Part shown: piece after piece, positions 1 to 64,000 of the stretch | How the letters are laid out: each line of letters begins with the position of its first letter | Numbering within the stretch: position 1 is the first letter of the stretch | Position numbers and translations under genes: made by a program | Sequence record: OR352939.1 | Source: Escherichia phage AV109 | Length of the DNA: 64,000 nucleotides | Reading direction: 5' to 3' (one strand) | Notes under the pieces: model-generated | The model's input: only the letters and a program-made list of their open reading frames with translations | Told to the model about the DNA's origin: nothing | Databases searched by the model: none

Positions 1-2317
<2,317 letters not shown>

Positions 2318-2344
2318 AAATAAAGCAAATTAAGAGGAATTAAA

Positions 2345-4327
2345 ATGGCACTTCTCTCTCCGGGCGTTGAGCTCAAAGAAACTACCGTACAGAGTACTGT
2401 AGTTAATAACTCCACTGGTACTGCTGCCCTGGCTGGAAAATTCCAATGGGGACCTGCATTCCAGATTAAACAAATCACTGATGAAGTTGCATTGGTTGAT
2501 ATGTTTGGTACTCCTAATACGGATACAGCAGATTATTTCATGTCTGCTATGAACTTCCTTCAATATGGTAATGACCTTCGTGTCGTACGCGCAGTTGATC
2601 GTGATACTGCTAAGAACTCATCTCCTGTGGCAGGCAATATTGAATTCACAATCTCTGCTACTGGTAGTAACTATGCGGTTGGTGATAAAATTATCGTTAA
2701 GTATTTGACCGAAACTGTTGAAGCAGATGGTTATGTCACTTCAGTTGATGTCGATGGTAAAATTCTTAACATTTATATCCCAACCGGTAAAATTATTGCT
2801 CGTGCAAAAGAAATTAATGAATATCCGGCATTGGGTTCTAACTGGACCGCCGAAGTTGCCAGTTCTTCTTCTGGACTTTCTGGCGTTATTACAATTGGTT
2901 CTATCGTAACTGATTCGGGTATTCTGTTAACTGAAGTTGAAACTTCTGAAGAAGCTATTACTTCTCTAACTTTCCAAGAATCTATTAAAAAATATGGTGT
3001 CCCAGGCGTAGTTGCTCTTTATCCTGGTGAACTTGGCGACCAGCTCGAAATTGAAATCGTATCTAAAGCAGACTATGACAAAGGTGCTTCAGCCCAGTTA
3101 AAAATTTATCCTGATGGTGGTACTCGTGCATCTACTGCTAAAGCAATCTTTGGGTATGGCCCACAAACTGATGACCAATATGCAATTATCGTTCGTCGTA
3201 ACGATGCTGTAGTTCAGAGCGTAGTTCTTTCTACTAAACGCGGTGAACGAGATATTTATGGTAGTAATATCTTTATTGATGATTTCTTTGCTAAAGGCGC
3301 AAGCAATTATATTTTCGCTACTGCACAAGGTTGGCCAAAAGGTTTCTCTGGCGTAATCAAACTGGGTGGCGGCTTATCATCTAATGAAACTGTTGACGCT
3401 GGTGATTTAATGGAAGCTTGGGATTTGTTTGCTGACCGCGAATCTGTTAATGCGCAGTTGTTTATTGCCGGTTCTTGTGCAGGTGAATCTTTAGAAGTTG
3501 CTTCTACAGTTCAGAAACATGTTGTAGCAATTGGTGATTCTCGCCAAGATTGCTTGGTTCTTTGCTCACCGCCACGTGCAACTATAGTCGGTATTCCTGT
3601 TAATCGTGCAGTTGATAATCTGGTTGATTGGCGTACTGCGTCAGGAACTTACACTGATAATAACTTTAATGTAAGTTCTACTTATGCCGCTATTGACGGT
3701 AACTATAAATATCAATATGACAAATATAATGATGTGAATCGTTGGGTTCCATTAGCTGCTGATATTGCTGGTCTTTGTGCTCGCACAGACAATATTTCTC
3801 AGCCTTGGATGTCTCCTGCCGGTTATAACCGTGGACAAATTCTTAACGTTATTAAGCTTGCAATTGAAACTCGCCAAGCGCAGCGTGATCGTTTGTACCA
3901 GGAAGCTATTAACCCTGTTACTGGTACCGGTGGTGATGGGTATGTTCTGTACGGTGATAAAACTGCCACTTCTGTTCCTTCACCATTTGACCGTATTAAC
4001 GTTCGTCGTTTGTTCAATATGGTTAAAACGAACATTGGTTCAGCATCTAAATATCGCCTGTTTGAATTGAACAACGCATTTACCCGTTCTTCTTTCCGTA
4101 CAGAGACTTCTCAATATCTACAGGGTATTAAAGCTCTCGGTGGTGTATATAACTTTAAAGTTGTTTGTGATACTACCAATAACACACCAGCAGTTATCGA
4201 CCGTAATGAGTTTGTAGCTACTTTCTACTTACAACCTGCAAGATCGATAAATTATATTACGTTGAACTTTGTAGCAACAGCAACGGGTGCCGATTTCGAC
4301 GAACTAATTGGTGCTGTAGGTGCCTAA
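2345..4327 (+). CDS. 18: contractile tail sheath protein (T4 gp18-like)
   Basis: 660 aa, late-gene position after terminase, late promoter and SD upstream. Confidence 0.95.
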   Translation: MALLSPGVELKETTVQSTVVNNSTGTAALAGKFQWGPAFQIKQITDEVALVDMFGTPNTDTADYFMSAMNFLQYGNDLRVVRAVDRDTAKNSSPVAGNIEFTISATGSNYAVGDKIIVKYLTETVEADGYVTSVDVDGKILNIYIPTGKIIARAKEINEYPALGSNWTAEVASSSSGLSGVITIGSIVTDSGILLTEVETSEEAITSLTFQESIKKYGVPGVVALYPGELGDQLEIEIVSKADYDKGASAQLKIYPDGGTRASTAKAIFGYGPQTDDQYAIIVRRNDAVVQSVVLSTKRGERDIYGSNIFIDDFFAKGASNYIFATAQGWPKGFSGVIKLGGGLSSNETVDAGDLMEAWDLFADRESVNAQLFIAGSCAGESLEVASTVQKHVVAIGDSRQDCLVLCSPPRATIVGIPVNRAVDNLVDWRTASGTYTDNNFNVSSTYAAIDGNYKYQYDKYNDVNRWVPLAADIAGLCARTDNISQPWMSPAGYNRGQILNVIKLAIETRQAQRDRLYQEAINPVTGTGGDGYVLYGDKTATSVPSPFDRINVRRLFNMVKTNIGSASKYRLFELNNAFTRSSFRTETSQYLQGIKALGGVYNFKVVCDTTNNTPAVIDRNEFVATFYLQPARSINYITLNFVATATGADFDELIGAVGA

Positions 4328-4338
4328 TAAGACGCCTG

Positions 4339-4360
4339 ATGGGCTATTTCGGTAGCCCAT
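4339..4360 (+). terminator. stem-loop after gene 18 (8-bp stem ATGGGCTA/TAGCCCAT)
   Basis: perfect inverted repeat just after the gene 18 stop; no strong T-tract, so it may be an RNA stability or processing element. Confidence 0.35.
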
Positions 4361-4367
4361 ATAAATA
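4360..4367 (+). promoter_or_regulatory. T4-type late promoter TATAAATA for gene 19
   Basis: exact TATAAATA in the 18-19 intergenic region. Confidence 0.6.
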
Positions 4368-4439
4368 TACTATATCGTTTAAAAATTAATTCTATGGGCA
4401 TCCGGTTAATCCTAAGCCCATATTACTACAGAGGCTAAT

Positions 4440-4931
4440 ATGTTTGTAGATGACGTAACTCGTGCCTTCGAATCAGGTGATTTCGCTCGCCCTAACCTGT
4501 TCGAAGTAGAAATCTCTTATCTTGGGCAAAACTTTAGCTTCCAGTGTCGTGCTACGGCTCTTCCTGCTGCGATTGTTGAAAAGGTTCCTGTTTCTTATAT
4601 GAACCGTAAAATTAACGTGGCCGGTGATCGTACATTCGATGATTGGACTATTACAGTAATGAACGATGATGCTCATAGCATTCGTCAGAAATTTGTTGAT
4701 TGGCAAGGTATTGCAGCAGGACAAGGTAATGAAATTACCGGTGGTAAACCTGCTGAATATAAAAAGTCCGCTATCGTTCGTCAATTTGCTCGTGATGCTA
4801 AAACGGTCACTAAAGAAGTTGAAATTGTCGGCTTGTGGCCTACTAACGTTGGCGAAGTATCTCTTGACTGGGACAGCAATAACGAGATTGAAACGTTCGA
4901 AGTAACTCTTGCTCTTGATTGGTGGGAATAA
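4440..4931 (+). CDS. 19: tail tube protein (T4 gp19-like)
   Basis: 163 aa, same size and position as T4 gp19. Confidence 0.92.
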   Translation: MFVDDVTRAFESGDFARPNLFEVEISYLGQNFSFQCRATALPAAIVEKVPVSYMNRKINVAGDRTFDDWTITVMNDDAHSIRQKFVDWQGIAAGQGNEITGGKPAEYKKSAIVRQFARDAKTVTKEVEIVGLWPTNVGEVSLDWDSNNEIETFEVTLALDWWE

Positions 4932-4938
4932 TCTGGTT

Positions 4939-4952
4939 GGGGAGAAATCCCC
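4939..4952 (+). terminator. stem-loop GGGGA-GAAA-TCCCC after gene 19
   Basis: 5-bp GC stem with GNRA loop in the 19-20 intergenic region. Confidence 0.3.
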
Positions 4953-4979
4953 AGCTTCCCGTGATGACGGAGAAGTCCA

Positions 4980-4987
4980 TATAAATA
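4980..4987 (+). promoter_or_regulatory. T4-type late promoter TATAAATA for gene 20
   Basis: exact TATAAATA 29 nt upstream of the gene 20 ATG. Confidence 0.7.
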
Positions 4988-5015
4988 TAACTATAATTCC
5001 CATTCGGAGAATACA

Positions 5016-6587
5016 ATGAAATTTAATATCTTAAGTTTGTTTGCTCCATGGGCAAAAATGGACGAACGTGATTACAAAGACCAAGAAAAAGAAAATTTAG
5101 AATCTATCACCGCACCAAAATTAGACGACGGCGCTAAAGAATACGAAGTATCTGAAAATGAAGCACAGCAAACATATAATGCTATGTTTCAGAGAATGTT
5201 CGGTAGTCAAGAACCAGGGCTCAAATCAACCCGTGAATTAATCGATACGTATCGAAATTTGATGACGAACTATGAAGTGGATAATGCAGTCTCTGAAATA
5301 GTTTCCGATGCTATCGTATATGAAGATGATACAGAAGTCGTTTCTATAAATTTAGACAACACAAAATTTAGTCCAAATATCAAATCAATGATGTTGTATG
5401 AATTTAATGAAGTGTTAAATCATTTATCTTTCCAACGTAAAGGTTCAGATCATTTTAGACGTTGGTATGTGGATTCTCGAATTTTCTTCCATAAAATTAT
5501 TGACCCTAAACGCCCTAAAGAAGGTATTAAAGAGCTTCGTCGTTTAGACCCACGTCAAGTTCAATATGTCCGTGAAGTTATTACAACTACTGAAGCAGGT
5601 GTTAAAATAGTCAAGGGTTATAAAGAATATTTCATTTATGACACATCACACGAATCTTATGCTTGTGATGGTCGCATATATGAAGCTGGCACAAAAATAA
5701 AAATCCCTAAAGCCGCGATTGTTTACGCCCATTCTGGTTTAGTTGATTGTTGTGGTAAAAATATCATTGGTTATTTGCATCGGGCTATTAAGCCAGCGAA
5801 CCAATTAAAACTTCTTGAAGATGCCGTCGTAATTTATCGTATTACTCGTGCCCCCGATCGTCGTGTATGGTACGTTGATACAGGTAATATGCCTTCAAGA
5901 AAAGCAGCAGAACATATGCAACATGTTATGAATACGATGAAAAACCGTATTGCGTATGATGCTACTACAGGCAAGATTAAAAACCAGCAGCATATTATGT
6001 CGATGACCGAAGATTATTGGTTACAACGACGTGATGGTAAAGCGGTAACAGAAGTTGACACATTACCAGGTGCAGATAATACTGGAAATATGGAAGATGT
6101 ACGTTGGTTCCGTAATGCGCTTTATATGGCTTTACGTATTCCTATTACCCGTATTCCAAGTGACCAAGGTGGTATACAGTTTGATGCTGGTACTTCTATT
6201 ACACGAGATGAATTGTCATTTGGTAAATTTATTCGTGAGCTGCAACATAAATTTGAAGAGATATTCCTAGACCCGCTTAAAACTAATTTAATTCTTAAAG
6301 GAATTATTACAGAAGATGAGTGGAATGATGAAATAAATAATATTAAGATAAAATTTCATCGGGATAGTTATTTCTCGGAATTAAAGGATGCTGAGATTCT
6401 GGAGCGTCGCATTAATATGCTTCAGATGGCCGAACCATTTATTGGTAAATATATTTCTCACAGAACAGCTATGAAAGATATTCTTCAGATGTCTGACGAG
6501 GAAATTGAACAAGAGGCTAAGCAAATTGAAGAAGAGTCGAAAGAGGCTCGTTTCCAAGACCCCGACCAAGAACAAGAGGATTTTTAA
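5016..6587 (+). CDS. 20: portal vertex protein (T4 gp20-like)
   Basis: 523 aa, position between tail tube and prohead core genes as in T4. Confidence 0.95.
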
Positions 6588-6823
6588 TGGACGATTTAAT
6601 TCAAGCTATTAAATCAAACGACCTCGTTGCTACTCGAAAGTTTTTTGAAAGTGCAATGGCAGAAAAAACGGTTCGTTTGATTGAAGCACGCAAAGCAGAA
6701 ATCGCTTCTCAATTTTTGATTGAAGGCGAAGAACCTGAAGAAGAAAAGAAAGCTAAAGCTTCGGAAGACGACGCTGATGAAGGCGATGACGACGAAGACG
6801 AAGATGATGAGGACGATGAATAA
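6587..6823 (+). CDS. 67: prohead core protein (T4 gp67-like), acidic C-terminus
   Basis: 78 aa with poly-Asp/Glu tail; position after gene 20. Confidence 0.75.
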
Positions 6824-7248
6824 TGTATCTTATCCCTGAATCTTATGAATTGGTACTCGAAAATGTCGAAGCACTTATTCCTGAAGCACAGGGCCGAATC
6901 GATGCATTGTCTTCTGCTCTCGATATTGACGATATAAATACTATTATCGAGAACATGCTTGAAACTGAAACGGATTTAGCTGTTGCAATGGCTTCCATTA
7001 TTAATGAAGAACAGTTAAATGAGTTTATCGTTAAACATGTTTCTTCTCGTGGTGAAGTCACTCGCACTAAAGACCGTAAAACTCGTGAACGTAACGCGTT
7101 CCAAACCACTGGTCTTTCTAAAGCAAAACGTAGACAAATCGCTCGTAAGGTCGTTAAAGCTAAAAAAGCTAACCCTTCAGGCCAAGTTAAAGGCTTGCGT
7201 AAGCGTAAAAAAGCTCTTAAACGTCGTAAAGCATTAGGATTAAGCTAA
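6823..7248 (+). CDS. 68: prohead core protein (T4 gp68-like)
   Basis: 141 aa, basic C-terminus, position between 67 and 21. Confidence 0.75.
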
Positions 7249-7889
7249 TGAATAAACCCGAGTTACTTATTGAAACTTGGGGTCAACCCGGTGAGATTAT
7301 TGATGGCGTTCCAATGTTGGAATCTCATGATGGAAAAGATTCTGGCTTAAAACCAGGGCTTTATATAGAAGGTATTTTTCTTCAGGCAGAGGTTGTTAAC
7401 CGAAATAAACGTTTATATCCTAAACGCGTTTTGGAAAAAGCAGTAAGTGACTATATTAAAGAACAAGTCGCAACCAAACAAGCCCTTGGAGAATTAAACC
7501 ATCCACCTCGTGCAAATGTTGACCCTATGCAAGCCGCTATCATTATTGAAGATATGTGGTGGAAAGGAAACGATGTATATGGACGTGCTAGAATTATTGA
7601 AGGCGACCATGGTCCCGGCGATAAATTAGCTGCTAATATACGAGCTGGTTGGATTCCAGGTGTTTCCTCTCGTGGTCTTGGTTCTTTAACCGACACCAAT
7701 AAAGGGTACCGTATCGTGAACGAAGGATTTAAATTAACCGTCGGTGTAGATGCCGTATGGGGACCTTCGGCTCCAGATGCTTGGGTTACTCCTAAACAAA
7801 TATCAGAATCAGAAAATTCGGTGGAAATCACCAAAAACAGTGCTGACGAAGCATTTAAAGCTCTCGCAGAGAGTTTAAAAGCATTATAA
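7248..7889 (+). CDS. 21: prohead core scaffold/protease (T4 gp21-like)
   Basis: 213 aa, T4 gene order. Confidence 0.92.
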   Translation: MNKPELLIETWGQPGEIIDGVPMLESHDGKDSGLKPGLYIEGIFLQAEVVNRNKRLYPKRVLEKAVSDYIKEQVATKQALGELNHPPRANVDPMQAAIIIEDMWWKGNDVYGRARIIEGDHGPGDKLAANIRAGWIPGVSSRGLGSLTDTNKGYRIVNEGFKLTVGVDAVWGPSAPDAWVTPKQISESENSVEITKNSADEAFKALAESLKAL

Positions 7890-7892
7890 ATA
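7885..7892 (+). promoter_or_regulatory. T4-type late promoter TATAAATA for gene 22
   Basis: exact TATAAATA overlapping the gene 21 stop, 31 nt upstream of the gene 22 ATG. Confidence 0.7.
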
Positions 7893-7922
7893 ATAATGTA
7901 ATCTAAACCACAGGACACTAAA

Positions 7923-8735
7923 ATGATCAAAGAACAACTTTTGAAAGAAGCTCAGAACATCGAGACTTCAGTTGCTCTTAATAGTGTTTTCGAATCAGTA
8001 GAACTGTCTCCGGACGTTAAAGCTAATTTCAGCACTGTATTCGAAGCCACCGTTAAGCAGGAAGCAGTCAAACTAGCTGAATCTCATATCAAAGCCATCG
8101 CCGAAAAAGCCGAAGAAGAAGTTGAAAAGGCTAAAGAAGATGCTGAAGAGAAAGCTGATAAAAAATTGGCTGAACAAGCTTCTAAATTCCTAGACCATCT
8201 TGCAAAAGAATGGCTCGCAGAAAACCAAATCGCAGTTGATAAAGGCATTAAAGCTGATTTGTTCGAATCCATGCTTGGTGGTCTGAAAGAACTGTTTGTT
8301 GAACATAACGTTGTTGTTCCAGAAGAATCTGTAGATGTTGTAGCAGAAATGGAAGAAGAGCTGGCCGAACATAAAGAAGAAACCGCTCGTTTGTTCGAAG
8401 AAGTTACCAAACGTGATGCATATATCAATTACGTTCAGCGTGAAACCGCTATTAATGAAAGCGTAAAAGACCTGACTGAATCTCAGAAAGAAAAAGTTAT
8501 TGGCCTGGTTGAAGGTATGGATTATTCTGACGCATTTGGTACTAAGTTAACTGCTATTGTAGAAATGGTTAAAGGTTCTACTAAAGAAGAAGCCGCTATT
8601 ACCGAAAGTATAAATACAGTTGACAATGACGCTGCCGGTCTTAATTTTGTTGCCGAAGCAGTTGACACTACCACAACTCAGGTAGAACAGAATTCTAATG
8701 TAAGTTTATATGCGAAAGTCGCATCTCGTTTCTAA
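7923..8735 (+). CDS. 22: prohead core scaffold protein (T4 gp22-like)
   Basis: 270 aa, highly acidic coiled-coil-like sequence, position before major capsid gene. Confidence 0.9.
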   Translation: MIKEQLLKEAQNIETSVALNSVFESVELSPDVKANFSTVFEATVKQEAVKLAESHIKAIAEKAEEEVEKAKEDAEEKADKKLAEQASKFLDHLAKEWLAENQIAVDKGIKADLFESMLGGLKELFVEHNVVVPEESVDVVAEMEEELAEHKEETARLFEEVTKRDAYINYVQRETAINESVKDLTESQKEKVIGLVEGMDYSDAFGTKLTAIVEMVKGSTKEEAAITESINTVDNDAAGLNFVAEAVDTTTTQVEQNSNVSLYAKVASRF

Positions 8736-8752
8736 TTTAAAGGTTAACACAA

Positions 8753-10321
8753 ATGACTACTATCAAAACTAAAGCTCAGCTCGTAGACAAATGGAAAGAA
8801 CTGCTGGAAGGTGAAGGCCTGCCGGAAATCGCTAATAGCAAGCAGGCTATTATCGCTAAAATCTTCGAAAACCAGGAAAAAGATTTCGAAGTATCCCCTG
8901 AATATAAAGACGAGAAAATCGCTCAGGCATTTGGTTCTTTCTTGACCGAAGCTGAAATTGGTGGTGACCACGGTTATAATGCTCAGAACATCGCAGCGGG
9001 TCAAACCTCTGGTGCAGTAACCCAAATTGGGCCGGCAGTTATGGGTATGGTTCGTCGTGCTATTCCTAATCTGATCGCTTTTGATATTTGTGGTGTTCAG
9101 CCTATGAACAGCCCGACCGGTCAGGTATTTGCTCTCCGTGCAGTATATGGTAAAGACCCTATCGCTGCTGGCGCTAAAGAAGCTTTCCATCCGATGTATG
9201 CCCCGGACGCGATGTTCTCTGGTCAGGGTGCTGCTAAGAAATTCCCAGCTCTGGCTGCTGACACTACTACTGTTGTAGGTGATATCTATACTCACTTCTT
9301 CCAAGAAACTGGTACTGTATATCTGCAAGCTTCTGCTGTCGTAACACTTGATTCTGGTGCAACTGATGCAGCTAAATTAGATGCAGAAGTTAAGAAACAA
9401 ATGGAAGCTGGTGCACTGGTAGAAATCGCTGAAGGTATGGCTACTTCTATCGCTGAACTCCAGGAAGGTTTCAACGGTTCTACCGATAACCCATGGAATG
9501 AAATGGGCTTCCGTATCGATAAACAAGTTATCGAAGCTAAATCTCGCCAGCTGAAAGCTGCTTACTCTATCGAATTAGCACAAGACCTCCGTGCAGTACA
9601 CGGTATGGATGCTGATGCTGAACTGAGCGGTATTCTGGCTACAGAAATTATGCTAGAAATCAACCGTGAAGTTGTTGATTGGATTAACTACTCAGCACAG
9701 GTTGGTAAATCTGGTATGACCCTGACTCCTGGTTCTAAAGCTGGTGTATTTGACTTCCAGGACCCGATTGATATCCGTGGTGCTCGTTGGGCCGGTGAAA
9801 GCTTTAAATCTCTGTTGTTCCAGATTGATAAAGAAGCAGTTGAAATTGCTCGTCAAACCGGTCGTGGTGAAGGTAACTTCATTATCGCTTCCCGTAACGT
9901 AGTTAACGTACTGGCTTCAGTTGATACTGGTATTTCTTACGCTGCACAGGGTCTGGCTTCCGGTTTTAATACCGACACTACTAAGTCTGTATTTGCCGGT
10001 GTACTTGGTGGTAAATACCGCGTATACATCGACCAGTATGCTAAACAGGATTATTTCACCGTTGGTTACAAAGGCGCTAACGAAATGGATGCAGGTATTT
10101 ACTATGCTCCTTACGTTGCACTTACCCCACTGCGTGGTTCCGATCCTAAGAACTTCCAGCCGGTAATGGGCTTTAAAACTCGTTACGGTATCGGTGTTAA
10201 CCCGTTTGCTGAAAGTTCCCTGCAGGCTCCAGGTGCTCGCATCCAGTCCGGTATGCCGTCTATCCTGAACAGCCTTGGTAAGAACGCTTACTTTAGACGC
10301 GTCTACGTTAAAGGAATTTAA
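8753..10321 (+). CDS. 23: major capsid protein (T4 gp23-like)
   Basis: 522 aa; near-identical to recalled T4 gp23 across the whole length. Confidence 0.97.
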   Translation: MTTIKTKAQLVDKWKELLEGEGLPEIANSKQAIIAKIFENQEKDFEVSPEYKDEKIAQAFGSFLTEAEIGGDHGYNAQNIAAGQTSGAVTQIGPAVMGMVRRAIPNLIAFDICGVQPMNSPTGQVFALRAVYGKDPIAAGAKEAFHPMYAPDAMFSGQGAAKKFPALAADTTTVVGDIYTHFFQETGTVYLQASAVVTLDSGATDAAKLDAEVKKQMEAGALVEIAEGMATSIAELQEGFNGSTDNPWNEMGFRIDKQVIEAKSRQLKAAYSIELAQDLRAVHGMDADAELSGILATEIMLEINREVVDWINYSAQVGKSGMTLTPGSKAGVFDFQDPIDIRGARWAGESFKSLLFQIDKEAVEIARQTGRGEGNFIIASRNVVNVLASVDTGISYAAQGLASGFNTDTTKSVFAGVLGGKYRVYIDQYAKQDYFTVGYKGANEMDAGIYYAPYVALTPLRGSDPKNFQPVMGFKTRYGIGVNPFAESSLQAPGARIQSGMPSILNSLGKNAYFRRVYVKGI

Positions 10322-10348
10322 TGCTTTAACGTTAAAATACATAACCTT

Positions 10349-10370
10349 ATGGGAGACTCCGGTCTCCCAT
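10349..10370 (+). terminator. rho-independent terminator after gene 23
   Basis: 9-bp stem ATGGGAGAC/GTCTCCCAT with UCCG loop followed by a T-rich run. Confidence 0.6.
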
Positions 10371-10378
10371 TCTTGTTT

Positions 10379-11038
10379 CTATAGCTTAAAACAATCATCG
10401 CGTTCATTAATCCAATTTCTTATAGTTTTTGCGGATACGTTAAAGAATTCGGCAGCGTAATCGTAGTGGTTAAATTCATGGCCTTTAATAGAAATATCCA
10501 CAAATACAAATTTCTTACCTTTATTAGAATTCTTTCTAATTTTTGCTTTATGCTCTTCTGATAGTTTTCTACCTTTAAGATGAGAATCTCTATTTTTATA
10601 AAACTTTTTATTTGCTATAGATTTGTTTTCTCGATGTTCTTTAGATTCTTTAGAACCTAATTTCTTTTTAGATATTTTGGCCCGAACTTCTTCAGTCATA
10701 CCAGCTTTTGTCTTTTCGGATAACATCTCACGATACCCAGGTTCCTGTAAAGCTACTATAACAGGATTACCCTTGCCGCCTAAGGCTGCATTATAAGTAT
10801 CTGTTCTCATGACAAAAGCCTCGTCAACTAGTTCGGCTTCCTTAGCATACATCTCTTCAGATGTTTCGAAATTGAAAAGGATTTCCTTTTTAAAATTCTC
10901 TAAGCCGTATTTCTTTATGGATTTTACTATGTTAACCCCGGAACCCATATAAGAATCGTTAACATCTGTGGTGGCATGGGCTCCAACATAAATCTTGTTA
11001 TTAATGAGATTGGTTATTTTGTAAATTAAATAATTCAT
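10379..11038 (-). CDS. free-standing GIY-YIG homing endonuclease (SegD-like position between genes 23 and 24)
   Basis: N-terminal YKITN...KIYVG GIY-YIG motif, lysine-rich NUMOD-like middle, C-terminal DNA-binding tail. Confidence 0.85.
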   Translation of the reverse strand: MNYLIYKITNLINNKIYVGAHATTDVNDSYMGSGVNIVKSIKKYGLENFKKEILFNFETSEEMYAKEAELVDEAFVMRTDTYNAALGGKGNPVIVALQEPGYREMLSEKTKAGMTEEVRAKISKKKLGSKESKEHRENKSIANKKFYKNRDSHLKGRKLSEEHKAKIRKNSNKGKKFVFVDISIKGHEFNHYDYAAEFFNVSAKTIRNWINERDDCFKL

Positions 11039-11041
11039 ATT

Positions 11042-11308
11042 TTATGCTGCTTTGACACGTCGGTTGATGATATCACGGAAGTCAATACGATTTTCTTGGA
11101 TTTTCAGCCAGTTACCAGATTTGTCTTTGGTATGGGTAGAATATTCACCGTTCCACCAGAAGTCAGTTTCATAAGCCAGGGCTTCGTATTTCTTAACCAA
11201 TGCATTAACTGCATTACCGTTAGGATTGGTACCAAATTTTTCTACCAGAGCTTTGATGTCTTTGTCAAGGTTAGAAAGTGTGGTACGGATAAAGTTTAAT
11301 TTGTTCAT
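11042..11308 (-). CDS. hypothetical protein (88 aa from the SD-preceded ATG)
   Basis: ORF track 11042..11323; start moved to the ATG preceded by GAGGAG; early promoter upstream. Confidence 0.5.
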   Translation of the reverse strand: MNKLNFIRTTLSNLDKDIKALVEKFGTNPNGNAVNALVKKYEALAYETDFWWNGEYSTHTKDKSGNWLKIQENRIDFRDIINRRVKAA

Positions 11309-11337
11309 TTTTAATCTCCTCATGTTTTGATAGGTCT

Positions 11338-11367
11338 ATAGTAACACGACGCTTTTTGTGTGTAAAC
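11338..11367 (-). promoter_or_regulatory. T4-type early promoter (-35 GTTTAC, 18-nt spacer, extended -10 TGnTACTAT)
   Basis: sigma70-like hexamers with T4-early GTTTAC -35; member of a repeated family. Confidence 0.6.
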
Positions 11368-11373
11368 CACTTT

Positions 11374-11381
11374 TATAAATA
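11374..11381 (+). promoter_or_regulatory. T4-type late promoter TATAAATA for gene 24
   Basis: exact TATAAATA 31 nt upstream of the gene 24 ATG. Confidence 0.7.
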
Positions 11382-11411
11382 AAATTATATTCTCAATAAG
11401 GAAAAAATGCA

Positions 11412-12695
11412 ATGAGTAAAATCCAAAAATTATTGCGTGAATCTACAACGTCTACTAGCAACTCAATTGGTCGCCCAAATCTCGTTGCTTTGACTCGCGC
11501 TACGACTAAATTAATATATTCTGACATTGTAGCAACACAAAGAACTAATCAACCTGTTGCTGCTTTTTATGGTATCAAATATCTTAACCCAGATAACGAA
11601 TTCACATTTAAAACCGGTGCTACTTATGCGGGTGAAGTTGGATATGTAGACCGAGAAAAAATTACTGAACTCACAGAAGAATCAAAAGTCACACTAAATA
11701 AAGGTGATTTTTTCAAATATAATAATATCGTCTATAAAGTGTTAGAAGATACACCATTTGCAGATATTCAAGAAAGTGATCTAGAATTAGCTCTTCAGAT
11801 TGCAGTCGTTCATTTAAAGGTACGGTTATTTTCAGATGCAGCGGTAACAAGCAAATTTGAAAGCTCTGGTAGCGAAATTTCTGATGCAAGATTCCAGATT
11901 AATAAATGGCAAACTTCAGTCAAATCTCGTAAACTTAAAACTGGCCTCACGGTTGAATTAGCGCAAGATTTGGAAGCGAATGGATTTGATGCCCCTAACT
12001 TCTTAGAAGATTTGCTTGCTACTGAAATGGCTGATGAAATTAATAAAGATATTCTTCAGTCTTTAATTACTGTATCAAAACGATATAAAGTTACTGGAAT
12101 TACTGACACCGGATTTATTGACTTGAGCTATGCATCCGCTCCAGAAGCAGGTCGTTCATTATATCGAATGGTGTGTGAAATGGTGTCACACATTCAAAAA
12201 GAGTCAACTTATACTGCAACGTTTTGTGTAGCCTCAGCTCGTGCAGCTGCTATTCTTGCTGCTTCTGGTTGGTTAAAACATAAGCCGGAAGATGATAAGT
12301 ATCTTTCACAAAATGCTTATGGATTCTTGGCAAATGGATTACCTCTTTACTGCGATACCAACAGTCCGTTAGATTATGTTATTGTGGGTGTTGTAGAAAA
12401 TATCGGCGAAAAAGAAATTGTAGGGTCCATCTTTTATGCTCCATACACTGAAGGAGTAGATTTAGATGACCCGGAACATGTTGGTGCATTTAAAGTTGTA
12501 GTTGATCCGGAAAGCTTGCAACCGTCTATCGGATTATTGGTTAGATACGCTTTATCAGCAAATCCTTACACAGTAGCAAAAGATGAAAAAGAAGCGAGAA
12601 TAATTGATGGCGGGGACATGGATAAAATGGCAGGACGTTCAGACTTGTCTGTTTTACTCGGTGTTAAATTGCCTAAAATTATTATAGATGAATAA
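11412..12695 (+). CDS. 24: head vertex protein (T4 gp24-like)
   Basis: 427 aa, paralogous in size and position to gp23 as in T4. Confidence 0.93.
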   Translation: MSKIQKLLRESTTSTSNSIGRPNLVALTRATTKLIYSDIVATQRTNQPVAAFYGIKYLNPDNEFTFKTGATYAGEVGYVDREKITELTEESKVTLNKGDFFKYNNIVYKVLEDTPFADIQESDLELALQIAVVHLKVRLFSDAAVTSKFESSGSEISDARFQINKWQTSVKSRKLKTGLTVELAQDLEANGFDAPNFLEDLLATEMADEINKDILQSLITVSKRYKVTGITDTGFIDLSYASAPEAGRSLYRMVCEMVSHIQKESTYTATFCVASARAAAILAASGWLKHKPEDDKYLSQNAYGFLANGLPLYCDTNSPLDYVIVGVVENIGEKEIVGSIFYAPYTEGVDLDDPEHVGAFKVVVDPESLQPSIGLLVRYALSANPYTVAKDEKEARIIDGGDMDKMAGRSDLSVLLGVKLPKIIIDE

Positions 12696-12696
12696 A

Positions 12697-12726
12697 CGAA
12701 AAAGGGACCTTACGGTCCCTTTTTCG
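12697..12726. terminator. bidirectional terminator between convergent gene 24 and rnlB
   Basis: 13-bp stem CGAAAAAGGGACC/GGTCCCTTTTTCG with 4-nt loop; A/T tracts on both sides. Confidence 0.65.
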
Positions 12727-13725
12727 TTATGATACTAATTCAATCCATGCAGGACGCAGAACATCTTGCACCATTCGGACTAATTCTTTCTTAACAAGAT
12801 TCGGATTATCAGATGATGTTAATACAATACCTTCACGAGAAGTTTCTTCCAGAATATCTTGAACAGTCAATCCCATCACTTTGCCAAAATCTTTTGGCGT
12901 TACAGTCCCAATCTTAGAAATCACATTATTAACACGATTTAATGTAACATAACAAGCTAGAACATCAAGCAAGTTTTTATCAATTTCGGTTAATGGAACC
13001 TGAGTTTTAATAGGCTTATCAGACTTTTTCTTTTCACTGAATTTAGAGTTCTTGCACTTAATAGCTACACGAGTACCGTTTGGCAGCCATTTAGGGAAAC
13101 AAGGCTTCAGAACATAACCTTCTGCCGTATTATCGCCAATAACATTAGCATCAAATACACAATTATTTGCTTCTACAAGGTCTTCTGACGCAGTAGCATT
13201 ATAAGCGGCTAAGACAGAATCAAGGTCATTTGGAATCATGATAAGAGCATCAAATGTGCCACGACCAAGCATTGGTGCCATTTTAAAACCGAATTCATTA
13301 CAGAAATCTTGCATTTCGTAATCGGTCAAATATGTATTATCACCACTTTCTGTATTGATAAGGATATCGAACACATAAAAATCTTTTTCACCGTAGTCAA
13401 CACCTTTCTGGATTCCACCACCAGCGAATTCACCGAATACTTGATATGATACTGCTCGATCTGCGTGCATTAATTCCTGAACGGCTTTAATAGCTTTATC
13501 ATACTTCTTGAGTACGATTTCATAGCCGTAAAAATCTTCTGCTGGAAGAATAGGGCCTGTGCGCTTGGCGCATGTGACGTTGTCACGTTCAATTATTAAC
13601 GAGAAGTTAGTCCCATGGATTTTCTCACGTGCTACCCAAACACCAGTAGTCAAACCATTAGTGTAGAGTTTTTCAATAAACTTAGAGTTGTAGTGGTTTT
13701 CAAGACTGCTGTATTTCTTAAACAT
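12727..13725 (-). CDS. rnlB: RNA ligase 2 (T4 Rnl2-like)
   Basis: 332 aa; N-terminus and KxHGxN nucleotidyltransferase motif (EKIHGTNFS) match recalled T4 Rnl2. Confidence 0.93.
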
Positions 13726-13844
13726 AAATCACCATTATAAATAATAATATCAAAATAATTAGCAGAGACTCTATCTCCGACCCGATGTTTAATTTGAATG
13801 GATAGAACCTAGATTCATTATACCATCAAAAAATGTAAAGCATA

Positions 13845-14096
13845 TTAGAACTTGATTTCTATCCAATGTCCGTCACGTTGGTCATGATTAATTTTGTACT
13901 GAAAGCCATTATCACGTAACCACTGCCCGACTTGCTCGGTGATAGTTAAATCATTCTTTGATGGATAGTACGTGAATTGTGTCTGACCTTTGTCAGCGGC
14001 TTTCTCTGCCATCACAGAGAAGTTAGCAATAAAATCTTTCAACAAATTGGCTTTAGTGGCCAGAGCCCTTTCTCTTAATTCCTGTGCAAAACTCAT
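13845..14096 (-). CDS. hypothetical protein (T4 24.2-like position)
   Basis: 83-aa ORF, ATG start, overlaps next gene by 4 nt. Confidence 0.55.
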   Translation of the reverse strand: MSFAQELRERALATKANLLKDFIANFSVMAEKAADKGQTQFTYYPSKNDLTITEQVGQWLRDNGFQYKINHDQRDGHWIEIKF

Positions 14097-14299
14097 TTCT
14101 TCACCTTTTTATTAATCAGACGTTTACGGTATACAACTTTTTCTTTTGCTTTAAACTTTGACCGAGCTGTCTCGGCTTTAGTCCATAGTAATCCAACTTC
14201 TTTAGGTTGTAAACCGATTTTTTGAGCAATTTCTACGAATGAAAATCCCACCTCATGTAATGTATAAACTTCAACTTCAGCTCTCATAATCAATCCCAT
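14093..14299 (-). CDS. hypothetical protein (T4 24.3-like position)
   Basis: 68-aa ORF, basic C-terminus. Confidence 0.55.
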   Translation of the reverse strand: MGLIMRAEVEVYTLHEVGFSFVEIAQKIGLQPKEVGLLWTKAETARSKFKAKEKVVYRKRLINKKVKK

Positions 14300-14366
14300 A
14301 TTATTTGGTTTGTGCCATTATACACATCAATCTCAAGTTGTGTTTTGTATGCTTTAAAAACGAAGA

Positions 14367-14384
14367 AAGGGGCCGAAGCCCCTT
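14367..14384 (-). terminator. stem-loop/terminator after hoc (UUCG loop in mRNA)
   Basis: 7-bp stem AAGGGGC/GCCCCTT with CGAA on plus strand, just downstream of the hoc stop. Confidence 0.5.
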
Positions 14385-14388
14385 ACGA

Positions 14389-15519
14389 TTATGGATATGT
14401 ATAGATGATACCAGTTTCCAAAGCAGTTTTATGGATGACGTATCCATTACGTGATTCTTGAACATCAACTTCTGGATAGTCTTTCATCATCTTCTGAAGA
14501 GTGTAACGATGCAGGTAGTATTTACTATCTGGATCGTCAATTTTCCAATCTTTACCTTCTTCAGTCATTTTTTGTATTTCATCCATAACCCACCAACCGC
14601 ACCAGATGTAAGCTGAAGTACGATGTGGAAGAGGATGAACATAAGGTAATTCACCTTCTGGTTCCGGAGCAACTTTATCAGTCACTTGAACTTGACCTTC
14701 TGCTGTAATAGTTTTGCTATCATAGTCATCTGCAGTAACGACGGCAGTCACTTCAATAGTTTGACTTCCAACAGATGAAGTATCAACAGTATATACATTA
14801 GTTGATCCTTCTACTGGAGAAGAATCTTTCTTCCATGAATAAGTAATTTGTGCCGGTTCCGGTGCACCAGTAACATTAGCTGTAAATGTAGCCGAAGCAT
14901 CTTGTTGAACATTAATAGAAGGAGGAGTCAATGTAACCAGTGGATTCATTGTCTTCTTATTAACCGTTAATGATACTTCATTCGAAGTAACTTCCTTTGC
15001 ATCATAATCTGTCGCAGTTACTTGGGCTACACATTTAATTCTTTTTACTCCACTTGTAGTTGGAGTATAGCTAAATGTAGAGTTAGTTTCTCCACCAACC
15101 TGTGAATCATCTACATACCACTGATACGTAGCAGACGCTCCAACCGGTTGAGAAGCTAAGGCGGCAGTAAATTGAACTGTGGTTCCAATTACTCCGGCTG
15201 AAGGACTATTGGGAGTTACTGCCAACGTAGTCGTTTGTGTCTTGTTTTGAACTGTGATAGTTGTAGAAGCTTCTGCTGTTTCAGCTTCAGCTTCTGGAAC
15301 TGTATTTGTTGCAACTACTTTAATAGTCTTTTGACCGGCAGGTCCTTTTAGTACATAACTAAAAGTTGCTTCAGCTCCATCTTGCGGAACATCATCTACA
15401 GTCCAAGCATATGTAATAGTTCCGCCTCCAGTTTCACCACCAGGTGTAGCAGTAAACTGCTGAGTCTGATCTATAACTCCAGTAGGTGTTTTAGGAGTTA
15501 TATCAACTGTAAAAGCCAT
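14389..15519 (-). CDS. hoc: head outer capsid decoration protein Hoc-like (Ig-like repeats)
   Basis: 376 aa, Thr/Val-rich repeated beta-type segments, size and position match T4 Hoc. Confidence 0.8.
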   Translation of the reverse strand: MAFTVDITPKTPTGVIDQTQQFTATPGGETGGGTITYAWTVDDVPQDGAEATFSYVLKGPAGQKTIKVVATNTVPEAEAETAEASTTITVQNKTQTTTLAVTPNSPSAGVIGTTVQFTAALASQPVGASATYQWYVDDSQVGGETNSTFSYTPTTSGVKRIKCVAQVTATDYDAKEVTSNEVSLTVNKKTMNPLVTLTPPSINVQQDASATFTANVTGAPEPAQITYSWKKDSSPVEGSTNVYTVDTSSVGSQTIEVTAVVTADDYDSKTITAEGQVQVTDKVAPEPEGELPYVHPLPHRTSAYIWCGWWVMDEIQKMTEEGKDWKIDDPDSKYYLHRYTLQKMMKDYPEVDVQESRNGYVIHKTALETGIIYTYP

Positions 15520-15528
15520 AAGTTATCC

Positions 15529-16197
15529 TTATTTTAATGTTACGAAAGAAGAATTACGAGTTTCACGAATTAGAACTGATCCATCGCGATTAATATAATA
15601 AATTAAGCTAAATAATGTTTGGTGAGCAGAAGCGTGCACAAAACTGGTTGGGCGAGATTTCCAATCTGGAGTTTCGGCTATCCATTGATAAATCCACCAA
15701 GGAACAGTAACATATCCCGGGCCTTTGCCTAATTTAATGAGTGTAGGACTAAAATTTTCAGGCAGAACAAATTTTACTTCTTTATTTACCTCTGACTCAG
15801 GCTCTTTTTCAGATTCAACAATCTGAGTAATTGCTTCTTCGAATTTATCGTGGTCGAATTCTTTTTCTTGTTCGACAACTTCTAATACTTCAGCTTGTTC
15901 TGTTGGAGAATCAAACAACAGAATAGCTTCTTCTTTAACTTCTTCGTTGGTGAAATTAACACCGTCCACATCATCTGCGGCAGTAATTAAATCGGTGATA
16001 GATAATCCATCAGTTTCAGGTAATGGTTCATCAGCCAGTGCGTTAAGAGCTTCTTCGATATCAATAACAATATTATCGAATGATTTTGTTTTCTTAACAC
16101 TAATGCCAAATTGTTCCGCATATTCAAACAGTTTAGCTTTGGCTTCCTTTTTATCAGAAAGAGCACGTAACTCTTCAATATAGTCTTTATCGATCAT
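15529..16197 (-). CDS. inh: prohead protease inhibitor Inh-like
   Basis: 222 aa acidic protein between hoc and uvsW, as T4 inh. Confidence 0.65.
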   Translation of the reverse strand: MIDKDYIEELRALSDKKEAKAKLFEYAEQFGISVKKTKSFDNIVIDIEEALNALADEPLPETDGLSITDLITAADDVDGVNFTNEEVKEEAILLFDSPTEQAEVLEVVEQEKEFDHDKFEEAITQIVESEKEPESEVNKEVKFVLPENFSPTLIKLGKGPGYVTVPWWIYQWIAETPDWKSRPTSFVHASAHQTLFSLIYYINRDGSVLIRETRNSSFVTLK

Positions 16198-16210
16198 GGT
16201 ATTTCCTCAT

Positions 16211-16218
16211 TATAAATA
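16211..16218 (+). promoter_or_regulatory. T4-type late promoter TATAAATA for uvsW
   Basis: exact TATAAATA 30 nt upstream of the uvsW ATG. Confidence 0.65.
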
Positions 16219-16247
16219 TAACTATATTTATTACATGGTAATTTGAC

Positions 16248-17762
16248 ATGACTGACATTAAAGTACATTTTCATGATTTTAGTCACGTGCGCATTGAATG
16301 CGACGAAAGTACGTTTTACGAACTTCGTGACTTTTTTAGCTTTGAAGCCGATGGGTACAAATTCAACCCGCGTTACAAATATGGGAACTGGGATGGTAGA
16401 ATTCGTCTTTTAGATTACAACCGTTTGTTACCATATGGACTTGTAGGACAAATAAAAAAGTTCTGTAGCAATATGAGTTATTCTGTATGGATTGACCCTA
16501 AAATCTTTGAGACCGAAGACCTTACCAGAGAAGATTTTGACGCATGGCTTTCTAAACAAGAAATTTATTCGGGCAACGCCAAAATCGAACCACATTGGTA
16601 TCAAAAAGATGCAGTGTATGAAGGACTAGTTAATCGTCGTCGAATTTTAAACCTTCCGACATCAGCAGGTAAATCACTAATCCAAGCACTTTTAGCTCGA
16701 TATTATCTAGAGAACTATGAAGGTAAAATTCTCATTATCGTCCCTACAACAGCATTGACAACCCAGATGGCTAATGATTTTGTTGATTATCGCTTGTTTA
16801 GTCATTCGATGATTAAGAAAATTGGCGGTGGTGCTGATAAAGCAGACAAATCTAAAAACGACGCTCCAATTATTGTTGGCACATGGCAAACGGTAGTTAA
16901 GCAGCCTAAAGAATGGTTCTCTCAGTTCGGTATGATGATGAACGATGAATGCCACTTAGCAACAGGCAAAAGTATTTCTTCAATCATCGCAGGATTAAAT
17001 AATTGTATGTTTAAATTCGGTTTATCTGGCTCATTAAGAGACGGAAAAGCCAATGTAATGCAGTATGTAGGCATGTTCGGCGAAATCTTCCGTCCTGTTA
17101 GCACGTCTAAATTAATGGAAGATGGACAGGTAACTGAGCTTAAGATTAATAGTATTTTCCTTCGTTATCCGGACGAATTCACCGTTAAATTAAAAGGTAA
17201 AACATACCAAGAAGAAGTTAAAATTATTACCGGACTAAAACGTCGTACAAAGTGGATTGCTCAACTTTCGGTCAAATTGGCTAAGAAAGACGAGAACGCC
17301 TTTGTAATGTTTAAACACGTTACACACGGTAAAGAAATATTTGAAGCTATTAAAGAGCTTGGATACGAAAAAGTTTATTACGTATCAGGTGAAGTTGATA
17401 CTGAAACACGTAACGCGCTTAAAGTCATGGCAGAAAATGGTAAAGGCATTATTATTGTCGCATCATATGGAGTATTCTCTACTGGTATTTCAGTCAAGAA
17501 TCTTCATCATGTTATTTTTGCTCATGGTGTTAAATCAAAAATTATCGTACTTCAAACCGTAGGTCGTGTGCTTCGCAAGCATGGTTCTAAAGCTGTTGCT
17601 ACAGTTTGGGATCTCATCGACGATGCAGGTGTAAAACCTAAATCATTAAATACTAAAAAGAAGTATACTCATCTTAATTACTTGTTAAAACACGGTATTG
17701 ATCGTATCCAACGTTACGCTGATGAGAAATTTAACTATGTAATGAAAACAATTAATTTATAA
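16248..17762 (+). CDS. uvsW: UvsW SF2 DNA helicase
   Basis: 504 aa; Walker A-like PTSAGKS and DECH box; matches T4 UvsW in size and position. Confidence 0.93.
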   Translation: MTDIKVHFHDFSHVRIECDESTFYELRDFFSFEADGYKFNPRYKYGNWDGRIRLLDYNRLLPYGLVGQIKKFCSNMSYSVWIDPKIFETEDLTREDFDAWLSKQEIYSGNAKIEPHWYQKDAVYEGLVNRRRILNLPTSAGKSLIQALLARYYLENYEGKILIIVPTTALTTQMANDFVDYRLFSHSMIKKIGGGADKADKSKNDAPIIVGTWQTVVKQPKEWFSQFGMMMNDECHLATGKSISSIIAGLNNCMFKFGLSGSLRDGKANVMQYVGMFGEIFRPVSTSKLMEDGQVTELKINSIFLRYPDEFTVKLKGKTYQEEVKIITGLKRRTKWIAQLSVKLAKKDENAFVMFKHVTHGKEIFEAIKELGYEKVYYVSGEVDTETRNALKVMAENGKGIIIVASYGVFSTGISVKNLHHVIFAHGVKSKIIVLQTVGRVLRKHGSKAVATVWDLIDDAGVKPKSLNTKKKYTHLNYLLKHGIDRIQRYADEKFNYVMKTINL

Positions 17763-17776
17763 GGGCTTCGGCCCTT
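17761..17776 (+). terminator. UUCG-loop stem-loop between uvsW and uvsW.1
   Basis: AAGGGC-TTCG-GCCCTT inverted repeat; no T-tract, so probably an RNA structure rather than a terminator. Confidence 0.35.
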
Positions 17777-17787
17777 AGGAGATAAAA

Positions 17788-18021
17788 ATGGTACTTGAAT
17801 TTAAACAATTTTTATACGAAGCATCTATTGACGAATTTATGGGTAAAATTGCTAGTTGTCATACCCTAGAAGGGCTTGAAGAATTGGAAGCTTATTATAA
17901 GAAACGTATAAAAGAAACGGAATTAAAAGATACAGATGATATTTCTGTCAGGGATGCCTTAGCAGGTAAGCGTGCCGAACTTGAAGGCGACGATGATGAG
18001 GATGTGGAAGAAGACTTCTAA
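17788..18021 (+). CDS. uvsW.1: UvsW.1-like small acidic protein
   Basis: 77-aa ORF directly after uvsW, as in T4. Confidence 0.75.
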   Translation: MVLEFKQFLYEASIDEFMGKIASCHTLEGLEELEAYYKKRIKETELKDTDDISVRDALAGKRAELEGDDDEDVEEDF

Positions 18022-18030
18022 TTAAAAAAA

Positions 18031-18053
18031 GGCCCGACCTTTTTGGAAGGGCC
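18031..18053 (-). terminator. rho-independent terminator for the minus-strand small gene
   Basis: GGCCC...GGGCC hairpin followed on the minus strand by U7. Confidence 0.55.
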
Positions 18054-18079
18054 AAAAACCATAGGCAAAAAAGGTAACA

Positions 18080-18247
18080 CTATAGTAAAAGTTGGGTTTC
18101 GTTCAATTGCTCTTCTGAACTTTCTGAAACCGGCAATTGTTGGACATAATTATAACAAGGACCAGGATGTGCTGGACCTTTGTCTGTTTCAACAACCAAT
18201 GCAGAATCGATTGGAGTTTTACAGACAACACAAATCTTATCTGACAT
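18080..18247 (-). CDS. small protein (55 aa) with CxxC pair; uvsY.-1-like position
   Basis: ATG preceded by AGGAGG at 5-nt spacing; below the 60-aa cutoff of the ORF track; AT-rich third codon positions. Confidence 0.55.
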   Translation of the reverse strand: MSDKICVVCKTPIDSALVVETDKGPAHPGPCYNYVQQLPVSESSEEQLNETQLLL

Positions 18248-18279
18248 GATTGCCTCCTAAGTTGAAATTACATATCTAT

Positions 18280-18504
18280 TTATACAACTCTCATATGCAT
18301 ATCAATGCCCATATCTTTAGAATAAAAATATTCATCAAGATATCCGGCAAATTTTCCTTTAATATAAAGGACGTCTTCGCCACAAGGATGGTCTGCCAGG
18401 ATACGAATATCCTGACGACGTAGACGATACTTTTCCATTAAGAATTTAATTTCAGTTTCAAATTCTTCGTCATTATTAAAGGCATCTTCAATTGAATAAC
18501 GCAT
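18280..18504 (-). CDS. hypothetical protein (uvsY.-2-like position)
   Basis: 74-aa ORF overlapping the uvsY stop by 1 nt. Confidence 0.6.
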   Translation of the reverse strand: MRYSIEDAFNNDEEFETEIKFLMEKYRLRRQDIRILADHPCGEDVLYIKGKFAGYLDEYFYSKDMGIDMHMRVV

Positions 18505-18917
18505 TATTGCCCCGCTTCAAATTCTCGCATATCCTGGATATGTTTAAGTGCAAAACTACGAGACTTAACTGCGTCAAGTGCACCACTACAGAACTCAAGT
18601 AAAATTCCCCAGTATTGTAAAGTAGTCTCTATTTTAAGCACATCTTTATCTGCAGCCAGGACAGTTTTCATTTCAGATTTCTCGTATCGGTCCATACTGA
18701 ATTCATCACCGTCACCTCGTCCCGAGTAGTAGTCTAATCTTGCTTTTAGAGCAGTTTTCTTCTGAGTCTCTATACGCAACATTTCTTTACGAATAAATGA
18801 GTGCTTACGTAGCCATTTGCTGTATAACTTAACATTATTCGCCGTCTCATATTGCAACTTTGTCATATCAATAGCTAAGTCTGCGTCTAACTCTTCCTGT
18901 AAATCTTCCAGCTTCAT
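18504..18917 (-). CDS. uvsY: recombination mediator UvsY
   Basis: 137 aa, identical length and position to T4 UvsY; middle promoter upstream. Confidence 0.88.
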   Translation of the reverse strand: MKLEDLQEELDADLAIDMTKLQYETANNVKLYSKWLRKHSFIRKEMLRIETQKKTALKARLDYYSGRGDGDEFSMDRYEKSEMKTVLAADKDVLKIETTLQYWGILLEFCSGALDAVKSRSFALKHIQDMREFEAGQ

Positions 18918-18971
18918 AATATTCTCTCTTTAACTAATAATCTCCCGGCTGTATCGGAAGGACCTAAAACC

Positions 18972-18996
18972 ATTATACATAGGTCGCCTTGAAGCA
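18972..18996 (-). promoter_or_regulatory. MotA-dependent middle promoter for uvsY
   Basis: minus-strand TGCTTCA (MotA box) followed after 12 nt by TATAAT. Confidence 0.5.
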
Positions 18997-19395
18997 TTAC
19001 ACTCTATTGCTTGACGCTAACTGAAGTTTAATTTGTTCAATATCGTCAGGGTTGTCTACGACCGAAAATCTAATCTCTACTATAACCGTATAGTCATCAT
19101 ATACTGGCGTTACACTTACAGAAAGTTTGTCGATGCGTGGCTCATAGTTACGAACAGCTGCCTGGATATTACGCTCAATCGTATCGGCTGTAAGTGGTGT
19201 CATGTTCTCGAAAAGTTCATCAACCAAATCGCAACCAAATTCAGGGTCGAAGGGGCGTGAGCCTTTTCTAGTTGTCACTATGCCAAGAAGACTATTTTTA
19301 ATAGAACGAAGTCCTACAGAACGAGCAACGTCCTTGTTCCAATCCATACGCATTTCTGGGTCGATATCTGAATAAAGTTTATTGATATTAGACAT
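18997..19395 (-). CDS. 25: baseplate wedge protein (T4 gp25-like)
   Basis: 132 aa, same length as T4 gp25, overlaps gene 26 stop. Confidence 0.88.
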   Translation of the reverse strand: MSNINKLYSDIDPEMRMDWNKDVARSVGLRSIKNSLLGIVTTRKGSRPFDPEFGCDLVDELFENMTPLTADTIERNIQAAVRNYEPRIDKLSVSVTPVYDDYTVIVEIRFSVVDNPDDIEQIKLQLASSNRV

Positions 19396-20021
19396 TATAG
19401 TAACTCAAAGAATTCTTTGAGGCCTCGTATTGTGTGAACGTGTGACGCCCCACATTTGGGACATTTAATAGGGGTTGCCAGATAAATTGATGGCGACACC
19501 AAAAGATTTTTAATATTGATCATATCATCTTCTGTTATAAGGCCGTAAAGGTCGTTTATTTCTGCTTCAGTTAAATCTTCAACAGGGATGGACTCTCCAT
19601 TGACAAAAACGGCCTCAATACATGAAGCAATCATTAATGCGATATTTTTATCGTCAAATAATTTAGGTTGACGGAACTTAATTTTAATACCACTAAACGA
19701 ATACCAGGGATCGGCCTGTTCATCTAATTGAGTGTGCAATAAATTCATATAGACTTGAAATGAATGCCCACAGGAACAATTCCAGGTGTGTTCTTGATTC
19801 ACTTCACCTAATGAATGTGCCCACAGATTTACCAACAATAACTCGGCTTCTTGTTTAGTCAAGTTTTTAGCATTAGAGCAATTAGTGATAATATTGTTCA
19901 CTGCGGATTCAATAGTACCGGTAGCCCGCGCACCTATGAGTCCTAAATATTCTTTTAAAGTAAAGGCTCTACAATTCACTTCTTTATCGCCTAAACGTAC
20001 TGTAAACGTATATTTGTACAT
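19395..20021 (-). CDS. 26: baseplate hub protein (T4 gp26-like)
   Basis: 208 aa, same length as T4 gp26, divergent from gene 51. Confidence 0.88.
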   Translation of the reverse strand: MYKYTFTVRLGDKEVNCRAFTLKEYLGLIGARATGTIESAVNNIITNCSNAKNLTKQEAELLLVNLWAHSLGEVNQEHTWNCSCGHSFQVYMNLLHTQLDEQADPWYSFSGIKIKFRQPKLFDDKNIALMIASCIEAVFVNGESIPVEDLTEAEINDLYGLITEDDMINIKNLLVSPSIYLATPIKCPKCGASHVHTIRGLKEFFELL

Positions 20022-20039
20022 GTTAACTCCTTTATTGTG

Positions 20040-20047
20040 TATTTATA
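20040..20047 (-). promoter_or_regulatory. T4-type late promoter (TATAAATA on minus strand) for gene 26
   Basis: plus-strand TATTTATA 19 nt upstream of the gene 26 start; overlaps the gene 51 promoter. Confidence 0.65.
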
Positions 20048-20051
20048 AATA
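20044..20051 (+). promoter_or_regulatory. T4-type late promoter TATAAATA for gene 51
   Basis: exact TATAAATA 18 nt upstream of the gene 51 ATG. Confidence 0.65.
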
Positions 20052-20068
20052 ATAGAAAAGGAGTAATT

Positions 20069-20821
20069 ATGGCTAATATAATTCGTTGTAAATTACCGGA
20101 TGGTGTTCATCGTTTCAAGCCGTTCACCGTAGCGGATTATAGAGACTTTTTACTAGTTAGAAATGATATCGAACATCGTTCGCCACAAGAACAAAAAGAA
20201 ATAATTGCCGATCTGATTGATGATTATTTTGGCGAGTATCCTAAAACATGGCAACCATTTATATTCCTGCAAGTTTTTGCAGGCTCTATAGGCAAAACAA
20301 AAGTTCCCGTTATTTTCACTTGCCCTAAATGCTCTAAAGAAAAAACTGCACCATTTGAGATATATCAAAAAGAACTAGTCGAACCTGAACTTGATGTTGC
20401 TGGTATAAAAATACGTTTTTCTTTCCCTGAAAAGTTTTATGACAACAAGGCATTAATGATAAGTGAAAACATAAAAGAAATATATTATAATGATGAATGG
20501 TACCCATGGAATGATTTGACTGAAGAGAACCAAATCCAAGTAATAGAAGCAATAGACATTGACTCGCTCGAGAAGGTTATTGCTTCTATGAATCCTATTA
20601 ATTTGACCCTTAGATTAGGTTGTTGTGAACGACATGTTAAAACATATACTGATATCTTAGAGGTTTTTAAATTGTTAGTTAACCCTGATGAGATTTTTAC
20701 ATTCTATCAGATAAACCATTCACTAGTAAAGAGCCAATACACATTGGATTCTATTATGCAAATGATTCCTGTTGAACGTGGTATTGCTTTAACATTAGTA
20801 GAAAAGGACCATAAAAAATGA
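20069..20821 (+). CDS. 51: baseplate hub assembly protein (T4 gp51-like)
   Basis: 250 aa, position and size as T4 gp51. Confidence 0.88.
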
Positions 20822-21990
20822 AAGTATTCCAACGTCCAGGATATCCTAACTTAAGCGTTAAATTATACCAAGATTATTCGGCTTGGCAAGAAAATAGATA
20901 CGTTGAACTCGCGGCAACAATAACAACTTTAACCATGCGAGATTCGCTATATGGAAGAAATGAAGGGATTCTTCAATTTTATGACACTAAAAACATCCAC
21001 ACTAAAATGGACGGTAGACAGATAGTTCAAATCTCTGTTTCAAATTCAAACACACCTCTCCAAGTTAGAACTCGAATTTATGGATGTAGACATTATTCTG
21101 TGTCTGTGGACTCAAAAGGTGACAATATTATTGCAATTGAGCTTGGAACAATACATTCTATAGAGAACCTTAAATTTGGGCGTCCATTCTTCCCGGACGC
21201 AGGCGAATCTATACGTGAAATGTTAGGTGTCATATACAAAGACCGTGCGTTAATTACTCCGCCAATAAACACTATTAATGCTTATGTTCCTGATATCCCT
21301 TGGACAAGCACATTTGATGATTATTTGGCATATGTCAGAGAATTAGGACTTGCTACAGCGAGTGATAAGTTCGTATTCGTATGGCAAGATATTTTAGGCG
21401 TAAACATGATTGACTACGATACTCTTATTGGTCAGGAAGGCATTAAGATGGTTGTAGGTGAGCCAAATACTGTAGGTCAGTATATTCAAGAGCTTGAGTA
21501 TCCATTAGTATGGGATTTCACCTGGATGACTAAAGCTAACCAATTTACAAGAGACCCTATTAAAAACGCCACGATATTCGCTCATTCATTTTTAGATACA
21601 TCTATTCCGGTTATTGTTACAGGCGATGGTGATAATGCTATTCTTGTGTCAAGATCCGGTGGATATTCCGAAATGACCTATCGTAATGGATTTGAAGAAG
21701 CAAGTCGTCTTCAGACAATGGCTCAATATGACGGATATGCTAAATGCACTACTACAGGCAATTTTAACATAACGCCTGCTACTAAAATTATATTTGTTGA
21801 CCAAAAGAACCAATTCAAATCCGAATTTTACGTAGATGAAGTTATTCATGAGTTATCAAATAACAACTCACAAACTCATCTGTACATGTTTACCAACTCA
21901 ATGGTGTTAGAACCTGTTAACCCAGTTAAGGTTAAAAATGAACTTAAATCTGATTCTACCTCTAAAGAAAATAATTCTACCACAGTCTAA
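20818..21990 (+). CDS. 27: baseplate hub protein (T4 gp27-like)
   Basis: 390 aa, overlapping ATGA junction with gene 51. Confidence 0.92.
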
Positions 21991-22471
21991 TAAAAAGGTA
22001 ATGATTCCTAAATTAGGGCTCAAACATTATAATCTTTTAAAGGACGTTAAAGGTCCTGATGAAAACATGAAAATCTTAGCTGATTCTATTTGTAAAAATA
22101 TGAGTCCCGCAGATTTTGATTTTGCATGTCTACACATATTGGAATTTAATAACAAACTTAAGTCTGAAGTTGAAAAAGATGGATTCACTTATAAACTAGA
22201 TGACGTCTATGTATGCCAACGAACAGAATTCCAATTCCAAGGTAATACTTTTTATTTTAGACCACCAGGCAAATTTGAACAATTCGCTACAATCAGTGAA
22301 ATGCTATCAAATTGCTTAATAAAAGTTAATGACGAAGAGAAAGAAATTTCTTTCCTTGAGATGCCTGCTTTTGTAATCAAATGGGCAGAAGACCTTTCGA
22401 CAACTATTGCTATTCCAGGCCCTAATGGTCCTATTAAGGGTATAGCAGAAATTATTGGATTGCTTGAATGA
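21938..22471 (+). CDS. 28: baseplate hub distal subunit (T4 gp28-like)
   Basis: 177 aa, same length as T4 gp28. Confidence 0.88.
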
Positions 22472-24240
22472 AACCTGAAGAAATGAAATCCATGCGTAGA
22501 AATAAGGTCATTGCCGATAATAAACCACAAAAAGTAGCTGCAACAGCAGCTACCGATTCATTAGAAGCATTGAATGATATTTCATCAAAACTAGACGATG
22601 TCCAAGCTGCGTCTGAACTCACATCACAAAGTGTAGAAGATAAAGGCAATGGAATTATTGAATCAATTGGAGACTTAAAGAATTCGACAGATAATACTGC
22701 TGAAGGCACAGAGCTTATCGCAGAAGTTATTGAAAAACAAACTGAAGTCACTAAAAGTATAAACGAAGTTTCTAGTGCAATAAGCTCTAAGTTAGACCGA
22801 TTAGCTACATTATTAGAGCAAAAATTACAAACATCTACCGCTATTCAAAATACAGGAGGCACCTCTCTTGAAGTAATTGAGAACGCGATACCTGTTAAAG
22901 TGGTTGAGAATGAAACTTCTGATGAGTTGTTTAAAGCATTCCCTACACCTGAAAAGATTGATAATAAGCCAGACGAAGATTTCTTCCCAGCACCGGTTCA
23001 AGAAAGTGCTAATTCTACTTCCGATTCTAAAGGCGGAATTAGCTTTAAATTGAGCGATAAAATTGCAATGCTCACCAAAACAGTTCAAGCCGGGTTTAAT
23101 AAATCAATATCAATTTCAGACAGAATTGCTGGAATGCTTTTCAAATACACTATAACGGCTGCTATTGAAGCAGCAAAAATGGCCGCACTTATTCTTGGTA
23201 TTGTTATCGGTATTGATTTATTGATAGTCCATTTCAAATATTGGACAGACAAGTTCACTTCTGCCTGGGATTTATTTGATGAAAACTTTACTAAATTCTC
23301 CGATGAAGCTAAAGAGTGGGGTAAATTCTTAAGTGATATATTCACTTCTATTGACTCTATAAAACAATTGTGGGAAGCTGGAGACTGGGGTGGTTTAACC
23401 GTTGCTATTGTCAAAGGTGTAGGAACAGCATTAATGAACTTAGGTGAACTAATTCAATTAGGAATGGCTAAACTCTCTGCGTCTATATTGCGTGCTATAG
23501 GTTTTGGCGATACCGCGGACGAAATAGAAGGACGTGCTTTGGAAGGATTCCAAGAAACTACTGGGAACAAATTAAAGAAAGAAGACCAAGAGAAAGTCGC
23601 TAAATATCAAATGAAACGTGACGATGGGGAATTAGGAACCGTTTCTAAAGGTCTTGATATGTTACAACGCGGCAAAACATTCGTTACTAACTGGGTTCGT
23701 GGTAATGACAATAAAGAAGAGTTTAGTACAAGCGATGAGCGTGCTGCGGAATCAGCAAAATTAAAAGAGTTACCTGAAGAGGAACGTAAAGAGGCATACA
23801 TAAAAGCGAATGAAACTCGTGCGGCACTGGTTAGATTTGAGGATTATATCGATAAAATCGATATGACTAATCCGGAAAATGCTAAAAACGTCGAGAAGTC
23901 TTATGCTGATTTAAGTAAACTTATTAAAGACCCTGAACTTAATAAAACTCCTGTTGTTAAAAAGGAATTAGATGCTAGATTTGAAAAGCTAAATAATAAA
24001 ATGGCTGAAGCCAAAAAGGCTCAGACAACAGTTAAGCCTGAATCTTCGTCTAAATCTCCGGAAGCAAAACAAGTTCAGTCAATAGAGAAAGGACGTGCTT
24101 CTGAATCTAAACAACAGCAACCGGTAGCGGCGATTAGTAACACAAATAATGTCGTCAAAAAGAATACCGTAGTCCAGAATATGACCCCTGTAACAAGTAC
24201 AACGGCTCCTGGAATTTTCCATGCCACCGGTGTTAATTAA
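22468..24240 (+). CDS. 29: tail tape measure / baseplate hub protein (T4 gp29-like)
   Basis: 590 aa, same length as T4 gp29. Confidence 0.92.
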   Translation: MKPEEMKSMRRNKVIADNKPQKVAATAATDSLEALNDISSKLDDVQAASELTSQSVEDKGNGIIESIGDLKNSTDNTAEGTELIAEVIEKQTEVTKSINEVSSAISSKLDRLATLLEQKLQTSTAIQNTGGTSLEVIENAIPVKVVENETSDELFKAFPTPEKIDNKPDEDFFPAPVQESANSTSDSKGGISFKLSDKIAMLTKTVQAGFNKSISISDRIAGMLFKYTITAAIEAAKMAALILGIVIGIDLLIVHFKYWTDKFTSAWDLFDENFTKFSDEAKEWGKFLSDIFTSIDSIKQLWEAGDWGGLTVAIVKGVGTALMNLGELIQLGMAKLSASILRAIGFGDTADEIEGRALEGFQETTGNKLKKEDQEKVAKYQMKRDDGELGTVSKGLDMLQRGKTFVTNWVRGNDNKEEFSTSDERAAESAKLKELPEEERKEAYIKANETRAALVRFEDYIDKIDMTNPENAKNVEKSYADLSKLIKDPELNKTPVVKKELDARFEKLNNKMAEAKKAQTTVKPESSSKSPEAKQVQSIEKGRASESKQQQPVAAISNTNNVVKKNTVVQNMTPVTSTTAPGIFHATGVN

Positions 24241-24248
24241 GGATTATT

Positions 24249-25358
24249 ATGATTAGTGTAAAAGAAATAGTAGTAGATGCAAAGGATTTAAATAAAGCAA
24301 TCCCAGTCTCAGAAAGTGCCGGGCAAAGCACTAAAACCGAAACAACTACTAAAACTTATGTTGCTCAATTTCCTACAGGAAGAGCAGCCGGAAATGACTC
24401 CACAGGAGACTTCCAGGTAACAGACCTTTATAAGAATGGATTATTATTTACCGCGTACAATATGTCTGCACGCGATTCAGGATCCCTCAGGAATTTACGT
24501 CCGGCGTATGCCGGGACTTCATCTAATGGTATCATATCAGATTTAACTGATAATGTGAAAGATGCAGTGACTAAATTCTCAAATGGATTGCTTCCTGCCG
24601 GAGCTAATAAGTCTACTATAAACAAAACTCCTGTTGCTAATATACTTTTGCCACGTTCCAAATCTGATGTTGATACAACTTCACACCGTTTTAATGATAT
24701 CGGTGATAGCCTTATTACTAAAGGTGGAGGTACTGCTACAGGTGTTTTAAGTAACATTGCTTCTACTGCAGTTTTTGGTGCATTAGATTCTATTACTCAA
24801 GGGCTTATGGCTGATAATAACGAACAGATTTATACGACTTCTCGTAGTATGTACGGCGGTGCTGAGAACCGTACTAAAGTCTTTACATGGGATTTAACTC
24901 CGCGTTCAACTGAAGACCTTATGGCTATTATAAACATTTACCAGTATTTTAACTATTTCTCATATGGTGAGACTGGTAAATCGCAGTACGCCCAAGAGAT
25001 TAAAAGTTATTTAGACGAATGGTACCGTTCAACGTTTATTGAGCCTATGACACCAGACGATGCAGTAAAAAATAAGACATTGTTTGAAAAGATTACTGCG
25101 TCATTAACAAATGTATTAGTTGTAAGCAACCCTACAATTTGGATGGTTAAAAACTTTGGTTATACATCTAAATTTGACGGGTTAACTGATGTATTTGGTC
25201 CATGCCAAATTCAAAGTGTACGTTTTGATAAAACTCCAAATGGACAATTTAATGGTCTTGCTGTTGCTCCTAACTTACCATCAACATTTACGTTAGAGAT
25301 AACAATGCGAGAAATTATTACATTAAACCGTTCTTCACTTTATGCGGGGACTTTCTAA
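24249..25358 (+). CDS. 48: baseplate tail-tube junction protein (T4 gp48-like)
   Basis: 369 aa, gene order 29-48-54. Confidence 0.92.
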   Translation: MISVKEIVVDAKDLNKAIPVSESAGQSTKTETTTKTYVAQFPTGRAAGNDSTGDFQVTDLYKNGLLFTAYNMSARDSGSLRNLRPAYAGTSSNGIISDLTDNVKDAVTKFSNGLLPAGANKSTINKTPVANILLPRSKSDVDTTSHRFNDIGDSLITKGGGTATGVLSNIASTAVFGALDSITQGLMADNNEQIYTTSRSMYGGAENRTKVFTWDLTPRSTEDLMAIINIYQYFNYFSYGETGKSQYAQEIKSYLDEWYRSTFIEPMTPDDAVKNKTLFEKITASLTNVLVVSNPTIWMVKNFGYTSKFDGLTDVFGPCQIQSVRFDKTPNGQFNGLAVAPNLPSTFTLEITMREIITLNRSSLYAGTF

Positions 25359-26320
25359 TGTACTCTTTAGAAGAATTTAATAACCAAGCTATAAATGCAG
25401 ATTTCCAACGAAACAATATGTTTAGTTGTGTATTTGCTACTACACCGTCGACTAAATCATCTTCACTAATTTCGTCAATTGGTAGTTTTGCTTATAATAA
25501 CTTAGGGTTGGATTCCGATTGGCTAGGATTGACTCAAGGTGATATCAATCAGGGCGTAACAACCCTGATTACAGCAGGAACACAGAAATTAATTCGAAAA
25601 TCAGGTATAAGTAAATATCTGATTGGAGCAATGAGTCAACGTACGGTACAAAGCTTGTTAGGTGAGTTCACAGTAGGAGCTTATCTGATAGACTTCTTCA
25701 ATATGGCATATAATAATACAGGTTTAATGATTTATTCTGTAAAAATGCCTGAGAACCGATTATCTTATGAAACGGATTTCAACTATAACTCACCGAACAT
25801 CCGAATTACCGGCCGTGAAATGGACCCGTTAGTAATAAGCTTTAGAATGGATTCTGAAGCATCTAACTTTAGAGCAATGCAAGACTGGGTAAACTCAGTC
25901 CAAGACCCTGTAACAGGTCTTCGCGCTTTACCACAAGACGTCGAAGCAGATATTCAGGTTAATTTACATGCACGAAATGGTTTACCACATACCGCCGTCA
26001 TGTTCACCGGATGTATTCCTGTTAGTGTCTCTTCTCCTGAGTTAACGTATGATGGTGATAACCAAATAACAGTTTTTGACGTAACATTTGCTTATCGCGT
26101 TATGCAATCAGGTGCTGTAAATAGACAGGCTGCTTTAGAATGGTTGGAATCAGGACTTATTAGTAGTGTTTCAGGAATGTTTGGAAATAATCAGAATGAT
26201 TCTGGTCTAGGAAGCGCAGTATCAAGACTTTCTAGATTAGGTGGGACTGCTGGCGGCGTGTCTAATATAAACACATTGACAGGTGTGGTGAATTCGACGT
26301 CAAGAGTTTTAGGACTATAA
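25358..26320 (+). CDS. 54: baseplate tail-tube initiator (T4 gp54-like)
   Basis: 320 aa, same length as T4 gp54. Confidence 0.92.
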   Translation: MYSLEEFNNQAINADFQRNNMFSCVFATTPSTKSSSLISSIGSFAYNNLGLDSDWLGLTQGDINQGVTTLITAGTQKLIRKSGISKYLIGAMSQRTVQSLLGEFTVGAYLIDFFNMAYNNTGLMIYSVKMPENRLSYETDFNYNSPNIRITGREMDPLVISFRMDSEASNFRAMQDWVNSVQDPVTGLRALPQDVEADIQVNLHARNGLPHTAVMFTGCIPVSVSSPELTYDGDNQITVFDVTFAYRVMQSGAVNRQAALEWLESGLISSVSGMFGNNQNDSGLGSAVSRLSRLGGTAGGVSNINTLTGVVNSTSRVLGL

Positions 26321-26324
26321 GAAA

Positions 26325-26347
26325 AAAGGGAGACAACGTCTCCCTTT
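26325..26347. terminator. bidirectional terminator between gene 54 and the convergent minus-strand gene
   Basis: 10-bp stem AAAGGGAGAC/GTCTCCCTTT with 3-nt loop; T/A tracts on both sides. Confidence 0.55.
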
Positions 26348-26353
26348 ATGGGT

Positions 26354-26647
26354 TTATTTACGGAATGAAAGGAATGCTGGTGCTCGGAATGGAGTATCAT
26401 CTTTAGAGTATTTAACTAATACGACCATTGGTACCTCTGTTTCTAAATGACCTGTCAATACACCGATAAAAATTTGATCAGTGTGCTCAGGGTCACGAAA
26501 GTTTTTAAGAGGTTCCATAGCAATATGGAATGCACCTGGGAATACTCGATTCAATTCGTCAATCACAGCTTCGTTAAAAACATCATCCGCTGGGATAACA
26601 TCTTCAACTACTAGTTCTTGACCATTAAAGCGAAGCATAGATTTCAT
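26354..26647 (-). CDS. hypothetical protein (alt.-x-like), 97 aa from the SD-preceded ATG
   Basis: ORF track 26354..26719 begins at a TTG inside the promoter; ATG at 26647 is preceded by GAGGAAAA. Confidence 0.55.
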   Translation of the reverse strand: MKSMLRFNGQELVVEDVIPADDVFNEAVIDELNRVFPGAFHIAMEPLKNFRDPEHTDQIFIGVLTGHLETEVPMVVLVKYSKDDTPFRAPAFLSFRK

Positions 26648-26676
26648 AACGTTTTCCTCATGTTGTTGATTGGATG

Positions 26677-26706
26677 ATAGTATCACACATCCATGTGCTT
26701 GTAAAC
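26677..26706 (-). promoter_or_regulatory. T4-type early promoter (-35 GTTTAC, extended -10 TGnTACTAT)
   Basis: repeat-family promoter overlapping the alt stop codon. Confidence 0.55.
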
Positions 26707-28793
26707 TATCCTTGAACAAATTTAAACGGAACCGATTCTAAATCCATTAAAGATGCTAACAGTTTCAATCCTTTAGGAGCACTAGTTTTTTCTACAAATG
26801 AGGAGAACGATACCGGCTCATCTGATTCGATTTCACCCATCATAGCAACCACCTCGCCTGTTTCCATGAGAACATCACCATCGTAAATGACAGCTTCGTC
26901 CAACTGGTCTGAGGACATGACTTCAGCTTGAATAAATTTAAGGTTGGATTCTAAACCTGCACCAGTGTCAGATGACGCATCTGTAATTTTATTTATCTGC
27001 AAGAGAATGCCTCTAGGCAAAATAATTTCTTGCTCATTAGGGTGATTACTCAACTGTCCTGGATAAATCACGTTAACTTTATGAGCGCCATCAATAGCCC
27101 ATCCAACGTTAACACGGATTTGTTCTGGTGCATGCATAACTGTTCTTACTTGACTAGGAGAAATAGTAACACCTTCGTCATTATTGTCAATGTTAAGCTC
27201 TTTGCGAACTTCTTCAGGAGCAAGTCCAAGGGCAACGTTCTCTTTAAACCCACCGAAAATAATAGGAGCTAGTGAAGTGGAAACATAGTTTCTGAAGTAG
27301 AATACTTTATTTTTAACCATTGCTTCGTAAATAGGCATTCTGATAGACTGAGCTCTATATAACGTTAGTCCTTCAGGTAAACGGTCTCCATTTAAAAACG
27401 CCGAATCAAGACCATCAATAGCGCGTTTAACTTCATCTTCATCTGCAACATCGTAAAAATCTGGTTTATAACGACCTAACAACATATTATTGATATCGGT
27501 ATACGCAGAAGAGGCATATTCGCGAATAGCTCGTTTTTCAGCAACAGAGTATTGTTTAGGGTCCCGATTCATTGTTATATTAAAGGTGCCTCTAGCCGAT
27601 TCTCGTGCATAAGTATACATCACATTAGACAAGAACGCTGATTTACGTTGTTTCCAAGTTTTTTCAGATACTTCAGCTAAAACGTCGTCTGCTAGTTGGA
27701 AATTATCTCGTCTAAAATCTTCAAACCATTCGTCTTTAATAGAGTCTGCAATTTCATTTGCAGCTTCAACAAAAGCAGCTAATGCTTTAACAGATGTTGT
27801 TTTTTCGGTTTTAATTTTCTTAGCAAACTTTTCTAAAGTTGGCTTAATAACACTACCATAAGAAACTTCATCAGCAAATCTAAAGGATTCATCAATACGA
27901 TTATAAATCTTATTTTCGATATCAGCAACTAAAGTGCCTTTTGCTGTGGACGATGCTTGGGCTAGTACGATTTCATATGCTTCAGGAAGTAATTCGGCTG
28001 TAGCTGGGCCACTAACTTCTTTAGCAGAATTTTCGTATTTCTGGAATAACTCACCTTCTTGTCGGTCAGCTTCTAAAGATTGACTTGCTGCAATAGCACG
28101 ACGAGAAATTTTAGTACGAGCAATAACAGGCTTATCTTTACGTTTTTCTTCTACAGCAGCAATAGAACCAGCGATAGCCGTTTCTTTGGTGACCGTTTCG
28201 CCGGTCTTTTTACTCACATAAACTTCGCCAACATCAGAATCTACTTTCGTGTACAACTCTGTGTTAATGTTAGGGATGCCTTTAATATCTTCAATGTTGG
28301 CATTTTTACGAACCATCATCACATAGGTGTGTTTACCTGTGAATTGATACATTGCCGACAATACTTTAAAACGACCAGCGGTTTTAGTAGAAACTAAACG
28401 AGCAAGAAGAGTTTGAAGCTGCTGTCCGCGTCCTTTCAATTTCTTGGTAGGGAATCGGAATAGAACTGCATCCATACGAAGAGCTTTAACCTGTTCATAT
28501 ACTGTATTGAAAATGGTGTTGATTGCATCAATAGGAGCAGGACCAAGGCCATTTTTCAATTCAGCGAGATTACCCTTTTCAGACAGACTCATAATAACAA
28601 CATGAGCGTATTTGTCGCCAAGTTTAACTTGTTTTACAGCGTCGCCTTCGGAAAGGTAAGAGAATAAACGAACTACAATATTTGTATCGATATCACCAAT
28701 TTTCCAGACTTGTGGAACTTTAGCTTTAGGGTTCAAATTGACGACAGGAAGACTGCCTTCAGATTCAAACACTTCATTTAATTGTTCAGACAT
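26706..28793 (-). CDS. alt: ADP-ribosyltransferase Alt
   Basis: 695 aa; R..STS..QxE-type ART motifs in the C-terminal half (YVSTSLAP, EQEIILPRG); position next to gene 30 as in T4. Confidence 0.88.
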   Translation of the reverse strand: MSEQLNEVFESEGSLPVVNLNPKAKVPQVWKIGDIDTNIVVRLFSYLSEGDAVKQVKLGDKYAHVVIMSLSEKGNLAELKNGLGPAPIDAINTIFNTVYEQVKALRMDAVLFRFPTKKLKGRGQQLQTLLARLVSTKTAGRFKVLSAMYQFTGKHTYVMMVRKNANIEDIKGIPNINTELYTKVDSDVGEVYVSKKTGETVTKETAIAGSIAAVEEKRKDKPVIARTKISRRAIAASQSLEADRQEGELFQKYENSAKEVSGPATAELLPEAYEIVLAQASSTAKGTLVADIENKIYNRIDESFRFADEVSYGSVIKPTLEKFAKKIKTEKTTSVKALAAFVEAANEIADSIKDEWFEDFRRDNFQLADDVLAEVSEKTWKQRKSAFLSNVMYTYARESARGTFNITMNRDPKQYSVAEKRAIREYASSAYTDINNMLLGRYKPDFYDVADEDEVKRAIDGLDSAFLNGDRLPEGLTLYRAQSIRMPIYEAMVKNKVFYFRNYVSTSLAPIIFGGFKENVALGLAPEEVRKELNIDNNDEGVTISPSQVRTVMHAPEQIRVNVGWAIDGAHKVNVIYPGQLSNHPNEQEIILPRGILLQINKITDASSDTGAGLESNLKFIQAEVMSSDQLDEAVIYDGDVLMETGEVVAMMGEIESDEPVSFSSFVEKTSAPKGLKLLASLMDLESVPFKFVQG

Positions 28794-28832
28794 AGTGTTT
28801 TCCTTTTAGTAATAATTTATATTTATGCCAAA

Positions 28833-28850
28833 AAGAGCCCGAAGGCTCTT
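28833..28850 (-). terminator. stem-loop AAGAGCC-CGAA-GGCTCTT
   Basis: perfect 7-bp stem overlapping the stop of the small gene upstream of alt. Confidence 0.4.
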
Positions 28851-29037
28851 AATCTACAATCGGGAGCAAAGTACGATAAACTTCAAAATTAGGGCCTTTT
28901 TCGTACTTATCAAAATTGTCCATAAAAATATGATAGGAATCGTTATTAGGAAAATCTAATATAATCTGAGAGCAAGAGGTGGAAACATCTCCACCATCTT
29001 TATTAGCGACAATTACTGTTTCTAAATAAGCTTTCAT
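28849..29037 (-). CDS. hypothetical protein (62 aa from ATG; alt.1-like position)
   Basis: ORF track starts at a GTG; the ATG at 29037 overlaps the gene 30 stop as TAATG. Confidence 0.5.
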   Translation of the reverse strand: MKAYLETVIVANKDGGDVSTSCSQIILDFPNNDSYHIFMDNFDKYEKGPNFEVYRTLLPIVD

Positions 29038-30530
29038 TATAAACCTGTCTGGGACCACGGTCCAAATACGTCTTCAAACGAATCCGCTTCTGTTTTATCA
29101 AAACGGAACCCTTTAATAATTGGGAGGAAAATACCTACAGTGCCTTCACGTCCTTTAGAATGAACCCAACCATTGCATTCACAATCAGCAATACGTCCAA
29201 TCAATTTACCTTCACGAGCTTCGGACATTAATCGTTCACGGTCCAAATCATGTCGCTCATCTAAAGGAATAAGAACCTTTACACCATCAACTGTTTTATG
29301 AGTTGTATCTTTAAACCCTGAACCACAATCGGTTGTAATACGACGACAACGTGATACGAGTTCGACACCACCTAATTTGTTAGGGTCTTTAGAGTGTTCA
29401 TAGTATCCTACAACTTCTAAAGCGATATCAATAACTTCTTTAAATTTAATTAGGTTCTTAGAACGTTTGTTTTCCCAATATGAATCACGGTTTTTAAGGA
29501 TAATACCTTCAAGTCCTTGGTCAACATATTTTTTATAAACCACTTTAGCTTCGTCAAGATTACGAACTAACTGATTTTCAATTGGCTCAATTCGCTTAAA
29601 GCCTTCAGCCATATTTTCAAGAGCAGCAAAACGAACATCGTATTTCTGACCTTTAATTTTACCACCAGAATAGACTTCATCTAAAGGAACATAGTCCCAG
29701 GCTTGAAGAACCATACCTTCAGCTTCTTTAGGAGAAATAGTCCCTTGAAGAGATTTATTTGCTAAACCATTTGAAGTGCTACGGTCTGCAACCTGTACTT
29801 CTTCGGATTCTTCATTATCACCAAATAAGAACGACAGGTCATTTCCTGAGCTCACAGCCTTTTTAATATCAAATGAATGATAAACTAATTCACCGTCGAT
29901 TAAAACCCCATTAGGGTGTCTTTCACGAGCTTCTTTAGTCATTTCCATTAATTCATCTGCTAATAGGGTAAGACCATGATATTCGTTGCCGGCACGAGAA
30001 AAGAATTGAACACCATCATCGCGAACTTCAGCGAAACAACGAGCACCATCGGCTTTTAATTGAGCAAATGCAGGCCATTTAATATTTTTAGTAATCAATT
30101 TCTCATCATATGCAGATGCTAACATCTGTGGTTGCAATTGAATAAGTCCGGGCCACACCTTATTCGCGATAGACACTGAAGCACCTACTTCAAGGTCGCG
30201 CATCATTACACGACGAAGGACTTCTACATCATCAGGTTTACCGTCAGCGATATAACCCATGAGCTCTTTAATTGCAGCATTACCAGTGAGTTTACGAGTG
30301 GCTAATGTGAACTCAATAAAATCCAACATGTCATCTAATTCAAGAAGACCATATGCTTGAGACCTTTCACCTGGTCCTGGCCATTTCTTAATATAATACT
30401 GGATACCACGTGCATATGTTAAACGATACACACGTTCAAGTAATTTGTTGTCCTTATTTTTCTTAAGGATTTCCTGTTTTGTTTTAGTAGAACCGATCGC
30501 AGCTATTTGGTTTAAAATATCTAAAATCAT
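29037..30530 (-). CDS. 30: ATP-dependent DNA ligase (T4 gp30-like)
   Basis: 497 aa; adenylation motif KADGAR; position as T4 gene 30. Confidence 0.95.
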   Translation of the reverse strand: MILDILNQIAAIGSTKTKQEILKKNKDNKLLERVYRLTYARGIQYYIKKWPGPGERSQAYGLLELDDMLDFIEFTLATRKLTGNAAIKELMGYIADGKPDDVEVLRRVMMRDLEVGASVSIANKVWPGLIQLQPQMLASAYDEKLITKNIKWPAFAQLKADGARCFAEVRDDGVQFFSRAGNEYHGLTLLADELMEMTKEARERHPNGVLIDGELVYHSFDIKKAVSSGNDLSFLFGDNEESEEVQVADRSTSNGLANKSLQGTISPKEAEGMVLQAWDYVPLDEVYSGGKIKGQKYDVRFAALENMAEGFKRIEPIENQLVRNLDEAKVVYKKYVDQGLEGIILKNRDSYWENKRSKNLIKFKEVIDIALEVVGYYEHSKDPNKLGGVELVSRCRRITTDCGSGFKDTTHKTVDGVKVLIPLDERHDLDRERLMSEAREGKLIGRIADCECNGWVHSKGREGTVGIFLPIIKGFRFDKTEADSFEDVFGPWSQTGL

Positions 30531-30796
30531 TTGATGTCCTCGATTTTGGTTACGGTTCTATTATAAGCCACTTCATCTAGAAGCGATTTCAGCGTTTTCT
30601 GATAAGTTGTAATCCATTTACCGAGTCCTTCAACATAGTATTCTGAAATGTAGATGAACCCTTGTTCAACACACTCTTTAAATATTTCTGCGTCTTTTAC
30701 TGAACGAAACAATGGCCAGTCTCGAAAGAACATGTTAACGTGACCGTAGTCACGTGTGGTATTTTTGCCATCTGTAATATCATGAACTACAAACAT
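30527..30796 (-). CDS. hypothetical protein (30.1-like position)
   Basis: 89-aa ORF, ATGA overlap with gene 30. Confidence 0.55.
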   Translation of the reverse strand: MFVVHDITDGKNTTRDYGHVNMFFRDWPLFRSVKDAEIFKECVEQGFIYISEYYVEGLGKWITTYQKTLKSLLDEVAYNRTVTKIEDIK

Positions 30797-30798
30797 AA

Positions 30799-31635
30799 TT
30801 ATCCCTTAGTTGTGCCGTAACCTTGTGGAACTGCCCAATACGGAGGAACAGGATGTTCGCCTACATTAGTGTATCGCCAATGAGGCTGCATATCGGTTGG
30901 TCCTGGGGTTCGCCAGGTATACGGATTCGACGGAGCGCCAATTTGATTAGGCCATGCGCCTGGACTTGTTGCACCAGATTCTTTAAGCAAATCCGCCAAT
31001 CGTTTTAAAAGGTCTTCACGATCTGAATCTGAATTATTCTTAGGCAGAACCAAACGAGATTCAATATCATCCCACGTGTGTACACGTTGTGCAGTACGAG
31101 GAATGGCATCACGTTCACCACGAGCCAACCAATAAATCGGTACATTAAGAATTTCTGCCGCATGGTCACAATGATGAGCTAAATCGTCAACGTAACAAAT
31201 TACGTTATATTTTGTTTTAGCTAGTTCGAATAATTGTTCCTTTGAAGAATCATGACCACACATCATTACTTCAGAGAAAGCGCCTGGGAACAAAGCATTC
31301 AAATTAAATTGTCTATTCAATCGAGCATCAATTGAATCACCTAGCGCCGTCACGGCTACAAAATTATAGTCTTCTTTTAGTTTATTGATAACTCGAAGAG
31401 CATCAGAATAAGGCGCTAAGTAACGAATAAAATCAGAGCTATTATATTTTTCTATTAATTGTTTACCAAGGTTATCGTCGGTATTGAACAGTTTACCAGG
31501 AGAAATAAATTTTTCGTCCTGAATCATTTTTAAAATATGTTCTAATGGAAGATTATATTTTTGGGCAAAATAAGGAAGTCCAGATTGCCAGCTTAAACAT
31601 ACACCATCAATATCAGTCAAAATAGTAGGCTTCAT
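30799..31635 (-). CDS. HAD-superfamily 5'(3')-deoxyribonucleotidase-like protein with aromatic/Pro-rich C-terminal tail
   Basis: N-terminal ILTDIDGV (HAD motif I), later YVDD; last ~55 aa rich in P/W/Y/G. Confidence 0.6.
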   Translation of the reverse strand: MKPTILTDIDGVCLSWQSGLPYFAQKYNLPLEHILKMIQDEKFISPGKLFNTDDNLGKQLIEKYNSSDFIRYLAPYSDALRVINKLKEDYNFVAVTALGDSIDARLNRQFNLNALFPGAFSEVMMCGHDSSKEQLFELAKTKYNVICYVDDLAHHCDHAAEILNVPIYWLARGERDAIPRTAQRVHTWDDIESRLVLPKNNSDSDREDLLKRLADLLKESGATSPGAWPNQIGAPSNPYTWRTPGPTDMQPHWRYTNVGEHPVPPYWAVPQGYGTTKG

Positions 31636-32090
31636 AAAGAGTCTCTTAATAGGTTTAACACGTCAATAAATTCATCTTCAGTTAGTATTGTATCATCTTT
31701 TGTTAGGTGGCTGGCCATGCTGTGCTTCAAAATTTTTCCTTTAGAGGCTTGTAAGGCATCACGAAACCCCTTGTTTTGGATCGCGGCTTCAAAATATGCA
31801 TTTGTGTATAATTCTTTCCACGCTTCGGAGTATCTTGAAAATGGAACTCCTAACCAGAAGAGAGTCCCATGGTCCTGAGCTCTTGCATAAGACCTTCCAG
31901 CTTGCTGTGCAGCCAGTCCTGACAGCCCAAATATACGTTTTTGTTGTTCAACATTTCTCACCTTACATCCTTGGAGAAATCCTTCAAGACCTCCGAATTG
32001 AATATCGTCCATAACGAAAGGCCACCGGGCAAAATTACTTAATGCACATGACGGCCACTTAAAATTGCTTCTTATTTCTAATTCAGACAT
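31632..32090 (-). CDS. hypothetical protein (30.3-like position)
   Basis: ORF track start is a GTG at 32099; first ATG at 32090; start uncertain. Confidence 0.5.
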   Translation of the reverse strand: MSELEIRSNFKWPSCALSNFARWPFVMDDIQFGGLEGFLQGCKVRNVEQQKRIFGLSGLAAQQAGRSYARAQDHGTLFWLGVPFSRYSEAWKELYTNAYFEAAIQNKGFRDALQASKGKILKHSMASHLTKDDTILTEDEFIDVLNLLRDSL

Positions 32091-32301
32091 CTTTAACACT
32101 TATAATTTCAATATCAGCCCAATGACCGTATCCAGGTATACGGTCTTCGATAGATAAATTTCCGTCATTTTTAGGCATTTTAATTGACGTAACGTATGGT
32201 TCTAGACGGTTTTCTGCATAATACGGAAAAACGTCTGTTACACGATAAGTAACTTCGATCATTTCTGTACCCAACAATTTCTGAATTAATTTCTTTAACA
32301 T
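32083..32301 (-). CDS. hypothetical protein
   Basis: 72-aa ORF with SD-like GAGGATAAT before the ATG. Confidence 0.5.
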   Translation of the reverse strand: MLKKLIQKLLGTEMIEVTYRVTDVFPYYAENRLEPYVTSIKMPKNDGNLSIEDRIPGYGHWADIEIISVKDV

Positions 32302-32302
32302 A

Positions 32303-32497
32303 TTATCCTCGCTTTAAACATTTGATTACAGACAGTTCACCACCCATGCGAACGTCTTCAGTTCCATCGACCCATAGGACGGTGTAGGCTTCTTTAATAG
32401 TAGCATTACCTAATTTAAAAGCAGGTAAAACCTTTGAAATCATACCAGGAATACCTATACCTTTTAACTGGACAGTTTGTGATAAGAATAGTTGCAT
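32303..32497 (-). CDS. hypothetical protein
   Basis: 64-aa ORF, tightly packed in the early operon. Confidence 0.5.
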   Translation of the reverse strand: MQLFLSQTVQLKGIGIPGMISKVLPAFKLGNATIKEAYTVLWVDGTEDVRMGGELSVIKCLKRG

Positions 32498-32784
32498 TAG
32501 AACCTCATCTGAAATCCGTGTGATTTAACATTACCGCCATAAATGTCAGAGGTATTGACTTCACGTGCAGCGCTAGGGTCGATGTTAATATCATGGTTGA
32601 GCTTAGTGATTGCTAGGGTATCACGACCATTGACGGTACGGAATTCTACAGGGCATACCACATCTGCATAAGCCTTAATAGATTCACGAGTAGGCTGTTT
32701 GTCAGCAGGAACACCTTTACCGGCTTTAGAGAAAACAACTTCACAGAAATTTTTACGAGTATCGAAATAAGTGGTCATAAACAT
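32497..32784 (-). CDS. hypothetical protein
   Basis: 95-aa ORF, SD GAGGAAAA upstream. Confidence 0.5.
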   Translation of the reverse strand: MFMTTYFDTRKNFCEVVFSKAGKGVPADKQPTRESIKAYADVVCPVEFRTVNGRDTLAITKLNHDINIDPSAAREVNTSDIYGGNVKSHGFQMRF

Positions 32785-32822
32785 AATATTTTCCTCAAGG
32801 AGGCCGAAGCCTCCATTTAAGA

Positions 32823-33188
32823 TTAGATATCAAACTCGTTAAGAACTACATCAAAGATTGCTTCAAGATGTTCAGGTTTAGCTCGGTTACTCAGGATATG
32901 ACGAATCCAAGTTTTAACTAAGAGTTTACGATTATCACCGTTCCAACAAGGATGAGTGCCTAAATCGCGTTCACGGAAATCATCATCTAAAGCGATTTTA
33001 AAGTTGGAACCTTCCTTAGTGATTGAAAGAGTGATACCGTTTTCAAATCGCATATAAACGTAGTTAGGAGTCATGCACTGCTCGATTTCACATACTGAAC
33101 CGTTTTCATGTTTCCACAAGCAAACCATGTCGATAGAACCAGCGATACCGTTAGAAACATATTTACGTTCGAAGTTGATGTAGTTCAT
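32823..33188 (-). CDS. hypothetical protein
   Basis: 121-aa ORF with early promoter and GGAG SD upstream. Confidence 0.55.
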   Translation of the reverse strand: MNYINFERKYVSNGIAGSIDMVCLWKHENGSVCEIEQCMTPNYVYMRFENGITLSITKEGSNFKIALDDDFRERDLGTHPCWNGDNRKLLVKTWIRHILSNRAKPEHLEAIFDVVLNEFDI

Positions 33189-33229
33189 TTTATTCTCCGG
33201 TTGTTTTATTGATTAGGTGGTACAAGTCT

Positions 33230-33258
33230 ATAGTAACACATCCTACAGGAGAGTAAAC
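33230..33258 (-). promoter_or_regulatory. T4-type early promoter (-35 GTTTAC, 17-nt spacer, extended -10 TGnTACTAT)
   Basis: repeat-family promoter downstream of the terminator hairpin. Confidence 0.55.
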
Positions 33259-33294
33259 ATCTTTTTAAACTTTTTCTGCCCTAAACGCACAAAA

Positions 33295-33312
33295 GGGAGA
33301 CCGAAGTCTCCC
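33295..33312 (-). terminator. terminator hairpin GGGAGAC-CGAA-GTCTCCC (UUCG loop in minus-strand RNA)
   Basis: perfect 7-bp stem followed on the minus strand by U4; exact copy of the hairpins at 50167 and 59165. Confidence 0.5.
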
Positions 33313-33317
33313 TAAAA

Positions 33318-33497
33318 TTATGCAACAACCTTTCCAAAACGAGAAGCATCATCTCGAAGAACTGCACGTGCTCTGCGCATGATCTTCTCAACGGTTTGAT
33401 TAATACGAGAGTTCGACCCACGCTTGTATCCAGCGCGTTTAGAGGTACCATCAACTTTCTTTTCAACTGCTTTCTTTGCTTTAGCTTGTTTTGCCAT
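33318..33497 (-). CDS. small basic protein (59 aa, Lys/Arg/Ala-rich)
   Basis: below ORF-track cutoff; AT-rich third codon positions, unlike the overlapping 61-aa track ORF in another frame; weak SD AAGAG. Confidence 0.4.
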   Translation of the reverse strand: MAKQAKAKKAVEKKVDGTSKRAGYKRGSNSRINQTVEKIMRRARAVLRDDASRFGKVVA

Positions 33498-33660
33498 TAT
33501 AAATTCTCTTTAAATGAAAATGCAGGACTTATTGACATTGCCTGCTCAAGCCCTCAATGGGAACATAGGTTTTGGATATTTAACGACAGGATAACCATAA
33601 ACCCGTCATCATACCTACCATGACTTACACAGCTAACCTTTTGCTGACGCATGATAGCAA

Positions 33661-33909
33661 TTATTTCAAAGTAATAACAAAATGACGTACTGCTTTACGA
33701 GCTGCAGAAGCCAAAGGCTTAGCATATTTCAGTTCATCTTTTGCTTCCAGTTCAGAAGCCAAAGCTGCCTGGACCGGGTTCAGATGTTTGAAATAACGCA
33801 AGATTTCCAGTGCTTCGGCTTCAACATCAATCGACGCGCCGTAGTTTTCATGACCATTATTCCATGCGTTTCGTTGCAGTTCAAGAGCGTGTTGTAATTG
33901 TTTAATCAT
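33661..33909 (-). CDS. rIII: lysis inhibition accessory protein RIII
   Basis: 82 aa, same length and position as T4 rIII (next to gene 31). Confidence 0.85.
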   Translation of the reverse strand: MIKQLQHALELQRNAWNNGHENYGASIDVEAEALEILRYFKHLNPVQAALASELEAKDELKYAKPLASAARKAVRHFVITLK

Positions 33910-34025
33910 TTTAAATTCTCAATTCGAGATAATATTTAGTAGCCACGTTCGTCTGAATTTCACCTTCTTTCGACAAGTCTCTCAGTTGTAGGCTACCGCT
34001 TAGAAGAGTGTTCTCTTCATATAGT

Positions 34026-34033
34026 TATTTATA
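34026..34033 (-). promoter_or_regulatory. candidate T4-type late promoter (TATAAATA on minus strand) upstream of rIII
   Basis: plus-strand TATTTATA directly after the gene 31 stop, about 117 nt upstream of the rIII ATG. Confidence 0.4.
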
Positions 34034-34366
34034 TCACTTATAAAGACACGGAATAGCTTTATAGTGGCATGTTACGAATTTCTGTTTAATTTCTTTAGGT
34101 TGTTTAAGTCCCAAAGCCACAAATGGATGTGGAACATTTCGAATTTGTCCAACTGGTAGTGGAGTCAAATCACCGACTTCAACAAAACCTTCAGGAACAT
34201 CAGGACCTACAGAATGAACTACACATAGTTCAGGAACTTCACCTTGAACACGTTTACCAATCACAAGTCCTGATTCGGTAACTTCTTCATCACCTGCTTG
34301 AGCGGGTTCAGAAACCAGAATGACATATTCACCAACAGCACGAATTGGGAGTTGTACTTCAGACAT
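34034..34366 (-). CDS. 31: co-chaperonin for GroEL (T4 gp31-like)
   Basis: 110 aa; sequence matches recalled T4 gp31. Confidence 0.9.
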
Positions 34367-34395
34367 CTTATTTCCTTGTTGTTTGACGATAGATT

Positions 34396-34420
34396 AATAA
34401 TACCATACTATTCGTAAAGC
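34396..34420 (-). promoter_or_regulatory. MotA-dependent middle promoter for gene 31
   Basis: minus-strand ATGCTTTA (MotA box), 12-nt spacer, TATTAT. Confidence 0.5.
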
Positions 34421-34423
34421 ATA

Positions 34424-34720
34424 TTACATAAGAAGCAAACGTTCTACCGGAGTACCATCAACCGAAATTACTTTATCAAGGCGGAAAGAACGCCACTGAC
34501 CTAACTCGGTATCGAATGCTCGAACTGATTCACGAGGTTCAGAACGAACTTCTGTTGATGGGTTACTATTTTCATATTTGACTTCAAGTTCGTCGCGGGA
34601 AGCAAACATCGTACGAACATCACCGTTAGCCTTTTCAAATACAACACAATGAACGCCTACAGACAGAATAGTTTTAATACATTCACGAAGAACCATAGTT
34701 TCTTGTTCAGTTAAAATCAT
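34424..34720 (-). CDS. hypothetical protein (31.1-like position)
   Basis: ORF track starts at a GTG at 34732; the ATG at 34720 overlaps the cd stop. Confidence 0.5.
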   Translation of the reverse strand: MILTEQETMVLRECIKTILSVGVHCVVFEKANGDVRTMFASRDELEVKYENSNPSTEVRSEPRESVRAFDTELGQWRSFRLDKVISVDGTPVERLLLM

Positions 34721-34721
34721 A

Positions 34722-35303
34722 TTATTCACCACAAAAGTTTCGAATTTGTTCCCAATTCAGAGAACGAAGATTATTACGAGAGTACTGAATTACTTCAATA
34801 CCGGCTTTTTTTAGAATGTCTGCCCAATTTTCAGGAGATCGGTCATATAATTCTGCATATACAACCTTTTTAATACCTGACTGTGTAATAGCTTTAGTGC
34901 AATCAGGACATGGAGAAAGCGTCGTATACAACGTAGCACCTTCAATAGAATTACCTTTACGAGCTGCAAACAAAATTGCATTCAATTCCGCATGGATTTC
35001 GTTATTAGCAGACCATGCACTATGAGCGGCCCGATGTTCTTTAGCCAAAACAAAATTATCCACCCGTCCAAATGCTGTAGTGCCTTCTTTATGCCCAGCA
35101 ACGATGACCGGGCTTGGTTTATTCTTCAACCAACCATTTTCGGATGCATGTTCGCAACAGTTTGTACCACCTGAAGGAGAGCCATTATAACCTGTAGAAA
35201 TAATGCGTCCATCTTTTTCAATGACGGCGCCAACTTTCCATGAACAACATTTTGATTCTTGAGAAATCAGATAAGCAATCTGAAGATATGTGCTAGCTTT
35301 CAT
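34722..35303 (-). CDS. cd: dCMP deaminase
   Basis: 193 aa; zinc-binding HAE...PCxxC motifs (EIHAELNAI, SPCPDCTKAI); same length as T4 Cd. Confidence 0.93.
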   Translation of the reverse strand: MKASTYLQIAYLISQESKCCSWKVGAVIEKDGRIISTGYNGSPSGGTNCCEHASENGWLKNKPSPVIVAGHKEGTTAFGRVDNFVLAKEHRAAHSAWSANNEIHAELNAILFAARKGNSIEGATLYTTLSPCPDCTKAITQSGIKKVVYAELYDRSPENWADILKKAGIEVIQYSRNNLRSLNWEQIRNFCGE

Positions 35304-36295
35304 TATTGAACCTTATTAATATAAGTTAACAGCTCTTTAGTTTGTTCCCAACTGATGCACGCATCGGTAATGGAAACGCCATAGGACATATTATCAGAAA
35401 TTTTTTGATTTCCTTCATGTAGGAATGATTCTATCATAATTCCTTTGACCAAATCATTAGCTGCTAAATTTTTACCAATACCAATTTGATTGCTATAATG
35501 CCCATCAGCGTTTGCATGGCTACAGTCAACCATTACATAATGATTCAGACCTACTGCCCTTGCTTTGTTAGAAGCTTCTTGAATATCAGAAGAATGATAG
35601 TTCGGGCCGTTAGTCCCGCCACGCAATACGATATGCGTATTCTGATTACCTTCAGCTTCAACAATGCCTACAGTACCATCGACGTCCATACCCATATACC
35701 GATGAGGCCGCGCGGCACTATACATCGCGTCTGTAGCTACTTTAATAGAACCATTGGTTGCGTTCTTGAAGCCTACGCACATCGGTAGACCTGAAGCAAT
35801 TTCACGATGTGTCTGACTTTCAGTCGTACGGGCGCCAATAGCAACCCATGAGAAAATACCAGAAAGATACTTAATCGTGAATGGGTCTAATACTTCAGTT
35901 GCTAATGGAAGTCCCATACGTAGAAGTTTACGACACAATGTTCGTGCAACTATAAGACCGTGGTTCATATCAAAACTTCCGTCAAGATATGGATCATTTA
36001 CAAGACCTTTCCAACCTACGGTAGTTCGAGGCTTTTCAAAATAAACGCGCATCACTAACAGAACATTAGGAAGACGAGTTTGAAGTTCAGCCAGACGTTT
36101 GCCGTATTCAACAGCAGCAATAGGGTCATGAATTGAACAAGGACCTACAACAATAAGTTTGCGTGGGTCTTCACCGTTCATAATCGAATTAACTTGTTCG
36201 CGATGAGAAGCCACTTGTGATGCGTAAGCTTCCGACAAAGGAATAATCTCAGCCAGTTCTTTTGGAGAAATAAGTTTTCTGACGACAGGTAACAT
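35303..36295 (-). CDS. class I 3-deoxy-D-arabino-heptulosonate-7-phosphate (DAHP) synthase, AroG/AroF/AroH family
   Basis: 330 aa; long stretches identical to recalled E. coli AroG (GPCSIHDP, RVYFEKPRTTVGWKG, AIGARTTESQ, LRGG, SHAN, ESxLxEGNQ, SITDACI); SD AAGGA; stop overlaps the cd start. Confidence 0.92.
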   Translation of the reverse strand: MLPVVRKLISPKELAEIIPLSEAYASQVASHREQVNSIMNGEDPRKLIVVGPCSIHDPIAAVEYGKRLAELQTRLPNVLLVMRVYFEKPRTTVGWKGLVNDPYLDGSFDMNHGLIVARTLCRKLLRMGLPLATEVLDPFTIKYLSGIFSWVAIGARTTESQTHREIASGLPMCVGFKNATNGSIKVATDAMYSAARPHRYMGMDVDGTVGIVEAEGNQNTHIVLRGGTNGPNYHSSDIQEASNKARAVGLNHYVMVDCSHANADGHYSNQIGIGKNLAANDLVKGIMIESFLHEGNQKISDNMSYGVSITDACISWEQTKELLTYINKVQ

Positions 36296-36415
36296 AACAA
36301 TCCTTAGGAGATATAAACAGATTCTGATTCAACAATACCTTTAACCGGATTAGACAGGCTAAGTTGGTAGTGCTCAGATTTATGACCATTCTCGATAGTA
36401 ATGAGATAGCTCTCA

Positions 36416-36652
36416 TTATAGTGTTCCATATACTCGAGTTGCTTCAACAAGACCATCACTGCCTAATTTAAGATTAGTAATTTGGTCACCATCTTTAGGA
36501 TTAACGATTATGAGAAAAGAACGTGGAGATTCTTGAATAACTCGTAATGTTGCATCCTGGAAACGTTCAGACACTTTATTGATGAGTGCTTGAGCAAATT
36601 CTTTTACTTTAATCTGAAATTCGTGTACTGTAATTGGATTTTCACTTAGCAT
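36416..36652 (-). CDS. hypothetical protein
   Basis: 78-aa ORF behind an early promoter and conserved leader ATGAGGAAATCGAA. Confidence 0.5.
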   Translation of the reverse strand: MLSENPITVHEFQIKVKEFAQALINKVSERFQDATLRVIQESPRSFLIIVNPKDGDQITNLKLGSDGLVEATRVYGTL

Positions 36653-36678
36653 TTCGATTTCCTCATTTTGGTAGAGTC

Positions 36679-36708
36679 ATCATAACACAACTCTACAGTG
36701 TTGTAAAC
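36679..36708 (-). promoter_or_regulatory. T4-type early promoter (-35 GTTTAC, extended -10 TGnTATGAT)
   Basis: repeat-family promoter upstream of the 78-aa gene and DAHP synthase. Confidence 0.5.
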
Positions 36709-36984
36709 TTAAATTGCAAAACATTTAATTTCTTGTGAATCGAAATCAACTTCACACTGAATTACTAGATCAGCATCAAGTCCAAACACAACAATCACAT
36801 GAGCCGAGCTGGGCAACAACGTAACAGACACAGAATCCACTTGGTCAGGCACTAGTGTATTCAAAACGTAGAGTAGTTCAGAGTGGACCTTAAGCTCAGT
36901 AGCCGTATCCAGCTTATCAAAGAAATGATTTGCGATAATCTGACTAAAAACTACCTTTACAATTTCAGAATATTTAGGGAACAT
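36709..36984 (-). CDS. hypothetical protein
   Basis: 91-aa ORF in the pseT-cd interval. Confidence 0.5.
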   Translation of the reverse strand: MFPKYSEIVKVVFSQIIANHFFDKLDTATELKVHSELLYVLNTLVPDQVDSVSVTLLPSSAHVIVVFGLDADLVIQCEVDFDSQEIKCFAI

Positions 36985-36991
36985 AATTACC

Positions 36992-37216
36992 TCAGTGCAC
37001 AGTATTTACTTTAACTCGAACAACAAATCGCTCGGTTGGTTCACCGACGGGAACAAACTCTACATGATATTCACCTTTGTAACGAGTATTCAGATCATTA
37101 CGAATTCCTGCGAGTTTGTTGATTAATGTAGGACTCATATTAAGTCCCACTAGTTTACGAAGCATTTTGTATGCTTCATCTTCGATTTCATGATGTTTAT
37201 CGTACATAGTTTTCAT
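36992..37216 (-). CDS. hypothetical protein
   Basis: 74-aa ORF in the pseT-cd interval. Confidence 0.5.
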   Translation of the reverse strand: MKTMYDKHHEIEDEAYKMLRKLVGLNMSPTLINKLAGIRNDLNTRYKGEYHVEFVPVGEPTERFVVRVKVNTVH

Positions 37217-37387
37217 TTAACCATTCAATTGCCTGGTCGACGTTATCAAATATACCGCCGTCCAAACGTTCTTCACGCTCATAGTCCATCACATCAATAC
37301 CGAACTGTCCATTTACTAAAGGCCAGGCTACAAACAAATATTCTTTATGATGTTCGATGGCCTCAATCACTTCATATAATCGTTTCA

Positions 37388-37388
<1 letters not shown>
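37197..37388 (-). CDS. hypothetical protein
   Basis: 63-aa ORF overlapping the pseT stop. Confidence 0.45.
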
Positions 37389-38474
<1,086 letters not shown>

Positions 38475-38475
<1 letters not shown>

Positions 38476-38774
38476 TATTTTATTCCTAAGAAAGTTTCAA
38501 GAATACGAATGTTATGCTCGCGCCGGTCTTTATTAATTTCAGCAACATTTTTATTAATTGACGTACTTCTAACGTTTGAAGAAATAAATTTAATCATATG
38601 ACTTTTGAGTTGTTGCAAATCCAACCCTTTTTCTTTAGCAGCTTTACGAAGAGCTTTACCTGCTTCATCTAGTGCCTTTGCTGCATCTTTGTCATAATCG
38701 ACAAGTGACATTCCACGGCAGATATCAATATACTCATCAGACCGTTTGATGTAATTCTCTAGTAATGTTTTCAT
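38475..38774 (-). CDS. hypothetical protein
   Basis: 99-aa ORF. Confidence 0.5.
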
Positions 38775-38831
38775 TTAGATTTCCTCAATTATCCATAGGA
38801 GCATTATACTCTGCTCCCGAGAGTTTGTAAA

Positions 38832-39056
38832 CTATTTTACTAAAGATTCAATATACTCATGAAGAGCTTTAGTAGCTACTGCCCACTTATTCTGATATTC
38901 ATTTTTCAGATTAGCACGAGACTGAACTAACAAGCGGTCATTAGTCGGAGGCAAAGATTCTAATCGTTGAATCTGGCGCCCATAAATCATAGCCGCCATT
39001 TCAGATTCATAGATAAGCCCTTTAATGTATTCATGCTGTTCTTTAGTCATTGGCAT
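38832..39056 (-). CDS. hypothetical protein
   Basis: 74-aa ORF overlapping the o-spanin gene end. Confidence 0.5.
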   Translation of the reverse strand: MPMTKEQHEYIKGLIYESEMAAMIYGRQIQRLESLPPTNDRLLVQSRANLKNEYQNKWAVATKALHEYIESLVK

Positions 39057-39337
39057 TTTTCCTCTTTTAAACCACTACGATAATAACATAACATAGTCTT
39101 CTGGTCATGTACATATCTTTTTATGTCGTTTAACCAGATACGAAATTCTTGAGAGTCTTCAAATGGCATTCCAACCCATGGATTACCATCAATAACCTTT
39201 ACTTGCCATTTCTGGTTATATTCGGAAATAGGCGTAGGCCATGAAGGATGTAAAGTTTCTTTAGGGCTTAAGGGCACATCCTGGGCACATCCAGCCAAAA
39301 TGCCAATAGATAATACAACTGCGGTTAATTTAATCAT
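39047..39337 (-). CDS. outer-membrane spanin lipoprotein (o-spanin; T4 pseT.2-like)
   Basis: signal peptide with lipobox LAGC (MIKLTAVVLSIGILAGCAQ); overlaps the upstream i-spanin gene. Confidence 0.8.
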   Translation of the reverse strand: MIKLTAVVLSIGILAGCAQDVPLSPKETLHPSWPTPISEYNQKWQVKVIDGNPWVGMPFEDSQEFRIWLNDIKRYVHDQKTMLCYYRSGLKEEKCQ

Positions 39338-39690
39338 TCTGAGAGCTTCCTGAGGTCTTCTGCAAAGGAATCGAAGGACCTGTTGATTTGTTTTTCGACC
39401 AATCCTGGCTTACTTGCCACCACGTTCTTCTTCTTCGAATCCTGACGGAGCTTTTCATTTTCGGCCTTAAGTTGGTCAACTAAAACACGGTTCTTATAAG
39501 TCATTTCTTCGATTGACTGATATTGAACCTTGAAGTCGTCTAATACTTTAGCATTGTTTTTAGCGGTCTCTTTGACAGAAGCTAATTCAGTATTCAGCGA
39601 ATCGACTTTATGGTTCAGAAATGCTATTGTTACAGTAGCAACAACTGCAAAAGCTGCCACTACAATATATGATGCATTTACTTTAAGCAT
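39334..39690 (-). CDS. inner-membrane spanin (i-spanin; T4 pseT.3-like)
   Basis: N-terminal TM helix (IVVAAFAVVATVTIAF) followed by a coiled-coil-like region; paired with the lipoprotein gene. Confidence 0.7.
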   Translation of the reverse strand: MLKVNASYIVVAAFAVVATVTIAFLNHKVDSLNTELASVKETAKNNAKVLDDFKVQYQSIEEMTYKNRVLVDQLKAENEKLRQDSKKKNVVASKPGLVEKQINRSFDSFAEDLRKLSE

Positions 39691-40178
39691 GTTTGAATAA
39701 TCTCAATGATTTCGTCTCGGGATAATCCATTGATAAGAACTGTTTTAGGCCCGTCAGTTTGGATTTTGTATGATTCAAACAATACACACAACTCTTCTGC
39801 TGTATGATATGGGCTTGAGATTCCGAGACGGTTAAATTTGTCGGTAAGAGGGTCGCAAATAATATAGAATTTGATACCTGCGATATGTACGTTTGGTTGA
39901 CTAATATTAATGAACACATTAGCGTCATATTTAGTCAAATTGTTTTGAAGAAATTCTACCATAGAATTAACTGCTTCTGGCATCGCTTCGCGTTTCTCTT
40001 CAGCGTATCGGGTTGAATACTCTTTTTGTTTTACTTTCTTTTTAAGATTTTTGGCCAGTGTAACACGTAGGTCAGTAAGATAACCAACTGGACGTCCTTT
40101 CTTAAAGACCCGGATTCCGTCAGTTGTGTCTCCAAAAGCGTTTACGACCATATCGTTAGTAATCAATTGCATATTCAT
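39678..40178 (-). CDS. alc: Alc-like protein (inhibitor of host transcription)
   Basis: position between the spanin pair and rnlA as T4 alc; start moved from track 40220 to the ATG after GAGGAG, giving ~166 aa (T4 Alc ~167 aa). Confidence 0.7.
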   Translation of the reverse strand: MNMQLITNDMVVNAFGDTTDGIRVFKKGRPVGYLTDLRVTLAKNLKKKVKQKEYSTRYAEEKREAMPEAVNSMVEFLQNNLTKYDANVFINISQPNVHIAGIKFYIICDPLTDKFNRLGISSPYHTAEELCVLFESYKIQTDGPKTVLINGLSRDEIIEIIQTCLK

Positions 40179-40207
40179 AATTTTCTCCTCGTGTTGTTGA
40201 TAAACCC

Positions 40208-40237
40208 ATAGTATCACCATCCTTGGTGTTTGTAAAC
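40208..40237 (-). promoter_or_regulatory. T4-type early promoter (-35 GTTTAC, extended -10 TGnTACTAT)
   Basis: repeat-family promoter directly after the rnlA stop. Confidence 0.55.
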
Positions 40238-40239
40238 CG

Positions 40240-41373
<1,134 letters not shown>

Positions 41374-41421
41374 TCAGTTAGTTTTTTTTTAAATTGTACC
41401 ACAATCCTTGTGGTATGTAAA

Positions 41422-41832
41422 CTACTTTTTCTTATGTTGGATATTCCAAGGCGGGTTGAACTTTTTGATAAAAAGTGGTTCTTCAAGGTCCATTGTTGCG
41501 ATGGTCATTGAACCAAGTTCGTTGGTGACTGAAAGGTCAAAACATTGGCGGGCCCAGAATTCAACCTTTTTGCCTTGCATTAAGGCATCCAAAATCATAA
41601 GTGATTTTCTTGAATCTGAAGTCTGGTCTTTTCGATTTATGGCTGTTCGATAATAGTTAATGCGTTTCTTTAAATTCTTGGTTTTACCAATATACACAAG
41701 TTCGTCATCTATAGCAATAGCATATATAACATTTTTCTTATTAGGGGCATCAATGGTTTTAATTGTTGCATCTTCTAATAGCTCCAATTCTATATATTTA
41801 ATAAAGGAATATTCGGCGGCAATATCTTTCAT
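41422..41832 (-). CDS. denA: endonuclease II (GIY-YIG-like)
   Basis: 136 aa, same length and position as T4 DenA; VIYAIAIDDELVYIGKTKNLKKR motif. Confidence 0.85.
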   Translation of the reverse strand: MKDIAAEYSFIKYIELELLEDATIKTIDAPNKKNVIYAIAIDDELVYIGKTKNLKKRINYYRTAINRKDQTSDSRKSLMILDALMQGKKVEFWARQCFDLSVTNELGSMTIATMDLEEPLFIKKFNPPWNIQHKKK

Positions 41833-41840
41833 AATAAAGT

Positions 41841-41854
41841 GGGACCGAAGTCCC
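41841..41854 (-). terminator. stem-loop GGGAC-CGAA-GTCCC between nrdB and denA
   Basis: 5-bp GC stem; weak U-tract. Confidence 0.3.
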
Positions 41855-41858
41855 GTCC

Positions 41859-42361
41859 TTAGAAATATTTTTTGTATGAATTGATTACATTTTGGTCTAC
41901 ATCATTATCAATTTGTGCGACAAGATAAGAACTGATTTCAACTTCCTGAGGAGCTGCTTGAACTAAATCAGAGTTCAGATATTCACGAATCCAAGGATAA
42001 GGATGTTTGGTCGGAGCATCAGTAATTGGACACGGCAAACCACACTGTTTCATACGAGACACAGTCAAGTAATCAACAAAAGCACACATACTCTGTGTAT
42101 TGATACCTGGACATGTACCGTCTTTAAAGAGGTGTGCAGCCCATTCCTTCTCTTGACTATTTACTTCCATAAAAATGTCAACTGCTTCTTGTTCACATTC
42201 TTTAGCAATTTGAACCCACTCATCACCATCAGTACCGGATTGAAGTTGACGGATAATGTACTGAGTACCCTTGAGATGGAGTTGTTCGTCACGAGCAATG
42301 AACTTCATAATCTTTGCATTGCCTTCCATAATTTCCATATTCTTATGGAAATTAAATGTAC
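41859..42361 (-). CDS. nrdB: ribonucleotide reductase small subunit NrdB, exon 2
   Basis: continues the NrdB sequence (..MEGNAKI..) after the intron; 3' splice site inferred after ..CGAACAUAACG, approximate. Confidence 0.85.
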
Positions 42362-42953
42362 CGTTATGTTCGATTGAGCTCGCTAATTCTCAACCCGTTC
42401 TCTTATGAACTGCTGCATATTACTATGCAGACCAGACTATATCACAATCCCGGAGGGATTCTCCCCATTTCGAGTCGCTTGACCCTACGTCCGAAGACTA
42501 GTCGTTGAACCTTGCTTTGCAATTGTCGCCGTGCCATCGTTTATATGTCGATGGTGATAAATCTTTCTTTTCACAATATGGACAATTCAATTGAATTCTA
42601 TTTGGATTTAATTTGCATCTGTCATTATGTTTTAGATAAAACCCAGGACCTTTACCAATGTGACCGCAGAAATCACATGTGATTTCTTTTTGTGCAGGAT
42701 GGGTTCCGTTCTTAACCATTTCTAATGTTTTTGCTGATGTTCTTCCATCAGAATCTTTAGGTATAGGCCCGTTAGCATCCATCCAAATTTTTCTATAATT
42801 CAATTGTGCATCCTCTTAAAAGTATAATCATATTTATTTTATAATATACTAATTAAAGGTGCAAGCAAAACCTTGGCTGCTAGTTTTCCTATAAAGGACT
42901 TTCCAGCAATTAAAGGAGTTTTCGATAAACGTTACCGTTTAAAGGCGCATTTT
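42362..42953 (-). mobile_element. group I intron in nrdB (about 592 nt) with degenerate homing-endonuclease ORF
   Basis: NrdB reading frame interrupted by an in-frame stop right after ..YVSFA; intron core shares conserved segments with the td intron; splice sites inferred. Confidence 0.8.
42498..42803 (-). CDS. intron-encoded ORF, probable degenerate HNH homing endonuclease (I-TevIII-like remnant)
   Basis: 101 aa; N-terminal WMDANGPIPKD resembles HNH endonuclease starts but lacks an intact HNH motif; Cys-rich Zn-finger-like C-terminus. Confidence 0.55.
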   Translation of the reverse strand: MNYRKIWMDANGPIPKDSDGRTSAKTLEMVKNGTHPAQKEITCDFCGHIGKGPGFYLKHNDRCKLNPNRIQLNCPYCEKKDLSPSTYKRWHGDNCKARFND

Positions 42954-43629
42954 ACGCAAAAGATACATAAAAACGAATAGCTTCCAATGCATTGATGACA
43001 TGCAAACAAAGATAAAGAGATTTCATTAGGTCTCGTTTAGCTTCGGTCTCTTGTTTAATAGCTCGGTTTAAACGAAGGTCGGCATCAGGAGATTCTTTAG
43101 CTTGTTCTACAAATTCTTTAGCATTTTCCCAATTACGAGTCTTGACTAGAACATCATCATAATATTTACCTATTGATTCAGCTCGTTTCATGATTGCTTC
43201 GTCTAATACAATCTCATCAAATACTTTGGATGGATCGGTATAAAGATTTCGCATAATATGAGTATACGAACGAGAGTGAATAGTTTCACTGAATGTCCAT
43301 GTTGCAACCCACGTATCTAATGAAGGGTCGGAAAGCAGTGCCATAAGTACCGCAGATGGGGCCCTGCCTTGGATAGAATCTAATAATGATTGATACTTAA
43401 GGTTGTTTGTAAAGATGTCCTGTTGGAACTGAGGAAGCTTATTGAACTGGGCCGAATCCAGCATCAGGTTTACTTCTTCTGGTCGCCAGAAAAACGACAA
43501 TTGCTTTTCAATAAGTTCTTCAAAAACTTTATGTCGCTGAATATCATAACGTGCGAGGCCAAGACCAGAACCAAAGAACATTGGTTCATTCAAAACATCG
43601 ACTTGTTGTGTGTTAAAAACTGTACTCAT
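42954..43629 (-). CDS. nrdB: ribonucleotide reductase small subunit NrdB, exon 1
   Basis: 225 codons of NrdB-like sequence ending ..RFYVSFA before the intron. Confidence 0.9.
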
Positions 43630-43684
43630 TATATTTTCTCACTTAGTTATTAACTCATCCATGAGTAAATTATAATCAAAAGTC

Positions 43685-45949
43685 TTAAAGCTTACAAGCA
43701 GAACAATCTTCAGCTTTAGGTGTTTCTAATTCATAGTCATCTGTACCTGACCCATCACGAGTGTTATGATAGTAGAGGTTTTTTCCGCCAAAGTACCAGA
43801 AGTAAAGCAGATCGTCAAGCATTACTGACATTGGCACTTTACCTTTCTCAAATACTGCAGGGTCATAGTAAGTATTAGCAGAAGCAGATTGGCACACCCA
43901 TTTCAACATGATAGCAACTTGGGTCAAATAAGGTTTATTACCTTTCTTAGCAAGTTTCCACGCGTAGTCGTAAAGACTCATGTTATGTTCTATATTAGGA
44001 ACAACCTGTCGGAAGTTGCCTTCTTTAGATTCTTTAATACTTACAGGTCCACGAGGTGGTTCTATACCATTTGTGCTATTTGAGACTTGACTGCTTGACT
44101 CACAAGGCATGAGTGCAGACAACGTTGAGTTACGAATTCCATGTTCTTTGAGTTCAGCTCGAAGTTCTTCCCAGTCACAGACATAGTTCGGGGCTGCGAT
44201 TTGGTCAATCTTTTTATTGTACCAGTCGATAGGTAATTCGCCTCTAGACCATTTAGTGTCTGAATAATACTCACAAGGTCCTTTTTCTTTGGCGAGTTTG
44301 ATTGATGCTTTGATAAGGCCATATTGCAATCTCTCGAACAATTCATGGGTCAAATCGTTAGCGTCTTCATATGAAGCAAAGTTAGAAGCTAACCATGCAG
44401 CATAGTTCGTCACACCAACACCGAGATTTCGACGCTTTTTAGCTTTTAAAGCTTCTGGAACCGGATAATCTTGATAGTCTAACAGGTTATCAAGTGCACG
44501 TACTTGTACTTCAGCAAGTTCATTAATTTTATCTTGGTCTTGCCAATCAAATTTATCTAATACAAAAGCAGATAATGTGCATAAACCAATTTCAGCATCA
44601 GGACCATTCACATCATTAGTTGGAATAGCGATTTCACAACATAAGTTACTCTGACGAATTGGAGCTTTTTCACGAATAAACGGAGTGTAGTTATTCGTGT
44701 TATCAACAAACTGTGGATAAATTCGAGCAGTGCCAGAACGTTCAGTCATGAACAATTCAAAGAGTTCTAGTGCTTTGATTCTTTTCTTTCTGATTGTTGG
44801 GTCTTTTTCAGCTTTCTCATAAAGCTCACGGAATTTATCTTGATCTTCAAAGAACGAGTAGTATAGTTCACCTGACATTTCGTGAGGGCTAAATAAAGTA
44901 ATATAATCATTTTTACCAAGGCGTTCCATCATAAGGTCATTAATCTGAATTCCGTAGTCCATATGTCGAATACGGTTTTCATCCACGCCTTTGTTATTTT
45001 TCAGAACTAATAGGTTCTCTACTTCTAAGTGCCACATCGGATAATACGCTGTAGCAGCACCACCACGAATACCACCTTGAGAACAAGATTTTACTGCAGT
45101 TTGGAAATGTTTCCAGAATGGAATAACACCCGTATGTCGGACTTCACCCATACCGATCTTAGAACCTTCTGCACGAAGCATACCAACGTTGATACCGATA
45201 CCAGCTCGTTTAGAAATATATTCAATAATTGATGCTGAAGTTTTGTTAATAGATTTTAACGAATCACCGGCTTCAATAACTACACAACTAGAGAACTGGC
45301 GAGTCGGAGTGCGAGCACCTGCCATAATTGGAGTAGGCAATGAAACTTGATGAGTAGAAACGGCATCATAAAAACGAATAATATGTTTCAAACGGTCATG
45401 AGTTTCGTCTTGATGTAAGGCCATACCAATAGCCATGATAGCAAACTGTGGAGTTTCATAAATCTTCCCAGTTGTTTTATCTTTAACCAAGTATTTTTCT
45501 TTAAGCTGCATAGCACCAGCATAAGTCAGGTCAAAGTCTCGTTCATGTTTAATCTGTGAATCGAGATAAATGATTTCTTCTGCTGAATATTTAGACAACA
45601 ACTCAGGGTCATATTTGCCTTCATTAACACAGTAAGAAATATGGTCGATAAAAGCAGGCGGTTCAAACTGCCCATATACATCTTTACGAAGTGCAAACAT
45701 TAGCCCTTTGGCGGCGACATACTGATAATCGGGTTCTTCGACAGAAATCAAGTTAGCTGCAACTTTAATACAAATCTTCTGAATATCTTTGGTGCTCATC
45801 CCATCAACCAGATGAGTCTTAATTTCTTCATACAATTCGTATGGGTCGATTTGTGTTCCTTCACACTGCCAAGTTAATACTTGAATAATTTTCTGTGCAT
45901 CAAAATTTTGGGATACACCTGAATTTTTCACTACTTTAAAATTATACAT
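43685..45949 (-). CDS. nrdA: ribonucleotide reductase large subunit NrdA
   Basis: 754 aa, same length as T4 NrdA; near-identical to recalled T4 sequence over long stretches. Confidence 0.97.
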   Translation of the reverse strand: MYNFKVVKNSGVSQNFDAQKIIQVLTWQCEGTQIDPYELYEEIKTHLVDGMSTKDIQKICIKVAANLISVEEPDYQYVAAKGLMFALRKDVYGQFEPPAFIDHISYCVNEGKYDPELLSKYSAEEIIYLDSQIKHERDFDLTYAGAMQLKEKYLVKDKTTGKIYETPQFAIMAIGMALHQDETHDRLKHIIRFYDAVSTHQVSLPTPIMAGARTPTRQFSSCVVIEAGDSLKSINKTSASIIEYISKRAGIGINVGMLRAEGSKIGMGEVRHTGVIPFWKHFQTAVKSCSQGGIRGGAATAYYPMWHLEVENLLVLKNNKGVDENRIRHMDYGIQINDLMMERLGKNDYITLFSPHEMSGELYYSFFEDQDKFRELYEKAEKDPTIRKKRIKALELFELFMTERSGTARIYPQFVDNTNNYTPFIREKAPIRQSNLCCEIAIPTNDVNGPDAEIGLCTLSAFVLDKFDWQDQDKINELAEVQVRALDNLLDYQDYPVPEALKAKKRRNLGVGVTNYAAWLASNFASYEDANDLTHELFERLQYGLIKASIKLAKEKGPCEYYSDTKWSRGELPIDWYNKKIDQIAAPNYVCDWEELRAELKEHGIRNSTLSALMPCESSSQVSNSTNGIEPPRGPVSIKESKEGNFRQVVPNIEHNMSLYDYAWKLAKKGNKPYLTQVAIMLKWVCQSASANTYYDPAVFEKGKVPMSVMLDDLLYFWYFGGKNLYYHNTRDGSGTDDYELETPKAEDCSACKL

Positions 45950-46577
45950 AATAATTCCATGTTGGATAATTTGATGATTTTAGACGGCGTCTAACCGTTT
46001 GGGTGCTCATAGATAAAATTATTGACGCTTCATTTAATGTATCATATATTACGTCGTTTATAATTACTTTCTTTGCAAATGGATTCTTAGCTCCTATCAT
46101 AGCGTTAGAAATAGCTTGCTTAGTTGATTCTTTTAATGGGACTCCTTTAGAAATTTTTGTTTTAATTTTTATATTGTATTGTCCGCGTTTTTTACCTAAT
46201 AAAGAATTTCGTATCTTTTCTTTAGTCTCTTCAGATTTAACATGTCCTAGTTTGGAACGAGATATTTTATCTTTTGTTTTTTGGTCTAATTTTCGCCCTT
46301 TAAGCAAATCAACCATTTTTGCTCTAGCCCATCCAAATTCTTTATTATTTCTAGAACTCATTAAATTAACCGCGGTTGCTAAACCTAAATTGTTCGGATA
46401 TATTTTTAATAAAAGAAGATGAGCCAAATAATGTTCTGAATATGTTAATTTAACTAGATTGTATGACTCATTGGTGCCACCTAAACATTTTGGGATTATA
46501 TGATGCCATTCACCATCGATATCTTCAAAATTTCTTTCTTTATTTACTAAGTTTTTATATATTTTTAAATAATCCAT
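45942..46577 (-). CDS. free-standing HNH homing endonuclease with NUMOD-like repeats
   Basis: HNH motif EWHHIIPK...NLVKLTYSEHYLAH; repeated ETKEKIR/STKQAIS motifs; track start 46589 is a GTG, ATG at 46577; overlaps nrdA start by 8 nt. Confidence 0.8.
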   Translation of the reverse strand: MDYLKIYKNLVNKERNFEDIDGEWHHIIPKCLGGTNESYNLVKLTYSEHYLAHLLLLKIYPNNLGLATAVNLMSSRNNKEFGWARAKMVDLLKGRKLDQKTKDKISRSKLGHVKSEETKEKIRNSLLGKKRGQYNIKIKTKISKGVPLKESTKQAISNAMIGAKNPFAKKVIINDVIYDTLNEASIILSMSTQTVRRRLKSSNYPTWNYYV

Positions 46578-46653
46578 AGTATAATCCACTTTGTAGTATC
46601 AACGGGATAGTATTTATCCCGTTAATTTTATTATACACTTTTAAACTGAAGCG

Positions 46654-46908
46654 TTAATTATCCTCAGCAATAATTTCTTCGTATTCTTTAGGTGTCAAGA
46701 CCGTGATATTGAAATAAACCAACGGTTCTTTTTCCACACCGTAACCACCACAGAATTCACGATATTCATAAATTCGTTCATGTGAATAACAAATGAATCG
46801 TTCACCTTTAACTATGATTTCACTATTCGGTGAAGGGATATCTAGTTCGGTAGGATTTTTCATTTCAAAAATTGTGGTGCCATATGAATTAATAAAACGT
46901 AAAATCAT
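46654..46908 (-). CDS. hypothetical protein (nrdA.1-like position)
   Basis: 84-aa ORF between td exon 2 and the HNH gene. Confidence 0.5.
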   Translation of the reverse strand: MILRFINSYGTTIFEMKNPTELDIPSPNSEIIVKGERFICYSHERIYEYREFCGGYGVEKEPLVYFNITVLTPKEYEEIIAEDN

Positions 46909-46909
46909 T

Positions 46910-47221
46910 TTATACCGCCATTTTAGCTTTGATAGCTGGATGTGATTCGTAATTTTTAAGAACGAAATCAGAATGTGTCATCGTTCCGGTAACCCAGTCC
47001 ATTTGGATTTTTGTAGGCCAATTCTCAAAATTACTAGGCCAATTAATTTCAAGAGAACATAACTCTTTAGGTTCACGACGAAGAACTTCTTTGCATTGTT
47101 CTACATGATTGCTGTAGATATGCGTGTTGCCGCCTGAGAACACTAAATCACCTGGGATAAGGTTACACATCTTCGCTACAATATGTGTCAAGGCAGCGTA
47201 CGAGGCGATGTTGAACGGTAG
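46910..47221 (-). CDS. td: thymidylate synthase, exon 2
   Basis: LPFNIASYAAL.. continues the ThyA sequence; 3' splice site ..AUAAUG|CUA as in T4 td. Confidence 0.92.
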   Translation of the reverse strand, partial: LPFNIASYAALTHIVAKMCNLIPGDLVFSGGNTHIYSNHVEQCKEVLRREPKELCSLEINWPSNFENWPTKIQMDWVTGTMTHSDFVLKNYESHPAIKAKMAV

Positions 47222-48237
47222 CATTATGTTCAGATAAGGTCGTTAATCTTATCCCGGAATTATATCCAGCTGCATGTCACCATGCAGAGCAGACTATATC
47301 TCCAACTTGTTAAAGCAAGTTGTCTATCGTTTCGAGTCACTTGACCCTACTCCCTAAAGGGATAGTCGTTAGGCATTTATGTAGAACCAATTCCACTTAT
47401 CAGATTTTACACGGTAAGTAACTAATCCTGATGAAATTTCAAAATGTCTAGCCGCATCGGCTGCACATTCAAAAATAATCCCATCGCATGAAATCTTTTT
47501 GATGTTAGCTGGCTTTTTGCCTTTCATCTTTTCAGATAGTTTAGTTTTAGTTTTTTCTGAATGTTTGTGATTAAAGAACGGGTTATTTTCACCTGAACGT
47601 TTTCGGCACTTTCCACAAGTATCGGCCGAAGATGGTATGCGAACACCGCATTTACAAAACTTGTGGTTTTCTGGATTCCATCGGCCATTTTTACTTCCGT
47701 GTTTACCATAAAGAGCTTTCCGACCATCAGGACCAAGCTTAAGCATCTTAGCTTTAACAGTTTCAGCTCGTTTCTTAGCAATTTCTTCTTTTAATGGATG
47801 ATTTGAAAGCACATCGCCAAAAGACGCATCAGCAATATTATATCCATTAATTTTAGAATTTAGCTCTTTAATCCAAAAATTTTCTCGTTCAATAATCAAA
47901 TCTTTCTCATATGGAATTTCTTCCAGTATAGAGCATTCAAAAACATTACCATGTTTATTAAAAGACCTTTGAAATTTTATAGAAGAGTGAACACCGTTTT
48001 CAAGGTCTTTAAAATGTCTCTTCCATCTTTTCTCAAAATCTTTAGCACTTCCAACATACACTTTACCGTTTAAAGTGTTTTTAATCTGATAAATTCCGCT
48101 TTTCATAAACACCTCTTTTTATATAGAAGTATTTATTAAAGGGTAGTCCTACAATTTAGCACGGGATTGTCTACTAGAGAGGTCCCCCGTTTAGATAGAT
48201 TACAAGTATAAGTCACCTTATACCTAGGCCTAAATTA
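47222..48237 (-). mobile_element. group I intron in td (1016 nt) carrying I-TevI
   Basis: 5' end UAAUUUAGGCCUAGGUAUAAGGUGACUUAUACUUGUAAUCUAUCUAAACGGGG matches the recalled T4 td intron; length 1016 as in T4. Confidence 0.92.
47369..48106 (-). CDS. I-TevI: GIY-YIG homing endonuclease I-TevI (intron-encoded)
   Basis: 245 aa from the ATG at 48106 (track starts at an upstream GTG); near-identical to recalled T4 I-TevI. Confidence 0.93.
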   Translation of the reverse strand: MKSGIYQIKNTLNGKVYVGSAKDFEKRWKRHFKDLENGVHSSIKFQRSFNKHGNVFECSILEEIPYEKDLIIERENFWIKELNSKINGYNIADASFGDVLSNHPLKEEIAKKRAETVKAKMLKLGPDGRKALYGKHGSKNGRWNPENHKFCKCGVRIPSSADTCGKCRKRSGENNPFFNHKHSEKTKTKLSEKMKGKKPANIKKISCDGIIFECAADAARHFEISSGLVTYRVKSDKWNWFYINA

Positions 48238-48786
48238 ACCTAAGAAAACATCTACACTGCGTTGATACCATTGTAAATCAAGATGTCCATTACGCACATT
48301 AAATTGATAGAACATATGACAAGGAGGAAGAGCCATTTGATTTATTTCAGCCGGATTCCAGGCAGAAACAATTTGACGACGATCAGTTGGTAATTTTTTA
48401 ATACGGTCGATTGTTTCAACTAATTGGTCTACACCACCAAAATCACGCCATTGCTTACCATAAATAGGACCAAGTTCGCCGCTATGATATCCAAGGTCTT
48501 TTGCCTGATTTTCATAGTTGTCGTCCCAAATAGTTTTACCTTGAATAAGACTACCATGAGTACGAATACGCAAATCATTAACATTTGTAGAGCCAGACAT
48601 GAACCATAATAGCTCAGCAATACAAGCTTTCCATGCAAGCTTCTTGGTTGTTACTGCAGGAAATCCTTTAGTCAGATCCCATCGCAATTTAGTTCCGAAC
48701 AGGGCAATAGTGCCGGTACCTGTACGGTCGTCTGTTTCGTAGCCATTTTCTAGGATATCATTAATCAGGTATTGGTATTGTTTCAT
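48238..48786 (-). CDS. td: thymidylate synthase, exon 1
   Basis: 183 codons ending ..QRSVDVFLG immediately before the intron UAA. Confidence 0.93.
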
Positions 48787-49370
48787 TTATATACGCTCTC
48801 AGTAATTTCGGTGAGTTCATCGATTCTGTAGTAATGAGATTCTACCATAGAACGTTGAAGCATAATATCTTGAATGAAATCTTTATCAAGTTGAACGTCT
48901 GAATTAACACGACATTTCTTAATGATTTTAGTCATCACGATTTCATCAGCATAAGGCAATGCTTGTTTCAATAAAGCAGGGCCACCAATAACAGATACAT
49001 CAACATGTTCAGTAGAAAGTTTAAATGGTACGTCAGTTGCAGTGCTAAACAGGTTAATTTCACCACCCATTACCAAGGTAATAAATTCAGATTGGGTGAT
49101 ATAGAAACGCGCAAGTTCGTTGGTTTTGGTCCTAGGCAGTTCTCTGGCCATATCAGTGACAACCACATGAGTACGATCCTGGAGTAGACGAGGTAATGAT
49201 GCAAAAGTCTTAGCACCCATAACCATTACAGTGTTTTTAGTGCGAGCAACAAAGTTACTCATATCTTGTTTGATATGCTTCCATGGAAGTCCATCACCTA
49301 ATCCAAAAGCATATTCCAGTTTATCATCAACTGTTTTAGTCGGAGCGCATGCGAATACTAATTTAAGCAT
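48783..49370 (-). CDS. frd: dihydrofolate reductase
   Basis: 195 aa; matches recalled T4 Frd (GLGDGLPW, VSVIGGPALL, LPYADE); ATGA overlap with td. Confidence 0.93.
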   Translation of the reverse strand: MLKLVFACAPTKTVDDKLEYAFGLGDGLPWKHIKQDMSNFVARTKNTVMVMGAKTFASLPRLLQDRTHVVVTDMARELPRTKTNELARFYITQSEFITLVMGGEINLFSTATDVPFKLSTEHVDVSVIGGPALLKQALPYADEIVMTKIIKKCRVNSDVQLDKDFIQDIMLQRSMVESHYYRIDELTEITESVYK

Positions 49371-49373
49371 TTT

Positions 49374-49622
49374 TTATTTCCTCAGATTTTTCTTAACAAC
49401 TTTCCAATCAGCTTTAAACGATTCAACATCAGAGTGGTGAATCCAGAATCCTGCACTTTCACCATCTTCGTAGAGTGGACATCCATCGCATTCTTCGTTC
49501 CAACCCATTTCACGTAAAGCTTCTTCAGCTTGTTCAAGGAGTTCAGCGTCTTTACCAACGATGTTGAAGTACCATTTACCTCTAACTTCAGAATCTTTGA
49601 TGCTCTGGCGTTGCAATCTCAT
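49374..49622 (-). CDS. hypothetical protein (frd.1-like position), 82 aa from ATG
   Basis: track ORF starts at a GTG at 49685; the ATG at 49622 is preceded by GAAGGAG. Confidence 0.5.
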   Translation of the reverse strand: MRLQRQSIKDSEVRGKWYFNIVGKDAELLEQAEEALREMGWNEECDGCPLYEDGESAGFWIHHSDVESFKADWKVVKKNLRK

Positions 49623-49684
49623 TTTATTCTCCTTCACTTTTGATTTGATAGGGCTACTATAACATAACCCTATCTGATTATACA

Positions 49685-50077
49685 CTACTTTTTAAAAGTT
49701 TTTTGCAAAAGTTTGATGATTTCGTCGACGTTGGTTTCATCTACGATACAATGGATTTTTGTTACACCTAAAGTTATACCTTCGTTAGTAGGTTGAGGCT
49801 TTACTAAATCTACTTCAATAAAGTATTTGAACTCGTCAGGATAAATCTCGAAATAAGTTTCAATTTCACCACCGGCAGAACATACAGTACCGTCTTCCAT
49901 AGTTACACTTACTACGTTTGACGTATCGCTATCATAATCAGGTTCCATTCCGTTTACAACAAAACTAGGCCCATGGAGTTCAATCAATTTTAACATCTTA
50001 GCGTTATTGTGTGGTGCTTCTTGAACAAAGTCGTCTTTAAATAAAGGGTTAATGATATAAGATTTTCCGATTTCCAT
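49685..50077 (-). CDS. hypothetical protein (frd.2-like position)
   Basis: 130-aa ORF behind an early promoter and conserved leader. Confidence 0.55.
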   Translation of the reverse strand: MEIGKSYIINPLFKDDFVQEAPHNNAKMLKLIELHGPSFVVNGMEPDYDSDTSNVVSVTMEDGTVCSAGGEIETYFEIYPDEFKYFIEVDLVKPQPTNEGITLGVTKIHCIVDETNVDEIIKLLQKTFKK

Positions 50078-50106
50078 TTTGATTTCCTCATGTTGTTGAT
50101 AGGTCT

Positions 50107-50135
50107 ATACTAACACATCCAGGGAAGAAGTAAAC
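50107..50135 (-). promoter_or_regulatory. T4-type early promoter (-35 GTTTAC, 17-nt spacer, extended -10 TGnTAGTAT)
   Basis: repeat-family promoter downstream of the gene 32 terminator. Confidence 0.55.
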
Positions 50136-50166
50136 AACTTTTTCAGCAATTTACAGATACTCAAAA

Positions 50167-50184
50167 GGGAGACCGAAGTCTCCC
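50167..50184 (-). terminator. terminator hairpin GGGAGAC-CGAA-GTCTCCC after gene 32
   Basis: perfect 7-bp stem, UUCG loop in the mRNA, U4 downstream. Confidence 0.55.
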
Positions 50185-50190
50185 AATTTA

Positions 50191-51090
50191 TTATAGACCA
50201 GCTAACAGGTCATCGAGGTCGCCATCGTCAGAAGACGAGGAACTCATGAAGTCATCTTCAGTTTTTGCAGAACTAAAGGCTTCCATGTCTTTATCAAAAT
50301 CGTCAAGGTCAGAAGCAACTTTATCTGCAACAGAAGCTGCTGCGGCTGCTGCACCACCAAGAGCGGCAGTACCAAGAACTTGATTAAATTTAGTATTCAA
50401 TTCTTCAAACGATTTGAACTTATCTTTAGAAGTCATTTCAGAAAGGTCGACCATTTGTTCGAACAATTCTTTCTGGAAAGATTCATCATCAATGTTTGGA
50501 ATCGCAGATTGATTCAGGAATTTAGATTCGTCGTAGTTACTGAAACCAGAAACCTGTTTAACTTTCAGCACGAAGTTAGCACCTTCCCATGGGCAAGTTA
50601 CATCAACAGGAGTTTCACCCATTTCAGTATCGACTGCAATCATTGCATTGATTTTGTCCCAAATCTTTTTACCGAAACGATATTTGAATACTTTACCTTC
50701 ATTATCTGGAGCTTGAGGGTCTTTAACAACCAGAATATTAGCCCAATAAGAAGTTTTACGTTTCAGTTGAGAATATTCAGTTTTGTTGGTATTGTACAGG
50801 TCATTTTTACTAATGTACTGACATACAGGACAAGAGTCATAATCACCGTGTGTAGATGAACAGGTTTCAATATACCATTTGCCATTTTTCTTGAACCCGT
50901 GGTTAACAAGAATTGCAAACGGAAGTGCGTCATCTGTTTTTGCCGGCAGGAAACGAATTACCGCTTGGCCATTACCGGATGCGTCGAGTTTCAGCTTCCA
51001 TTCACCTTTATCTTCTGAAGAGAAACCTTTGTTACCATTCAGTTTAGCCATCTGAGCTGCGAGGTCTGCGGTACTTTTACGTTTAAACAT
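50191..51090 (-). CDS. 32: single-stranded DNA-binding protein (T4 gp32-like)
   Basis: 299 aa; near-identical to recalled T4 gp32, including the acidic Ser/Asp-rich C-terminus. Confidence 0.97.
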
Positions 51091-51160
51091 TTTATTTGCC
51101 TTTATTTAGATTATTAATTAAATTTTACAGTTGGTTGCTACGACACTTATACCTCGTAGC
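51091..51160 (-). promoter_or_regulatory. gene 32 5' leader: AU-rich UUAAA-repeat region plus upstream hairpin (autogenous translational operator)
   Basis: minus-strand leader AAUUUAAUUAAUAAUCUAAAUAAA before the ATG and a 7-bp hairpin GCUACGA..UCGUAGC further upstream. Confidence 0.5.
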
Positions 51161-51170
51161 TGGTATGATT

Positions 51171-51178
51171 TATTTATA
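51171..51178 (-). promoter_or_regulatory. candidate T4-type late promoter (TATAAATA on minus strand) for gene 32
   Basis: plus-strand TATTTATA about 80 nt upstream of the gene 32 ATG. Confidence 0.45.
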
Positions 51179-51207
51179 AAGTAATTTTAACACACAAGAA
51201 ATAAAGC

Positions 51208-51861
51208 TTAATACTTACATGATTTGATTGTTTCTATGAACAATTTCTTAGCAGCATTTCTATCGATTTGAAGTATTTTTCGATATGCCTTTAATTTGGT
51301 AGAATAATTTTGCCAGACTAAGTTATCGGTGAGTTCGTCGTGCTTATCTATAATATTCAAAAATGAGTCCAACAATAAGAAAGTCTCAAATGAAATTATA
51401 TTGCTTTGTAGCAATTTGAATATGTAGCTCGACTGAACGTTGCTATTATAATCAAATATCTCTTGAAGCGCACTAACTTCAACTTTCTTACTGAAATAGT
51501 AGATGTTACGTACGTCTTCAGCAAACGACTCTTTAGCTTGTTTGAGACGTCCAATATATTCCCTATAGAAAACTAATGCATCAGCGTCTGATATCTCACC
51601 AATCCATGCGTCTTGGTTAGCAACTAAGTTGCTTATGAATATCAAGGTGAGTTCCTTCAATTTATATTTCTCTGCTAGTTTTTCAAAGAAATATTTATCT
51701 CGGCGTTTTTGATACGCATTATCCGAAACACGCATGCACCAGTTATATTTGATTACGTCATACCGACCACCAAAGTGGTTTTTGCACATCAAGTATAGTT
51801 TATATACTGATTTTCCATTAATATAACGTTCTCCGTCAGGAGGCATGCGTATTTTAATCAT
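51208..51861 (-). CDS. 59: helicase loader (T4 gp59-like)
   Basis: 217 aa; near-identical to recalled T4 gp59. Confidence 0.95.
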   Translation of the reverse strand: MIKIRMPPDGERYINGKSVYKLYLMCKNHFGGRYDVIKYNWCMRVSDNAYQKRRDKYFFEKLAEKYKLKELTLIFISNLVANQDAWIGEISDADALVFYREYIGRLKQAKESFAEDVRNIYYFSKKVEVSALQEIFDYNSNVQSSYIFKLLQSNIISFETFLLLDSFLNIIDKHDELTDNLVWQNYSTKLKAYRKILQIDRNAAKKLFIETIKSCKY

Positions 51862-52537
51862 AGTTCCATCCAGGCCATTTTGAAGATTTAAGTCTATATG
51901 TAACTAAAGACGCAGAAATATTAAAAACATTTGAAACTTCTTTACACGAGGCGTATTTTATACCATCAATAATTATAGGTTTTTGTTTTTTAATAGTTCT
52001 TTCTTTAGAATGCGGCTTTGAATTTGCTATTCTAAGAGCTTCTTTGGTTGAATCAGGCATCGGCTTATTCGTTTTTCGCCCTTTTCGGACTTTACTCAAG
52101 GCCAATTTGTGAGCTTCAGATAGTTTCTTACCCTTATTAGGTGACGGTATTTTTCTTTCTAGTCTTGTTTTAGATACTTTAGCCTTAGTCTCTTCAGATC
52201 TAGGTTTACCTAATTTAGAAAGTGAAATAGACCTTTTAGCTTCATCACTTTGTTTTTTACCAGGACCACCTTTACCACCGGGAACTAAGTTATAAGTATC
52301 ATCTCGCAAAACAAAATCTTCATTAACCAATTCTGCTTCTTTTTTATAGGCGTCCTTGTCATTATCATATTCATAAAGAATTTCGGTATAAAAATTTTTT
52401 AGTCCATATTTAGCTTTGGCCGCTAATATAGCGCGGCCTGATCCAATATACCAATCTTTCTCTTTATGTTTTTTGTGTACGCCTATATAAATTTTACCAT
52501 TTATTTTATTGGTAGTTTTATACACAACGTATTTCAT
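51854..52537 (-). CDS. free-standing GIY-YIG homing endonuclease (Seg-like) between genes 33 and 59
   Basis: N-terminal YKTTNKINGKIYIG GIY-YIG motif, NUMOD-like Lys/Ser repeats, C-terminal DNA-binding region; ATGA overlap with gene 33 and 8-nt overlap with gene 59. Confidence 0.85.
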   Translation of the reverse strand: MKYVVYKTTNKINGKIYIGVHKKHKEKDWYIGSGRAILAAKAKYGLKNFYTEILYEYDNDKDAYKKEAELVNEDFVLRDDTYNLVPGGKGGPGKKQSDEAKRSISLSKLGKPRSEETKAKVSKTRLERKIPSPNKGKKLSEAHKLALSKVRKGRKTNKPMPDSTKEALRIANSKPHSKERTIKKQKPIIIDGIKYASCKEVSNVFNISASLVTYRLKSSKWPGWNYD

Positions 52538-52872
52538 AATAAGAAATCTAACGTATTAGTTTTTTCACCACGAGCAACTGATGGGCGAAGCATGTTTTCG
52601 TCAATTGCTTCGCTTGTAATTTTTTCAACAATTCCTGTAGGAATAAATTTAGCAAATTGTGTTTCTGGAATAGAATTTTCTTCCAAGAAAGCAGTTGTTG
52701 CTTCTAAATAAGACATACCAAATTGTTCAACCATGGATTCGATAATGAATCCGTTTTCTTGTCGGTCAAGCAATTTAGCGATATCATCTTTATCGTGTTT
52801 TACTGCTAATTCTTGTTCAGATAAACCGGCCTCATCAACCGGTTTAATATCACTTAGTGAAAACTGTGTCAT
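52534..52872 (-). CDS. 33: late transcription accessory protein (T4 gp33-like)
   Basis: 112 aa, same length as T4 gp33. Confidence 0.9.
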   Translation of the reverse strand: MTQFSLSDIKPVDEAGLSEQELAVKHDKDDIAKLLDRQENGFIIESMVEQFGMSYLEATTAFLEENSIPETQFAKFIPTGIVEKITSEAIDENMLRPSVARGEKTNTLDFLL

Positions 52873-53137
52873 AAAGCTCGACTACCTCTTCGTTTTCAGC
52901 TTCAAATTGGTCACGAGCGTCTTTATGATAAAGAGCTAACAAACGATTAAACATTTTTCCATCGACGCCAAGCTCTTCTTTAGCACGAGTACGAATGTCT
53001 TTAATCAGTTCATTATAACCAGAAATTTTAAGTTTGTTATCGGAAGCTTCTTTGACTAGTTTAGCCAGTTCTTCACCATGCACATCTTGATTAAATTCAA
53101 CTGCTTCTTTCTTAGCCATGTTTACCTCAGAATTCAT
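52850..53137 (-). CDS. dsbA: double-stranded DNA-binding protein DsbA-like
   Basis: 95-aa ORF between rnh and gene 33, as T4 dsbA. Confidence 0.75.
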   Translation of the reverse strand: MNSEVNMAKKEAVEFNQDVHGEELAKLVKEASDNKLKISGYNELIKDIRTRAKEELGVDGKMFNRLLALYHKDARDQFEAENEEVVELYDTVFTK

Positions 53138-54044
53138 TAATTACACTTGTTAATTTAGAAAGACCAGATTTTACAAAGTATGAATAAATCTTGCCTTTAG
53201 GTTGTGGTTTATATGAGTTATAATACTCTATAATGGTTGAAGCAATATTATCAGGGATATAATCAAAATCAATGAGAACCAAATTTTCTTGATACCGTTT
53301 ATATTCTTCTGCACTTAATAATACTTCAGCTTGAGAACGGTCATTAGCAATTGCTTCAATAATCGTTGTTTTCATGCTCGGAGTTCGTTCACCATCAACT
53401 CTGGTAAACCAGAAGTCACCACGAACTCGAACAGATGCAACGCCGTCTTTACGGTCACCTTTAAGAATTTTAGTCATGCAATCAATTTCAGCAGAACCGT
53501 TCTTAATTTTAACCCATTTTTTCTGTGGTGGCGACCACTGTTTAACGTTAGGATATTTGTGTAATTGTGTAAAGTCACCATCTGATGCAACAATACATAC
53601 CTTATGACCGGCTAATGACAAATATTTAGTTAATACACCGATATGGTCATCCGCTTCATACTTGTCAATATCCATTACAACGTATGGCATGTATTTCTTA
53701 ATCTCATCAACAACTTGATGGAGTGCAGTAAAATATCCTTCCCAATCCCACTTTGAAGCTTCACGATCGGTTTTACGATTTTTCTTGTAATAGTAAGCAA
53801 AATCACGTCGCCAATAACCTGAAGTAGCATTATCCATACACAATACAAATTTTGTATAGCCTTGCTTACGGAACATCACTACGTTTTTACGAATTGAATT
53901 CAAGATTACATGGCGAACCATCGGAACAGTAATTTTATCGCCGTCTTCAAAGTTGTTTAATGCGGCTGCCAATGCAATGTTACTAAAGTCGGCAAGTGCA
54001 ATACCTTCTTTGTAATCTTCATCCAACATCATTTCTAAATCCAT
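53127..54044 (-). CDS. rnh: RNase H / 5'-3' exonuclease
   Basis: 305 aa; near-identical to recalled T4 RNase H. Confidence 0.95.
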   Translation of the reverse strand: MDLEMMLDEDYKEGIALADFSNIALAAALNNFEDGDKITVPMVRHVILNSIRKNVVMFRKQGYTKFVLCMDNATSGYWRRDFAYYYKKNRKTDREASKWDWEGYFTALHQVVDEIKKYMPYVVMDIDKYEADDHIGVLTKYLSLAGHKVCIVASDGDFTQLHKYPNVKQWSPPQKKWVKIKNGSAEIDCMTKILKGDRKDGVASVRVRGDFWFTRVDGERTPSMKTTIIEAIANDRSQAEVLLSAEEYKRYQENLVLIDFDYIPDNIASTIIEYYNSYKPQPKGKIYSYFVKSGLSKLTSVINEF

Positions 54045-54076
54045 ATGAACCTCTTGTTCAGTTAGTCAACTTGTCT

Positions 54077-54106
54077 ATAGTAACACACTCATTTGAAAGC
54101 GTAAAC
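54077..54106 (-). promoter_or_regulatory. T4-type early promoter for rnh (-35 GTTTAC, 18-nt spacer, extended -10 TGnTACTAT)
   Basis: repeat-family promoter; its -35 lies 3 nt from the divergent gene 34 late promoter. Confidence 0.55.
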
Positions 54107-54109
54107 TGG

Positions 54110-54117
54110 TATAAATA
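54110..54117 (+). promoter_or_regulatory. T4-type late promoter TATAAATA for gene 34
   Basis: exact TATAAATA 31 nt upstream of the gene 34 ATG. Confidence 0.7.
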
Positions 54118-54147
54118 AGTATTATTGAAACAATAAAGGAAAAACGA

Positions 54148-57100
54148 ATGGCCGACATCAAACGTAAGTTCAGAGCCGAAGACGGTCTGGACGCCGGTGG
54201 CGACAAGATTGTTAACGTAGCATTAGCCGACCGTACAGTAGGTACTGATGGCGTAAACGTTGACTTCCTGGTACAAGAAAACACCGTTCAAGTATATGAT
54301 TCTACACGTGGATATAACAAAGGATTTGTTGTTCTTTATGACAACCGTTTATATCAAGCAATAAATGATATCGTGTCTCCTTCCGGGGCATTTAACCTTT
54401 TACAATGGCGTGCAGTTCGTACTGATACACAATGGATAACTGTCGCTTCTGGGACTTATCAACTTTCTTCAGGTGAATCGATTTCGGTTAACACTGGTGC
54501 CGGCAATGATATGGTTTTCACGTTGCCAAATACTCCTGTTGATGGTGATACTGTTGTTTTGGCTGATATTGGTGGAAGAACCGGGACAGTTAAAGTACAG
54601 ATTAACGCGTCTGTACAGAGTATTTTAAACTTTAGAGGTGAACAAGTTCGTACGGTTTTAATGACGCGTCCGCGTTCACAACTATTGTTTGTGTTTAGTA
54701 ATCGTTTGTGGCAGATGTATATTACCGATTATGGTAAAGAATCAATCACTGTTACACCTGCGACACCATATCAAGCACAAGCAAATGATTTTATCGTTCG
54801 TCGTTTTACTAGTGCAGCACCAATCAACATTACACTTCCACGTAATGCTAACAATGGTGATATAATCAGCCTAGTCGATTTAGATAGATTAAACCCACTG
54901 TATCATACAATTGTTAAAACATTTGATGATACAACGTCTATTGGTGAAGTCGGGACTCATATTGCCGAAGGCAGAAATGACTCTGACGCGTTTTTTGTTT
55001 TTGATGCCGCAAATAGTTTATGGCGTATATGGGAAGGCGACCAGAAATCGCGTCTTCGTATTATCCGTGCGGATTCAAATATTCGTCCAAATGAAGAAGT
55101 TCTTATTTTTGGCACAAATAACGCTACAGCCGGAACTATTAATCTTACGCTGCCTTCCGGAATTTTGAGTGGTGACACTGTTAAAATTTCAATGAACTAC
55201 ATGCGTAAAGGCCAAACAGTAAAAATTAAAGCTGCCGAAGGTGATACAATTGCTTCTTCTGTCGCATTACTTCAGTTCCCTAAACGTTCTGAATATCCAC
55301 CTGATGCTCAATGGGTTTCTGTTACTGAACTAGAATTCAATGGCACTACTTCATATGTTCCTGTGTTAGAATTAGCGTATATCGAAGACACTGTTGCTGG
55401 TACACGTTATTGGGTTGTTCAACAAAACGTCCCTACAGTAGAACGTGTTGATGCTGGAACTGATGCTACACGAGCTCGTTTAGGTGTTATTGCTCTTGCT
55501 ACTCAAGCGCAAGCAAATGTTGATTTAGAGAATACTCCAGCTAAAGAAGTGGCTATTACTCCGGAAACATTGGCAAATCGTACAGCAACTGAAGCTCGAC
55601 GTGGTATCGCTAAAATTGCTACAACAGCACAAGTTAACCAGAATTCCACAGCATCATTTGTGGACGATACTATTGTTACGCCTAAAAAACTAAATGAGCG
55701 TACAGCAACTGAAACTCGTCGCGGTCTTGCTGAAATTGCTACTCAGACCGAAACCGATGCTGGTCTTGATGACACAACGATTATTACACCTAAGAAATTG
55801 CAGGCACGTCAGGGTTCTGAAACACTATCGGGTATAGTTAAATATGTATCAACTACTTCTGCTACTCCTGCTGAAACTCGTGGGGCTGCAGGCACTAACG
55901 TTTATAATAAAACCGTAAATAATTTAACTATTTCTCCTAAAGCCCTTGACCAATATAAAGCAACTTATGCTCAACAAGGTGCAGTAATTTTAGCTGTTGA
56001 AAGTGAAGTAATTGCTGGTCAATCCCAAGCAGGTTATTCTCACGCTGTAGTAACTCCTGAAACACTACATAAGAAAACTTCTACTGATGGACGTATTGGT
56101 TTAATTGAAATTGCTACGCAAGCAGAAACTAATGCTGGGACTGATTATACACGTGCAGTAACGCCTAAGACGTTAAATGATAGGAAAGCTACGGAAGGAT
56201 TATCCGGCATAGCCGAACTTGCTACGCAAGTCGAATTTGATACTGGAACTGATGATACTCGTATCTCGACTCCACTGAAAATTAAAACTCATTTTGATTC
56301 TTCTGACCGTACCAGTGTTAATTCTGATTCCGGACTTATTGAAGAAGGAACCTTGTGGAACCATTATACTCTTGATATTTCTAAAGCAAATGAAACACAA
56401 CGTGGTACACTTCGCGTAGCGACCCAGGCAGAATCTAATGCAGGAACTTTAGATGATGTTCTTATTACTCCTAAAAAGCTTTTAGGGACTAAGTCCACTG
56501 AAACGTCTGAAGGCGTAATTAAGGTTGCTACTCAGGCTGAAACTGTAACAGGAACTTCTGCTAATACTGCTGTATCTCCTAAGAATTTAAAATGGATTGT
56601 CCAGAAAGAACCAACATGGGCTGCTACTACAGCAATTCGCGGATTCGTTAAAACTTCATCCGGTTCTATTACATTCGTTGGTAATGATACAGTTGGTTCA
56701 ACACAACCTTTAGAATCATATGAGAAAAATAGCTATGCAGTATCACCATATGAATTAAACCGTGTATTAGCAAATTATTTGCCGTTAAAAGCAAAAGCTG
56801 TAGATAGTAATTTATTGGATGGTCTAGATTCATCTCAGTTCATTCGTAGGGATATTGCACAGACGGTTAATGGTTCACTAACCTTAACCCAACAAACGAA
56901 TCTGAGTGCCCCTCTTGTATCATCTAGTACTGCTACGTTTGGTGGTTCAGTTTCGGCAAATAGTACATTGACTATTTCTAATACGGGAACAGCTACTCGA
57001 CTGATTTTTGAAAAAGGACCTCAGTCCGGAACAAATCCTGCTCAAACGATGACTATCAGAGTTTGGGGAAATGAATTTGGTGGTGGTTCAGATACAACAC

Positions 57101-58023
57101 GTTCTACTGTATTTGAAGTTGGTGATGAAACATCTAATCACTTTTATTCTCAACGTAATAAAGCTGGGAATATAACGTTTAGCATTAATGGTACTGTGAT
57201 GCCAATAAATGTTAACGCTTCAGGCACGTTAAATGCGAATGGTGTAGCAACATTTGGTCGTTCAGTTACAGCCAATGGTGAATTCATTAGCAAGTCTGCA
57301 AATGCTTTTAGAGCAATAAACGGTGATTATGGATTCTTTATTCGTAATGATGCCTCTAATACCTATTTTTTGCTCACTGCAGCCGGTGATCAGACTGGTG
57401 GTTTTAATGGATTACGCCCATTATTAATTAATAATCAATCCGGTCAGATTACAATTGGTGAAGGCTTAATCATCGCCAAAGGTGTTACTATAAATTCAGG
57501 CGGTTTGACTGTTAACTCGAGAATTCGTTCTCAGGGTATTAAAACATCTGATTTATATACTCGTGCGCCAACATCTGATACTGTAGGATTCTGGTCAATC
57601 GATATTAACGATTCAGCCACTTATAACCAGTTCCCAGGTTATTTTAAAATGGTTGAAAAAACTAATGAAGTGACTGGGCTTCCATACTTAGAACGCGGCG
57701 AAGAAGTTAAATCTCCTGGTACATTGACTCAGTTTGGTAATACACTTGATTCACTTTACCAAGATTGGATTACTTATCCAACAACTCCAGAAGCACGTAC
57801 CACTCGCTGGACACGTACATGGCAGAAAACTAAAAATTCTTGGTCAAGTTTTGTTCAGGTATTTGATGGAGGTAACCCTCCTCAACCATCTGATATTGGT
57901 GCTTTACCATCTGATAATGCTACAATGGGGAATCTTACTATTCGTGATTTCTTAAGGATTGGTAATGTCCGCATTATTCCAGACCCTGTGAATAAATCTG
58001 TTAAATTCGAGTGGATTGAATAA
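54148..58023 (+). CDS. 34: long tail fibre proximal subunit (T4 gp34-like)
   Basis: 1291 aa; size, position and repetitive Thr/Ala-rich fibre sequence. Confidence 0.95.
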   Translation: MADIKRKFRAEDGLDAGGDKIVNVALADRTVGTDGVNVDFLVQENTVQVYDSTRGYNKGFVVLYDNRLYQAINDIVSPSGAFNLLQWRAVRTDTQWITVASGTYQLSSGESISVNTGAGNDMVFTLPNTPVDGDTVVLADIGGRTGTVKVQINASVQSILNFRGEQVRTVLMTRPRSQLLFVFSNRLWQMYITDYGKESITVTPATPYQAQANDFIVRRFTSAAPINITLPRNANNGDIISLVDLDRLNPLYHTIVKTFDDTTSIGEVGTHIAEGRNDSDAFFVFDAANSLWRIWEGDQKSRLRIIRADSNIRPNEEVLIFGTNNATAGTINLTLPSGILSGDTVKISMNYMRKGQTVKIKAAEGDTIASSVALLQFPKRSEYPPDAQWVSVTELEFNGTTSYVPVLELAYIEDTVAGTRYWVVQQNVPTVERVDAGTDATRARLGVIALATQAQANVDLENTPAKEVAITPETLANRTATEARRGIAKIATTAQVNQNSTASFVDDTIVTPKKLNERTATETRRGLAEIATQTETDAGLDDTTIITPKKLQARQGSETLSGIVKYVSTTSATPAETRGAAGTNVYNKTVNNLTISPKALDQYKATYAQQGAVILAVESEVIAGQSQAGYSHAVVTPETLHKKTSTDGRIGLIEIATQAETNAGTDYTRAVTPKTLNDRKATEGLSGIAELATQVEFDTGTDDTRISTPLKIKTHFDSSDRTSVNSDSGLIEEGTLWNHYTLDISKANETQRGTLRVATQAESNAGTLDDVLITPKKLLGTKSTETSEGVIKVATQAETVTGTSANTAVSPKNLKWIVQKEPTWAATTAIRGFVKTSSGSITFVGNDTVGSTQPLESYEKNSYAVSPYELNRVLANYLPLKAKAVDSNLLDGLDSSQFIRRDIAQTVNGSLTLTQQTNLSAPLVSSSTATFGGSVSANSTLTISNTGTATRLIFEKGPQSGTNPAQTMTIRVWGNEFGGGSDTTRSTVFEVGDETSNHFYSQRNKAGNITFSINGTVMPINVNASGTLNANGVATFGRSVTANGEFISKSANAFRAINGDYGFFIRNDASNTYFLLTAAGDQTGGFNGLRPLLINNQSGQITIGEGLIIAKGVTINSGGLTVNSRIRSQGIKTSDLYTRAPTSDTVGFWSIDINDSATYNQFPGYFKMVEKTNEVTGLPYLERGEEVKSPGTLTQFGNTLDSLYQDWITYPTTPEARTTRWTRTWQKTKNSWSSFVQVFDGGNPPQPSDIGALPSDNATMGNLTIRDFLRIGNVRIIPDPVNKSVKFEWIE

Positions 58024-58031
58024 GAGGTATT

Positions 58032-59159
58032 ATGGAAAAATTTATGGCTAAGTTTGGACAAGGATACGTCCAAACGCCATTTTTATCGGAAAGCAATTCA
58101 GTACGATTTAAATTAAGCATAGCGGGCTCTTGCCCGCTATCAACATCTCCTGCTTATATTAAGTTCCAGGATAATCCACTTGGGTCCCAGGTTTTTTCCG
58201 TTGGATTAAACGTTCGTGTAATAAATCCTACAACGGGTGCAGTAGTTGAATCTAAGACATATAATTTCTCTACTGAAAACGACGCCACGTCAAGTGCATT
58301 TGTTACTTTCATGGACACATATGCTTCAAATTTTATATTTGCTCTTGTTACTAACGCTAAAACAAACTTTCCGCCAGAAGTTCTTGCATGGTTTAATAAA
58401 GCCGGAAGTTCTGCTATTCCATTAGCTCAACAAGTTTTAAATATAGTGGACATTTCTTATTCGGCATTTTATATTTCTGGTAAGAATGCTATAGCACTAG
58501 AACATATTAAGTATAGTAATAAGAAAACTTCAACCGACTATAGTACACCACTTGATGTTGTGTACGACACGATCGATGATATTGGTGCTACCGGCTTCCC
58601 TAGTCGTACGTACGAATCGACAGACACATTTTTATCTGCTGTTGGAGGTACTAATAACGAAATTAAAAGGATGCCTACAACATCCCTTATTACACCTCTC
58701 GCTGGGTATAAATTGAAGCCTGGAGATTTCCTTTATATGAAATTCCAACTAATGGCAGATGCTGATTTGTTAGCACAAGGGACGACACGACTTTCTATTC
58801 GTTTCTTTAAATCTCCTTCTACTTCACCTATTTCATTTAAGGATACAAACTTTGATGGGGCTGCAGGTGAATGGAAGATATATGAAGACTACATAGAAAT
58901 TCCTGCCGGTGCTGACGGGTTCACGATTTATTGTTATCGTACGGCCCCAGTCGGGCAAGGCGGATTAAGAAACGTTATATTCACTGAAGTGTCATGTAAT
59001 GGAAGCGTTTCAAAACCTGCTGAGTTTGGTATAAATGGTATTCGTGTAAATTATGTTTCAGAATCTTTAAGTGCCCCAGACATAATGACATTACCTACTC
59101 AATCTTCAACTGATACCGGTAAGGTATTTGGACAAGAATTTAAAGAAGCATCAGAATAA
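58032..59159 (+). CDS. 35: long tail fibre hinge protein (T4 gp35-like)
   Basis: 375 aa directly after gene 34. Confidence 0.9.
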   Translation: MEKFMAKFGQGYVQTPFLSESNSVRFKLSIAGSCPLSTSPAYIKFQDNPLGSQVFSVGLNVRVINPTTGAVVESKTYNFSTENDATSSAFVTFMDTYASNFIFALVTNAKTNFPPEVLAWFNKAGSSAIPLAQQVLNIVDISYSAFYISGKNAIALEHIKYSNKKTSTDYSTPLDVVYDTIDDIGATGFPSRTYESTDTFLSAVGGTNNEIKRMPTTSLITPLAGYKLKPGDFLYMKFQLMADADLLAQGTTRLSIRFFKSPSTSPISFKDTNFDGAAGEWKIYEDYIEIPAGADGFTIYCYRTAPVGQGGLRNVIFTEVSCNGSVSKPAEFGINGIRVNYVSESLSAPDIMTLPTQSSTDTGKVFGQEFKEASE

Positions 59160-59164
59160 ATTTA

Positions 59165-59182
59165 GGGAGACCGAAGTCTCCC
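59165..59182 (+). terminator. rho-independent terminator after gene 35 (GGGAGAC-CGAA-GTCTCCC + T5)
   Basis: perfect 7-bp stem followed by ATTTTTGT. Confidence 0.6.
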
Positions 59183-59189
59183 ATTTTTG

Positions 59190-59197
59190 TATAAATA
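59190..59197 (+). promoter_or_regulatory. T4-type late promoter TATAAATA for gene 36
   Basis: exact TATAAATA 25 nt upstream of the gene 36 ATG. Confidence 0.7.
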
Positions 59198-59221
59198 TGG
59201 TATACATATAAGGAGACAACT

Positions 59222-59884
59222 ATGGCCGATTTAAAAGCTGGTAGTACAACTGGCGGTGCTGTTATATGGCATCAAGGTAATTTCCCTTTAATGCCAGCAG
59301 GTGATGACGTCCTGTATAAAACGTTTAAACTCTATTCAGAATATAATAAACCACAAGCTGCTGATAATGATTTCGTTTCTAAAGCTAATGGTGGTACTTA
59401 CGCTGCAACTGTTCGATTTAACGAAGGCGTACATGTTCCTACTGTAGGTAGTAGTCAACAGTGTGGTGTTTATCCAGGTAACGGTGATGCAGCTACTTTT
59501 GATATGGCAAATATTGACATCGTTTCGTGGAATGGTATTGGTTTTAAGTCATCACAAGGTTCAGCAGACCGAACTGTTGTTATTAACGCTCGTAATGGTG
59601 ATATTAGTACAAAAGGCGTTGTGACAGCAGTAGGTCAAATAAGAAGTAATGCAGTTGCTCCAGTTGCAGCAAATGATCTCACAAGAAAAGATTATGTTGA
59701 TGGACGAATAAATATTGTTACGGATAACGCAAATTCCCGTGTATTGCGTTCTGGCGATACCATGACTGGTACTTTAACAGCACCAAACTTTTTCTCACAG
59801 AATCCGGCATCCGAGGCTAATCATGTTCCACGATTTGATCAAATCGTAATTAAGGATTCTGTTCAAGATTTCGGCTATTATTAA
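59222..59884 (+). CDS. 36: long tail fibre distal connector (T4 gp36-like)
   Basis: 220 aa, position before gene 37. Confidence 0.9.
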   Translation: MADLKAGSTTGGAVIWHQGNFPLMPAGDDVLYKTFKLYSEYNKPQAADNDFVSKANGGTYAATVRFNEGVHVPTVGSSQQCGVYPGNGDAATFDMANIDIVSWNGIGFKSSQGSADRTVVINARNGDISTKGVVTAVGQIRSNAVAPVAANDLTRKDYVDGRINIVTDNANSRVLRSGDTMTGTLTAPNFFSQNPASEANHVPRFDQIVIKDSVQDFGYY

Positions 59885-59892
59885 GAGGACTT

Positions 59893-62800
59893 ATGGCTAC
59901 ATTAAAACAGATACAATTTAAAAGAAGCAAAGTAGCAGGAGTTAATCCTACTGCAGCACAATTAGCCGAAGGCGAATTAGCGATAAACTTAAAAGATCGA
60001 ACTCTTTTTACTAAAGATGACCTCGGTAATATTATTAGCCTAGGCTTTGCTAAGGGTGGGGATATTAACGGTAATGTAACTCAAACTGGCGATTATTTAC
60101 AAAACGGCACGTATAATCTCAATGGAAATCAGTTTGTTTACGCAGGAAAATACATTGAATTTTTACCTAAAACCACTGGAAATGGCGCTTGGGCTAACCA
60201 ACATTCGAATAAAGCCCCTATCTTTACAGATTTAAGTTCAACTACTTCTGTTTCAGAATACCATCCACTGATTAAACAACGTTATAAAGATGGAACTTTT
60301 TCTGCTGGTACATTAGTAAACGAAGGTAGTTTTAAATTCCATTATATTGATGAAACCGGGACTTCAAAATACTGGACTTTTAATCGAAACGGTAATTTTC
60401 AAGTTGATTCCGGAAGTTTATTAGTATCTAATGGATATTTAGTTACTCAAAGTAATATTGAAACTAAAGCTGGTTCTTTAATTGGTCCTAAAGTTATTAC
60501 CAAAAATATCAATGTGAGTACTAAATCTTGGGACACTAATATTGATACTGCATATGATTTAGTTTCATTACCGACTTGGCACTATACTCCAACCGAAACA
60601 GATTTGGATACTAATGGTATAAACTACCTTCGTAAATTCCGCGGACATGTTTCTTCTGCTATTTTCCATGAAGTTGCTGATGCTCGTTCAGGTAAACCAC
60701 AGAATATTTCGTATTGGACGGGACGTAATGCTGAAGTTTATCAATGGTCTTATACCACAGACGGGCGTATGTCTGTTGCTAATTCGATAGGTATAGGTCT
60801 TGCTGATGTTGGTGACCAAGGACGTTATCCATTGGTTTCGTTTGGTAAAGGTATTGCAATTGGTGACAATGATACTGGTATTAAATGGGTTCGTGACGGC
60901 GTTATTGATTTGATTGCTAACGGTGTTTCGACCGGTACAATAAACAGTACTGGTGTTAATAGTACAAAGAAATTAACAGTTGGGTATAGCCGTGATTCTG
61001 GATCTACTTGGGATTATCCGAATACCAACCAGGCAATGTTCAGCGCTAGAACAGAAGTTGATGGTAATAATAACGGTGATGGTCAAACTCACATTGGTTA
61101 TAGTTCTAATGCTAAGATGTATCATTATTTCCGTGGCGCTGGCCGCATGGCCATCAGCATGGGTGAAGGTCTTATTGTCGAACCAGGAATTCTTGATATT
61201 AAAACCGGTTCAAATTCGTTAAATTTGCGTGCTGATGGTACCATCGCTTCTGTTCAAACGTTAAAACTTAATAATGGATTATATTTTAATGGTGATGGAA
61301 CTAATGCTTCTCTAATTTTTAAAGCAGCTTCAGGTATTGATGGTACTAAGCAAATTTTGTGGGAAGGCGGTACTCGTGCAGGTCAGAACAAAAGTTATGT
61401 GACCGTGAAAGCATGGGGTAACTCATTTAATGCTACTGGTGATAAAGCTCGAGAAACCGTATTTGAGGTTTCTGATGGCCAAGGTTATTATTTCTATTCT
61501 CAACGCGTAGCTCCGACCGGTTCTGAAACTACAGGCCCTGTTGTAACTCAGTTCAATGGACAGGTTAATGCTAGAGGAAGCTTAATAACCGACGGAAGTC
61601 TTAGAGTTAACGGATTAAGCACTCTAGTTGGCAACGTTACAATGAATAATGGATTGTTTGTTCAAGGCGGTTCTTCTATTACTGGACAAGTTAAAATTGG
61701 TGGAACAGCTGATGCATTAAGAATTTGGAATGCTGAATACGGTGCTATTTTCCGTCGTTCTGAAGATAAGCTTTATATTATTCCAACTCCGCAGAATGCT
61801 GGTGAATCAGGTGGTATTTCTAATTTACGTCCGTTCTATATTGCATTAAGTAATGGTAAAGTTTCTATGGATCATGATGTAGATATCGGCGGCGGCAGAT
61901 TTAAAGTAGAAGCTGCTGGAACTACGGCTGGTCAACGCATAACAGTAAATATGGCATCAGATGCTATTAGAATAAATGCTCCAACACAAGAGTCTTCTAA
62001 CTTCATTCAAGGACGTAAAGCAGATGTTCCGAAATGGTATTTAGGTATTGGCGACGGCGGCAACGTCGTTCGTATGCACAGTTACACATATTCACATGGT
62101 ATTGCATTAAACTCTGATTCTGTCGATATTACTAAACCTCTTAAAGTCGGAAATGCCCAACTAGGAACCGATGGCAATATCACGGGCGGTTCCGGTAACT
62201 TTGCTAACCTAAATACCGCATTAAACCGCAAGGTAAATTCAGGATTTGTAACATACGGTGCAACTGCCGGATGGTATAAATTCGCCACAGTAACGATGCC
62301 ACAATCTACTTCTACTGTTTCATTTACTGTAACTGGTGGTAAAGGATTTAATACTGGACTGTTTACACAGTGTGCTATAACAGAAATTGTTCTTCGTACT
62401 GGTAATGACCACCCAATAGGTTTAAACGCGGTGATGTATACCAGAACAGCTGCGGGTTTTACTGATATTGCTGTAGTTAATACCTCAGGAAATACATATG
62501 ATGTCTATGTTGAATCTGGCACTTATGCCAACCAATTAGCTTATACCTGGCATGCAGTTGATAATGCTACCGTAAAAGTTATTGGTGCTTTTGGTCCGAC
62601 TCAAGACCCGGTAGATTCTTTGCCGGTTGATTATGTTAAAGGCCAGGTAGCTAACATGCTTAACAACCTGGTAGACACAGGTAAAGTAAAACGTTATGAA
62701 GCCGATTCTGAAATAGCTATTAATAACCCAACCGGTATTCGTATCAGAAGTAACTATGATAAAACTGGTTCTGTGGCTACAATGTTACGAAATGATGGCG

Positions 62801-63666
62801 GTAGTTTTTATATTCTGTTTACAGATAAAAATGCCACCGATGGCGCAGCAACTGTTAATGGTGATTGGAATAGTAAACGTCCTTTCGCAATTAACTTAAC
62901 AACCGGCGAAGTGATAATGAATAATGGCATAGCTGTTCGCAGCGCTGCTTTATTCTATAATAGCATAAACGTCAAAGATAATGGTTCTATTAACTTTGAT
63001 AAGTCCGGTGCGAACCCAAGAAACATGCGTATATTCCACGCAGGTGATGGTACGCGAGGAAACCGCCTTGAAATTTCTGATGAAACTAACTATATTGCTT
63101 ACTTCCAAAAATTACCTGGTGGTCAAAACCAAGTTTCATTCAATAGTGCTACACTTTCTGGATTAACACAGTGCAATCAATTTGGTGTTAACACAACAAA
63201 CGCACTTGGTGGAAATAGTATAACGTTTGGTGATAATGACACCGGTATTAAGCAAAATGGCGATGGATTATTAGACATATATGCGAACAACGTGCAAGTG
63301 TTCCGTTTCCAAAACGGCGATTTGTACTCATATAAAAATATAAATGCTCCAAACGTTTATATTCGTTCTGATATTCGTTTAAAATCCAACTTTAAGCCTA
63401 TCGAAAATGCACTTGATAAAGTTGAAAAACTTAACGGTGTCATTTACGATAAAGCTGAATACATCGGTGGAGAGGCAATTGAAACTGAAGCGGGTATTGT
63501 GGCTCAAACGTTACAAGACGTTTTACCAGAAGCTGTCCGTGAAACAGAAGATAGCAAGGGTAATAAAATACTCACTGTTTCTTCTCAAGCCCAGATTGCT
63601 CTTCTGGTTGAAGCTGTGAAAACACTTTCTTCTCGTGTAAAAGAACTTGAATCTAAACTTATGTAA
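59893..63666 (+). CDS. 37: long tail fibre distal subunit (gp37) with C-terminal intramolecular-chaperone domain
   Basis: 1257 aa; C-terminal ~100 aa carry the S74-type signature SDIRLKSN..NGVIYDK..; followed by a gp38-like adhesin gene. Confidence 0.93.
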   Translation: MATLKQIQFKRSKVAGVNPTAAQLAEGELAINLKDRTLFTKDDLGNIISLGFAKGGDINGNVTQTGDYLQNGTYNLNGNQFVYAGKYIEFLPKTTGNGAWANQHSNKAPIFTDLSSTTSVSEYHPLIKQRYKDGTFSAGTLVNEGSFKFHYIDETGTSKYWTFNRNGNFQVDSGSLLVSNGYLVTQSNIETKAGSLIGPKVITKNINVSTKSWDTNIDTAYDLVSLPTWHYTPTETDLDTNGINYLRKFRGHVSSAIFHEVADARSGKPQNISYWTGRNAEVYQWSYTTDGRMSVANSIGIGLADVGDQGRYPLVSFGKGIAIGDNDTGIKWVRDGVIDLIANGVSTGTINSTGVNSTKKLTVGYSRDSGSTWDYPNTNQAMFSARTEVDGNNNGDGQTHIGYSSNAKMYHYFRGAGRMAISMGEGLIVEPGILDIKTGSNSLNLRADGTIASVQTLKLNNGLYFNGDGTNASLIFKAASGIDGTKQILWEGGTRAGQNKSYVTVKAWGNSFNATGDKARETVFEVSDGQGYYFYSQRVAPTGSETTGPVVTQFNGQVNARGSLITDGSLRVNGLSTLVGNVTMNNGLFVQGGSSITGQVKIGGTADALRIWNAEYGAIFRRSEDKLYIIPTPQNAGESGGISNLRPFYIALSNGKVSMDHDVDIGGGRFKVEAAGTTAGQRITVNMASDAIRINAPTQESSNFIQGRKADVPKWYLGIGDGGNVVRMHSYTYSHGIALNSDSVDITKPLKVGNAQLGTDGNITGGSGNFANLNTALNRKVNSGFVTYGATAGWYKFATVTMPQSTSTVSFTVTGGKGFNTGLFTQCAITEIVLRTGNDHPIGLNAVMYTRTAAGFTDIAVVNTSGNTYDVYVESGTYANQLAYTWHAVDNATVKVIGAFGPTQDPVDSLPVDYVKGQVANMLNNLVDTGKVKRYEADSEIAINNPTGIRIRSNYDKTGSVATMLRNDGGSFYILFTDKNATDGAATVNGDWNSKRPFAINLTTGEVIMNNGIAVRSAALFYNSINVKDNGSINFDKSGANPRNMRIFHAGDGTRGNRLEISDETNYIAYFQKLPGGQNQVSFNSATLSGLTQCNQFGVNTTNALGGNSITFGDNDTGIKQNGDGLLDIYANNVQVFRFQNGDLYSYKNINAPNVYIRSDIRLKSNFKPIENALDKVEKLNGVIYDKAEYIGGEAIETEAGIVAQTLQDVLPEAVRETEDSKGNKILTVSSQAQIALLVEAVKTLSSRVKELESKLM

Positions 63667-63667
63667 A

Positions 63668-63685
63668 AGAGGGCTTCGGCCCTCT
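63668..63685 (+). terminator. UUCG-loop stem-loop AGAGGGC-TTCG-GCCCTCT between genes 37 and 38
   Basis: perfect 7-bp stem right after the gene 37 stop, T5 run a few nt downstream. Confidence 0.45.
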
Positions 63686-63696
63686 AAGGATTTTTA

Positions 63697-64000
63697 ATGG
63701 CAATTGTAGGTGTTCCTGGCTGGATTGGCGAATCTGCCGTAAATGAAACTGGACAACGTTGGATGGATGCTGCAATGAAAGCAGTTCGTGTTTCAGTTCC
63801 TGGTTGGATGAGTTCAATGGCTGGGCAATCTAAAGAGATTCATTATAGCATTGGTGCTAGCAATTCTTACAATAAAGACACACTAATAAACTGGATAAAA
63901 GCCCAAGGAAGCACTCCTGTTGTTATTACTATTACAGGAAATATTGTTTCTCAATCTACCGGTGTTCCATGCTTAGATTTTCCTAGCTCATTAACTAATG
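63697..64000 (+). CDS. 38: receptor-recognising adhesin gp38 (T2-type), 5' partial
   Basis: N-terminus MAIVGVPGWIGESAVNETGQRWM matches recalled T2-type gp38; runs off the window end. Confidence 0.85.
   Translation, partial: MAIVGVPGWIGESAVNETGQRWMDAAMKAVRVSVPGWMSSMAGQSKEIHYSIGASNSYNKDTLINWIKAQGSTPVVITITGNIVSQSTGVPCLDFPSSLTN

Follow-up and report, generated by a model that had tools for sequence, protein, structure and literature searches.

Hairpins with a C(UUCG)G tetraloop were reportedly described by Tuerk et al. in 1988 from the intercistronic regions of phage T4 mRNA. These T4 hairpins have been summarised elsewhere (PMC4371310). A second described system is the PeSL (promoter-early stem-loop), in which a stem-loop terminator is followed by an early promoter (TTTACW-N17-TAYWAT in T4/PST) and then by a Shine-Dalgarno sequence and an ATG start codon (PMC4122927). 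The terminator function of the PeSL stem-loop was tested experimentally in RB49 (Arbiol et al. 2010, PMC2839356). PeSLs adjoin variable gene slots, and crossovers have been mapped between their -10 element and the ATG (PMC4122927, PMC2839356).

Here we analysed a stretch of 64,000 nucleotides from Escherichia phage AV109 (OR352939.1), hereafter the window, in which one 18-nt hairpin sequence recurs at three places. By analogy with the described systems, we consider it probable (about 0.8) that the 18-mer is a promoter-coupled hairpin of the T-even C(UUCG)G intercistronic class, acting as a terminator or attenuator and as a stabiliser of mRNA 3′ ends. The feature is ordinary and of an already known kind; only two points are mildly new, an allele with an inverted loop between genes 35 and 36 and a single stem shared by several sites in Mosigvirus.

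Genome Context and Properties of the 18-mer

Sequence comparison showed that the window is almost identical to Escherichia phage AV114 (OR352944.1), with the first substitution at base 366 and a 1-nt indel, located between about 10.4 and 33.3 kb, that offsets the coordinates around 33 kb. Judged by its sequence, the phage is a Mosigvirus of the Tevenvirinae, i.e., an RB69-like T-even coliphage, and its genes are given here RB69's T4-style names. Several product names in the AV114 GenBank record look wrong: the 59-aa gp30.9 is labelled '1,4-alpha-glucan branching enzyme', gp31.1 'tail fibers protein', and about a dozen unrelated ORFs in a run 'thioredoxin'.

Three exact copies of GGGAGACCGAAGTCTCCC were found on the plus strand of the window, at 33295-33312 (copy 1), 50167-50184 (copy 2), and 59165-59182 (copy 3). 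There was no match in any of 100 dinucleotide-preserving shuffles, and none is expected by chance. These copies had been reported in an earlier, sequence-only reading of the window, which also placed the second after gene 32 and the third after gene 35; both the copies and the gene assignments proved right. A motif count across the complete AV114 genome, a step proposed in the same reading, gave three exact copies and no further ones, plus a 6-bp version after gene 41.

In RNA the 18-mer reads GGGAGAC-UUCG-GUCUCCC and folds into a 7-bp, G+C-rich stem with a C(UUCG)G tetraloop, which is very stable. It had been taken for a perfect palindrome usable on either strand, but the reverse complement of the 18-mer differs from it in the loop (CGAA vs. 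TTCG): palindromy is confined to the 7-bp arms, and what is conserved is the UUCG orientation at the RNA level. On DNA, the loop is CGAA on the plus strand and UUCG on the minus strand, and all three copies share one DNA orientation, though the surrounding genes run opposite ways. The predicted folding energy of the isolated hairpin is -12.0 kcal/mol with the UUCG loop, -11.1 kcal/mol with CGAA, and -13.0 kcal/mol with UCCG, and hairpins folded in context gave z-scores from -2.9 to -4.8.

All copies lie between annotated genes, 5–6 nt downstream of a stop codon in sense orientation, with a short U-run and then a promoter behind each. The U-runs comprise 4–5 U, compared with 6 or more in the T4 equivalents. 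In a terminator scan that called for at least 5 T within the 8 nt after the stem, copies 2 (50167) and 3 (59165) passed and copy 1 failed. A reading of the 18-mer as a restriction site (GGTCTC lies inside the hairpin) was dropped, since T-even DNA is modified and orthologous stems do not contain the site.

Searches of the whole window against Rfam at the gathering threshold returned no matches, and a search of the 42–60 kb region at E-values up to 1 gave no match at the hairpins; no Rfam family covers the UUCG hairpin sites. As a side observation, the group I intron model RF00028 matched two minus-strand regions, 47270-47500 and 42413-42650, with 36 bits (E about 4e-6), which is less than its gathering score. 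Both are situated inside the split genes td and nrdB and adjoin homing-endonuclease ORFs.

Copies 1 and 2 Are Followed by Early Promoters

Copy 1 (33295..33312, minus strand) is located 5 nt after the stop codon of the minus-strand gene 30.9 (33318-33320), and the mRNA reads GGGAGAC-UUCG-GUCUCCC followed by UUUUG. Its stem is extendable by one A-U pair, and in context it folds with -19.2 kcal/mol (z = -4.8). The hairpin is followed by UUUUGUGC; once the first U pairs with the upstream A, the sequence falls short of the scan rule, and copy 1 is skipped because only 4 U follow the stem. RB69 carries the identical hairpin at this site, and among 150 Mosigvirus records, 108 reach an identity of 99% or more in the 80-nt region. 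Downstream lies a T4-type early promoter (33230..33258, minus strand; -35 GTTTAC at 33258-33253, a 17-nt spacer, -10 TACTAT at 33235-33230), and gene 30.7 (ATG 33188) comes next, preceded by a Shine-Dalgarno sequence. In RB69, T4, and ChristianSchoenbein, gene 30.8 is present right after this cassette; it is absent from the window and from TuIa. The junction of this presence/absence difference is a 62-nt direct repeat (33183-33244 in the window), which covers the stretch from the -10 of the early promoter through leader and Shine-Dalgarno sequence to the ATG.

Copy 2 (50167..50184, minus strand) follows the stop codon of gene 32 (50191-50193) by 6 nt; this minus-strand gene encodes the single-stranded DNA-binding protein. 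The mRNA again reads GGGAGAC-UUCG-GUCUCCC, then UUUUGAGUAU. Copies 1 and 2 both have UUUUG directly after the stem and an early promoter about 30 nt further on. For copy 2 this T4-type promoter lies at 50107..50135 (minus strand; -35 GTTTAC at 50135-50130, a 17-nt spacer, -10 TAGTAT at 50112-50107) and precedes a frd.2-like ORF (ATG 50077), with a Shine-Dalgarno sequence between them. The hairpin is identical in RB69 and in ATK47, where a terminator was annotated by ARNold. The slot after the gene 32 cassette is occupied by frd.3 in T4 and by ORF245c in RB69, while in the window and ATK47 the frd.2-like ORF follows directly. In the orthologous place T4 has GGGGACC-CUAGA-GGUCCCC-UUUUUUAUUUU, with a U6 run, and then an early promoter. 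This T4 hairpin is the classic terminator of gene 32 that the omega interposon employs.

By their layout, copies 1 and 2 are identified as terminator plus early-promoter cassettes of PeSL type, and copy 3 as a terminator plus late-promoter junction. Stem-loop, early promoter, Shine-Dalgarno sequence, and ATG succeed one another at copies 1 and 2, with an A/T-rich region, as in the described PeSLs (Arbiol et al. 2010; Comeau et al. 2014). At copy 3 a late promoter follows instead, and two variants discussed below (10351 and 26325) lie at convergent gene ends; these three are therefore no PeSLs. The link of PeSLs to gene gain and loss is also seen here, in the gene 30.8 slot and in the variable ORF after the gene 32 cassette. 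The crossover zone of PeSL mini-circles, from the -10 to the ATG, is also where the 30.8 junction falls. PeSLs were described for RB49/phi1, T4/PST, and KVP40/nt-1, a set that does not include RB69-like phages, and their stem consensus differs. The early-promoter pattern matched 32 times on the minus strand vs. 4 times on the plus strand, and many of the matches share TATAGACCTATCAAC. A specific homology between the two early cassettes beyond the hairpin and TTTTG was rejected, as it amounts to a generic early-promoter/leader consensus. A similarity common to about 30 promoters is therefore not evidence of duplication.

Copy 3 Carries an Inverted Loop at the Gene 35/36 Junction

Copy 3 (59165..59182, plus strand) is positioned 5 nt after the stop codon of the plus-strand gene 35 (59157-59159) and 39 nt before gene 36. 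The late mRNA reads GGGAGAC-CGAA-GUCUCCC, then AUUUUUG, and a late promoter, TATAAATA (59190..59197, plus strand), lies between the hairpin and gene 36 (ATG 59222). The identity of the third copy with the other two thus stands at the DNA level and is lost in mRNA sense, where it has CGAA against UUCG; ATK47 and, judged by identity band, apparently most relatives have TTCG.

In ATK47 and in one IMG/VR contig, the flanks of this site are base-for-base identical to the window and the loop alone differs (TTCG, plus strand), and Shigella phage phi25-307 has TTCA as the loop at 35/36. Over the 80-nt region around copy 3, an identity of at least 99% was observed in only 5 of 108 phage records (AV114, AV115, AV118, and G2285 among the matches listed). 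A further 71 of the 108 records fell at 95–99%, most of them at exactly 95.0%, which equals four mismatches in 80 nt; the mismatches were shown to be the loop only in ATK47, and the other relatives were judged by identity band. Most of the 108 relatives thus appear to carry UUCG at 35/36. These comparisons indicate that copy 3 is a rare, recent loop inversion, a derived allele TTCG -> CGAA, and that the 59165 copy is DNA-identical to the other two because its loop inverted in the window's lineage. In most relatives, all these sites would then encode one RNA hairpin in mRNA sense. No sign of loop inversions at the 33295 and 50167 sites was seen in the identity distributions of relatives.

Spacer inversion between inverted-repeat arms via template switching is documented (PMC8604942; PMC8794818). 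Template switching during replication is most likely also behind the loop of copy 3: the 4-nt loop would have inverted between the perfect inverted-repeat arms. As in the documented cases, the loop is the exact reverse complement, the 7-bp arms are perfect, and the flanks are unchanged. Unlike in those cases, we infer the mechanism, and short-patch ectopic conversion, with the two early-region copies of equal DNA orientation as donors, is an alternative that would give the same product. An ectopic replacement of copy 3 had been considered when RB69, which differs in both the outer pair and the loop, was the sole comparison; this parsimony argument was dropped because the 18 nt of ATK47 and the IMG/VR contig depart from copy 3 in nothing but the inverted loop. 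The predicted cost of CGAA relative to UUCG is about 0.9 kcal/mol. Because this cost is small and the U-run is unchanged, the CGAA allele is probably nearly neutral. It persists in several isolates, and the UUCG loop is therefore not indispensable at 35/36.

Related Hairpins in the Window

Single-change variants and other tetraloop stems had been listed at 10349, 14367, 26325, 41841, 17761, and 63668; all exist, the first starting at 10351 and the fifth at 17760 in our coordinates. Our census adds two C(UUCG)G hairpins, at 28833 and 32799.

Two of the variants share the arms of the 18-mer. GGGAGAC-UCCG-GUCUCCC (10351..10368, plus strand), with 1 mismatch, is followed by UUCUUGUUUCU and has a 9-bp stem when an AU/AU extension is included. 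It lies after gene 23, encoding the major capsid protein, which is convergent with segD. The exact UUCG 18-mer occupies this site in RB69 and in several phages from other genera, and T4 has GGGAACC-UUCG-GGUUCCC. The second, AAAGGGAGAC-AAC-GTCTCCCTTT (26325..26347), has a 3-nt loop and is situated between the convergent genes 54 (plus) and alt.-3 (minus). It was terminator-like on the minus strand in the scan and is conserved in RB69; flanked by an A-run and a T-run, it is therefore probably a bidirectional terminator. A perfect 15-bp stem at 12695-12728, AACGAAAAAGGGACC-ttac-GGTCCCTTTTTCGTT, is the longest hairpin in the window. It lies between the convergent genes 24 (plus) and rnlB (minus) and looks like a bidirectional terminator too.

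Among the hairpins with other arms, four are on the minus strand. AAGGGGC-UUCG-GCCCCUU (14367..14384; plus strand AAGGGGC-cgaa-GCCCCTT) follows hoc. This hairpin is identical in T4, RB69, and the window, though the genera differ at most other terminator stems. AAGAGCC-UUCG-GGCUCUU, then UUUGG (28833..28850), was found after alt.1, GGAGGC-UUCG-GCCUCC (32799..32814) after gene 30.7, and the short GGGAC-UUCG-GUCCC (41841..41854; plus strand GGGAC-cgaa-GTCCC) between nrdB and denA. The remaining two are plus-strand intercistronic hairpins with no U-run: TAAGGGC-UUCG-GCCCUUA (17760..17777) comes after uvsW and directly adjoins the GGAG Shine-Dalgarno sequence of uvsW.1, and AGAGGGC-UUCG-GCCCUCU (63668..63685) comes after gene 37 and is followed by AAGGA, the Shine-Dalgarno sequence of the next gene. 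Lacking a U-run and abutting a Shine-Dalgarno sequence, both are probably not terminators and by their context would rather play a role in RNA stability or translation. This class of hairpin is therefore not always a terminator.

Outside the window, at the gp8/gp9 junction of AV114 (159481-159498), we noticed GGGAGCC-ttcg-GGCTCCC followed by ATTTTTGTAT. The downstream bases are the same as at 35/36, which suggests a recurring terminator plus late-promoter cassette.

Conservation of the Hairpin in RNA

In the AV114 genome, 20 perfect tetraloop hairpins have a UUCG or CGAA loop and a stem of 6 bp or more, compared with 0.43 in composition-matched shuffles. Nineteen of these 20 strong hairpins have UUCG in the local mRNA sense, copy 3 being the sole exception, and this strong sense-strand bias points to selection on RNA. 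A UUCG loop closed by a C-G pair in mRNA sense is present at 33295 and 50167 and absent at 59165, where the TTCG allele of the relatives provides it.

The 35/36 junction could be followed over a wide range of phages. The hairpin there is AGGAGAC-UUCG-GUCUCCU in RB69, GGGACCC-UUCG-GGUUCCC in T4, GGAGCC-UUCG-GGCUCC in Marfa, AGCCC-UUCG-GGGCU in Aeromonas phage PS49, and GGACC-GCAA-GGUCC in Acinetobacter phage DLP1, and in all five it is followed by a U-run and then by a TATAAATA-type late promoter. Compensatory double changes were detected in 4 of 5 pairs of the 5-bp cores, and 96.7% of cells were paired. Covariation was counted on ungapped 14-nt cores because MAFFT alignment of the full 35/36 spacers misplaced gaps in the 3′ arm.

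Annotations in the GenBank records of relatives, which are predictions, agree in position: terminators are given at 35/36 in ATK47 and G2285, at gene 32 in ATK47, NBG1, and PhAPEC2, and at 30.9 in MM02. In TuIa the copy 1 site is annotated as a stem_loop, with -35, -10, and RBS signals.

T4 and the phage of the window belong to the same subfamily, and their hairpins share the loop, the closing pair, and the sites after genes 23, 30.9, 32, and 35; in both a U-run and then a promoter follow, and the hoc hairpin is identical in sequence. In contrast to T4, where the stem differs at every site, the window reuses the GGGAGAC stem; its U-runs are shorter, and its 35/36 copy has CGAA in the mRNA.

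Proposed Function

Based on the analogy with the T4 gene 32 terminator, the T4 C(UUCG)G hairpins, and the RB49 PeSL stem-loop (PMC2839356), we propose that the hairpins act in both termination and stabilisation. RNA polymerase would pass the hairpin and the short U-run, where a part of the polymerases would terminate, so that the element works as an intrinsic terminator or attenuator. Once transcripts have been released or processed, the hairpin would shield their 3′ ends from 3′-to-5′ exonucleases. The promoter right after each copy could then restart transcription for the next gene; it is of the T4 early type (GTTTAC-17-TAnTAT) after 30.9 and 32, and the late TATAAATA after 35. The idea of a shared terminator or mRNA-stability module, put forward in the sequence-only reading, is supported by the position after stop codons, the U-runs, the sense bias (19/20), the compensatory stems, and the relatives' annotations. 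As regards termination, it probably does not extend to two of the variants listed with it, 17760 and 63668, which have no U-run and adjoin a Shine-Dalgarno sequence. In the searchable literature, we found no mapping of transcript 3′ ends or termination for an AV109-type phage, T4, or RB69.

How much of this function is termination can be weighed from the same features. Since the U-runs are short and the scan does not list copy 1, termination may be weak and RNA stabilisation could be the main role. In a stronger form of this argument, the hairpins do not terminate at all and are only 3′-end protectors, processing barriers, or translation spacers in polycistronic transcripts. T-even genes are read through in long transcripts, and the UUCG hairpins at 17760 and 63668, which abut Shine-Dalgarno sequences without a U-run, speak for it along with the short U-runs and the failure of copy 1 under a simple terminator rule. 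Yet copies 2 and 3 pass that rule and the orthologous T4 hairpins have long U-runs. Elsewhere, a T-run (5 or more T within the 8 nt behind the hairpin in UUCG sense) follows 107 of the 122 IMG/VR occurrences of the 18-mer among the matches listed. A promoter right behind each copy is, moreover, what would be expected if transcription must restart, and we regard a complete lack of termination as decidedly improbable. Far less probable still is that the stem serves as a specific binding or cleavage site for a protein, such as the RegB nuclease, which cuts at GGAG, or another regulator. The 5′ arm does contain GGAG, and the exact sequence is kept across genera at gene 23 and 35/36, but GGAG is buried within a very stable stem, and the orthologous hairpins of T4, Marfa, PS49, and DLP1 have unrelated stem sequences. 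We thus retain the terminator/attenuator and 3′-stabiliser reading.

Origin of the Repeated Stem

The exact reuse of the 18-mer had been attributed to duplication rather than convergence. This is not established, as at least 120 IMG/VR stretches from unrelated viral contigs, with G+C contents of 0.30–0.63 and unrelated flanks, contain the 18-mer too. A permuted, composition-matched comparator, GGAGGAC-UUCG-GUCCUCC, occurs in 108 IMG/VR stretches, and GGGAGAC made up 2 of the 16 other 7-bp C(UUCG)G hairpins in loci that were not selected for the 18-mer. In addition, Escherichia phage EcS1 (175,437 bp), a T4-like phage of another genus, has the 18-mer at three or more sites, namely after gene 23, at 35/36, and at the holin/asiA junction. 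All of this would fit an independent origin of the three or four identical hairpins, each converging on a single favoured, near-optimal terminator hairpin without any copying. Against such convergence stand the Mosigvirus sites, which lie after genes 23, 30.9, 32, and 35; near-copies are present behind genes 41 and 54. In RB69 the exact RNA 18-mer is found behind genes 23, 30.9, and 32; ATK47-type Mosigviruses carry it behind gene 35 as well, while T4 has four different stems at its four orthologous sites. With a stem popularity of at most about 0.1, four independent matches would have a chance of roughly 1 in 1000, a rough estimate from a small sample. Convergence is therefore possible but on the doubtful side, and the one stem at four Mosigvirus sites vs. 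the differing T4 stems hints at homogenisation.

An explanation at the DNA level would make the hairpin a recombination linker, a mobile PeSL-type cassette that moves between sites by copying or conversion and brings about gene shuffling, with termination as a side function. Copies 1 and 2 show the full PeSL anatomy, the presence or absence of gene 30.8 maps exactly to the copy 1 cassette, at the 62-nt repeat and in the same zone as the PeSL mini-circle crossovers, and the slot after the gene 32 cassette differs among T4, RB69, and the window; the contrast between the one Mosigvirus stem and the four T4 stems counts on this side too. However, the observed junction is in the promoter/leader part, outside the hairpin, and cassette similarity beyond the hairpin and TTTTG is that of any early promoter. 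At 7 bp, the arms would be very short substrates for homologous exchange, the strong bias to the sense strand speaks for selection at the RNA level, and the same 18-mer arises in many unrelated viruses. A role as a linker in this sense is unlikely. A further, speculative idea, to which we give a similarly low probability, is that GGGAGAC-UUCG is more than a favoured terminator, namely a 'standard part' whose identity across four to six Mosigvirus sites and at least three EcS1 sites is maintained by copy-conversion or template switching between them.

Significance

If concerted evolution were true, the arms would represent a micro-homology for the exchange of modules at late-gene junctions and early PeSL cassettes alike, and this DNA-level process would have left a visible footprint in the inverted loop at 59165. 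With one stem in Mosigvirus vs. four in T4, these sites offer a simple test case for concerted evolution vs. convergence of terminators. The natural UUCG/CGAA allele pair at 35/36 provides ready isolates for measuring the share of the tetraloop in termination and RNA stability, and the hairpins could serve as compact, well-behaved terminators. For the biology of the RB69-like phages, the hairpins mark transcription-unit boundaries and have little significance beyond annotation.

Follow-up and report, generated by a model that had tools for sequence, protein, structure and literature searches.

The best-described relatives of the phage enzyme analysed here are the E. coli DAHP synthases AroF (Tyr-sensitive; PDB 6AGM/6AGL), AroG and AroH, which it resembles in family, fold, metal ligands and PEP/E4P residues. 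The contacts through which aromatic amino acids inhibit such enzymes have been described: Q151/Q152 and S180/S181 contact the main chain of the inhibitor, D155 forms a stabilising salt bridge, and P150L, S180F and F209A/S are feedback-resistant substitutions (PMC9529685), while in yeast ARO4 Q166K is listed among the feedback-resistant alleles (PMC5879953).

A DAHP synthase (DAHPS) gene is also already known in phages as an annotation. Olsen et al. (2020) listed the Mosigvirus DAHP synthase as a suggested auxiliary metabolic gene (AMG) of unknown function, the gene discussed below is annotated in GenBank OR352944.1 (Escherichia phage AV114, Mosigvirus; protein WPK34950.1), and its product matches PHROG 5045 (category "moron, auxiliary metabolic gene and host takeover"; E = 9.4e-182, 604 bits, with residues 1-330 aligned to positions 8-337 of a profile 341 positions long), so that the novelty hinted at in a preliminary description of this DNA does not extend to the gene call. 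Carriers of PHROG 5045 or of a "phospho-2-dehydro-3-deoxyheptonate aldolase" include PhAPEC2, JS09, Shf125875, phiC120, PEi20/26, X20, F48 and PM2, i.e., Mosigvirus and related Straboviridae, and we saw no substantive difference between the enzyme described here and other PHROG 5045 members. Compared with three other Mosigvirus genomes, AV114 is alone in carrying the substitutions W196R and V309I in this protein, and 139 Mosigvirus records are 98-100% identical to the ORF. Several GenBank records label the phage gene "aroF, Tyr-sensitive". The preliminary description had considered that the gene might prove both common and characterised in T4-like phages: common it is, with homologues having an intact full-length ORF in 212 phage records and more than 200 T4-like genomes annotated, but a full-text literature search returned only passing mentions of phage DAHPS, with no functional study and no biochemical or genetic data for members of the phage clade in the literature searched.

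The DAHP synthase locus between cd and pseT

The window, meaning the whole stretch of 64,000 nucleotides that was analysed, carries the gene in the following setting:

34722..35303, minus strand: cd, encoding dCMP deaminase, downstream of DAHPS and coupled to it (Pfam PF00383, E = 1.7e-26; annotation)
35301..35305, minus strand: TAATG junction at which the DAHPS stop and cd start overlap, an arrangement for translational coupling (read from the sequence)
35303..36295, minus strand: DAHP synthase CDS, 330 aa, type I-alpha (ORF list, Pfam, NCBIfam, PDB match, PHROG 5045, structure model)
35307..36406, minus strand: 1.1-kb segment that comprises the cd.2' remnant and DAHPS and is found in AV114 but not in RB69 (blastn block boundaries)
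36301..36305, minus strand: Shine-Dalgarno sequence AAGGA, 5 nt 5' of the DAHPS ATG (read from the sequence)
36304..36429, minus strand: 41-aa ORF, remnant of a foreign cd.2 of the Kanagawa/Marfavirus type, from its C-terminal half (PHROG 1504 positions 44-76)
36416..36652, minus strand: cd.2 homologue (DUF7320), opening the early transcription unit (Pfam, PHROG 1504)
36679..36707, minus strand: predicted sigma-70-type early promoter, TTTACA-17-TATGAT with TG (promoter scan plus T4 homology)
37388..38287, minus strand: pseT (polynucleotide kinase/phosphatase), upstream boundary of the conserved arrangement (Pfam PF25109 and PF13671; synteny)

The preliminary description had placed a 330-aa minus-strand ORF at these coordinates, with its own Shine-Dalgarno sequence and a stop overlapping the start of cd, in a window shared with frd and td, and all of these elements are present. 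The ATG occupies positions 36295-36293. Because it is preceded by an in-frame TGA (36331-36329), with no ATG, GTG or TTG codon in between, a longer DAHPS N-terminus is impossible. The AAGGA sequence shares nucleotides with the stop codon of the 41-aa ORF that lies upstream. The GC content of the gene is 41%. Its GC3 of 29% lies within the 25-33% of its neighbours cd and pseT and below the 50-57% of E. coli aroF/G/H; its codon composition is thus fully ameliorated and phage-like. With this composition and its translational coupling to cd, the gene behaves as the integrated operon member that had been proposed rather than as an unadapted insertion.

DAHPS is always found between pseT and cd. A survey of this interval in T4-like genomes, suggested in the preliminary description, recovered the order pseT...DAHPS-cd in five genera as well as in a metagenomic T4-like contig. 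In T4 the interval holds cd.1-cd.5 only, without DAHPS, in keeping with the preliminary description, which expected nothing but small cd.x ORFs there, and in the RB69 annotation cd.2 adjoins cd, again without DAHPS. The 41-aa ORF is closer to the cd.2 of PEi26, Entb45 and F48 (44-51% identity) than to the cd.2 of AV114 itself (26%), and we read it as a putative recombination scar brought in together with the DAHPS gene.

The predicted promoter lies in the cd.3-cd.2 interval and corresponds in position to the T4 early promoter Pe133295 (annotated between cd.2 and cd.3), with which it is homologous and conserved; it was aligned with the equivalent sites of T4, RB69 and ZQ3. A generic promoter scan of the region showed no enrichment (17 matches versus 21 in shuffled sequence), and the promoter call therefore rests on the T4 homology. 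From such a promoter DAHPS would be expressed early and co-transcribed with cd.2 and cd. An Rfam scan of 33-44 kb returned nothing at the gathering threshold.

Family membership and descent

Database searches place the ORF in the type I-alpha DAHP synthases (AroF/G/H family; EC 2.5.1.54), as the preliminary description had claimed. The Pfam search that it called for matched DAHP_synth_1 (PF00793) far beyond chance (E = 1.3e-75, 254 bits; cutoff 25.5), and the ORF also exceeds the cutoffs of the NCBIfam aroFGH equivalog TIGR00034 (429.7 bits; cutoff 173.2) and of subfamily NF009395 (457.6 bits; cutoff 343), while falling below the AroG model NF006723 (365; cutoff 568) and the AroH model NF009396 (387.8; cutoff 463). 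AroF is the best match in both PDB and sequence searches, with E = 2e-105 to structure 6AGM in the PDB sequence search. The motifs seen in the ORF are GPCSIHDP, RVYFEKPRTTVGWKG, AIGARTTESQTHREIASGL, CSHAN, ESFLHEGNQ and SITDACISW; nearly all of those quoted in the preliminary description were found, except that the supposed ILRGG is actually VLRGG. The expected Cys/His/Glu/Asp metal ligands are present as C53, H260, E289 and D311, equivalent to AroG Cys61/His268/Glu302/Asp326, and are invariant across all phage homologues examined. Residues R83, K88-P-R-T91, G154-A-R156, K177 and R225, the counterparts of the AroG PEP/E4P residues R92, K97-P-R-T100, G163-A-R165, K186 and R234, are likewise conserved.

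The AlphaFold model (pLDDT 90.5, pTM 0.90) has a (beta/alpha)8 barrel with the beta6a/6b regulatory hairpin, a region that aligns without gaps, and in Foldseek it superimposes on the N. meningitidis and E. coli enzymes with a TM score of 0.96 and an rmsd of 1.4 A. The active site is intact, and we infer that the enzyme is catalytically competent, condensing PEP and erythrose-4-phosphate to DAHP. KDO8P synthase (KdsA), which belongs to the other PF00793 branch of the same superfamily and shares the PEP-aldol chemistry, was considered and excluded: only DAHPS models matched in NCBIfam, and, unlike KdsA, the ORF passes TIGR00034 and has both the Cys metal ligand and a KPRT motif that aligns with AroG K97-T100.

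Identity of the phage enzyme is highest with AroF (50%), followed by AroG (47%) and AroH (44%), and in the tree the phage sequences form a phage-only clade with 100/100 bootstrap support. Its gene was therefore not copied recently from a host, and the term "host-like" used in the preliminary description was too strong. Recent host capture is further ruled out by the ameliorated GC3 and by the nearest bacterial-type homologue, P0024, whose genomic context is bacterial. Among Acinetobacter, the DAHPS search returned four records; we inspected one of them, a distant copy with 47% identity that falls outside the phage clade. DAHPS identity between phages tracks that of cd, pseT and gp31. Between genera, dN/dS is 0.15-0.25, i.e., the gene is under purifying selection; within Mosigvirus, values scatter from 0.2 to 2.1 and are uninformative because each pair differs by only 8-12 substitutions, and between-genus pairs were used in their place.

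Clade-specific changes in the inhibitor pocket

We compared 30 phage sequences with 98 bacterial enzymes, taking the 122 columns in which conservation among the latter reaches 90% or more. Only six of these columns have switched to another conserved residue in the phage clade, and for five of them inhibitor contact or feedback resistance has been published (hypergeometric p = 3.5e-6). In AroG numbering, the switches are P150 to I, Q151 to K, D155 to G, S180 to P, F209 to Y and T223 to A. At the first five of these positions the bacterial residue is 91-100% conserved, whereas the phage residue occurs in 29-30 of the 30 phage sequences, so phage DAHPS lacks the conserved aromatic-amino-acid inhibitor pocket there. 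In the gene, the affected stretches are as follows:

35858..35887, minus strand: residues 137-146 (DPFTIKYLSG), the remodelled inhibitor-pocket loop, with I141 = AroG P150, K142 = Q151 and G146 = D155
35783..35785, minus strand: P171 codon, equivalent to AroG S180, which contacts bound inhibitor (alignment; PMC9529685)
35654..35698, minus strand: residues 200-214, beta6a/6b hairpin, with Y200 = AroG F209, G202 = S211/AroF G212 and A214 = T223

The pocket loop maps to AroG, AroF and Aro4 without gaps. Phage K142 accordingly falls on yeast Aro4 Q166, and the Q-to-K change is identical to that of ARO4 Q166K.

The second difference lies at the N-terminus. In the structure of AroG with Phe, the N-terminal extension lies over the inhibitor site of the adjacent subunit, and work by Shumilin in 2002 and Jossek in 2001 is said to implicate this arm in inhibitor binding (AroG Asp6/Asp7, AroF N8K). 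All 30 phage sequences have 8-12 residues before the AroG-P19 column, compared with at least 16 in all 98 bacterial enzymes; the phage arm is about 9 residues shorter and falls short of a full-length extension.

Other parts of the pocket have been kept. The AroF-type residues D137, P138, L170 and the Tyr-type G202 are retained in phage DAHPS, and the beta6a/6b hairpin is intact. Pocket entropy within the phage clade is 0.37 bits versus 1.01 bits for the whole protein, although the phage genera are only 56-77% identical overall. An abandoned site would not be expected to be so conserved. Together with the retained residues and hairpin, this counts against a simple loss of feedback; the pocket could instead bind a new ligand or serve a structural function.

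Possible role during infection and comparison with known enzymes

Taken together, the changed pocket residues and the short N-terminus suggest that the phage enzyme is probably insensitive to feedback by Tyr, Phe and Trp. Our main reading, to which we give a probability of roughly 55%, is that of a competent, early-expressed, feedback-insensitive DAHPS acting as an AMG. An enzyme of this phage-only lineage would make DAHP from PEP and erythrose-4-phosphate early in infection, transcribed with cd.2 and cd from the T4-type promoter; with its active site unchanged, its allosteric pocket rebuilt and its N-terminal arm shortened, it would not be shut off by Tyr, Phe or Trp. Carbon flow into the shikimate pathway would thereby be maintained even with host AroF/G/H feedback-inhibited, feeding chorismate and, beyond it, aromatic amino acids, pABA/folate and quinones. 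Which of these products would matter to the phage is part of the inference, and a chorismate-to-folate benefit is a guess. The gene is dispensable at least under laboratory conditions, given that RB69 and T4 both lack it and grow well.

The enzyme could instead be an ordinary Tyr-regulated, AroF-like isozyme that adds DAHPS capacity after host transcription has been shut off. Its closeness to AroF in the PDB and sequence searches and its NF009395 score agree with this, as do the retained Tyr-type Gly (G202 = AroF G212), P138 (= AroF P148) and regulatory hairpin and the strong constraint on the pocket. Nevertheless, Q152, S181, F210 and P151 (AroF numbering), which are invariant or nearly so in the bacterial set, are K, P, Y and I in almost every phage sequence; these are positions that contact the inhibitor or confer feedback resistance when mutated, and the shortened arm also speaks against Tyr regulation. 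We consider this explanation unlikely, while granting it some weight.

The rebuilt pocket might alternatively be a new allosteric site for another effector, such as a pathway intermediate or an infection-specific metabolite, making the enzyme re-regulated rather than de-regulated. The near-invariance of the six switched residues and their neighbours across divergent genera, seen in the low pocket entropy, and the retention of hairpin and pocket scaffold in the predicted model are what such a site would look like. There is no candidate ligand, though, and the conservation could also reflect residues that lock the active conformation; moreover, the pocket loops are coupled to the active site and would be constrained anyway. 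This explanation seems to us slightly less plausible again than Tyr regulation. Feedback insensitivity and effector sensing can also be joined in a broader conjecture, which we hold at even odds: that the pocket, rebuilt and then frozen, makes the enzyme either a feedback-blind, constitutive gate to the shikimate pathway or a sensor of an infection-linked effector, through which a lytic phage would control the supply of aromatic and folate precursors.

It is very improbable that the benefit lies in consuming PEP and E4P, re-routing central or pentose-phosphate carbon, possibly in connection with the arabinosyl-hmC DNA modification of Mosigvirus. The gene does sit in a nucleotide-metabolism operon, and AV114 also has an arabinose-5-phosphate isomerase cluster, the isomerase being found in many DAHPS-bearing genera. 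Yet RB69, which makes ara-hmC (PMC6024577), has the isomerase and not DAHPS; Acinetobacter accounts for 57 isomerase records against the four from the DAHPS search, of which the inspected one is distant; and among Klebsiella phages 25 records have DAHPS and at most 3 the isomerase, leaving at least 22 with DAHPS alone. With distributions decoupled in this way (isomerase in 261 records, DAHPS in 212), we rejected a specific link between DAHPS and ara-hmC. From pathway stoichiometry, an E4P drain would be expected to lower, not raise, pentose yield, and the ara-hmC/DNA modification papers examined do not mention DAHPS. Finally, a functionless passenger or decaying cassette spread by recombination among T4-like phages, which would fit the variable presence within Mosigvirus (absent from RB69), the scar at the flank and the few within-genus dN/dS values near or above 1 (from 8-12 substitutions only), is hardly credible given intact full-length ORFs throughout the 212 records, invariant catalytic residues, the between-genus dN/dS, the ameliorated codon composition and the coupling to cd.

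As a gene call, the result carries little weight, being a correctly annotated and widespread phage AMG. What is new is the systematic rewiring of the feedback-inhibition pocket in the phage clade, which gives a sharp prediction of Tyr/Phe/Trp insensitivity since the residues that protein engineers mutate have already been changed. The point of interest is how a strictly lytic coliphage would benefit from control over the first step of aromatic biosynthesis, and the presence of the gene in most Mosigvirus and not in RB69 offers a natural near-isogenic comparison. If feedback insensitivity holds, amino-acid and cofactor precursor supply would join the host pathways reprogrammed by T4-like phages, and the lineage, carried by T4-like phages of Enterobacterales, would be a natural feedback-resistant DAHPS scaffold for metabolic engineering.

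Set beside the known enzymes, phage DAHPS shares with AroF the Tyr-type Gly in the beta6a strand; it is about 20-26 residues shorter than AroF, AroG and AroH, has two small loop deletions near the C-terminus relative to the E. coli enzymes, and differs in GC3 from the E. coli AroF gene (29% versus 50%). The resistant alleles AroG P150L, S180F, F209A/S and D146N, AroF P148L, and yeast ARO4 Q166K and K229L are the engineered or selected comparators, and at P150, Q151 (= Aro4 Q166), S180 and F209 the phage clade is naturally substituted. Unlike the engineered alleles, the phage enzymes combine six changes with an N-terminal truncation, and this combination is evolutionarily fixed.

The gene, its product and its expression

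The 330-aa minus-strand ORF of the preliminary description was recovered at exactly the position given there. This ORF and the nearby sites referred to below are as follows.

35303..36295, minus strand: DAHP synthase gene (DAHPS), 330 aa, ORF read from the sequence
35369-35371 and 35708-35710: codons 309 and 196, respectively, of the AV114 DAHPS
36304-36429, minus strand: 41-aa ORF annotated 'hypothetical protein', directly upstream of DAHPS, at the left end of a 1.1-kb segment
36707-36679, minus strand: sigma-70-type site between cd.3 and cd.2, TTTACA-17-TATGAT with extended TG

The product of the ORF is a DAHP synthase. The protein matches Pfam DAHP_synth_1 (E = 1.3e-75) and the NCBIfam aroFGH equivalog TIGR00034 (429.7 bits, cutoff 173.2), scores below both the AroG- and AroH-specific NCBIfam cutoffs, and has E. 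coli AroF (6AGM, E = 2e-105) as its closest solved structure by sequence. Alignments with AroF, AroG and AroH show that the metal ligands C53, H260, E289 and D311 and the PEP/E4P-binding residues R83, K88-P-R-T91, G154-A-R156, K177 and R225 are all retained. An AlphaFold model generated with 48 homologues (pLDDT 90.5, pTM 0.90) fits crystal structures of type I-alpha DAHPS with a TM of 0.96 and an rmsd of 1.4 Å. The enzyme assignment with its Cys/His/Glu/Asp ligands, made from sequence alone and proposed for a Pfam search, is thus upheld, and the motifs quoted for it are all present except that 'ILRGG' is VLRGG in the protein. A KDO8P synthase identity was rejected.

An AAGGA Shine-Dalgarno sequence lies 5 nt upstream of the ATG, and the stop overlaps the start of the dCMP deaminase gene cd in a TAATG junction, both as described previously. 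A longer N-terminus is ruled out because an in-frame TGA (36331-36329) lies upstream and no alternative start codon is present between it and the ATG. The gene has 41% GC and 29% GC3, as compared to a GC3 of 25-33% in neighboring cd and pseT and 50-57% in E. coli aroF/G/H, in agreement with the AT-rich, phage-like codon usage ascribed to it. The window also contains td and frd, as had been stated, along with nrdA and nrdB. The cd.3/cd.2 promoter site aligns with an early promoter annotated there in the T4 record and has conserved counterparts in RB69 and ZQ3. With no terminator-like site found between it and DAHPS, early co-transcription of DAHPS with cd.2 and cd is likely.

Distribution and age of the locus

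At 100% identity, the window corresponds to Escherichia phage AV114 (OR352944.1; Straboviridae, Tevenvirinae, Mosigvirus; pig waste, Denmark). Using tblastn, full-length homologues were found in 212 phage records: 139 are Mosigvirus at 95% identity or more, 47 are T4-like phages of Klebsiella, Serratia, Edwardsiella, Enterobacter and Erwinia (60-80% identical), and the remainder include Proteus phages (~58%) and a few more distant records. Record counts suggest that the gene is missing from about 12 of the roughly 151 Mosigvirus records. The family is phrog_5045 in PHROGs v4 (604 bits, end-to-end match; category 'moron, auxiliary metabolic gene and host takeover'), the Mosigvirus enzyme is among suggested AMGs of unknown function (Olsen et al. 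2020, bioRxiv 10.1101/2020.01.19.911818), and the domain is mentioned in the phiC120 genome paper (PMC8022965). The novelty implied earlier was therefore overstated. No biochemical or genetic work on phage DAHPS came up in full-text literature searches, so the gene is already known as an annotation and uncharacterized as biology. Two private substitutions, W196R and V309I, set the AV114 DAHPS apart from its counterparts in three other Mosigvirus genomes; position 196 is F or Y in other genera.

In line with the preliminary description, T4 has no DAHPS between cd and pseT, the equivalent slot being cd.1; in RB69, the type Mosigvirus, cd.2 adjoins cd and DAHPS is absent. The arrangement pseT, small ORFs, DAHPS, cd is shared by Mosigvirus, Marfavirus F48, Winklervirus X20, Kanagawavirus PEi26 and Entb_45, and Bragavirus PM2, as well as a deep-branching metagenomic T4-like contig (P0020, 57% identical). 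The closest bacterial-type homologue (P0024) is surrounded by bacterial housekeeping genes. Neighbor joining of 30 phage-clade sequences with 45 from bacteria set the phage clade apart in 100/100 bootstraps, and the top bacterial identity is at most 53% (AroF 50%, AroG 47%, AroH 44%). Between-genus DAHPS identities track those of cd, pseT and gp31 in pairwise comparisons, with a dN/dS of 0.15-0.25. Taken together, the phage-only clade, synteny, identity tracking and dN/dS argue that DAHPS is a long-standing, selected gene of this phage group and no fresh host copy. The earlier interpretation is thus partly supported: the enzyme and operon context first described hold, but 'host-like' is an overstatement.

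The cd-pseT block shows fine-scale mosaicism: cd.3 (36709-36984) and the 3' part of pseT (37392-37795) have ~70-76% nucleotide identity to phages ZQ3, a20 and APCEc01, and the adjacent cd.2, DAHPS and gene 31 have 97-100%. Elsewhere, the annotation splits both nrdB (~41859-43629) and td (~46909-48785) into two CDS pieces with a homing-endonuclease gene in between, a layout suggestive of T4-like intron/HEG insertions; when 33-44 kb was scanned against Rfam, no group I intron was found at the gathering threshold. Three GenBank names are likely annotation errors: '1,4-alpha-glucan branching enzyme' for a 59-aa gp30.9-like ORF (33318-33497), 'tail fibers protein' for the gp31.1 homologue (34424-34720) and 'molybdenum ABC transporter' for a 59-aa ORF in the AV114 record outside the window (L020 23392-23571).

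Proposed entry into Mosigvirus and possible role

Relative to RB69, AV114 has an additional 1.1 kb (35307-36406; RB69 side, L012 7243-7255), bounded by TATAATGA stop/start coupling junctions. The 41-aa ORF covers positions 44-76, the C-terminal half, of the cd.2 family (PHROG 1504) and is 44-51% identical to Kanagawavirus and Marfavirus cd.2 as compared to 26% to AV114's own cd.2. It is thus a remnant of a Kanagawavirus/Marfavirus-type cd.2 of which the C-terminal half is left. The junction into DAHPS is donor-type at the DNA level ('...TCTGTTTAT...TAAGG...ATGTTACC'). This foreign remnant suggests recombination with another T4-like phage as the entry route, and we infer that the scar records the passage of a 'cd.2'-DAHPS' cassette from one phage to another, with an RB69-like cd.2/cd junction as the recipient site. 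Deletion of DAHPS in RB69 is a possible alternative to this gain. RB69 cd (L012 6743-7252) is annotated ~24 aa shorter than AV114 and T4 cd, its frame changing near the 3' end at a poly-A run (ADILKPSWY* vs ADILKKAGIEV...), as the result of a frameshift or of an error in sequencing.

These findings raise the question of what a lytic phage gains from a DAHP synthase step. The most economical reading is that the enzyme would sustain entry flux to the shikimate pathway once host gene expression has ceased, which would feed aromatic amino acids and/or pABA-folate. Folate supply in particular is a guess, albeit one that fits the neighborhood of cd, td, frd and nrd; no further shikimate-pathway genes are annotated in AV114 28-113 kb. 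A separate cluster lies outside the window:

L020 33428-39977 (AV114 record 97.4-104.0 kb): RB69-like cluster between uvsX and gene 43, including D-arabinose-5-phosphate isomerase

Because of this cluster, AV114 DNA probably carries arabinosyl-hmC. A link between that modification and DAHPS was rejected, as the distribution of DAHPS does not match.

The inhibitor pocket

In an alignment of type I-alpha sequences, 30 from the phage clade and 98 from bacteria (AroF/G/H among them), we scored a column as switched when it was at least 90% conserved in bacteria and a different residue was at least 90% conserved in phages. Six of the 122 bacterially conserved columns are switched (AroG numbering): P150 to I, Q151 to K, D155 to G, S180 to P, F209 to Y and T223 to A. 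Of these, five fall at published pocket or feedback-resistance positions, nine of which lie within the 122 columns (hypergeometric p = 3.5e-6). Feedback-resistant AroG variants include P150L, S180F and F209A/S, while Q151/Q152 and S180/S181 bind the inhibitor main chain and D155 forms a stabilizing salt bridge (PMC9529685). V221, the site of the feedback-resistant V221A change, is two residues away from T223. Every phage sequence has 8-12 residues before the AroG-P19 column as compared to at least 16 in bacteria, so the segment equivalent to AroG 1-9/AroF 1-10 is missing. From the AroG-Phe structure, we take the N-terminal arm to help close the inhibitor site, a contribution reportedly also described by Jossek et al. 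in 2001.

The pocket switches and short N-terminus point to an enzyme that has kept catalysis but lost feedback control by Tyr/Phe/Trp. Pocket entropy among phage sequences is 0.37 bits as compared to 1.01 for the whole protein, and by this measure the rebuilt pocket is extremely conserved and non-decaying. It may lock the active state or, alternatively, may bind a different effector. What keeps the gene interesting is this pocket, predicted to be feedback-blind or re-regulated; the prediction can be tested, and we found no report of it in the literature. Phage K142 corresponds, by ungapped mapping, to AroG Q151, AroF Q152 and yeast Aro4 Q166, and a listing of feedback-resistant alleles includes ARO4 Q166K (PMC5879953, Box 1), a Q-to-K change identical to that of the phage enzyme.

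Follow-up and report, generated by a model that had tools for sequence, protein, structure and literature searches.

The window considered here – the whole 64,000-nt stretch of DNA from Escherichia phage AV109 (sequence record OR352939.1) – contains a gene encoding a DAHP synthase, with the following features at its two ends:

34722..35303, minus strand: dCMP deaminase gene (cd), whose ATG overlaps the DAHP synthase stop (TAATG)
35303..36295, minus strand: DAHP synthase gene, phage type Iα, 330 aa plus a TAA stop, called from the ORF and from Pfam and PDB matches
36293..36295, minus strand: ATG start codon, giving an N-terminus (MLPVVRKL) equivalent to AroG 9-16 and AroF 10-17
36301..36305, minus strand: Shine-Dalgarno sequence AAGGA, 5 nt before the DAHP synthase ATG
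36296..36331, minus strand: upstream in-frame stretch of 11 sense codons, closed by a TGA at 36329-36331

Owing to the overlap between stop and start codons, the DAHP synthase and cd are probably translationally coupled. The gene occupies the T4 'cd.1' position, between cd and the pseT-adjacent cd.x genes, and the order pseT-...-DAHPS-cd is found in every lineage checked as well as in metagenomic members of the clade. It is widespread among lytic phages, being present in 212 GenBank phage records (Mosigvirus, Kanagawavirus, Winklervirus, Bragavirus and Klebsiella phages), several of which label it 'hypothetical protein', and it is located in a hyperplastic region of T4-like genomes. Recent capture from a host was considered and rejected. 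A scan for σ70-like promoters and terminators around the gene returned no more matches than shuffled sequence, giving no sign of a dedicated promoter, and the small upstream ORF, whose TAA stop lies at 36306-36304, produced no BLASTP alignment with the DUF7320 neighbour. As for the literature, a full-text search for phage DAHP synthases retrieved only genome papers, in which the domain is mentioned or the gene is listed as an auxiliary metabolic gene, and neither of which treats regulation (PMC8022965; PMC11845039).

The first residues encoded by the 35303..36295 ORF are MLPVVRKLISPKEL, and the sequence-only reading from which this work started had claimed that the protein begins at this ATG and cannot be extended upstream. 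This is indeed the case. Reading outward from the ATG, the codons are GTT ATT AGG CTA CTC TAT TTA TGT ATC AGA ATC, followed by TGA, with no ATG, GTG or TTG among these 11 in-frame sense codons; the only candidate starts would be the rare table-11 codons ATT and ATC, neither of which has a ribosome-binding site. The identical DAHP synthase start is annotated in OR352944.1 (GenBank). A start at the identical aligned position occurs in another six T4-like lineages (Kanagawavirus, Winklervirus, a Klebsiella phage and Bragavirus being represented), where a stop appears after only 3-8 in-frame upstream codons, so that chance in a single genome does not explain the short start. Boxes of the form AAGG, AAGGA or GGGGA likewise precede the orthologous starts of other lineages. 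A longer ORF using an upstream start was sought here and in the six other T4-like lineages, and none was usable; Proteus phage phiP4-3 is the only lineage with an extra ATG, 3 codons upstream, which would still leave a short N-terminus.

The phage protein is a member of the type Iα DAHP synthase family by profile, fold, β-hairpin and metal/substrate residues. It matches Pfam PF00793 (DAHP_synth_1) over residues 36-323 with E=1.3e-75 and 254 bits, against a cutoff of 25.5, and its best relatives in the PDB are E. coli AroF (6AGM, E=2e-105) and AroG (1KFL, E=6e-92). The AF2 model is a (β/α)8 barrel of high confidence (pLDDT 90.4, pTM 0.91), although it is a monomer, whereas the inhibitor site forms only in the dimer; Foldseek places it at TM 0.94-0.95 and rmsd 1.7-2.0 Å from 4HSO, 1GG1 and 1KFL. 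All 13 catalytic residues that were checked (C61, R92, K97, R99, E143, G163, A164, R165, K186, R234, H268, E302 and D326) are present and are invariant in 31/31 phage-clade proteins. We take C61, H268, E302 and D326 to be the metal ligands, and R92, K97, R99, R165, K186 and R234, among others, to bind PEP/E4P. The list of catalytic residues was drawn up from the AroG structures and from published work (PMC9529685). The phage enzyme is thus best read as a type Iα DAHP synthase that is predicted, from sequence and model, to be catalytically competent and metal-dependent.

It is at the N-terminus that a first difference with the bacterial enzymes appears. HMMER alignments to PDB chains and MAFFT give the same offset (phage residue n corresponds to AroG n+8 and AroF n+9), which means that the phage protein is without AroG residues 1-8 and AroF residues 1-9, within the 7-10 missing AroG residues or so that the sequence-only reading had estimated. 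How general this is can be judged by comparing 31 proteins of the T4-like phage clade with their 97 closest bacterial homologues. Ahead of a conserved Pro (AroG P19) there are 8-12 residues in 31/31 phage-clade proteins but at least 16 in 97/97 bacterial ones. Similarly, the motif (D/E/N)-(D/N)-(L/V/I)-x-(V/I), at AroG 6-10, is found in all 97 close bacterial homologues, which invariably have D or N at position 7, and in none (0/31) of the phage-clade proteins.

The allosteric machinery of Iα enzymes consists of the N-terminal extension and a β-hairpin (PMC4735112), and AroG D6 and D7 are Phe-site residues (1KFL), D6X-D7X variants such as D6G-D7A being more Phe-resistant than S180F (PMC6520568). 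In AroF, deletion of Ile11 leads to Tyr-insensitivity (PMC5791370; PMC10729320), and feedback resistance also results from replacement of P148 or Q152 (PMC5791370). Since the equivalents of AroG Asp6 and Asp7 both fall in the part that is lost, the proposal that this part contributes to the feedback site is supported. The accompanying statement that N-terminal deletions relieve inhibition fared less evenly, being borne out by the AroF Ile11 deletion and by the D6/D7 substitutions, while a true truncation could not be confirmed in the literature examined. In the β0 region, the equivalents of AroG I10/AroF I11 and of AroG I13 are retained as phage L2 and V5, respectively.

The changes go beyond the N-terminal truncation, however, and this may not even be the most important of them: the inhibitor pocket has been rebuilt too. 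When 329 aligned columns were scanned for positions at least 90% conserved within the phage clade and within the bacterial group but with differing residues, only six were recovered (in AroG numbering, P150I, Q151K, D155G, S180P, F209Y and T223A). Of these six, five coincide with one of the 14 positions that published work assigns to the inhibitor site or to feedback resistance (hypergeometric P=3.8e-7). In the window, the corresponding codons are:

35870..35875, minus strand: I141 and K142, replacing AroG P150 and Q151 (DPFTIKYL vs DMITPQYL)
35858..35860, minus strand: G146, replacing AroG D155
35783..35785, minus strand: P171, replacing AroG S180/AroF S181
35696..35698, minus strand: Y200, replacing AroG F209
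35654..35656, minus strand: A214, replacing AroG T223, in strand β6b, two residues past V221

Work on the bacterial enzymes (PMC9529685) bears on the site as follows: (i) Q151/Q152 and S180/S181 contact the main chain of the inhibitor, S180 by its side chain, (ii) AroG S180F is a classical feedback-resistant mutant and P150L confers full feedback resistance, (iii) a D155 salt bridge stabilises the inhibitor site and (iv) D146N, F209A, F209S and V221A are further feedback-resistant AroG variants. A214 would also line the pocket, judging by strand periodicity. Q151 is found in 97/97 close bacterial homologues and in 0/31 phage-clade proteins; S180 is found in 96/97 bacterial homologues, with Pro instead in 31/31 phage-clade proteins; and I141, G146 and Y200 each occur in no fewer than 97% of the phage-clade proteins. 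Among the 32 sequences with Pro at AroG 180, position 151 is K in 30, R in one and H in one. Full retention of the allosteric residues, which the sequence-only reading had named as the result that would speak against it, is therefore not what the alignment gives, Q151, S180, P150, D155 and F209 all being replaced.

Not everything in the site has changed. The phage enzyme keeps D146, P147, L179, G211 (the Tyr-type residue) and V221, as well as the β6a/β6b hairpin (strands 198-203 and 209-214 in the model, aligning without gaps to AroG 207-223). With the hairpin, these residues and the I10/I13 equivalents in place, some ligand binding may remain, and the Lys now at position 151 could still pair with a carboxylate. 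Moreover, pairwise identity within the phage clade is 0.88 over 15 site positions vs 0.66 over the whole protein, and the rebuilt site is therefore not drifting. A new constrained function fits this conservation at least as well as plain loss does.

These changes are not a phage peculiarity. Clusters at 50% identity were searched for the 145 representatives closest to the phage protein, and about half of these also lack the canonical site, which ruled out uniqueness to phages. In this sample, 63 representatives have both the N-terminal motif and the Q151/S180 pair and 62 have neither, only 20 being discordant (Fisher P=1e-19), and this tendency to be kept or lost together indicates that the two act as one functional unit. 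Uncharacterised paralogues in Pseudomonas, Aeromonas and Collimonas (e.g. clusters P0123, P0125, P0126 and P0131) likewise lack the D/N motif at the N-terminus, and their residues at 151 and 180 are non-canonical, with S180P and Q151K recurring. They differ from the phage enzyme in having other residue combinations, most of them retaining D155 and a long N-terminus, and none of these site-divergent bacterial paralogues has the full I-K-G-P-Y-A signature. DAH7PS paralogues that diverge in a similar way are common in bacteria.

Comparison with individual enzymes sharpens the picture. The best sequence match in the PDB, Tyr-sensitive E. coli AroF (6AGL/6AGM; 51% identity over 329 residues), has in common with the phage enzyme the fold, the catalytic and metal residues, the β6a/β6b hairpin and a Gly at the Tyr/Phe specificity position. 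The phage enzyme departs from it in the absence of residues 1-9 (including N8), in P151->I, Q152->K, D156->G and S181->P, and in a C-terminus that is ~17 residues shorter and two small internal deletions. Phe-sensitive AroG (1KFL, Phe-bound) is 47% identical, with TM 0.95 and rmsd 1.9 Å to 1KFL_A. The positions that have been mutated singly in engineered AroG (D6G-D7A, P150L, S180F, Q151 variants, F209A) are found combined in the phage enzyme, where the changes are natural, multiple and clade-fixed, the new residues (I, K, G, P, Y, A) are not the engineered ones (L, F, A), the D6/D7 segment is missing altogether instead of being substituted, and feedback resistance is a prediction from sequence. 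The top structural match is the type Iα enzyme of Neisseria meningitidis (4HSN, 4HSO; TM 0.94, rmsd 1.8 Å), for which the allosteric machinery has been described: it lies at the interface of the tight dimer and consists of the N-terminal extension and the β-hairpin (PMC4735112). That enzyme has a full N-terminal extension and is Phe-inhibited, whereas the phage enzyme is without the first part of the extension. The short-form type II DAH7PS of the PhzC type in P. aeruginosa (phenazine biosynthesis; PMC6435475) is reportedly a special-purpose paralogue minus allosteric elements, and could serve as a functional analogy only: it is type II not Iα, of another architecture, bacterial and with regulatory elements that are not homologous.

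The reading that we favour, and consider probable, is that the enzyme is an active one of type Iα in which the feedback site for aromatic amino acids was dismantled. T4-like phages of enterobacteria would have acquired the gene long ago, and the feedback site would then have been taken apart within the phage clade, the active site being spared. Several losses would add up in this scenario: (i) the N-terminal 'lid', which in the tight dimer closes over the inhibitor on the neighbouring subunit and supplies Asp6/Asp7, is deleted, (ii) Q151K and S180P replace both polar main-chain anchors for the inhibitor, (iii) D155G removes a supporting salt-bridge residue and (iv) P150I, F209Y and T223A would alter residues of the hydrophobic wall. 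The predicted outcome is that Tyr, Phe and Trp would be unable to switch the phage enzyme off. Insensitivity to inhibitors, activity in vivo and physiological benefit are all things that we infer, but with an intact catalytic site, a shortened N-terminus and five or six pocket residues replaced, the enzyme probably runs unchecked in infected cells. The earlier, cautiously worded suggestion that it might be feedback-insensitive gains in silico support in the process, while remaining a prediction. Flux through the shikimate pathway is controlled at the DAHP synthase step, which bacteria shut by feedback inhibition. One early gene, probably co-translated with cd, should therefore sustain carbon flow to chorismate whatever the aromatic pools, and the products would be aromatic amino acids and perhaps also precursors of folate or quinones.

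There is a modest chance that the pocket was re-tuned rather than lost, responding to a different effector (e.g. an anionic or phage-relevant metabolite) or following another allosteric logic such as activation. This would suit a site whose I, K, G, P, Y and A are each 97-100% fixed in a clade otherwise diverged to ~56% identity, whose positions are conserved above the rest of the protein, which retains the hairpin of the allosteric machinery and in which there is a shift from acidic to basic (D6, D7 and D155 lost, K142 gained and an invariant R127 left without partner). However, AroG 143-186 also holds active-site and dimer-interface residues that alone could account for the conservation, Pro180 and the bulkier Ile and Tyr look more like pocket filling (compare engineered S180F and P150L), and no candidate ligand is known. 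We give a slim chance to a pocket that is conserved because it was re-purposed for regulation, as a sensor of some phage-relevant metabolite, or to a lid-less subunit that de-regulates host AroF/AroG/AroH via mixed dimers. For the former, loss of D6, D7 and D155, gain of Lys142 and the freeing of Arg127 would convert a site for amino acids into one that binds anions. The latter stems from the N-terminal lid acting in trans across the tight dimer, which is why a subunit devoid of it might de-regulate the host enzymes.

It is improbable that ordinary feedback inhibition persists, with the shortening and the substitutions as neutral lineage features. The inhibitor would then most likely be Tyr because the enzyme is AroF-like with a Gly at AroG 211, and it is true that the nearest solved relative is Tyr-sensitive, that Gly211, D146, P147, L179 and V221 are retained and that the AroF Ile11 equivalent is kept as L2. 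Against this, all the polar main-chain anchors described in the literature (the D6/D7 equivalents, Q151 and S180) are lost, one change at several of these positions is enough to make AroG or AroF resistant, and the changes cluster significantly in the site (P=4e-7). Finally, a decaying or non-catalytic passenger (moron) or a mis-called start hiding a longer protein, notions to which the hyperplastic location and the 'hypothetical protein' labels lend themselves, are both very improbable given 13 catalytic residues invariant in 31 sequences, a gene carried in 212 phage records and a confident model matching the native fold on the one hand, and a good Shine-Dalgarno sequence, a frame that in every lineage meets a stop after 3-11 codons, and 11 available codons (IRICLYLLRIV) without the bacterial motif on the other.

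Should the re-purposed site or the mixed dimers prove true, this would be a case of virus-evolved allosteric rewiring of the entry to aromatic biosynthesis. If, as we favour, the feedback site has been dismantled and the enzyme is naturally feedback-blind, (i) an auxiliary metabolic gene so far only listed in genome papers would gain a clear mechanism, (ii) one phage gene would suffice to override the only control point in a host pathway of seven steps and (iii) a ready-made, evolution-tested feedback-resistant Iα enzyme would be at hand for the production of aromatic compounds, the combination of lid deletion and I-K-G-P-Y-A being one for which no engineering use was found in the literature. 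For the family as a whole, the joint retention or loss of the N-terminal motif and of the Q151/S180 pair offers a simple sequence rule for predicting which of the uncharacterised Iα paralogues are regulated.

The region of the window that holds the DAHP synthase gene matches Escherichia phage AV114 (OR352944.1; Straboviridae, Tevenvirinae, Mosigvirus) at 100% identity, and the AV114 protein gives the phage residue numbers used here. The gene lies between cd.x-like small ORFs (downstream of pseT) and cd, the place of cd.1 on the T4 map.

Features of the DAHP synthase locus
37388..38287: pseT (polynucleotide kinase), with the small cd.x-like ORFs and the DAHP synthase gene downstream of it
36331-36329, minus strand: in-frame TGA upstream of the DAHP synthase start
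36295-36293, minus strand: start ATG of DAHP synthase
35303..36295, minus strand: DAHP synthase gene (330 aa)
35301..35305, minus strand: TAATG overlap of the DAHP synthase stop and the cd start
34722..35303: cd (dCMP deaminase), on the other flank of the DAHP synthase gene

The sequence-only reading held that this start cannot be extended upstream, which is borne out in every detail. The minus strand reads TGA ATC AGA ATC TGT TTA TAT CTC CTA AGG ATT GTT ATG TTA CCT GTC GTC, and the 11 sense codons between TGA and ATG include no ATG, GTG or TTG. An AAGGA box, with the TAA of the preceding ORF inside it, sits 5 nt upstream of the ATG, and the GenBank annotation (OR352944.1) has the identical start. 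At the other end of the gene, the TAATG overlap points to coupled translation of two enzymes, one of the aromatic pathway and one of nucleotide metabolism.

Directly upstream, a 51-aa ORF (36304..36459, minus strand; 41 aa in GenBank) overlaps the 3' end of a full-length DUF7320 (cd.2-like) gene (36416..36652, minus strand) and is itself a borderline Pfam match to the C-terminal half only of DUF7320 (28.7 bits, cutoff 27). It may be a truncated paralogue, a remnant of the recombination that brought in the synthase gene; BLASTP gave no alignment between it and the neighbouring full-length DUF7320 protein. Upstream of the DUF7320 gene, a σ70-like promoter match (36679..36707, minus strand; TTTACA, 17-nt spacer, TATGAT, extended -10 TG) could drive cd.2-DAHPS-cd transcription; σ70-like matches in the region are no more numerous than in shuffled sequence. 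Two AV114 GenBank product names are apparently wrong, '1,4-alpha-glucan branching enzyme, GH-13-type' for a 59-aa Lys-rich ORF (33318..33497, minus strand) and 'tail fibers protein' for the ORF in the T4 gene 31.2 position (34424..34732, minus strand).

The phage protein is unambiguously a type Iα DAHP synthase, which matches Pfam DAHP_synth_1 (E=1.3e-75), E. coli AroF (6AGM, E=2e-105), N. meningitidis DAH7PS (E=3e-95) and AroG (E=6e-92), with 50.8% identity to AroF and 47.4% to AroG (the sequences compared being 100% identical to PDB 6AGL and 1GG1, respectively). An AlphaFold2 model, a check proposed at the first reading, was built from a 30-sequence alignment (pLDDT 90.4, pTM 0.91) and fits Iα structures at TM 0.94-0.95 and rmsd 1.7-2.0 Å. 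Thirteen catalytic or metal-binding residues (C61, R92, K97, R99, E143, G163, A164, R165, K186, R234, H268, E302 and D326 in AroG numbering) are present and invariant in 31/31 proteins of the T4-like phage clade. Residues 115 and 119 (AroG R124 and K128), which we take to be tetramer-interface positions in AroG and NmeDAH7PS, vary within the clade (the R124 equivalent is G, E, S, Q, R or I; Ile in AV114), so the quaternary state (dimer or tetramer) of the phage enzymes may differ.

HMMER and MAFFT agree on the numbering offset (phage residue n is AroG n+8 and AroF n+9), and therefore AroG 1-8 (MNYQNDDL) and AroF 1-9 (MQKDALNNV) are missing, while the hydrophobic equivalents L2 (AroG I10/AroF I11) and V5 (AroG I13) are kept. 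Among bacteria, the 97 closest homologues (about 50-54% identity, several phyla) share a conserved motif in the stretch that the phage protein lacks, T-(E/D/N/Q)-(N/D)-(L/V/I)-x-(V/I), with N or D at position 7 in all 97. Ahead of the invariant Pro (AroG P19) there are at least 16 residues in 97/97 bacteria and 8-12 in 31/31 phage-clade proteins. Far from being an accident of one genome, the short start is conserved: six other phages (Enterobacter phage Entb_45, Edwardsiella phage PEi26, Erwinia phage Virsaitis27, Serratia phage X20, Klebsiella phage phi1_146055 and Proteus phage phiP4-3) show an identical aligned start (MLPxVExLxSP) and pseT...cd synteny, and reading back in frame from that start, a stop comes after only 3-8 codons.

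The premise that the N-terminal segment contributes to the feedback site is sound, since AroG D6 and D7 belong to the Phe site (1KFL), in saturation mutagenesis of these two residues the variants D6G-D7A, D6L-D7P and D6P-D7I were more Phe-resistant than classical S180F (PMC6520568), and AroF becomes Tyr-insensitive when P148 or Q152 is replaced or Ile11 deleted (PMC5791370, PMC10729320). The accompanying claim that N-terminal deletions relieve inhibition holds for the Ile11 deletion and, by substitution, for D6/D7; our literature search retrieved no paper in which a literal N-terminal truncation did so.

The larger finding, as judged from the alignments, is that the inhibitor pocket is rebuilt as well, with the truncation only one of several coordinated changes. 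The 31 phage-clade proteins (seven from GenBank phages, plus sequences P0001-P0023 and P0040) were aligned with AroG, AroF and 95 further bacterial homologues, and scanned, blind to structure, for columns conserved to 90% or more within each group, with residues that differ between the groups. Only 6/329 columns emerged.

Group-specific columns (AroG residue, phage residue)
P150, I141
Q151, K142
D155, G146
S180, P171
F209, Y200
T223, A214

Five of the six fall within 14 literature positions for inhibitor contact or feedback resistance (146, 147, 150, 151, 155, 175, 179, 180, 202, 209, 211, 212, 214 and 221; PMC9529685), with a hypergeometric probability of 3.8e-7. The sixth, T223, probably faces the same pocket, because V221, where the change to Ala gives feedback resistance (PMC9529685), sits two residues before it in the same β-strand. 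Q151/Q152 and S180/S181 bind the inhibitor main chain, S180 is 'conserved across the species', D155 stabilises the site by a salt bridge, and both P150L and S180F confer resistance (PMC9529685). Bacterial homologues have Gln at 151 (97/97) and Ser at 180 (96/97); the phage clade has Lys (30/31) and Pro (31/31). With P150, Q151, D155, S180 and F209 replaced, the allosteric-site residues are clearly not fully retained.

For a family-wide view, 1.84 billion cluster representatives were searched exhaustively with HMMER, which gave 150 diverse relatives (145 after five fragments were set aside). Two features were compared in the 145, the canonical pair (Q151 plus S/T180) and the N-terminal motif: 63 keep both, 62 lose both and 20 are discordant (odds ratio 39, Fisher P=1.3e-19). 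That they are kept or lost together in most representatives supports the view that the lid, which closes over the inhibitor on the neighbouring subunit, and the polar anchors Q151/S180 form one functional unit. Site-divergent Iα-like enzymes are common in this set (including chromosomal paralogues in Pseudomonas, Aeromonas and Collimonas), and S180P and Q151K recur; the phage clade is therefore one instance of a recurrent evolutionary outcome and no unique invention. The full I-K-G-P-Y-A signature (AroG positions 150, 151, 155, 180, 209 and 223), including D155G, was absent from the other site-divergent enzymes found. Several representatives of 600-800 aa (e.g. P0121, 799 aa, and P0122, 730 aa) have twice the normal length, and some of these long proteins seem to carry the DAHP synthase domain twice or a fusion to another domain of 350-450 residues.

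A site freed from selection is expected to drift, and the phage site does not: mean pairwise identity in the clade is 0.88 at 15 site positions vs 0.66 for the whole protein, mirroring the bacterial set (0.83 vs 0.60). The new residues may be structurally required, or the site may be newly liganded. A pocket re-tuned to a new ligand would account for this conservation, but so would structural need, as the new residues adjoin active-site loops and the dimer interface, and we consider a new ligand unlikely. By analogy with bulky engineered S180F and P150L, thought to fill the pocket and lock the active conformation, the new residues may be structurally required in the same way. The charge change in the pocket (D6, D7 and D155 lost, K142 gained, R127 without a partner) would make it less favourable to an amino acid's α-ammonium group.

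The gene is widespread, with tblastn finding it in 212 phage records: 139 Mosigvirus-type at 95% identity or more, Kanagawavirus (77%), Winklervirus and Klebsiella phages (67-70%), Proteus Bragavirus (58-59%) and a distant version with a long N-terminus in Aeromonas phage HJ05 (37.5%; 38% by MAFFT). Even the divergent metagenomic clade members P0020 and P0022 have T4-like contexts (rnlA-alc-pseT-DAHPS-cd; Phage_T4_Y05Q domain). Acquisition is old, since the gene matches its phage flanks in GC content and its product shares only 51% identity with host AroF. HJ05 (OQ594355.1), a 79-kb non-T4-like phage, encodes a 387-aa DAHP synthase (1399..2562) with a long His-/Lys-rich N-terminal extension, Pro at AroG 180 and His at 151, features that suggest a separate acquisition and a non-canonical site of another kind.

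The suggestion that the phage enzyme might be feedback-insensitive is thus considerably strengthened by the lost motif and the pocket changes, as a prediction. Expressed from an early nucleotide-metabolism cluster and probably coupled in translation to cd, an enzyme to which neither Tyr, Phe nor Trp can bind would hold the shikimate pathway open once the host no longer expresses its genes, at any level of the amino acid pools. Possible benefits would be (i) aromatic amino acids to feed a surge of phage protein synthesis or (ii) chorismate-derived folate for the chemistry of phage DHFR, thymidylate synthase and dCMP hydroxymethylase (the close relative APCEc01 carries frd and td). In a Kanagawavirus the gene has been listed as an auxiliary metabolic gene, with amino acid supply proposed and regulation not analysed (PMC11845039). 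Feedback insensitivity would not greatly surprise a specialist, yet it is a concrete prediction for a widespread phage enzyme, testable by a simple enzyme assay.

Follow-up and report, generated by a model that had tools for sequence, protein, structure and literature searches.

In the 64,000-nucleotide stretch of phage DNA analysed here, which we call the window and which matches the record of the Mosigvirus phage AV114 at 100%, the gene nrdB is interrupted. Its frame opens on the minus strand at an ATG (43629), runs to ...RFYVSFA and there meets a TAA at 42954-42952, resuming 592 nt downstream. How is a single NrdB protein made from a gene with a stop codon in its interior? And what has become of the open reading frame (ORF) that the interruption carries?

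Here we report the anatomy of this locus, its homology to known introns, its splice junctions, the conservation of its RNA structure and the deletion that it has suffered. We conclude that nrdB of AV114 is almost certainly split by a self-splicing intron of group I and of the T4/RB3 type (subgroup IA2, with P7.1 and P7.2). The intron itself is an already known, ordinary feature.

The interrupted nrdB gene and its junctions

The gene and its interruption comprise the following features; position n of the intron is position 42954-n of the window.

42954..43629, minus strand: nrdB exon 1, 676 nt, taken from the ORF list; its final U is base 1 of a split Cys codon
42362..42953, minus strand: nrdB group I intron (IA2-type), 592 nt
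42362, minus strand: intron-terminal G (omega-G) at the 3' splice site, ...AUAACG/GUACA (the slash marks the splice site), at the same position in T4 and RB9
41859..42361, minus strand: nrdB exon 2, starting GU ACA...; 503 nt, with the stop codon counted

Joined, the two exons give a 1179-nt coding sequence (CDS) that translates into a 392-aa NrdB with no internal stop. The U of exon 1 and the GUACA of exon 2 together regain a UGU Cys codon, and the ligated exons would read ...TTTGCGT/GTACATTT. The Pfam domain Ribonuc_red_sm is found in the spliced protein (E=4.7e-38). The splice junctions, U/AAAAUGCG...AUAACG/GUACA, match the join in the T4 record X04140. Since the same arrangement occurs at the same site in T4, in RB9 and in more than 100 further phage records, it is not a product of chance. 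The intron is 97.6% identical to that of T4 and 98.1% identical to that of RB9, whereas the exons reach only about 80-83%; 30 nt of exon and the first 90 nt of the intron are identical in the window and T4.

A preliminary description of this DNA had already placed a group I intron of about 590 nt in nrdB, beginning at the TAA that follows ...RFYVSFA and ending so as to restore a Cys codon. This account holds. The TAA lies where it was said to lie, the length of the intron is within 2 nt of the estimate, and the range given for the feature, 41859-43629, is the entire split gene. The alignment to T4-type nrdB introns that was proposed as a check finds both T4 and RB9 interrupted at the identical site, T4 with the same 5' junction. 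The inferred junctions agree with X04140 and with the nrdB of an intron-less Mosigvirus.

The ribozyme core

If the intron splices itself, its RNA should be able to form a group I core. The elements assigned to that core are listed below, with helices in intron numbering.

42945..42957, minus strand: P1, exon GCGU (42957..42954) with intron GCGC (6-9), the 5' splice site carrying a U·G wobble
42865..42941, minus strand: 5' ribozyme core, based on the Rfam alignment of an ORF-less allele; P2 (13-18/23-28, GUAA loop), P3 5' strand (36-41), P4 (46-51/71-76), P5 (56-59/64-67), P6 5' strand (77-79), P6a 5' strand (83-89)
42521..42864, minus strand: L6a loop (90-433), holding the signals for endonuclease expression and the greater part of the ORF
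42374..42520, minus strand: 3' ribozyme core, based on the Rfam alignment; P6a'/P6' (434-445), P7 (451-455/515-519), P7.1 (456-458/463-465, UUCG loop), P7.2 (469-473/478-482), P3' (488-493), P8 (494-499/503-508), P9 (524-530/535-541, GUAA loop), P9.1 (544-547/554-557), P9.2 (561-565/576-580)

Each of P3, P4, P5, P6, P7 and P8 can be drawn, the P3/P7 pseudoknot included, with standard pairs in seven of seven alleles. P1 with its wobble (U(-1)·G6) and the terminal intron G are invariant in the same seven. In the complete P1-P9.2 model all 71 pairs form in every one of these closely related alleles (100% of cells, none broken), against 33-44% paired in slid controls; this count is partly circular, because the model was drawn from the same sequences and the register of P6a was picked with the variants in view. 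The alleles differ by four compensatory changes, which fall in two pairs of P2, in P5 and in P9 (A-U to G-C), and by four G·U-compatible changes, with single changes of this kind in P6a and P9. A first register for P6a (U86-A442 and onward, with a bulged A) would have one of its pairs broken by the T4 change G439A and was abandoned for that reason. The register adopted, G83-C440 through C89-G434, fits the T4 and SG1 variants; chosen from the data, it is not independent evidence.

Each core nucleotide of the window has the state found in T4 or in RB9. The 3' core can be aligned with the Rfam consensus, GUUCAaAGACUA...GAUAUAGUCU, and shares 70-85% identity with group I introns from many phages unrelated to this one. 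Two hairpins, GUC-UUCG-GAC and GGGUC-AAGC-GACUC, stand between P7 and P3', and the P9.1 and P9.2 hairpins are present as well. We take P7.1 and P7.2 at this place, together with P9.1 and P9.2, to be the mark of subgroup IA2, with the T4 td, nrdB and nrdD introns and Twort.

The covariance-model search that had been suggested as a further check gave a divided answer. RF00028, the sole Rfam family matching at the locus, has a gathering score of 50 bits, and a scan of the whole window at the gathering threshold returned zero hits. Scored without that threshold, the intron nevertheless gives a significant match of 35.9 bits (E=2.4e-7 locally, 1.7e-5 window-wide). The proven T4 intron is also below the threshold at 35.7 bits, as is that of RB9 at 33.9 bits, whereas the ORF-less allele of CJY920 scores 71.7 bits. 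The low score arises because the 344-nt ORF-bearing insertion in L6a, the loop of P6a, misaligns the 5' half of the intron. This segment is missing from the ORF-less alleles of CJY920 and SP21535, which retain all else. The RF00028 alignment of the window places P1-P6 within the ORF, which is wrong; the ORF-less allele puts the real 5' half at 42953..42865. On the E-value scan and the three controls we reject the missed gathering score as a refutation of the intron. ORF-bearing phage group I introns, even the textbook one of T4, slip below the Rfam gathering threshold, so a scan at that threshold is not evidence of absence, a lesson of method that reaches beyond this locus.

The minimum-free-energy (MFE) fold of an ORF-deleted construct has a different global structure (-76.9 kcal/mol, against -64.3 for a model lacking P7) and was not used. 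Such a mismatch is expected, since the P3/P7 pseudoknot and tertiary contacts lie outside the folding model.

The truncated I-TevIII and its deletion

The second question concerns the ORF looped out of P6a. Three further features bear on it.

42498..42803, minus strand: truncated I-TevIII ORF, 101 aa, with a TTG start and a UAG stop that overlaps P7
42807..42863, minus strand: hairpin sequestering the Shine-Dalgarno sequence, GAGGA at 42815..42811
42737..42744, minus strand: deletion junction, with AAGAACAT in a single copy

The ORF begins LNYRKIWMDANGPIPKD, and its TTG is preceded by the GAGGA Shine-Dalgarno sequence. Aligned with the 269-aa I-TevIII of RB9, it retains residues 1-22 and 191-269; residues 23-190 are gone, DEIHHKDGNRENNDLDNL... 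among them, and with these all of the HNH catalytic motif and the greater part of the DNA-binding linker. The profile PHROG 12324 agrees, with ORF residues 21-101 aligning to its positions 189-269. Robbins et al. 2007 (PMC1865063) place the HNH motif of I-TevIII in its first 50 residues. In Pfam searches HNH_3 matches residues 4-48 of the RB9 protein (E=1.9e-11) and finds no match in the 101-aa ORF of the window. The preliminary description had taken this ORF for a decayed I-TevIII gene, and the alignment bears it out: the ORF is a remnant of I-TevIII and probably not a functional member.

What the remnant keeps is the C-terminal module of two zinc fingers and a dimerisation surface. The first finger reads C43-x2-C46-x12-H59-x3-C63 and the second C74-x2-C77-x13-H91-x3-C95. 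The zinc fingers of I-TevIII have the form CX2CX12-13HX3C, with C211/C214 and C242/C245 in RB3; the minimal DNA-binding piece is residues 166-269, and the fragment 194-269 forms a stable dimer, binds zinc and leaves the homing site unshifted (PMC1865063). Of the minimal DNA-binding region the ORF keeps just 191-269, which makes it comparable to that non-shifting 194C fragment. The 101-aa protein is probably inert.

Some residual function may nonetheless persist, because the start codon, the Shine-Dalgarno sequence, the hairpin and the frame have been kept, and because of the six differences that separate the ORF from that of the Mosigvirus JM17 two change an amino acid and four are synonymous. 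The sequestering hairpin has a predicted energy (RNAfold) of -15.1 kcal/mol in the window and -14.9 in T4 and RB9. The late-promoter motif TATAAATA of T4 and RB9 is changed to TATAAAATAAATA in the window; a search for exact TATAAATA found it in T4 and RB9 and in neither the window nor JM17. The regulatory scheme of intron ORF expression has been described elsewhere (PMC2988022). We think it quite improbable that selection keeps the 101-aa protein, whether as a dominant-negative partner against full-length I-TevIII dimers of co-infecting phages or as a nucleic-acid-binding regulator. If it did, the recurrent and independent loss of the nuclease part alone across phage lineages would reflect selection and not neutral erosion.

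How was the ORF shortened? The full-length allele of JM17 carries AAGAACAT twice, exactly 504 nt apart, and the window lacks 504 nt, in frame, between these repeats. Among 119 records the resulting junction is common only to AV114, AV115, AV116 and AV118. The truncation might instead be the T4 deletion, inherited or transferred and then trimmed by 13 nt more, since the T4 junction AAGAACAUAAGAAAAGAACAUCAGC minus UAAGAAAAGAACA would give the junction of the window. This we consider unlikely. Both flanks of the junction carry the states of JM17 and RB9 and not those of T4; the window shares with JM17 a 5-nt insertion and the codon AAU at position 2, and with both RB9 and JM17 the sequence UGCGGU, GCAAAGCAAGG, the A-U pair in P9 and AUAACG. 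JM17 is a phage of the same genus, with a locus 97.9% identical and a full-length ORF that carries the repeated AAGAACAT. We conclude that the deletion in the window is separate from the frameshifting deletion of T4.

Probable splicing of the split gene, and its known relatives

Does a gene so arranged yield NrdB? One alternative holds that the intron is present and dead for splicing, nrdB being a pseudogene and the phage relying on the host ribonucleotide reductase. Decay of the homing endonuclease, which would put the element beyond its mobile phase, and the score below the Rfam threshold both speak for it. Yet the T4 intron scores equally low, every modelled core pair is intact (71/71), the core bases all have T4 or RB9 states, and the exons are free of stops and frameshifts. 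Their product is 92% identical to the protein of the intron-less homologue. We therefore judge a dead intron very improbable.

A second alternative takes the records at their word. Those of AV114, JM17 and FL18 in GenBank show two 'beta subunit' CDSs and a 'homing endonuclease' with no intron annotated, as if two polypeptides were translated separately from a gene that is truly split, and an ATG-initiated ORF (42338..41859) does span most of exon 2. There is next to no chance that this is correct. The interrupting element is nearly identical to the intron that T4 has at this site, and the annotated exon-2 CDS begins at an internal Met, dropping CTFNFHKN. The break falls inside a codon and within a helix: E. 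coli R2 structures align with the spliced NrdB over its full length (E=8e-127), ungapped at the junction, which lies between the positions of the iron ligands E204 and E238/H241. Intron-less relatives have one contiguous gene whose length is the sum of the exons; that of the Mosigvirus ESCO47 aligns to the spliced CDS without gaps, with an identical VSFACTFNF peptide. The split annotation is explained by automatic gene callers that do not model introns. Three other candidates were rejected: an intein, since the insert is out of frame and opens with a stop codon; bypassing or frameshifting during translation, since 592 nt would be too great a length and the insert holds a ribozyme core; and an assembly artefact, since the identical allele occurs in four independent genomes.

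The reading that we prefer is that the AV114 gene is spliced. The T4 and RB3 nrdB introns are described as self-splicing (PMC2988022, PMC1865063), and near-identity to them (97.6-98.1%) suggests that the intron of AV114 is likewise removed by autocatalytic, guanosine-dependent splicing. In this scheme nrdB would be transcribed as a single pre-mRNA, and the intron RNA would fold into the P1-P9.2 core with the 344-nt endonuclease segment looped out of P6a. Bound in P7, an exogenous guanosine would attack the phosphodiester after the exon U that pairs with G in P1. The freed exon 1 would then attack after the terminal intron G, joining ...GCGU to GUACA... to give the Cys codon and the 392-aa protein. 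I-TevIII would have been disabled by the in-frame deletion between the two copies of AAGAACAT. Since the HNH motif was lost with it, the intron should no longer home by its own enzyme. Nor should it be mobilised in trans by mobE, since that gene, which RB9 has between nrdA and nrdB, is absent from the window between the end of nrdA (43685) and the start of nrdB (43629).

For annotation, nrdB of AV114 and its relatives should be entered as a single joined CDS interrupted by a group I intron, and the intron ORF as an I-TevIII that is truncated and non-functional. Across the alleles, deletions between short direct repeats have stripped this intron of its endonuclease on at least four separate occasions, with the ribozyme core left intact. 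The locus is a further data point for the invasion, decay and loss of homing endonucleases and leaves the current understanding of them unchanged.

The T4 nrdB intron (X04140) has the same site in the Cys codon of ...RFYVSFAC..., the same 5' junction, U/AAAAUGCGCC, the same P1-P9.2 core with P7.1/P7.2 and an ORF in the P6a loop whose 3' end runs over P6a'-P7. There too I-TevIII has lost its activity through an internal deletion of about 0.5 kb, but the one in T4 is 491 nt long, has other end points and is frameshifting: the I-TevIII frame runs only to ...DGRT, and the 97-aa URF of the annotation begins at an out-of-frame ATG. The T4 intron is 598 nt long against 592 nt in the window. In T4, a Tequatrovirus whose exons are about 80% identical to those of this Mosigvirus, mobE beside nrdB mobilises the dead intron in trans (PMC2790892); the window has no mobE there.

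The RB3/RB9 intron shares with the window its junctions, the AUAACG 3' end, the P5 loop and 98.1% identity over 587 shared nt, and the ORF, where retained, is near-identical. At 1091 nt, however, the RB9 intron encodes the 269-aa I-TevIII with the residues 23-190 that the window lacks; the RB3/RB9-type protein is an active HNH enzyme, which as a dimer introduces a double-strand break (PMC1865063). Of the relatives whose ORF is full-length, JM17 is the closest. It has in common with the window the 5-nt insertion, which lies in the promoter region, and 169 identical nt of intron-adjacent exon 1; its intron is 1096 nt with an 810-nt I-TevIII ORF, and apart from a few point changes the window equals JM17 minus 504 nt. 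At the other extreme stand the ORF-less introns of CJY920 (309 nt) and SP21535 (300 nt), with the same core and insertion site as the window, the entire ORF having been deleted between ACAATTG repeats; that of CJY920 exceeds the Rfam gathering score and carries compensatory changes in P2 and P5.

The split nrdB gene and its predicted splice junction

The NrdB reading frame that opens at 43629 meets a TAA (42954-42952) directly after ...RFYVSFA and restarts 592 nt further on, as the preliminary description had it (about 590 nt). Joining the two parts (676 + 503 nt) yields a 1179-nt coding sequence of 392 amino acids without internal stops, in which the split codon, U/GU, becomes the expected Cys. 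Gene order is nrdA-nrdB-denA-RNA ligase 1, the same as in T4.

Features of the nrdB locus
45949..43685, minus strand, nrdA
43629..41859, minus strand, nrdB (split)
43629..42954, minus strand, nrdB exon 1, 676 nt
42953..42362, minus strand, nrdB intervening sequence, 592 nt
42803..42498, minus strand, intron ORF, 101 aa, TTG start, GAGGA Shine-Dalgarno 7 nt upstream
42361..41859, minus strand, nrdB exon 2, 503 nt
41832..41422, minus strand, denA
41364..40240, minus strand, RNA ligase 1

Are the splice junctions, previously only inferred, correctly placed? Three independent lines of comparison agree that they are. The first is the T4 coding sequence in X04140, which has its join at homologous positions (exon 1, 537-1200; intron, 1201-1798; exon 2, 1799-2301) and gives a clean translation of 388 amino acids. 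At the 5' junction, T4 and the window are identical over 30 exon bases and the first 90 intron bases; the 3' junction reads AUACG/GUAC in T4 and AUAACG/GUAC in the window and in the intron alleles of phages RB9 and JM17. The second is ESCO47, an intron-less Mosigvirus, whose uninterrupted nrdB is exactly 1179 nt long. It aligns with the joined exons without gaps (85.8% nucleotide identity; 360 of 393 protein positions identical), and the junction-spanning peptide is the same. The third is the protein itself: the joined NrdB matches Pfam Ribonuc_red_sm (E=4.7e-38), and its residues 3-388 align with the E. coli R2 crystal-structure sequences (E=8e-127), gap-free at the junction. The junction falls between residues aligned with E. 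coli E204 and E238/H241, iron ligands of R2.

Positions 41800-43700 are 100% identical to Escherichia phage AV114 (OR352944.1; Straboviridae, Tevenvirinae, Mosigvirus), and likewise to AV115 and AV116; AV118 is 98.6% identical. In OR352944.1, PP400779.1, PP400780.1 and others, nrdB is entered as two 'beta subunit' CDSs and no intron is annotated. The truncated intron ORF is labelled 'homing endonuclease' in public records, and in the AV114 record it begins at an internal ATG (42499-42783, record coordinates). The annotation should be one joined nrdB CDS with an intron instead of two 'beta subunit' genes.

Evidence for a group I ribozyme

At gathering thresholds, Rfam returned no match in the whole 64-kb window. 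At E-value thresholds, RF00028 (Intron_gpI) matched 42413..42650 on the minus strand with 35.9 bits (E=2.4e-7 in a 0.9-kb search, 1.7e-5 window-wide); by the gathering score, the proposed covariance-model check formally fails. The 3' part of the alignment (GUUCAACGACUA ... P3' ... P8 ... GAUAUAGUCU ... P9) is persuasive; in its 5' part the alignment is pushed into the intron ORF. In a control scan of three relatives, the nrdB introns of T4 itself (35.7 bits) and RB9 (33.9 bits) also fell below the gathering score of 50 bits, whereas the natural ORF-less allele of CJY920 (309 nt) scored 71.7 bits with the whole of P1-P9 aligned. A low score is therefore typical of alleles with an ORF and does not mean that the ribozyme is missing. 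It is the ORF, sitting in the P6a loop, that upsets the alignment and puts the T4 and RB9 introns under the gathering threshold; phage group I introns that carry an ORF, like that of T4 nrdB, will escape default Rfam scans. The claim that a group I intron interrupts nrdB is upheld by 97.6% identity with the T4 nrdB intron at the same insertion site and by the window-wide E-value.

Secondary structure of the nrdB intron (intron position n is window coordinate 42954-n)
P1: exon -4..-1 / intron 6-9, U·G at the splice site
P2: 13-18 / 23-28
P3: 36-41 / 488-493
P4: 46-51 / 71-76
P5: 56-59 / 64-67
P6: 77-79 / 443-445
P6a: 83-89 / 434-440
P7: 451-455 / 515-519
P7.1: 456-458 / 463-465
P7.2: 469-473 / 478-482
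P8: 494-499 / 503-508
P9: 524-530 / 535-541
P9.1: 544-547 / 554-557
P9.2: 561-565 / 576-580
omega-G: 592

All 71 pairs are standard in each of seven aligned ORF-trimmed alleles (window, T4, RB9, FL18, CJY920, NP4 and SG1; 496 of 496 cells), a count that reflects alleles averaging 97% identity, with most pairs invariant, and a model drawn from these same sequences with the P6a register picked with the variants in view. Among the seven, compensatory double changes occur at four of the pairs (two in P2, one each in P5 and P9) and G·U-compatible single changes at another four; no pair is broken. When the 3' partners were slid by 1-3 columns as a control, pairing fell to 33-44%. Every base of the window core is in either the T4 or the RB9 state; since both introns are described as self-splicing, mobile-intron systems (PMC1865063, PMC2988022), the sequence offers no ground for suspecting a splicing defect. 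In structure, the window intron qualifies as a group I intron of type IA2, with catalysis itself predicted.

Loss of the I-TevIII endonuclease

The intron ORF is a remnant of I-TevIII and, as first described, lacks the HNH motif. It shares the annotated TTG start of the 269-aa RB9 I-TevIII and aligns with that protein as residues 1-22 joined straight to 191-269. Pfam HNH_3 matches residues 4-48 of the RB9 protein (E=1.9e-11) and has no match in the 101-aa ORF. Positions 189-269 of PHROG 12324 ('intron-like DNA endonuclease', 269 positions) correspond to ORF residues 21-101; PHROG 27406 (97 positions) also matches, its length consistent with the 97-aa URF of T4. Both CX2CX12-13HX3C zinc fingers, as defined in PMC1865063, are intact. 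In I-TevIII, the HNH motif lies within the first 50 residues, residues 166-269 are the minimal binding fragment, and 194-269 form a zinc-containing dimer, stable to protease, that leaves homing-site DNA unshifted (Robbins et al. 2007, PMC1865063). The window ORF, with neither the HNH motif nor the complete minimal binding fragment, encodes essentially this 194C fragment with a 22-residue N-terminal tag, and it is reasonable to predict that cleavage and specific binding are both lost.

Regulation of the I-TevIII ORF by a hairpin and a late promoter is set out in PMC2988022. The hairpin sequestering the ribosome-binding site is kept (-15.1 kcal/mol in the window, -14.9 in T4 and RB9). The late-promoter motif TATAAATA, exact in T4 and RB9, is changed to TATAAAATAAATA by a 5-nt insertion and a T-to-A at 42838-42853 (intron 101-116), both in common with JM17. 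In JM17, TATAAAATAAATA precedes an I-TevIII of full length.

How did the deletion arise? Exactly 504 nt are missing, in frame, between two copies of AAGAACAT. JM17, whose allele is full-length, has both copies; this Mosigvirus is 97.9% identical at the locus and shares the 5-nt insertion that precedes the ORF. In T4, Manna and FL18, ...GAUGG is fused with AAGA(A/C)CAUAAGAAAAGAACA...; 491 nt are lost, so that the I-TevIII frame meets UAA after ...DGRT, and the annotated 97-aa URF of T4 starts at an out-of-frame AUG. That the window carries the T4 allele after a secondary 13-nt trim is highly improbable, as the flanking polymorphisms go with the JM17/RB9 haplotype and not with T4's. An independent event in a JM17-like ancestor is the likelier origin. 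Of 119 phage records that cover this stretch of the intron, AV114, AV115, AV116 and AV118 alone match in one piece across the junction; nearly all the remaining records among the matches listed have the extra 504 nt.

At least four separate losses of I-TevIII can be counted for the nrdB intron, all of them by deletion between short direct repeats; in all four types the ribozyme core is intact.

Types of I-TevIII loss
T4 type (T4, Manna, FL18): loss of 491 nt with a frameshift; introns 592-599 nt long
AV114 type: loss of 504 nt, frame kept
SG1 type: intron 420 nt long
ORF lost entirely, between ACAATTG repeats: CJY920, 309 nt; SP21535, 300 nt

FL18 (positions 1001-1592 of L003, the FL18 sequence) belongs to the window's genus, Mosigvirus, and carries the T4-type allele, which has lost one more nucleotide there (AAAAG-ACA) as well as part of the promoter region; alleles that are defunct thus also cross genera, or recombine.

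Proposed spread of the intron and its relation to known systems

The window intron is 97.6-98.1% identical to those of T4 and RB9, the exons only about 80-83%. The 31 exon-1 bases adjoining the intron (42954-42984) are the same in all three, and intron-less ESCO47 has mismatches at exon positions -2, -11 and -14. These two patterns are the trace that horizontal spread by homing with short co-conversion would be expected to leave.

In T4, MobE, whose gene sits between nrdA and nrdB, still mobilises the dead nrdB intron in trans (PMC2790892); RB9 likewise has mobE there. No mobE was found between these genes in the window (43630-43684); the spacer is just 55 nt, so trans-mobilisation by MobE from that position is unavailable. 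Directly upstream of nrdA, a free-standing HNH-type homing-endonuclease ORF of 215 aa (45942-46589, minus strand; EWHHIIPKCLGG...; PHROG 655, E=7e-46) overlaps the nrdA start codon with its end. Its product may be a candidate for nicking in the nrdA/nrdB area and so moving the dead nrdB intron in trans, in the manner of MobE in T4.

The thymidylate synthase gene td (46910-48786, minus strand) is split too, and a second sub-threshold RF00028 match lies at 47270..47500 (36.2 bits, E=1.4e-5).

Features of the td locus
48786..48235, minus strand, exon-1 ORF, ends ...QRSVDVFLG
48112..47369, minus strand, insert ORF, 247 aa, GIY-YIG, I-TevI-like, PHROG homing-endonuclease families
47224..46910, minus strand, exon-2 ORF, starts LPFNIASYAALTH...

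The td insert is presumably the td intron of T4 type, its endonuclease apparently of full length.

An intron of the kind in nrdB was already known, and all that is new is its particular in-frame deletion allele. The T4/RB3 nrdB intron and the window intron are one element, the latter residing in another T-even genus with an endonuclease-deletion allele of its own.
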